From the IMG/VR virus record IMGVR_UViG_3300027733_000053: a DNA stretch of 20,000 nucleotides; one strand, given 5' to 3'. The position numbers and the translations under genes are program-made. The number at the start of each line of letters is the position of its first letter. Position 1 is the first letter of the stretch. Below the pieces are notes generated by a model, which was not told where the DNA came from, made no database searches, and was given only the letters and a program-made list of their open reading frames with translations. This DNA is from an uncultured virus (IMG/VR IMGVR_UViG_3300027733_000053) (lineage: Duplodnaviria; Heunggongvirae; Uroviricota; Caudoviricetes; Crassvirales). Positions 1-20,000 of the stretch are shown here, in pieces.

Positions 1-45
1 ACATTGCTATCGAAATAGAAGAAGAACAATTAATTTTAAAATAAA

Positions 46-234
46 ATGGGAGAACCACTAACAGACGAATCCCCGATGCCTTTCGGGAAGTACAGCCAGC
101 ACAGGATGGAGGATGTTCCTGCATCATACTTAATATGGTTTAAGGAAAACGTTGCACCAACATATGCTAACCAAGGCGTACACGATTACATTGATGACAA
201 CATGAATGTATTGATGAAAGAATTAAAAGGATAA
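46..234 (+). CDS. Small MPFGKY-motif protein (DUF3820/QSregVF_b-like, exonuclease X C-terminal-like domain)
   Basis: 62 aa with MPFGKY...M.DVP.SYL.W signature; A-rich start context. Confidence 0.75.
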   Translation: MGEPLTDESPMPFGKYSQHRMEDVPASYLIWFKENVAPTYANQGVHDYIDDNMNVLMKELKG

Positions 235-237
235 ACT

Positions 238-663
238 ATGAAGGCACTACACGAATTTAAGACAGAACAACTTTACAAGGATTATCTTGTAATATATTTC
301 TCTAGTCAGTTTGTTTCTTCAGGAATAGTACCCGACAGAATAGTTGTTGACATGATTACACAGCTAGTAGATAAGATGCCGATGAATCGTCCAAAGGCGA
401 TCCGCTCAGAAAGAGAAACAAAAACAATTGTTGAGCGTAAGAAAGATTTTATACTATCTTTGCAACCTTTCTTAAAGGATTACGGAAAGGATATGCTTAA
501 CGACTTCTATTCCTATTGGACTGAGGAAACAAAAGACAAGGAGAAATTCAGGATGGAACTTGAGAAGACATGGACATTAGAAAGACGCTTAAAGAATTGG
601 AAGAATAACAATAATGGATTCAATAAGACACAAACATTACCAACACTACAAGGAACTATATGA
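238..663 (+). CDS. Putative replication initiator/replisome-organizer-like protein
   Basis: C-terminal DFYSYWTE...FRMELEKTWTLERRLKNW motif resembling Bacteroidota phage initiator C-termini; ATGA overlap with the helicase. Confidence 0.55.
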   Translation: MKALHEFKTEQLYKDYLVIYFSSQFVSSGIVPDRIVVDMITQLVDKMPMNRPKAIRSERETKTIVERKKDFILSLQPFLKDYGKDMLNDFYSYWTEETKDKEKFRMELEKTWTLERRLKNWKNNNNGFNKTQTLPTLQGTI

Positions 664-1682
664 GCAAGCAATCCTATTTTAGAGCAACAGACGTTTTTCT
701 TGAACTTAACCAACTTCGTGATGAAGGGGTATCTCGTGGTGAGTTATGCGGACTCACATCGCTTGATGAATTGTTCACTCTAAAGAAAGGATACCCTCTA
801 TTCATAGCAGGTGCGCCATATTCTGGGAAAACCGAATTCGTTCTTGAGATACTTTTGAACAGCTCAATATTGTATGGATGGAATCATTTCCTATATATCG
901 GAGAGGGAGGAGATGTTCAGAACGTCTTTGGAGAATTAATACATAAGTACACGGGCAGACCATTTGTTAAAACAAATCAATACCATATTGACGACAAAGA
1001 ATTTTGTCAGGCAGTGTTATTTATTAATAAACACTTTGTAATAGCTAACCACGACAAAGAATTTACTATAGGAGAATTTTATGCTTGCGTTATGGAGGCT
1101 GAGATGGAGTATAAGATTAAGTTCGATACTACCGTTTTTGACCCGTTTAACGACATTAAAGATGAAACAGAACAACACGGAGGCAGAGAGGATAAATATC
1201 TCGCCTCGGCTCTTAAAACGGTTCGTGTTGACTCTAAGAGAAATGACAGGATAAATATTTTGGTGAACCACATCGCAGATGTAAGGGCCGTTCAGGATAA
1301 GGACACGGGCAACAGGTACATGCCTCCCGCATTGCCTAACGAATGGGCGGGTGGAAGAACGTGGTGGAGAAGAGCCTTCACAATGCTTTTAGTCTATCGT
1401 CCTCCTACTTGGATGACCGATGCTAACGGAAAGCCTTACGAGGATAATGAGAGTCACATCTACGTTCAGAAGTCTAAGCCTAAAGGTATTGGTAAGACAG
1501 GAAGGGCAAGCATCTTTTGGGATTGGAAGAGAAACAGATATTGGTGCTACGATAAAAACAATCAGAAGGTGTACAGCTGTGAGACAGGAGAAACAATAAA
1601 GCATGAGATTACATCTCTTATCGAGGCAGGAAAAACATTTTTAGATGACACCTCAGAAATAAATTACAGCGATCCATTTTAA
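660..1682 (+). CDS. SF4 (DnaB/T7 gp4/Twinkle-like) replicative helicase, helicase domain only
   Basis: Walker A GAPYSGKT, Walker B VFDPFN, ILVNH motif, KSKPK before GKTG, acidic tail ending DPF. Confidence 0.85.
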   Translation: MSKQSYFRATDVFLELNQLRDEGVSRGELCGLTSLDELFTLKKGYPLFIAGAPYSGKTEFVLEILLNSSILYGWNHFLYIGEGGDVQNVFGELIHKYTGRPFVKTNQYHIDDKEFCQAVLFINKHFVIANHDKEFTIGEFYACVMEAEMEYKIKFDTTVFDPFNDIKDETEQHGGREDKYLASALKTVRVDSKRNDRINILVNHIADVRAVQDKDTGNRYMPPALPNEWAGGRTWWRRAFTMLLVYRPPTWMTDANGKPYEDNESHIYVQKSKPKGIGKTGRASIFWDWKRNRYWCYDKNNQKVYSCETGETIKHEITSLIEAGKTFLDDTSEINYSDPF

Positions 1683-1697
1683 AATAAATTAACGTTC

Positions 1698-1730
1698 TTT
1701 GATTTCATATCAATAAATTTATTATCTTTG
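1698..1730 (+). promoter_or_regulatory. Bacteroidota primary-sigma promoter
   Basis: TTTG (1698-1701), 21-nt spacer, TATCTTTG (1723-1730): matches TTTG-N19-21-TAnnTTTG. Confidence 0.8.
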
Positions 1731-1736
1731 GCTTAA

Positions 1737-1858
1737 GTTATAAATACGAGGACACGTATTGTATAGCAAGACATTTACATATCGGGGGAAACCCCTATCT
1801 ATAAATCGAAAGCCATCAACGTTGTGTCCTCAACCGAGATGGTTTTTGTATTTATAGC
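1737..1858 (+). ncRNA. Structured leader/antisense-type regulatory RNA with complementary hairpin loops
   Basis: Hairpin 1737-1767 (loop AGGACA), GGGG-GAAA-CCCC hairpin 1784-1795, long hairpin 1799-1857 (loop TGTCCT); starts just downstream of the promoter. Confidence 0.65.
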
Positions 1859-2176
1859 CTATCGTTGTAGTACAATCATACCCGATACAATAGACTTAAT
1901 GTTGTGAATATGATAGTGGTAGAAAATAATGCAATTAGTGGAAATAGTCCTGCACTGTCTTTGAGGTTGACAACAGGCAAACTAACAGCGAATAGCACAC
2001 ACTAATTACCGAAGGAAGCGGATACTTGTTATTATTTTGCCTAGTGATAATGAAAGTTAAAAAAGTTATCACACTCTTAATTACACTGGACTTTTAGAAA
2101 GAAGGGAGTGTAGCTAGTTAGGAAGAAGAACCTCCTATTACATATATCGAAGTAAACCATTTTAAAACCAAAAACT

Positions 2177-2995
2177 ATGAAAGAAATAACCATTAAAACA
2201 GCCGAGACAACGTTCTTAGCCCTAAAGAAGACTGCTAGCGAACTCGCTCAGAAGTGTGCGTCAATAGTAATCTCTGACGAATCATCCAAACAAATCGCCA
2301 TCCAAAACTATTCAATGCTGAAGGAGAAGATAGGACAGATAGAAGACATCCGTGTGAAAGAGAAGGCTCCGTATCTTGACGCTGGAAAGCAAATCGATGC
2401 ATTAGCCAAGGCTTTGAAAGAACCAATGGATGCAGTGTTGCAGGAAGGAAGAAACAAGATAAAGGAGTACGACACTATTCAGGCACAGATTGCTAAGATA
2501 GAGGCTGACAGACTGCAAGCAATAAAGGATGAGATTACAATTCATGCTAAAAATTCTATAACATTGTTTGATCAGTGCGACACTATCGAACTTTTATCTA
2601 AGGCACGAGACAGAGTTGTTGTTAACTTCATCCCGCCTATCGCTTGGCAAGAGATTGATGAAGTTAATCAGCTAACAAAAATATCTCTCAATGATTATTG
2701 CAAGCAAAGACGCATAGAGATTATGTCTCCCAAGCAGGCTGACGAATCCGTTACACAAATGATTAAGGAGGAGATTGCTGAGAAGATTGAGGAGGTTACT
2801 CCTGTAGCATATCAAAGCACAACGAAGATGCGAGGCACACCGAAGTTTAACGTGCTTGACCTAGGTGCTGTTCCGAGAGAATGGTTGATGTTGGACGAGG
2901 CTAAGGTGAAAGAATATCAGAGAGCAAACAAAGGAATAACGGGCATTGTAAACGGAATTGAATTTTTTATTGATTATAGTGTAACCATTAAATAA
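2177..2995 (+). CDS. Coiled-coil phage recombination-module protein (DUF1351/Gp157-like)
   Basis: 272 aa helical, K/E-rich; N-terminal IEDIRVKEKAPY and C-terminal DLGAVPREWLMLDEAKV...GIEF motifs. Confidence 0.55.
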   Translation: MKEITIKTAETTFLALKKTASELAQKCASIVISDESSKQIAIQNYSMLKEKIGQIEDIRVKEKAPYLDAGKQIDALAKALKEPMDAVLQEGRNKIKEYDTIQAQIAKIEADRLQAIKDEITIHAKNSITLFDQCDTIELLSKARDRVVVNFIPPIAWQEIDEVNQLTKISLNDYCKQRRIEIMSPKQADESVTQMIKEEIAEKIEEVTPVAYQSTTKMRGTPKFNVLDLGAVPREWLMLDEAKVKEYQRANKGITGIVNGIEFFIDYSVTIK

Positions 2996-3033
2996 TTATA
3001 ACGTACAACAGATAAATCTAAAACCAAAAAACT

Positions 3034-3324
3034 ATGAAAACAATCACATTCACACACAAAGACAAAAACTTATTTCACTTGTTGAAGGAGACCAACATCA
3101 TTGCTCAAGGACAAGTTCTAAAGGGCGAGGCTCGTATCACAGGATTCTCTAAGGAAGACATCTCGGTAGGAGACACGATGAGTATTATCGGAATAAATTA
3201 TCAGGTAATAAACGTTGTCGAAAGACGAGACCACAAGGGAGTGTTCCTCAATCCAGAAGACAACAAGGACAGCTTCTTCGAGGTACAAACAAAGTTCGAA
3301 AGAGTTGTAGAAACAAAGAAATAA
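3034..3324 (+). CDS. Hypothetical protein
   Basis: 96-aa ORF with the same start context as the 2177 gene. Confidence 0.7.
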   Translation: MKTITFTHKDKNLFHLLKETNIIAQGQVLKGEARITGFSKEDISVGDTMSIIGINYQVINVVERRDHKGVFLNPEDNKDSFFEVQTKFERVVETKK

Positions 3325-3325
3325 A

Positions 3326-3357
3326 TTTGCATAATTGAACAATAAGAATTACTTTTA
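3326..3357 (+). promoter_or_regulatory. Probable Bacteroidota primary-sigma promoter for the SSB-like gene
   Basis: TTTG 3326-3329, 20-nt spacer, TACTTTTA 3350-3357 (1 mismatch to TAnnTTTG). Confidence 0.5.
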
Positions 3358-3389
3358 CAAATATTATTAACCAATAAAACCATAAAAAA

Positions 3390-4193
3390 ATGTCAAGATT
3401 AACACCCGAAACAAAGTTAGAAAATCCATGCACACGATTCCTTGATTGGAGCGGTAGCGATGGTGTGTTTACGTATTTCGATAAACAAAAAGAAGCAGCA
3501 GAAAAAGGCACAGGTAAAACAGTTGTCGCTATTCCCTTTCAGTTTATCGTTCTCGATACACTTGTAACAATTGCTGGATACTCTGACGCTGACGAGAGTC
3601 GCTTTTGGAGTAACGAGATTCCTAAGAAGCAAATGAAGACTGCTGTCTTAAAGGTTCGTAACAAGAACGGAGCTGTCATCGAAGGAACTTACGAGAACAT
3701 CAAGGGTAAGCATTCAGGTATGAAGTACGCTGAGTCTATCTACATCGCTTACAAGGATGGTGCAGAATTTAAGTTAGGAAACATAAAGGCTGTAGGAAGT
3801 TTCTTGTCAGCATGGATTAACTATGTTGCAGGAGAAAAAGATGATAACAATAAGGTTATCTCATTGCCACACGATCCGTTCAAGGGCGCAATCTCTGTAG
3901 CGTCTGTGCTAGAGAAAAAGAAGGGCGCAACAAAGTATAAGGTTCCTGTGTTCGTCCCATCTGAAACAAAGCCTGAGACAGAAGCCAAAGCATTAGAGGT
4001 GGCTCGCGTATTGGAGTCGTATCTTTCCGAATATTTAAAGCAAAGCAATATCGTTTCATCTCCGACACCTTCTGCTGAAGAAGTTGAGGCAACGTTTGAT
4101 GCTATGCCATCAGCAAGAGAGGTTGCGATGGCTAAGAAGTCAACAAATCTGATTGCTCCTCCAATGGATGAGTTAAATGACTTGCCATTCTAA
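3390..4193 (+). CDS. Putative single-stranded DNA-binding/annealing protein
   Basis: Beta-rich core, low-complexity linker, acidic C-terminal tail DELNDLPF; flanked by its own promoter and terminator. Confidence 0.6.
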   Translation: MSRLTPETKLENPCTRFLDWSGSDGVFTYFDKQKEAAEKGTGKTVVAIPFQFIVLDTLVTIAGYSDADESRFWSNEIPKKQMKTAVLKVRNKNGAVIEGTYENIKGKHSGMKYAESIYIAYKDGAEFKLGNIKAVGSFLSAWINYVAGEKDDNNKVISLPHDPFKGAISVASVLEKKKGATKYKVPVFVPSETKPETEAKALEVARVLESYLSEYLKQSNIVSSPTPSAEEVEATFDAMPSAREVAMAKKSTNLIAPPMDELNDLPF

Positions 4194-4201
4194 TATCCAC
4201 T

Positions 4202-4232
4202 ATTAGCGGGGAGAAATCTCCGCTAATTTTTT
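4202..4232 (+). terminator. Rho-independent terminator
   Basis: ATTAGCGGGGA-GAAA-TCTCCGCTAAT stem-loop followed by a T run. Confidence 0.85.
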
Positions 4233-4242
4233 ACTTCTCACT

Positions 4243-4353
4243 ATGAAAAAGAAACCTACAAAACAGGAGCGGTTAGAACTCGCTAGAAAAATAATTGCTC
4301 AAGGAGAAAAGAAAGACCTTAAATCGTTAAACCAAAAAAACAAATCAAAATAA
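4243..4353 (+). CDS. Small basic protein (36 aa), not in ORF track
   Basis: MKKKPTKQERLELARKIIAQGEKKDLKSLNQKNKSK; TAATG coupling to the next gene. Confidence 0.55.
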   Translation: MKKKPTKQERLELARKIIAQGEKKDLKSLNQKNKSK

Positions 4354-4799
4354 TGGTTCTAAAACACTTTGGGTTAATTACCAACGGTCAGCGTCACTAC
4401 TACAATGATAAGCTACATAAGGCTTGTCTATCGGACTTAGAAGGCAAAGAGTTTGAGGAGACGATTAAGCTAAAGTTTAAGCGTGTGTCCTGCAATGCCT
4501 TTGGATACTATTACGGCTGTGTTATTGATACGGCTCTCAAGGCTGAGATGTTCGGAGGATGGGACAAGGATGAGATGGACGACTTCTTCTCCGACATGTT
4601 TCTTACATCCTACAAGACGCTCCGCATCAATCACCCAGGATCAGAGAAGGAGGAGCATTATACCATCAAGAAAGTGAGAAGCAAAGGAAACGGTTTCACA
4701 TCAAAGGAGATGGTTGAATTTGTTGACAAGGTGATAATATGGTTGGCACAGAATGACATCGTTGTTCCCCCTTCAGAAAACTATTCAGAAGAAAATTAA
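4353..4799 (+). CDS. NinB/DUF1367-like recombination protein
   Basis: NAFGYYYGCVI and TSKEMVEFVDKVIIWLA..DIV.P motifs. Confidence 0.6.
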   Translation: MVLKHFGLITNGQRHYYNDKLHKACLSDLEGKEFEETIKLKFKRVSCNAFGYYYGCVIDTALKAEMFGGWDKDEMDDFFSDMFLTSYKTLRINHPGSEKEEHYTIKKVRSKGNGFTSKEMVEFVDKVIIWLAQNDIVVPPSENYSEEN

Positions 4800-4816
4800 A
4801 ATTATTTTCAAAAAAG

Positions 4817-4844
4817 TGTAACCTTTTAAATGCACGTGTCGTAG
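4817..4844 (+). promoter_or_regulatory. Candidate ECF-sigma-type promoter
   Basis: TGTAAC (4817-4822)-N17-CGTA (4840-4843) in an intergenic gap ~25 nt before the ATG at 4868. Confidence 0.4.
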
Positions 4845-4867
4845 AACCATATAAAAAAACTAAAACT

Positions 4868-5065
4868 ATGAGCCAGAAACAACATTTCGACACAATAAAA
4901 TGCGAGGATGACCTTAGGGCATATTTCGTAAGACAACAACAGAAAGTTCAGGTTGTCTATCCATTCGTTCTTATGACAGAGTCAGAGGCAGTAAGAAAGG
5001 CTTACGACAAAATGATAAACGCTGTCCCTGCAAAGGAGATGCTTAACGTAAAGATAAAAAAATGA
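4868..5065 (+). CDS. Hypothetical protein (possible small DNA-binding protein)
   Basis: 65 aa; ATGA overlap with the next gene. Confidence 0.65.
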   Translation: MSQKQHFDTIKCEDDLRAYFVRQQQKVQVVYPFVLMTESEAVRKAYDKMINAVPAKEMLNVKIKK

Positions 5066-5289
5066 CAGACCTAGAAATATATTTAGAGGACTATCGTGAT
5101 GCTAAGATAACAGCCTCTGTTGAGCAGTTGATACAACACCTTCGTTGGATATATAAATCTGAGGGAGCAATCGCTACAGAAGAATATATTCAAGAGTTAG
5201 AGGGACTTGGATTAAACCATGAGACAGCTAAGGCTATTTTAATTGCTGCAGCGAATCCCGATCAACCATATAAAATCACGAGGATATGA
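5062..5289 (+). CDS. Hypothetical protein
   Basis: 75 aa; ATGA overlaps at both ends. Confidence 0.7.
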   Translation: MTDLEIYLEDYRDAKITASVEQLIQHLRWIYKSEGAIATEEYIQELEGLGLNHETAKAILIAAANPDQPYKITRI

Positions 5290-5843
5290 CAGAGGATGAC
5301 TTACGCAAGATGGGTATGGTTAAGGATGCTAACGGATACTATCGTAAAGAAAAGACTGTCCCTCAGCCGAGAGAGAAGACTCCTGTTAAAGAGGTAACTA
5401 AAAACGTTTACTTTAACAACATGGATATTCAAGATGTTTATGCTCAGTGTGAGAAGGACGGAACAATATTCATCAAGGGGAATGTGCCTTCGCTAAAGAA
5501 CTCTAAGCAGATATTTAAGAACAGCAAGACAGGAAAAAGTTTTATCACATCGTCAGCCCTTTGCAAGCAGTACGTTAAGGATACAGACATTCACTTCAGA
5601 GTGTTCAAGCCGAAGTTCTTGGAGATGATTAAGGGCAAGGACAAGCCATACAGAATACAAATGTTTTTCGTGAGAGATAAGCACAAAGCTTTCGATTATA
5701 TAAATATAAGTCAAATAATATTTGACCTTATGCAAACTCACGGATGGCTTGAGGATGATGACAACAGAAATGTAATACCTAACTTCGATTGTGGGTACGG
5801 ATATGACCCAAAAATGGCGGGAGTAATAATTAAAATTTTGTAA
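5286..5843 (+). CDS. rusA: RusA-like Holliday junction resolvase with N-terminal extension
   Basis: GNVPSLKNSK, FDYIN..Q...DL....W.EDDDN acidic motif, terminal GVIIKI strand. Confidence 0.75.
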   Translation: MTEDDLRKMGMVKDANGYYRKEKTVPQPREKTPVKEVTKNVYFNNMDIQDVYAQCEKDGTIFIKGNVPSLKNSKQIFKNSKTGKSFITSSALCKQYVKDTDIHFRVFKPKFLEMIKGKDKPYRIQMFFVRDKHKAFDYINISQIIFDLMQTHGWLEDDDNRNVIPNFDCGYGYDPKMAGVIIKIL

Positions 5844-5845
5844 CT

Positions 5846-5953
5846 ATGAAAAAATTATTCATCTTTCTTTTTCTCGTTGTAGTGTCAGGATTCATAGCAG
5901 TTCAGGTAATAGAGGAACAAGAATATCAAAAACAAATAATATGCAAGAAATAG
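5846..5953 (+). CDS. Small membrane peptide (35 aa), not in ORF track
   Basis: MKKLFIFLFLVVVSGFIAVQVIEEQEYQKQIICKK fills the gap between rusA and the KTSC gene. Confidence 0.55.
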   Translation: MKKLFIFLFLVVVSGFIAVQVIEEQEYQKQIICKK

Positions 5954-6162
5954 AAATGCTTCCTGTTGAGTCGAGTATAGTGTCAGAAATTGGATGGAGT
6001 AAGGACACTCTCCGCGTTAAATTCCCTACAGGTAGAGTTTACGATTACCACGGCATCATTGAGTATAAATACGACTTAATTATTAACGCTAAGTCGATAG
6101 GATCAGAATTCAAGAAGCAAACAAAGGGGCATAGCTATACACAAGTAAACAAACAAAACTAA
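5941..6162 (+). CDS. KTSC domain protein
   Basis: V.SS.V..IG......L.V.F..G..Y.Y.G.....Y..I.NA.SIG.EF pattern. Confidence 0.85.
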   Translation: MQEIEMLPVESSIVSEIGWSKDTLRVKFPTGRVYDYHGIIEYKYDLIINAKSIGSEFKKQTKGHSYTQVNKQN

Positions 6163-6166
6163 TATG
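6146..6166 (+). repeat. Gene-junction repeat copy 1 (TAAACAAACAAAACTAATATG)
   Basis: Identical 21-mer at 7706-7726; variants at 6345-6363 and 6443-6458. Confidence 0.8.
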
Positions 6167-6361
6167 TCAGACATAACGAAATGCAAAGGGCAAAACTGCC
6201 CAATCAAAGACCAGTGCAAAAGATACACAGCAAAAGATTCTATTTGGCAATCTTACTTTATGGAATCCCCTATTAAGGATGATAAATGTGAAATGTATTG
6301 GGGTGAAAAAAACGAAGATATTTTTAATCAGTTAAAATCAATACTAAACAAACAAGACTAA
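6164..6361 (+). CDS. Small Cys-rich phage protein (putative metal-binding)
   Basis: DITKC.G..CP.KD.C.RY...C..YW pattern. Confidence 0.75.
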   Translation: MSDITKCKGQNCPIKDQCKRYTAKDSIWQSYFMESPIKDDKCEMYWGEKNEDIFNQLKSILNKQD

Positions 6362-6363
6362 TG
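6345..6363 (+). repeat. Gene-junction repeat copy 2
   Basis: TAAACAAACAAGACTAATG. Confidence 0.75.
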
Positions 6364-6459
6364 AAAGACTACGAAATAATAAGATATTGGTTTGCAGGAA
6401 GTGAATCAATTAAAGCAGGGTGGATGTATAAACTAATAAAAAAAACAAGACTAATATGA
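6361..6459 (+). CDS. Small protein (32 aa), not in ORF track
   Basis: MKDYEIIRYWFAGSESIKAGWMYKLIKKTRLI; TAATG and ATGA coupled, lies between two junction repeats. Confidence 0.5.
   Translation: MKDYEIIRYWFAGSESIKAGWMYKLIKKTRLI
6443..6458 (+). repeat. Gene-junction repeat copy 3
   Basis: AAACAAGACTAATATG. Confidence 0.65.
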
Positions 6460-7700
6460 AAAAAATACTTTTCTTCCTTTTACTAGCACTTCCTCTACTT
6501 GTAAAAGCACAGTACTGTAGCCCAGCAACTACAAACGTAGCCATCACACCTACAACAACAGTTCAATTTACGGCTTCTTACTCTACAGGCAAGCGAGCAT
6601 TTAACTTTCCAGCTACAGCAGGATGTGTTTACACATTTTCTACTTGTGGCTTTACTACTGTAGACACCTATTTAAGACTGTACTCAACATCTACAGGTGG
6701 CACTTTGCTTACTACTAGTGACGATTACTGTAGCACTCAATCTCAAATCACTTGGACATGTGTGACCACAGGAACATATTCTATTTTGCTGACTAAGTAC
6801 AGTTGTGTAGCACTTACCGCTTCAACATATATGTCTTATGTTAAGTCATGTCCTGTTGTAGCAACAAACGACAATTGTGCAAGTGCCATTGCCATTACAC
6901 TACCTTACACAAGTGCTGTTACTTCAACAGTTGCAGCAACTAGTGATGTGCCTACAAGTGTCTCTTCTTGTGCTGCTCAAGGCAAAAACATATGGTACTC
7001 AGTAGTAGGCAACAACACAACATACACTGCTACTACATGTAATGCGTCTACAAACTTTGACACTGAAGTCAGAATACTTACAGGAACATGTAGTACTCTT
7101 AACAGTATGACTGAAGTAACATGTAACGATGATGATTTGTCTTGTTCTTCAAGTACTCGTTCAACAGCATCATGGTGTGCAGAATTTGGCTTCACCTATT
7201 ACATTTCAGTAGGAGGTTATGCTTCTACTTCTGGAGACGTAAAACTTACTGTTTCAAGTACAGGAGTGGCATGTAGTGCTTTACCCATTGAACTGCTGTC
7301 GTTTGACGTTTACATGGTTGACACAACCGTAAATGTTAAATGGTCTACTGCGACTGAAACTAACTGCGACTACTTTATTATAGAAAGATCTGTTAATGGC
7401 ATTGATTGGAAGGAAGTTGCTCAAGTGAATGGAAATGGAACAACATCAACAGTACATTTTTACAACACAATAGATTTGAATGCATCTTATGGGTACAACT
7501 ATTATAGATTAAAACAAGTAGATTACAGCGGTCATTATGAAATATACCCAATTAAAAGTGTGTATAAGCCATTTAAAAAACAAAACATTGTAATGATGGT
7601 AAACATTTTAGGACAACAAATAAAAGATTTAAGTGAGTTTAAAGGAATATTTTTTATAATTTATGATGATGGAACTATAGAAAAGAAAGTAAAATATTAA
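6456..7700 (+). CDS. Secreted Cys/Thr/Ser-rich protein resembling Bacteroidota T9SS cargo (two PPC-like beta domains + LPIELLSF Ig-like domain)
   Basis: Signal peptide ending VKA/Q; DTYLRLY..DD.C and NDNC...DTEV...CNDD domains; LPIELLSF...WSTATE.N...F.IERS.NG...YYRLKQVDY.G; short NILGQ..G.F...YDDG tail. Confidence 0.8.
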   Translation: MKKILFFLLLALPLLVKAQYCSPATTNVAITPTTTVQFTASYSTGKRAFNFPATAGCVYTFSTCGFTTVDTYLRLYSTSTGGTLLTTSDDYCSTQSQITWTCVTTGTYSILLTKYSCVALTASTYMSYVKSCPVVATNDNCASAIAITLPYTSAVTSTVAATSDVPTSVSSCAAQGKNIWYSVVGNNTTYTATTCNASTNFDTEVRILTGTCSTLNSMTEVTCNDDDLSCSSSTRSTASWCAEFGFTYYISVGGYASTSGDVKLTVSSTGVACSALPIELLSFDVYMVDTTVNVKWSTATETNCDYFIIERSVNGIDWKEVAQVNGNGTTSTVHFYNTIDLNASYGYNYYRLKQVDYSGHYEIYPIKSVYKPFKKQNIVMMVNILGQQIKDLSEFKGIFFIIYDDGTIEKKVKY

Positions 7701-7705
7701 CTCAC

Positions 7706-7726
7706 TAAACAAACAAAACTAATATG
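7706..7726 (+). repeat. Gene-junction repeat copy 4
   Basis: TAAACAAACAAAACTAATATG, identical to 6146-6166. Confidence 0.8.
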
Positions 7727-8005
7727 AAAAGAAAAATATCGGATATAGAATTGTGGAAATTACTTCTGATATTTCTTTCAGCAGTTATGCTTGAAATAAC
7801 GGGAGTGGCGAGAATCAGGTTCCTAGTTGATAGAAATTCTTTTGGGATGGCGTTTATGGTGTTCTTAAACCCTTTCTTATGTTTGCTTATGAGTCATTAC
7901 ACCATCGAGGCGAAGACAATTAAACAAAGAACATTGATTGCATTTGCATTTGCCCTAGGGTTTTCAGCGGGTGCGATAATTTCTAATATGTTTTTATATG
8001 AATAA
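7724..8005 (+). CDS. Small membrane protein (about 3 TM helices)
   Basis: 93 aa with three hydrophobic segments. Confidence 0.7.
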   Translation: MKRKISDIELWKLLLIFLSAVMLEITGVARIRFLVDRNSFGMAFMVFLNPFLCLLMSHYTIEAKTIKQRTLIAFAFALGFSAGAIISNMFLYE

Positions 8006-8013
8006 AAAATAAT

Positions 8014-8021
8014 TATATTTG
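8014..8021 (+). promoter_or_regulatory. Bacteroidota -7 promoter element upstream of the RNA cluster
   Basis: TATATTTG followed by CA, immediately before the structured region. Confidence 0.6.
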
Positions 8022-8025
8022 CAAA

Positions 8026-8096
8026 ACGCTGGTGAGGTAAGCGTGGCAACAGAATGTCTCATTCATGTTATATTGTAACATGTTGTAAAGGTTGCT
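8026..8096 (+). ncRNA. Candidate structured RNA/leader upstream of the tRNA-like genes
   Basis: ACGCT/AGCGT hairpin; GGCAAC/GTTGCT stem enclosing GAATG/CATTC and CATGTTA/TAACATG hairpins. Confidence 0.4.
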
Positions 8097-8099
8097 GAT

Positions 8100-8203
8100 A
8101 GTCAGGTGGCGGAATGGTAGACGCTAAAATAACAAGTGGACAGCGTGCCATTGGGGAAGGGCCAAGAAAGTTACGCATGCAGGTTCGATTCCTGTCCTGA
8201 CTA
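8100..8203 (+). tRNA. tRNA-like RNA 1 (Leu-type D arm, no canonical anticodon arm, 104 nt)
   Basis: Acceptor AGTCAGG/CCTGACT, D arm GCG-GAATGGTAGA-CGC, T arm GCAGG-TTCGATT-CCTGT; 53-nt central region with no 5-bp/7-nt anticodon arm. Confidence 0.75.
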
Positions 8204-8219
8204 CAAAAATAGACATTAT

Positions 8220-8305
8220 GGTCAAATGGTGTAAGTGGGAATAAATACCACCTAGGATAACAGCTCTGAGAAAGAGAGATGCAGGTTCGAATCCTGCTTT
8301 GACCA
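8220..8305 (+). tRNA. tRNA-like RNA 2 (no canonical anticodon arm, 86 nt)
   Basis: Acceptor GGTCAAA/TTTGACC, D stem GTGT/ATAC, T arm GCAGG-TTCGAAT-CCTGC; centre has only a CTCT/AGAG hairpin. Confidence 0.7.
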
Positions 8306-8314
8306 CTAAAACAT

Positions 8315-8737
8315 TTAATGCTTAATCAAAGCTGTCAATCCAATATATCCAGCCTCAATTACAACGAATCCTCCAACAATAATAAACCCTGTCTTAAATA
8401 AGCGTCTGCTTCTTAACACCTTGTGAAGTTGTCCTTCTAGATACACCTTATCTGATTGGCAATTTTGGTTCTGCTTGATGTGTAGGTTGATCTCTTCTTG
8501 ACGGGCTGATACCTCGTAACGCAATTCAGTAGCTTCCTGTTGCAAGGCACCTATCTGTTTATCCTTTAGGACAATGGTTAGCTCCTGCTCCTGAACGGTG
8601 TAAGATTGAATGATAACGAAGTTAGCCTGTGCTGGTGATAGACACTGAAGGCTATCGTACATTATGACTTGCGAAGAGAGAGTCGAGTGCGTGATTACGC
8701 TGAGAATTAGTATAACGAGGCACCTTAGCTTTTTCAT
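8315..8737 (-). CDS. Spanin-like partner: signal peptide, coiled coil and C-terminal TM helix, no lipobox
   Basis: Last gene of the lysis cassette, overlaps the upstream gene by 86 nt in another frame. Confidence 0.55.
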   Translation of the reverse strand: MKKLRCLVILILSVITHSTLSSQVIMYDSLQCLSPAQANFVIIQSYTVQEQELTIVLKDKQIGALQQEATELRYEVSARQEEINLHIKQNQNCQSDKVYLEGQLHKVLRSRRLFKTGFIIVGGFVVIEAGYIGLTALIKH

Positions 8738-8996
8738 TTTTATATTTTATATGGATTAAAGAATCTATTCTTTTGTACTCATTTACTGCATTTAAGCAAC
8801 TATCTGCTAATCTATGGTAGTTATCACCTAAAGCCTTCTTTTCTGCTATCTGAGACGTTAAAATGCTGTCTCTTTGAGATGTTAATCGTTTTACTTCTTC
8901 CTGGTTATCAACCTTCGTGTTTCGAAATGCTAACCAAAGCAATATTACAATAACACAAACGTAAATTAAGTCTCTAAGGCTGAACGTTATTTTCAT
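8652..8996 (-). CDS. i-spanin (Rz)-like protein
   Basis: N-terminal TM helix then helical periplasmic domain; follows endolysin and holin. Confidence 0.6.
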   Translation of the reverse strand: MKITFSLRDLIYVCVIVILLWLAFRNTKVDNQEEVKRLTSQRDSILTSQIAEKKALGDNYHRLADSCLNAVNEYKRIDSLIHIKYKNEKAKVPRYTNSQRNHALDSLFASHNVR

Positions 8997-9240
8997 CTTT
9001 TTTTTCTATTTTACTTCCCTTTATAAATTCTATTAACTGTTGAACAGTAACCATTCCTAAGCATACTCCCGCAAATAATAACCACACCCCAAGCATTGTT
9101 GAAGCATTATCTTTATCTGTTTTATTGATAGTGATAAACCCTGACATAATAACGATAGCATAGAAGGCAGAAAGCTTCCTTGCGGATGACCCATCCTTAT
9201 CGGATGTAAATGATTTTGATATCCAGTTAATTAATTTCAT
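8974..9240 (-). CDS. Putative holin (2 TM)
   Basis: SSARKLSAF motif, two hydrophobic helices, charged C-tail, adjacent to the endolysin. Confidence 0.7.
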   Translation of the reverse strand: MKLINWISKSFTSDKDGSSARKLSAFYAIVIMSGFITINKTDKDNASTMLGVWLLFAGVCLGMVTVQQLIEFIKGSKIEKKDENNVQP

Positions 9241-9244
9241 GCTG

Positions 9245-9742
9245 TTAATTTAAGCTAAGGTATCCAACCTGTTTATTAGCTACCTGTTTCTTATGCAACT
9301 CTTGCAATTGAACAATAGAGTAGCCAAATGTTTTTTGGAAGTGTGGCATATCTGGGAAAGTTGCCCATGAACCACCCCATTCCCATCCGTATCTTTTAAA
9401 GATAGACACAATCTCTTGCCAGTCACTCTTTTGATCTCCATCAAAATCGTTTTTCGTATCCCAAGAAGCTGTCTCATAGCTTCCGTTATTATCTTTATCA
9501 ATAAGCAAAACTATATCAATAGCTAAGCCATAATTATGATACGATTGTCCTCCCTTAGCGTTTGTAATCTTAGGTTTTTGAAGGTATAATGCATCCTGCT
9601 CCGCGAAAGTTCTAAGTGTATAAGCAAAACGACACATCGCCTTGCCTGTTAGTGCTTGACAAATTTCAGTGTAAATAGCTTTTGCTTCATCCCTTAACTT
9701 AGGGTGCAATAGCTCTATTCTGTCAAGAGTTATTTTATCCAT
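9245..9742 (-). CDS. Endolysin, peptidase M15 (L-Ala-D-Glu peptidase-like)
   Basis: RTFAEQDALY, SYHNYGLAID, WGGSW...D.PHFQ zinc-peptidase motifs. Confidence 0.92.
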   Translation of the reverse strand: MDKITLDRIELLHPKLRDEAKAIYTEICQALTGKAMCRFAYTLRTFAEQDALYLQKPKITNAKGGQSYHNYGLAIDIVLLIDKDNNGSYETASWDTKNDFDGDQKSDWQEIVSIFKRYGWEWGGSWATFPDMPHFQKTFGYSIVQLQELHKKQVANKQVGYLSLN

Positions 9743-9746
9743 TTTT

Positions 9747-9974
9747 TTAGTGTTTGAACAACCACGACCAAAAAGCCGTTAACCCGAATCCTACTAAACC
9801 GAAAAATGTATAAGCTACCGCTTGAGTGTTGTCGTGTTTGTCGACCTTCTTAGAGATGTTGTCTATCTCTGTTCTATGCTGCTCTTGGTGAATCATCACC
9901 TTTGCGTAGTCAACCTTTATATCTTGTACAATCTCGTATATCTTATCGAGTTTAGCTTCTTGTGCAGGACTCAT
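9747..9974 (-). CDS. XhlA/holin-like protein (coiled coil + C-terminal TM)
   Basis: 75 aa; heptad region then hydrophobic C-terminus; directly upstream of the endolysin. Confidence 0.6.
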   Translation of the reverse strand: MSPAQEAKLDKIYEIVQDIKVDYAKVMIHQEQHRTEIDNISKKVDKHDNTQAVAYTFFGLVGFGLTAFWSWLFKH

Positions 9975-9975
9975 T

Positions 9976-10137
9976 TTATTCTTCTTTTACAGGTTCAATA
10001 ACTGCAGGTTCCAACTGAGGAGCTGCTTGTGTATTTAACTTAGAAACAAGACTAGCAACCTCTTCGAAAGGAAGTTTACCTAACCCTCTTAAAAGTGTGT
10101 TCGCCTCGTCTATTGTTAATGTGAATGTCAATTCCAT
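9976..10137 (-). CDS. Small conserved-type phage protein (53 aa; start at ATG 10137)
   Basis: MELTFTLTIDEANTLLRGLGKLPFEEVASLV; the ORF-track TTG start at 10161 overlaps the promoter box. Confidence 0.7.
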   Translation of the reverse strand: MELTFTLTIDEANTLLRGLGKLPFEEVASLVSKLNTQAAPQLEPAVIEPVKEE

Positions 10138-10158
10138 AGTATGTTGTTTTAGTTTATA

Positions 10159-10191
10159 CAAATATAGTTATAAACCGTAATTGTTTACAAT
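10159..10191 (-). promoter_or_regulatory. Bacteroidota promoter for the lysis cassette
   Basis: - strand TATATTTG (10166-10159) with ATTG 21 nt upstream. Confidence 0.65.
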
Positions 10192-10202
10192 TCTATAACA
10201 AA

Positions 10203-10394
10203 TTAATTCTGAAAGTCAGATGGTACGTCTATAAAAACAGCATATCCCCCGTCAAATTGAATAGTATTGCCTACGATTTCAGCATTCGGAAGTTCTTCTG
10301 CTCTGTCAATAATAAATTGATTTATATCATCAGTTAATTGACTTATGCCCATGTTTTCAGGCTTGCTAGGTGCGTTAAAATAGATTAGTTTCAT
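10203..10394 (-). CDS. Hypothetical protein
   Basis: 63-aa ORF directly after the tail-fibre gene. Confidence 0.65.
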   Translation of the reverse strand: MKLIYFNAPSKPENMGISQLTDDINQFIIDRAEELPNAEIVGNTIQFDGGYAVFIDVPSDFQN

Positions 10395-10400
10395 AGTTAT

Positions 10401-12047
10401 TTATTGAATTACATGATAATGCCAAGCATAAGCAGTAGCTGCAACTAAACCTGTGCTACCTGCTGTTATTATAAATGTTGATGTTCCACTTGAAGTATAT
10501 ACCATTGTTACACCACTTAATAATGCTGTTGCTGCATTTGCAGGACTTAATAGAACTATTGGTGCTGTTGAATAGGCTGTATTGAAAGTAACAGTTAAAA
10601 CTATTGCTCCTGCTGTTGGAAGTGTTCCTGTTGTTACTAATACATCGCCACTTAAATCTGTTGCATTTGTACTAAAAGTTACTGCTGATGGTGTTGTTCC
10701 TGCTCCTGTTCCTACTACTCCTGTTGGTGCTGTTGTAGTACCTGCTAAATGTTTTATCTTTGTGTTTGTACCATCAAATCTTACATCACCTGCCTGAGCC
10801 CAAATGGAATAGGAGTTAGTAATTAATGCACTTGTTCCTGCGATTGGTGCAGCAGTTACTGCTAATGTAGCAGCGTTTGTTATGGTTGATACTGATACAA
10901 ATGAATATGTTGGTGCATTAATTACTGCAAATCTTTGAGTTGTTAAAGCACCAGTTGCGTGTTGAATAGTAGCTGTTGCAATATCAAATGATTTTTGTTC
11001 AGTTGATAGTGTTTGATTTGTGTTTGATGAAGGATTAAATTGAAAACTTGTTAATGCTCCCGAAGCAGTTGAAACATTTGATGATGATGTAGTTCCATTT
11101 GTTATACTCATCCTATTTGAACCGTTAATACTAAATATTAAACCATTTCCATTTAATATTGTGTTTCCACTATTAGCACTTCCAACCTTTAAAATATAGT
11201 TTGTTGCTGTTGGAGCGGTTACTTGGTCATTGAATAAAAATATACAAGGGTCAGCAGCAGTTGCAGTAGCTTGTCTAAATATTAAACTACCTGTTCCATC
11301 ATTAACCCTTACTGCACCACTTTGTGACCAAATAGAATAAGCATTGGTTATGGTTGCATTACTTCCAGCAATAGGTGCTGCTGTTACTGCTAAAGTTGCA
11401 GCACTTGTTATTGTACTTGCAGAAACAAATGAAAAAGTAGGAGCAGATATAAGATTCTCTCTTTGAGTAGTTATTGCTCCTGTTGCCCATTGGCGAGTTC
11501 CTGAATTAATTACAAAACCCGAAATTTCAGTAGATAATGTTTGATTTGTATTAGCAGGATTTGTAAATACAAATGAAGATGATGCACCACTTGTCTGAAC
11601 AGCATTATTGAATGCTAAATTACCACTACTACCTATAACTTTTGGAGTAGTAATGTCAGTTAAAAATATTGGAGATGTCATTGTCTTTGCACCTGCAAAT
11701 GTTTGACTTCCTGTTGTTATAACGCCTCTAGCTGTTGCACTTGCATCAGGTAAGTTAAATGTATGTGTTGTTCCTGTAGAACCGATTGCAAAGTCTGTCC
11801 CTGTAGTTCCTGTAGTTAATGTTTGAACTGCTCCTGTAAGAGCATTCAGTGATGTAATAGCTGTTGTTAAATATGTAGAGTTATCATAACTAATTGTTGT
11901 ACCACTAGCTTTTACAAATCCCACTCCATTAAGTTGAGGTTGGGCATAACTCTTTACAGCCTTCTGTGAAGGGACAAGTAGATCACTATCTGCTGCTAAT
12001 AGTGGATCTGTATCTATTGGTACTCCTCTTGTTGTTCCTTGTGCCAT
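10401..12047 (-). CDS. Tail fibre/receptor-binding-like protein with internal ~95-aa duplication
   Basis: T/G/A/S-rich; [28 protein letters not shown] fibre motif; repeated NTNQTLSTE...[13 protein letters not shown]...YSIW. Confidence 0.75.
10779..11590 (-). repeat. Two diverged copies of a ~285-bp coding repeat (approx. 11305-11590 and 10779-11061)
   Basis: Peptide-level duplication visible in the 548-aa protein; boundaries approximate. Confidence 0.8.
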
Positions 12048-12060
12048 TTTTTTATTTTTA

Positions 12061-13302
12061 TTATCTACTTATTTCTTCCCAATCCATTGATGCAAATGTA
12101 GTTTCATTATTTGTTCCTGCTGCTAAAATTACTGTAAACTCATAAGGAGTTCCTGTTAATCCATCTCTTTCTAATTGATTACTAAAAAGTGCTGCTCTTA
12201 ATATATCAACAGATACACTTGTACTTGCTGTAGCTGTAAAATAACCTGATGCTAAAATTCTACCTCCTGTAAAAGATGTTCCTGTTAAATTATATTCTAC
12301 AGAAGAATTTGTTCCTGCACTTACCCATGAACCACCTGTTGTTGTTCCTGCTGTTACTACTTGCCAATTATAATTAGCTGCTGTATTACCTATTATAGAA
12401 ATAGCAGTAGCTACAGCTATAGCATCTAATCTTGTTGATTTAAGTTTTATAGAAACTATAGGATAAAATGTACCTGCTGTTGTTAAAGTTTTAGGAGAAG
12501 TTATTGGTGTACCTACAGCTTGTTGTAATCCACGAAGTTCATATCCTCCTTCAGATAATACAGTAGAACATATTTGTTTTAATGTACTAGTCCCACTTGT
12601 AGCACCTGTGTTTGTTATTTCATATCTTAATGGTAATGAAGCTGTAGTAATATATGTAGATGTAATTAAGTTTGCATGTTGGAATTTATGACAAACATAA
12701 AAGTTACCATCTATAACAAAGCCCATTCTAACTGTTCCTACACCTAACCACTCAAGATCCATAAAAAGAATCTGAGCTTTTGTAAGATCAAGAGTGATGC
12801 CACTAGCACCTGAACCATTCATAGGATCAACATTCCAACTTGCTTGAGTAACAGGTGTATCTACTAATGCTCCTGAAACAGAAGTTCTTTCAACAAAACT
12901 TACTGTACTACCATTCTGTTCTAAATAATAACCATTAGCTGCTCCATAATATCCAACTCTTTGTCTAAGATTTGTTTTAGCAGCATTCATTACAAATGTA
13001 GATAGTACAAGAAGACTTTTACCAGGTTGATATGAAAATATTTTTGTAGTTTCTCTAACAACCTCAGAACCTGAAGCTGCTGTTACAGCTAAATCAACTA
13101 GTCCTTGACTAGAATTAAATGTAGCAGTGCCTCCTGTAGCAGTGGCTGTAGACCATAATCCATTATCTGCAAATCTATGACTAGAGTCAAACAATGTAAA
13201 TGGTGTACTAACTCTCAGTCTTCCAAATGCATCTATGTTTGGAGAGTTTGCATATGAGATAGCTGGGCTTATTATACTATATCCTGAATAATTTTGTGCC
13301 AT
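12061..13302 (-). CDS. Virion structural protein (beta-rich, possible lectin-like tail component)
   Basis: [35 protein letters not shown] motifs recognised from aquatic phage structural proteins. Confidence 0.65.
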
Positions 13303-13305
13303 ATA

Positions 13306-13635
13306 TTAACTTATTTCTGTACCCCACACCTGAAATGATAGGCTACTGTTTCCTGAATAAACTCTAATTACATCTGTTGTTGCTAATGTTACACCTATTG
13401 TAGCAATGAATGTATCATTACCTGCTAATGTAACATCATAGTAAAGATAGTCTTTATTTGCTGTAGCTCCACCAGCAGCAGATATAGATACCCTAAATGT
13501 AGTTTGTGTAGCTCCTCTATTGCATATAGAAAGAGAACTACATACAGAAGATGTAGCTGCTGGAACAGTGTAAAGAGCTGTTTCTGTTGTTGCTGAAGGA
13601 CTAACTTGTCCTAATATTTTATATACGTTTGCCAT
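13306..13635 (-). CDS. Small beta-sandwich virion structural protein
   Basis: YKILGQ..P.ATT.T.LYTVP...SL.ICN...G.TL...D.I.V...SF...G.EI pattern. Confidence 0.65.
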   Translation of the reverse strand: MANVYKILGQVSPSATTETALYTVPAATSSVCSSLSICNRGATQTTFRVSISAAGGATANKDYLYYDVTLAGNDTFIATIGVTLATTDVIRVYSGNSSLSFQVWGTEIS

Positions 13636-13637
13636 AA

Positions 13638-14285
13638 TTATGCTCCCATTAATAAAAAGTTTTGTTCAAACCCTACAGATTGTGCTGTAGCATTAAGTGT
13701 TCCTGCAGATAGAGAAAGTCCTGTACCAATACTAATCTCTTCCATTATACCTGTCCCTGCAGTACTTCTACCGACAAGCTTATTGGTATTCATAGAGGTG
13801 GTAATTGTACCACTTGATGTTATAGGCCCGCCCGATATAAGACCTGTTGTGCCTACCGAAGTAACAGTACCTCCTGAAGCTAACGTTGTGTACTCTAATG
13901 CTGTACCCCCTGAGTTAACGCTTAACACTTGGTATGGTGTTCCTAAGGTAGATAAACCTGTTCCCCCTCTGTCGAAAGCTAGAGTGCCTGTCCATCCTAA
14001 CGTCATCGAAACGCTTTTTAACAAGGCAGATGACGGTGTACCACTAAGAGTCATCGTCACGTTTGTGTCGTCTGTACTAGTTAATGGTGATGGTATGATT
14101 AATTGGTTTACTACCGCAGTAGTCTTGATGACGAAGTTGTCTGTTACCCATTTAAGAGTGCCGTCTATCTGTCCGCGATATAGCGTACCGATTCCTTGCC
14201 CCTTATCGATTATATAATCAGCTCCACTTGTAGCGTGTCTACGTTGTTGTATTAACGCTAAATCTTCTGCTGTATATATTGCCAT
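13638..14285 (-). CDS. Tail fibre-like structural protein
   Basis: GGTGLSTLG, GTVTSVG..G.ISGGPITSSGTI and GTGLSLSAGTL fibre motifs; ends FLLMGA. Confidence 0.7.
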   Translation of the reverse strand: MAIYTAEDLALIQQRRHATSGADYIIDKGQGIGTLYRGQIDGTLKWVTDNFVIKTTAVVNQLIIPSPLTSTDDTNVTMTLSGTPSSALLKSVSMTLGWTGTLAFDRGGTGLSTLGTPYQVLSVNSGGTALEYTTLASGGTVTSVGTTGLISGGPITSSGTITTSMNTNKLVGRSTAGTGIMEEISIGTGLSLSAGTLNATAQSVGFEQNFLLMGA

Positions 14286-14298
14286 GAAATAAAATTAA

Positions 14299-14781
14299 TT
14301 ATTTACATGTTAAAACAAGCATTGTAGTTCCTGAAGCGTCAACGATTATAGGATCGATAAAATCTCTCGTAGAACTTGTTGTACGGCTATCTTTTGAAAA
14401 TGTAATAGATGCTCCCTTAGGGAAAACCTTACCATCAACAACACCCGCTGCTGCTGCTGTAGCAAGTATAGAAACGGAAATTGTAGAAATGTTTGTATCT
14501 GACTCAACGATAACAGATGGAGCAGCTGAAGCTAATGATGTAGTGAAAGCCTTGTCTATGTAAGCAAGTGTGTCACTATCAACACGAACAACTTTTCTAA
14601 TCTCATCGTGAGCTAAGTCTACAAGCCAAGAACCTGCTCTCATCTCTGATAAAAACTTTGTACCTGTACCAGTTACTGCAGTTCCTGCTGTGATGCATAG
14701 TCCTGTCTTAGTACCTGCTGCAGGAACAGTTTGATGTCCTGAAATGTAATCGTATGTAGAATTCTTGTAGTTCGTTGCCAT
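14299..14781 (-). CDS. Virion structural/tail protein
   Basis: AVTGTGTKF.SE...G motif typical of tail-fibre/adapter beta domains. Confidence 0.6.
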   Translation of the reverse strand: MATNYKNSTYDYISGHQTVPAAGTKTGLCITAGTAVTGTGTKFLSEMRAGSWLVDLAHDEIRKVVRVDSDTLAYIDKAFTTSLASAAPSVIVESDTNISTISVSILATAAAAGVVDGKVFPKGASITFSKDSRTTSSTRDFIDPIIVDASGTTMLVLTCK

Positions 14782-14800
14782 GAGAAGAGTTTATTTTAAA

Positions 14801-14808
14801 CAAATATA
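14801..14808 (-). promoter_or_regulatory. Bacteroidota -7 promoter element for the tail genes
   Basis: - strand TATATTTG about 20 nt upstream of the ATG at 14781. Confidence 0.6.
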
Positions 14809-14843
14809 ATTACTTATTTAGAATGATTATAAACTACTCTAAA

Positions 14844-17800
14844 TTATTTAAGCTTTAGCTTGTTTACAGCCTTCTGTTTTTCATATTCTTTCTTGTTAAC
14901 ACGAAATGTAGGCATAACCTTCTCTTTTTTAGTAGCCTTGTTTGTTGGCTTCAATTCAGGATGATTCAGAACTAACATATCTTTTCCATTTGATGCACCT
15001 TCTTCGTACAATGCTTTCAATGTTTTAATCTTAGTCTCCTCGTTATCAGCTTCCCAGTTTGGAGATTTTGTATATTGATCAACCAAAGAAGCTCTGTTTC
15101 TACCTACAATCATCTGATATTCTTCATACAATTTAGGGTCTAATTGAACCTTTTCTTTATCTACCGTGATATAATCTCTTGGAATACTTGGAAGCGCACC
15201 ACTCTTAACCTTATCATCTTTAATGCTACTCCATAAATCATAAATTTTAAAATTATATGAATCTGCATCAATTTGTTTGCCCTTTGTTACGTTTAAAGTA
15301 TACCAAATAAATTTACTCTTATCATCTGGCGCTCCTTTAACAGATTCTCCCCAAAGACTTACTTTTGTAGGCAAGTCTCCGCCCATAAACATTTTAGTTT
15401 TAAAGGTGTTAATGATTTCATCAGAAAACATATTCGCCTTTGTATTTCTAATATACTCATCAGAAGCCTTACTAGCTGTAGCAATAACATTAGGATATAC
15501 AATAGAACCAAGTGCCCCAAGGGTATTTATAGCCCACTTTCTCTTACTTCTATCGTCTCCTGTTATAGACTCTAAGAATGTGTTAGCTCCTTGTAAAAAT
15601 GATTGTTCAATTGCTGATTGAGCCACAGACGATGATGCTGTAAACAAGTCAGATAGATAACTTCTATCCTTATCCTCAACTCCTATTTTATTAGCATGAA
15701 CATTTATAAGCATACCTACAACACCCATATTGTTGTAATTAACCCACACATCAGAAGGGCGCGTTGTTGGATCTCCTCCACTCATCATCCTTTGAACTCC
15801 TGTTATATTTAAAGAATTTCCTGGTATATTTTGATTTTGAATAGCAATAGATTCTATATCTTTTTTATCTGGACTTGGAGTCACTAAGTTGTTTTGAACC
15901 ATTGATTGAACAGCCATTCTTATTCCAGCACCAACAACAGCCTTTCCGAAATATTCCAACGCTTGTCTTCTATCACCTTTAACTGCAAAATAAATGGCTT
16001 TAGCTGCTGAATACTCTGGCAATGCATACTGTACAGTTTCTCCTAAAATATTTAAAGGAGTTTTAACGTATGGTATCTGAGACTTAAAAACAACTTTAGC
16101 TACATCTCCTATAACTGGAAGTTCTGAAACATATGTTTCAACAGATTTTAATCCTTGTTGTGCAACCTTAGCTAATCCTTCAGCTTGTTGATAAACAGAC
16201 TTTTCAGCTCTTTGTTTTATTAATTCAGCGGATGCAGAGTCTGGAAATAAAATAAATTTATCTAGCTCCTTACCTTTTAATCCTTTAAGTGTTCCAATCT
16301 CATATGCTGCACCAAATTCTGCAGCCTTTCTAAATGGTTTATCACCTAAGTTAAGCAATCTAAACATAGCTTCTGCAGGGGCCCCAAACGTTGCCTCTGT
16401 AAAATTATTTAATTGCTGATAAGCTGTTTGTTTTTCCTTGCCTGTTAATCCTTCATAAAACTTCACCATTGACTTTAATGGTTCAAGCTGTTGAGAAAAA
16501 TCTCTCTCTATCATTTCTTCAGGATTAATACCTTTTATAAGCTCATTGAAACCACCTTTTAATCCTGGCATAACACCTTTTGACTCACCCTTCCAATATG
16601 CTAATGCATCAACAGTTCTACCTTCCTTAATAAGTTTATTCATTATAGGAAGCGTTTGAGCTTTAGCCATCATATAATCAGTTGCACTAGCTATTCCTCT
16701 TGATGCTAAACGTAATGGTTGTATTAAGGTGTTAGAGTAAACGTTCTTAACAAGGGAAAGAATTCCCAATAAATTACCTTGCAATATTGTAGATAATGTA
16801 GTTCCAAGGGTCTTTTCACCTTTAAAGTATTCCGATAGTTCAGAGTTAGCTTTTTGACCATCAAACACATCGTTTTCCCACTGCTTTTGTTTAGCCTTTA
16901 TTTCATCCTTTGATGCCCCAGAATCAATTGCATCAATTAATTCCTTTGCACTATTATCAACCTTGTTTATTCTCTTTGTTAAATTTCTTATATTAGATTC
17001 CGCTTCTGGAGTTAAAGTTGGTAACCCTAATTCTTTTGCGTATAAATCTTTAAACTTTTGATCGCTTAATCCACCTAACTTTTCAATCTCTTCAAGAGAA
17101 TTCGCCAACAACTTCTTTCTGCTTTCTGGTTTTAATTTAGAAAGCCTTTTATCAAATTTGTTAAGCAAATCTTTTTTTACTTCTGGTGACATCGCATCAA
17201 ATAATCCTTCCTTAGAAAAATCAGAGAGTGTTCTTTCTTGTGAATCAAGCTCTTTACTTAATTTTACCTTGTTCCAAATTTCTTCGAGTTGCTCTAAGCT
17301 AAGTTCAGAATCCTCTTTCTTCATCTTGTTAGCCCATTGCTTAAATTTATAGGCTCCATCGATAAGGTGTATCATCCCCATCTCTCCATAAATTTCAATC
17401 TGCTCTTTGTTTAACCCTATAATAGATGCAGAAGCTGCTCCCTTAGCTTTTTTAGCTCTCTCTCTTAACTCCTCTAACCTTGCATCACGAACACTCTTAC
17501 TGTTAAATATGTTTTCTTTTTTAGGACTCTTTTTAGAAAGCTTCTCTACCTCTGACTTTATCTTTTCTCCAACAATTTTTTTGAATTCATCTGATCCAAT
17601 AAATTCGTCAATTATTTCTTTAGCGGAACGAATATCTTCAACGTGAGACTTTAATGCTTCAGTATTAGATTCATTCATTTTCTTTTTAATTGAAACGATA
17701 GCCCCTTCAGGAGTTTTTTCAAGCATCCTCTTCCAAGCCTTAGCTGCATTTATCTCTTGACCCGCAGCTCTAAAGTTTTGCGCTGTAAACTCAGCAATAT

Positions 17801-18257
17801 CAACTGCCTTGTTTTGTAGCTTTTGTTGTTCTTCTATATTTTCTGAAGACTTAGCTTTATCAGCCAATGTTTCAAACAATTCTTTTCCTATCGCTGCTCT
17901 ATTTATGCCAGACATATTGTTACTCATATCTGTAACATTAGACATAGCCTTATCTAACTGACCAATATCATCAAACGCTTTAACATAAGCCTTTGCATCT
18001 GCTTGTGTTACATCAAGATTAATCGGTATATATTCAACACCTTTCTTCTTTAATCCACTCTTGATTTCTTCACTTACATTTTCAGAATTAAGAATTCTTT
18101 CTCCTAACTTTAATGTCTTAGTTGCACCCGCAGGCATACCAACATTGACAGCTCCGCTATCTGTTAACTCTTTTAAAAGTCCGTCAGCAAGTGCCGCTCT
18201 AAATTCAGAGTAAGTATATTCTTTTCCTTTGTAAGTATAGATGCAGGGTGATGCCAT
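14844..18257 (-). CDS. Large helical internal virion/ejection-type (polyvalent) protein, 1137 aa
   Basis: Helical K/E-rich N-half; C-half with PYVKTPLNI and amphipathic/hydrophobic segments typical of phage ejection/large polyvalent proteins. Confidence 0.6.
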   Translation of the reverse strand: MASPCIYTYKGKEYTYSEFRAALADGLLKELTDSGAVNVGMPAGATKTLKLGERILNSENVSEEIKSGLKKKGVEYIPINLDVTQADAKAYVKAFDDIGQLDKAMSNVTDMSNNMSGINRAAIGKELFETLADKAKSSENIEEQQKLQNKAVDIAEFTAQNFRAAGQEINAAKAWKRMLEKTPEGAIVSIKKKMNESNTEALKSHVEDIRSAKEIIDEFIGSDEFKKIVGEKIKSEVEKLSKKSPKKENIFNSKSVRDARLEELRERAKKAKGAASASIIGLNKEQIEIYGEMGMIHLIDGAYKFKQWANKMKKEDSELSLEQLEEIWNKVKLSKELDSQERTLSDFSKEGLFDAMSPEVKKDLLNKFDKRLSKLKPESRKKLLANSLEEIEKLGGLSDQKFKDLYAKELGLPTLTPEAESNIRNLTKRINKVDNSAKELIDAIDSGASKDEIKAKQKQWENDVFDGQKANSELSEYFKGEKTLGTTLSTILQGNLLGILSLVKNVYSNTLIQPLRLASRGIASATDYMMAKAQTLPIMNKLIKEGRTVDALAYWKGESKGVMPGLKGGFNELIKGINPEEMIERDFSQQLEPLKSMVKFYEGLTGKEKQTAYQQLNNFTEATFGAPAEAMFRLLNLGDKPFRKAAEFGAAYEIGTLKGLKGKELDKFILFPDSASAELIKQRAEKSVYQQAEGLAKVAQQGLKSVETYVSELPVIGDVAKVVFKSQIPYVKTPLNILGETVQYALPEYSAAKAIYFAVKGDRRQALEYFGKAVVGAGIRMAVQSMVQNNLVTPSPDKKDIESIAIQNQNIPGNSLNITGVQRMMSGGDPTTRPSDVWVNYNNMGVVGMLINVHANKIGVEDKDRSYLSDLFTASSSVAQSAIEQSFLQGANTFLESITGDDRSKRKWAINTLGALGSIVYPNVIATASKASDEYIRNTKANMFSDEIINTFKTKMFMGGDLPTKVSLWGESVKGAPDDKSKFIWYTLNVTKGKQIDADSYNFKIYDLWSSIKDDKVKSGALPSIPRDYITVDKEKVQLDPKLYEEYQMIVGRNRASLVDQYTKSPNWEADNEETKIKTLKALYEEGASNGKDMLVLNHPELKPTNKATKKEKVMPTFRVNKKEYEKQKAVNKLKLK

Positions 18258-18259
18258 AG

Positions 18260-18760
18260 TTATTCTTTTTCAAATAAACGTTTTTCCAATATCAATACAG
18301 ATAATTTATCTTTTTCATCTATCAATGCCACTTGATTTAAGAAGTCAGAGTACTCAGCGATTGAAGCTAATTGTATTGCAAGGTATTTTTGCATAATAGC
18401 AAAAGAACATAGATCAGTTGTAAACATCTCTCTTGCTGTCTTCTCGTAAGCCTCATACAAGGCGTATTCAATTTCATAAGATTGATTGATAACATCCACA
18501 AGACCATCAAACTTCAACACAGGCTTGTCTATGTCAGGCAAGTTTGGTGTCACGTTCCAAGACAATAGATAGTCCTCTAATCCTTTAGCATGGCTTAATT
18601 CATCGGTAGATTCTCCCGCAAAATATTCTGCAGCGAAAACATACCCCATGTTTTGTAAGAAATTACTTGCGCTTCTATAGAAGTAGAATGCGTTGTACTC
18701 ATCCTGAAGTCTAGGTAAAATAAGGTCTACCGCTGACTTCTCTAATTTGTTTGGTGTCAT
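18260..18760 (-). CDS. ftnA: Ferritin (non-heme FtnA-like), probable start ATG 18760 (166 aa)
   Basis: E-x6-Y (EYNAFYFY), DELSH (ExxH), second-half E (YEIE) and Q (AIQ) ferroxidase ligands; four-helix-bundle length. Confidence 0.85.
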   Translation of the reverse strand: MTPNKLEKSAVDLILPRLQDEYNAFYFYRSASNFLQNMGYVFAAEYFAGESTDELSHAKGLEDYLLSWNVTPNLPDIDKPVLKFDGLVDVINQSYEIEYALYEAYEKTAREMFTTDLCSFAIMQKYLAIQLASIAEYSDFLNQVALIDEKDKLSVLILEKRLFEKE

Positions 18761-18771
18761 TGTGTTTTGTT

Positions 18772-20000
18772 TTATGGACATTCAGGAGATGATTTCTTGA
18801 AGTCCTTGTTTTCTTCTAGTTGTTTTGTGATTTTGCTGAAATTTTTCTCTATGTGTTCTATTTCAGGATTTTCCTCAAAGATAGCCTTTTTTTGGTTACG
18901 AAGCTCCTTTGTAACATTACCTTTTTTAAATTCTTCTGCAATCTTATCTAAGGCATTGAATTTATCAATCGTTGTTCCTTTCTCTTCTGCACCAGCACGC
19001 TCCTTGAAGTATTCCGTAAGCTCCTGTTGAGATTCTTTCGGTTGTTTCTTGTAGTAGTCAGATGACTCTAGCTCTTGCAATCCTTTTTCAATGGAGTGAG
19101 ACTTCGCAGTAGCTTCAGCATTTCCGAAGATTGTGTTTAAGTCTTCCTCTCCTTTAGAGTATTGGATGTCTCTTCTCTTAGCGTTAGGTTTTATGTTCTC
19201 ATACTTCGGATTAGTCTCAATCTGATTGTATGTTCCTTCCTTTACCCCTTGATATTTTTCTACTGGTAATTTCTCAACAGTTTGCGCTCTAAGAGCTTTT
19301 GTTCCCTTAATGTTCCAATCAGACACAGTAACAGGATATCCTTCCTTAGAAGCCACCTTTGCTACGTAAGCTACCTGATTATTTAAGTCAAACGATTTAT
19401 CTTTCCCGTTCTCTTTTCTGAATAATTTTTCTGCTTCAGGAAGAAGTTTCAACGGATCGCTGTTAAAGTCATACACCTTGTCCTTAGCAACCTTCACAAT
19501 GTAACCGTTACGACTAGGAACATTAGGCTCCAATCTGTCAGGGCGAGTGTAAAGCATTGAACTCTTAACAAGTGGTGACTCTCCTCGGCTTGTAGCTAAG
19601 TGAGTACCTACCTTTTCAGGATTTAACTCCTTGAACTTAGCGTCTGAATAATGGAAGAATAAATAGTTTCCTTTGTCATCCTCTGTCATCTCCTTGCGTT
19701 TGCCTGCTGACTCTACAAGGTCTGTTCCCTTACGAGGCTTTTGAAATAAAGGTTGTCCTTGACTTACACTTGCCTTTAGTTCTGGTGTTATGTCTATGGA
19801 ATTTTGTTGTTCACCATTTATCTCAGTTGTTTTCGGCTCCTGCTTAAACAGACTCTTAGCTACATTACCTACTATACCTAAGCTTCCTTCTTTTGGTGAA
19901 CCATAGAAGCCTTTCATGCCCTTGCCGCCTACTTGTAAATCTACACCTTCATATTTACCACCTTTATTATTAATTATTTTTTCGGCAAGTTCTTTCCCTA
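18772..20000 (-). CDS. C-terminal part of a large polyvalent/virion protein (5'-truncated by the window edge)
   Basis: Frame stays open upstream of 19917 to the edge (GKELAEKI...DLQVGGKGMKGFY); SIDITPELKASV..GQPLFQ linker; possible ART-like domain (FFHYS...LNP). Confidence 0.75.
   Translation of the reverse strand, partial: GKELAEKIINNKGGKYEGVDLQVGGKGMKGFYGSPKEGSLGIVGNVAKSLFKQEPKTTEINGEQQNSIDITPELKASVSQGQPLFQKPRKGTDLVESAGKRKEMTEDDKGNYLFFHYSDAKFKELNPEKVGTHLATSRGESPLVKSSMLYTRPDRLEPNVPSRNGYIVKVAKDKVYDFNSDPLKLLPEAEKLFRKENGKDKSFDLNNQVAYVAKVASKEGYPVTVSDWNIKGTKALRAQTVEKLPVEKYQGVKEGTYNQIETNPKYENIKPNAKRRDIQYSKGEEDLNTIFGNAEATAKSHSIEKGLQELESSDYYKKQPKESQQELTEYFKERAGAEEKGTTIDKFNALDKIAEEFKKGNVTKELRNQKKAIFEENPEIEHIEKNFSKITKQLEENKDFKKSSPECP

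Follow-up and report, generated by a model that had tools for sequence, protein, structure and literature searches.

The first 122 nt of a predicted phage transcript can take either of two mutually exclusive folds of similar energy, one of which carries a terminator-like hairpin that the other dissolves. The RNA would start at a Bacteroidota-type promoter, and promoter and folds lie together on a 483-bp cassette that is present in some strains and absent from others. The cassette was found in IMGVR_UViG_3300027733_000053, of which a stretch of 20,000 nt (here called the window) was analysed and 20 ORFs were scanned against PHROG and Pfam. The combination of a promoter, two complementary loops and a competing fold that removes the terminator-like hairpin makes a loop–loop attenuator the best reading of the element. 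We propose, tentatively and as a model, that the working part of the cassette is a kissing-loop-nucleated terminator/antiterminator leader, that is, a kinetic attenuator, with a terminated RNA of ∼110 nt as its by-product. To our knowledge, gene regulation in Bacteroidota phages is little explored, and we know of no RNA switch in them that has a named family.

Promoter and alternative folds

1698 to 1730, plus strand: Bacteroidota-type promoter, with −33 TTTG at 1698 to 1701, a 21-nt spacer and the −7 box TATCTTTG at 1723 to 1730
1737 to 1767, plus strand: hairpin A, AATACG / loop AGGACA (1749 to 1754) / CGTATT, marking the 5′ end predicted for the transcript
1784 to 1795, plus strand: hairpin B, GGGG-GAAA-CCCC with a GNRA tetraloop, which is also the tip of the alternative rod fold
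1799 to 1857, plus strand: hairpin C of the best fold, terminator-like, with U5 at 1843 to 1847
1748 to 1756/1823 to 1831 (inner helix) and 1737 to 1747/1848 to 1858 (outer helix), plus strand: alternative (read-through) rod fold, obtained by folding

The consensus promoter that a preliminary description of this DNA had placed at 1698–1730 proved to be correctly positioned when checked on the sequence. The Bacteroidota promoter consensus is TAnnTTTG/TTTG in passages of PMC2483708 and PMC7641319. Composite −33/−7 matches occur four times in the 20-kb window against 1.28 expected, and this one is the only match of the four that lies in a gene-facing intergenic gap. The −7 box is in excess in gene-direction gaps (six copies in 1975 nt, 1.53 expected), and 94 of the 98 phage records that match the helicase-like protein upstream (tblastn) are Flavobacterium or Riemerella phages; both observations support a promoter of the host type. 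The phage itself appears to be of a freshwater Flavobacteriia type. The −7 box ends 6–7 nt 5′ of hairpin A and transcription is predicted to start near 1736–1738.

Hairpins A, B and C and the complementary loops had also been described, and each coordinate was confirmed. The three hairpins are exactly the best fold of 1731–1870 (−40.9 kcal/mol, z −4.17; equally good in 0 of 200 shuffles), with a pair probability of 0.98 for hairpin A. Hairpin C consists of an apical stem at 1821–1824/1831–1834 (GTTG/CAAC) with the loop TGTCCT at 1825–1830, a 3 × 3 internal loop and a lower stem GCCATC/GATGG at 1812–1817/1838–1843, and its U tract pairs with an A-rich 5′ foot. The loops of hairpins A and C are exact mutual complements. 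As the upper part of hairpin C reaches −10.3 kcal/mol compared to −15.6 for the canonical terminator at 4202–4227, its weakness fits the expectation for a leaky, regulated stop.

The complementarity extends beyond the loops: GAGGACAC (1748–1755) can pair with GTGTCCTC (1824–1831), and GTTATAAATAC (1737–1747) with GTATTTATAGC (1848–1858), the latter with one G–U pair. These long-range pairings, and the nested fold that they were said to form at the expense of the hairpins, held up in our analysis. In the full-length RNA the alternative nested fold has −36.6 kcal/mol, 4.3 kcal/mol above the best fold; it dissolves hairpin A and the terminator stem and so excludes hairpins A and C of the best fold. 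This two-state property is not chance. When shuffles preserved the three hairpins, the alternative came within 4.3 kcal/mol in 1 of 400 (mean gap 19.7, sd 3.9), and when they preserved the rod, 0 of 400 had an alternative to match the native three hairpins in energy. Folding by transcript length showed that the read-through fold is the best fold of nascent RNAs ending at 1831–1840, and that the terminator fold becomes best only after 1843–1847 emerge, by a margin of 1.5 and then 4.0 kcal/mol.

The two-state property exists on the plus (promoter) strand only, as the alternative is 11.8 kcal/mol higher on the minus strand, a gap that 17% of shuffles match. The minus strand forms one long rod (−45.7 kcal/mol, z −5.93), more stable than the plus strand. 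Such a rod would suit a signal at the DNA level, a 122-bp imperfect palindrome that serves as a protein-binding, recombination or single-strand initiation site by the primase/helicase-like gene, or as the working end of the cassette, the promoter match and the RNA folds being by-products; the location directly 3′ of a replication gene points the same way, and so does the cassette, which is flanked by an 11-bp repeat and behaves like a unit that is mobile or can be exchanged. We nevertheless regard a DNA-level signal as improbable. The two-state property is strand-specific, and the three-hairpin fold needs three G–U pairs that turn into A–C mismatches on the opposite strand. The structure starts 6–7 nt past the −7 box and ends with a U tract, and the palindrome lies 50–170 nt inside the cassette instead of at its ends, where we found no terminal inverted repeats beyond the self-complementary TTTTAAAA within the direct repeat. 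Moreover, relatives and an empty-site variant live without the palindrome, which means that it is not an essential origin.

In the attenuator that we favour, the host-type promoter would start an RNA whose first 122 nt take either of the two exclusive folds. With hairpins A, B and C formed and followed by U5, transcription would stop and the ∼110-nt RNA would be released. The second fold would begin when the exposed A loop AGGACA pairs with the newly made C loop UGUCCU; the loop pairing would spread to the 9-bp helix 1748–1756/1823–1831, by which hairpin A is opened and the 5′ half of the terminator captured, and the polymerase would continue into a Gp157-like and RusA-like gene block. An attenuator of this kind would set how much of the transcription that begins at the cassette promoter, and probably also of that arriving from the upstream operon, goes on into the downstream genes. 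Transcription from the promoter, termination at 1843–1847, the kissing-to-helix pathway and the downstream effect are steps that we infer; among the 24 runs listed, no RNA run carries the stretch. Of the marks of an attenuator, the sequence shows a hairpin with a U tract that lies 3′ of a promoter and 5′ of same-strand genes and, in silico, a second fold, incompatible with the first and close to it in energy, in which the terminator is lost. The kissing-loop attenuator suggested in the preliminary description thus retains its promoter, its complementary loops and, in silico, its competing fold. Against it count the distance of 318 nt between the terminator and the start codon that follows, a long stretch for a leader, the dispensability of the element, and the fact that the design is single in ∼610 kb of phage sequence and 60 loci sharing the promoter core.

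The cassette and its junction

660 to 1682, plus strand: primase/helicase-like gene, 340 aa, ending in DPF and the stop codon; PHROG 5482 (E 1.3e-42), PHROGs 18375 and 239 (DNA primase/helicase)
1674 to 1684, plus strand: direct repeat of 11 bp, CCATTTTAAAA, left copy, which takes in the final two codons and the stop codon of the helicase-like gene and runs 2 nt further
1685 to 2167 (or 1674 to 2156, the register being ambiguous by 11 nt), plus strand: accessory cassette, 483 bp, ORF-free, delimited by metagenome variants and relatives
1859 to 2156, plus strand: remainder of the cassette, with no ORF that has relatives and no significant fold
2157 to 2167, plus strand: right copy of the direct repeat CCATTTTAAAA, including TAAAA at 2163 to 2167, 9 nt before the next ATG

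A contig from run X3 skips exactly 483 nt and represents a near-identical empty-site variant from a lake metagenome. At its 1673-to-2157 joint 11 letters fit either side, and the exact CCATTTTAAAA, which has only two copies in the window, has one copy at the empty site. The cassette is also absent from the closest relatives (L001, L004 and L045). In relatives without it the upstream gene runs directly into the downstream gene, which in L001 and L004 starts 25 nt after the helicase stop. The element had been taken to govern the genes downstream; that it is their built-in control is not supported, because the whole unit is carried by an insert of 483 bp that is dispensable and that the co-occurring near-identical variant and the closest relatives lack. 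Any regulation that it exerts is therefore optional.

Where the cassette is present, it hardly varies. A run X4 contig that spans both junctions has 4 differences in 561 nt, compared to 21 in 369 and 37 in 362 nt of the flanks, and the cassette is ∼99–100% identical among strains whose flanking genes are 6–10% different. Positions 1737–1858 are invariant, with no listed change across four metagenome variants. A near-identical cassette between diverged flanks points to an accessory, recently spread unit rather than a core regulator. The near-identity reflects this recent spread and does not prove selection on the RNA, and more generally the strong non-coding conservation seen here is mostly a matter of recent spread that should not be taken as selection. 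The junction itself occurs in empty, filled and other-cargo forms, the other cargo in relatives including an 82-aa membrane protein and a PAPS-reductase-like gene.

We found no similarity of the cassette to any locus or collection searched. Of its nine stop-to-stop pieces, seven had no Pfam match and two minus-strand pieces had weak sub-threshold ones; as nothing meaningful was found among the nine, a remnant of a homing endonuclease or other gene was rejected. A 44-aa frame in the cassette has no protein relatives. Decay from the neighbouring genes or from the cargo of relatives was rejected by blastn and tblastx against the loci, and decay from the helicase gene by blastx against three helicase-like proteins, with which there was no resemblance.

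From hairpin C to the next start codon there are 318 nt that are unstructured and without a credible ORF, and the fold z-scores of 1859–2156 range from −1.59 to +1.00 over both strands. This remainder may be a spacer or what is left of a lost cargo gene. The 298 nt past hairpin C, which have no ORF relatives, fold or family match, also lend themselves to a reading in which the whole cassette has no present function and is the leftover promoter and leader of a unit that lost its cargo gene, persisting and spreading by recombination at a hypervariable junction; uniform conservation across the cassette (at most 4 differences in 561 nt) likewise speaks for recency rather than selection. This seems to us rather improbable. 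Promoter and two-state fold alike are intact and in fine balance, and a live promoter and terminator placed between co-transcribed genes must change their expression. In run X4, furthermore, the cassette form accounts for ∼350 of ∼520–570 depth units, which means that it is not obviously costly.

A bolder version of the attenuator, which we find doubtful, would make the cassette a protein-free, portable unit of promoter and RNA switch that spreads site-specifically between diverged phages, landing on the final 11 bases of a replication gene and rewiring transcription of the next operon. It would then be one of a large group of Bacteroidota-phage leaders, as yet uncatalogued, whose members pair a hairpin loop with the terminator loop and use the loop letters as a private address, and the 110-nt RNA, once released, could have a further effect in trans on any incoming copy that shares its address.

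Downstream genes and searches for relatives of the RNA

2177 to 2995, plus strand: first downstream gene (P0001), 272 aa, no known family; 17 relatives, none named
4353 to 4799: NinB-like gene (E 0.0039)
5286 to 5843: RusA-like gene (E 3.5e-12)

The Flavobacterium ribosome-binding consensus, as given in a passage of PMC2483708, is TAAAA at 2–12 nt 5′ of the start codon. One relative of P0001 (48% identity) has a sub-threshold match to Sipho_Gp157 (E 2.3e-5). The genes downstream had been called recombination genes, for which the RusA-like (E 3.5e-12) and NinB-like (E 0.0039) matches offer weak backing, the first gene having no known family. Repressor, antirepressor, integrase and partition genes were not found among the 20 ORFs scanned with PHROG and Pfam in the 20 kb seen. 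Elsewhere in the window, a 1137-aa protein had no match, and a structural protein at 12061–13302 leads to unrelated phages. Assigning a host by ferritin relatives gave mixed taxa that are probably mis-binned.

We found no second consensus promoter within 1859–2176, and neither a further promoter inside the cassette nor any minus-strand promoter. Downstream gene expression in cassette-bearing phages would therefore need read-through. This bears on the possibility, unlikely in our judgement, that the cassette serves to make an independent small RNA of ∼110 nt (1737–1847), an ‘RNA moron’ that would act in trans; its two exposed loops would bind targets or join two copies of the RNA head-to-tail, and read-through would be incidental. 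The promoter, the 5′ hairpin and the U-tract hairpin do bound a compact unit, which is a self-contained accessory insert at a junction that holds other accessory cargo in relatives, and the 318-nt gap suits a separate gene better than a leader. However, an efficient terminator with no second promoter would cut off the downstream genes, and a tuned second fold that destroys the RNA's own terminator would be needless for a plain small RNA. Nor was a convincing target found: GAGGACAC occurs 12 times in the window at up to one mismatch, against 8.2 expected, and a match of 1818–1828 to 2204–2214 is broken by a G2212A variant in 3 of 4 runs. The attenuator remains the reading that we prefer.

Searches with covariance models gave no family for the RNA. 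At 1600–2300 and E up to 10, Rfam returned five weak matches, none of them relevant and none below E = 2.2, and a scan of the whole window at the gathering thresholds returned two tRNA matches and nothing else. ARAGORN reported neither tRNA nor tmRNA in the window. We then considered the architecture irrespective of sequence. A descriptor scan of ∼610 kb of phage contigs collected 3198 cases in which a terminator-like hairpin has another hairpin upstream of it, and among these hairpins A and C are the only pair with eight complementary loop letters (the pair is listed twice, for two T-tract positions); a parallel-pairing control gave one 8-mer, composed of A and T only. A second example of the architecture was found neither in the other gaps of the window nor in five related or cultured phage records and four further viral records (∼610 kb in total), and the design is absent from 60 loci that share the 17-mer promoter core. 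Three borderline matches were discarded as coding-sequence-like. No leader of this type lies upstream of the P0001 relative that L044 carries.

Sequence searches gave the same picture, with no diverged homologue of the element in any collection searched. The insert had no homologue in the phage collection (blastn) or in three related viral records; against five genomes with ferritin relatives it gave only promoter-like, A/T-rich matches, and against 401 Bacteroidota genomes nine short chance matches, none over the hairpins. In IMG/VR an exact 18-mer of hairpin A found no homologue, an 18-mer from the 3′ part found a single chance match, and the loop–gap–loop pattern found 13 matches that all proved unrelated once aligned; the same pattern had no match in the genome collection.

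If the attenuator is real, two complementary hairpin loops would suffice for a self-contained terminator/antiterminator switch without a ligand-binding pocket, and a regulatory unit could move without any gene, as an accessory cassette that occupies a hypervariable junction. The filled and empty variants that co-exist in lakes would then be a natural experiment on the role of the switch.

Comparison with known systems

The preliminary description had placed the element beside the CI RNA of P4, the c4 RNA of P1 and the CA RNA of N15. These RNAs, including c4 of P7, are promoter-proximal phage RNAs with intra-transcript complementarity that are linked to premature termination; in CI RNA, seqB is complementary to seqA and seqC, and a similar logic holds for c4. 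Intra-transcript complementarity is found here as well (1748–1755/1824–1831 and 1737–1747/1848–1858). An immunity RNA of this kind would arise by processing of the leader and, acting in trans, would force early termination in the same leader of a superinfecting phage; segments complementary to another site in their own transcript follow the CI and c4 logic, and the loops could set the specificity. We consider this very improbable, and membership in these families does not hold: the cmscan search of 1600–2300 gave no match to these families at E up to 10, and among the 20 ORFs scanned we saw no gene for immunity or lysogeny, be it an integrase, a repressor, an antirepressor or a partition gene. 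The phage element thus differs from these RNAs in having no Rfam match and no immunity-locus context in the window, and in being optional within one phage population.

The guanidine-IV riboswitch is among the families in Rfam, and membership was rejected since no relevant Rfam match was obtained at 1600–2300. Its likeness lies in the design. According to a passage of PMC11611296, a loop–loop contact in guanidine-IV (the mepA motif) competes with completion of the terminator stem and gives read-through; two hairpins with pairable loops, the second extending into an intrinsic terminator, are shared by both systems, in our case in silico. The phage element differs in showing no sign of a ligand pocket and in its loops, which are fully Watson–Crick over 6–8 nt and whose contact can grow into a long helix, melting the first hairpin. 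Downstream of it are phage genes (one of no known family, RusA-like and NinB-like) and not a guanidine exporter or detoxification gene, and it resides on a mobile phage cassette.

Promoter-early stem-loop (PeSL) cassettes of T4-type phages are described in passages of PMC4122927 and PMC2839356 as small promoter/terminator units at hyperplastic sites. Like the cassette described here, with its empty, filled and other-cargo forms, they go along with indels of accessory DNA and its exchange among close relatives. PeSLs are many per genome and serve as points of homologous exchange, whereas the phage element is single in 20 kb and has no copy in five related or cultured phage records. Its flanking repeat is an 11-bp gene end and not a promoter or stem-loop, and its RNA has a tuned two-state fold.

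With MITEs and other IS-derived non-autonomous transposons the cassette shares a flanking direct repeat, CCATTTTAAAA, that is single at the empty site. It differs from them in lacking terminal inverted repeats and in having no dispersed copies in the window, IMG/VR, the 401 Bacteroidota genomes or the phage collection. An attC-like, IS200/IS605-like or IS110-like palindrome was dropped as a candidate, the palindrome being internal, the expected end motifs missing and no recombinase present.

In the trp, pyr, T-box and plasmid pT181-type leaders one RNA segment can pair with either of two others, and which pairing forms is decided during transcription of the terminator. The phage leader likewise has an RNA segment with alternative partners. 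It differs from these attenuators in having no leader peptide, no tRNA- or protein-binding motif and no separate antisense gene; instead, the phage switch would be nucleated by two complementary loops within one transcript.

Promoter and hairpins in the long intergenic gap

The gap at 1683-2176 (494 nt), between a helicase-like gene (660-1682, +) and the first downstream gene, P0001 (2177-2995, +), is the sole long gene-free gap of the tightly packed, phage-like window; the runners-up are 309 and 159 nt. The preliminary description had placed a promoter-proximal RNA switch here, and a check against the sequence verified each of its motifs.

Features of the RNA element
1698-1730, +: promoter, TTTG (1698-1701), 21 nt, then TATCTTTG (1723-1730); sequence check
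1737-1767, +: hairpin A, loop AGGACA
1784-1795, +: hairpin B, a GNRA hairpin (GGGG-GAAA-CCCC)
1799-1857, +: hairpin C, terminator-like, apical GTTG/TGTCCT/CAAC, lower stem GCCATC/GATGG, TTTTT at 1843-1847

The Bacteroides/Flavobacterium promoter consensus, as given in excerpts of two papers, is TAnnTTTG at -7 with TTTG at -33 (PMC2483708, PMC7641319). This composite pattern was observed four times in the window (1.28 expected), and 1698-1730 is the single copy of the four in a gap facing genes. Gaps in gene direction, 1975 nt in total, contain the -7 box six times, compared with 1.53 expected from the window-wide frequency, an expectation that takes no account of how A/T-rich the gaps are. An antisense full consensus match (-) lies at 2676-2708, within the P0001 gene. 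Another -7 box, TATATTTG (8014-8021), stands upstream of two Rfam tRNA matches (8100-8203 and 8220-8305, +; 35.9 and 35.1 bits, both exceeding the gathering score), which have unusual lengths of 104 and 86 nt with long insertions between the D and T arms; ARAGORN detected neither.

The 17-nt promoter core AAATTTATTATCTTTGG (1714-1730) is present exactly in 60 IMG/VR stretches, which carry 42 distinct downstream sequences; thus, this promoter sequence recurs ahead of unrelated DNA. A separate contig in one metagenome run (X4) resembles 1712-1746 with 4 differences.

Of the 98 cultured-phage records matched by the upstream primase/helicase-like protein, 79 are from Flavobacterium and 15 from Riemerella phages, which makes a Flavobacteriia-type host likely. 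The stretch is present in 24 runs from 13 studies, labelled freshwater, lake or sediment, or plain metagenome, with no RNA run among them. In contrast to the replication gene, which points to Flavobacterium phages, the virion structural protein at 12061-13302 (-; PHROG 1645) shares 60-66% identity with proteins from Puniceispirillum phage HMO-2011 and from many cyanomyoviruses, and this gene looks widely exchanged. Amid the structural genes there is also a ferritin-like gene (18260-18781, -; Pfam PF00210, E 6e-12) with 42 metagenome relatives; the MAG contigs with relatives carry mixed taxonomy labels.

An accessory cassette at a hypervariable junction

We compared the junction downstream of the helicase-like gene with that in related viruses. 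The helicase-like protein of the closest relatives is 73% identical to that of the window. In L001 and L004, the ATG of the P0001 homologue follows the helicase-like stop codon after 25 nt, with no cargo between. At the same junction, one related locus (L005, 5006-6149) carries an 82-aa membrane protein and a PAPS-reductase-like gene (PHROG 424, E 4.3e-46), and another (L006, 3003-3360) carries a different small gene. This site is an accessory-cargo hot spot. In the window, CCATTTTAAAA occurs in exactly two copies, 1674-1684 and 2157-2167, which bracket the insert. The helicase-like gene ends in the left copy (..P F stop), and the right copy contains TAAAA, 9 nt upstream of the P0001 start codon, a placement consistent with the Flavobacterium ribosome-binding consensus as excerpted from PMC2483708.

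Contigs from four metagenome runs were then aligned to window positions 1300-2600. In run X3, a contig of 603 nt, with a depth of 4.98 and 5 other letters, passes directly from 1673 to 2157 and so skips exactly 483 nt, with 11 letters common to both sides of the joint; this is an empty site with a single repeat copy. The same run holds an insert-bearing contig (1683-1911) with zero differences. In run X4, 21/369 and 37/362 positions of the flanking genes are changed relative to the window, while a contig over both junctions (1641-2201) differs at 4 of 561, none of those listed lying within 1737-1858; its depth is 351, compared with 566 and 523 for the flanks. In run X12, 1670-1855 is identical and the 158 nt upstream are <80% alike. 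Further contigs carry other sequence at this junction, and one (X2) again joins at 2153, just ahead of the right repeat. These filled, empty and other-cargo contigs, together with the junctions of the relatives, identify the insert as an accessory cassette, polymorphic in its presence, near-unchanged across diverged strains and located at a hypervariable junction. Recent spread is a better match to this conservation pattern than selection over the long term. What is new is that the RNA unit is carried by an optional, gene-free cassette of 483 bp that appears to have spread recently. A role as a core regulator is therefore not supported.

The cassette may move by target duplication by some enzyme, by recombinational exchange within about 40 nt of its ends, or by recurrent deletion between the 11-bp repeats. 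We found no terminal inverted repeats, and no second copy in the window, the phage collection, IMG/VR, the genome collection, 401 Bacteroidota genomes or three related viral records. Its remainder (1859-2156) gave no significant fold on either strand (z -1.59 to +1.00), no ATG-started ORF with relatives, no meaningful Pfam match in any frame, no likeness to neighbouring genes or to the relatives' cargo, and no second consensus promoter. This part may be a spacer or the residue of a cargo gene since lost. Reading the whole unit as a functionless remnant would also agree with this empty 3' part and with the uniform conservation.

Competing folds and a possible attenuator

The three hairpins are the optimal ViennaRNA fold of 1731-1870 (-40.9 kcal/mol, z -4.17, equalled in 0 of 200 shuffles). 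The competing nested fold of the preliminary description, a rod pairing 1737-1747 with 1848-1858 and 1748-1755 with 1824-1831, was computed at -36.6 kcal/mol. When the three-hairpin fold was kept, with base pairs permuted among the paired positions and unpaired letters among themselves, the best structure without hairpins A and C averaged 19.7 (sd 3.9) kcal/mol higher, and the native gap of 4.3 kcal/mol was reached in just 1 of 400 shuffles. With the rod held instead, an alternative as favourable as the native three hairpins appeared in 0 of 400. A descriptor script then paired terminator-like hairpins with upstream hairpins and scored loop-loop complementarity. Among 1661 pairs taken from the window together with five phage records (related or cultured), and 1537 from four further viral records, A/C was the sole pair with 8 complementary loop letters; the parallel-pairing control gave one 8-mer, of A/T only. 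By these three tests the element is beyond chance. No further example of the design was found in the ~610 kb scanned or in the 60 loci with the same promoter core.

The minus strand clearly prefers the rod (-45.7 kcal/mol, z -5.93), and its three-hairpin mirror lies 11.8 kcal/mol above it, a gap equalled by 17% of shuffles. Three G-U pairs in the plus-strand hairpins become A-C mismatches on the opposite strand, and the two-state property is confined to the plus strand. A palindrome acting at the DNA level fits the highly stable minus-strand rod and the mobile context, but leaves the G-U pairs, the strand-specific two states and the placement of promoter and U tract unexplained.

Folding was repeated on transcripts of increasing length. 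For RNAs ending at 1831, 1835 and 1840, the optimum was the rod's inner helix (1748-1756 with 1823-1831), which melts hairpin A and ties up the 5' half of the terminator. Only once the terminator's 3' arm and the U tract emerged did its fold become optimal, with a lead of 1.5 kcal/mol at 1843 that grew to 4.0 kcal/mol at 1847. Pairing between the A and C loops is worth -7.0 kcal/mol over 6 bp and -12.6 kcal/mol over 8 bp. Hairpin C reaches -10.3 kcal/mol in its upper part, short of the -15.6 kcal/mol of the window's canonical terminator (4202-4227). After this canonical terminator, an unlisted ORF of about 36 aa beginning ATGAAAAA lies in the gap 4244-4352 (+); another with this start, hydrophobic and about 30 aa, lies in the gap 5847-5940 (+).

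The length-dependent folds, complementary loops and weaker hairpin C lead us to read the unit as a kinetic attenuator. Hairpin A would form first and would then have to be opened, with the exposed, exactly complementary A and C loops as the nucleation point. If the loop-loop contact spread in time, polymerase would read through; if it came too late, an RNA of ~110 nt would be released. The balance might be tipped by the speed of transcription, by temperature, by a protein, or in trans by the released RNA via the same loops. The compactness of the unit from promoter to terminator and the long distance to the next gene would suit a stand-alone small RNA, but that reading gives no account of the tuned second fold, and under it the downstream genes would lack a promoter. 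Judged from sequence and folding, the attenuator seems the best-supported reading, one that we hold tentatively and rate somewhat short of probable. This retains one half of the earlier proposal; the other, an immunity RNA of the P4/P1 kind, is not supported, as it lacks any supporting context. Over 16 nt, the U-tract region of hairpin C (1839-1854) also shows 81% complementarity with the A-rich P0001 start region (2163-2178, including TAAAA and part of the ATG), which may be A/T-rich chance or a second control layer in read-through transcripts.

Among known systems, cmscan against Rfam gave no match to the c4 or CI families suggested in the preliminary description, and membership of a c4/CI-type family was rejected, as was guanidine-IV membership, also for want of an Rfam match. 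The proposed mechanism of the window's RNA nevertheless follows the same principle as the guanidine-IV riboswitch, in which, as an excerpt of PMC11611296 describes, a kissing loop stands in the way of a complete terminator stem.
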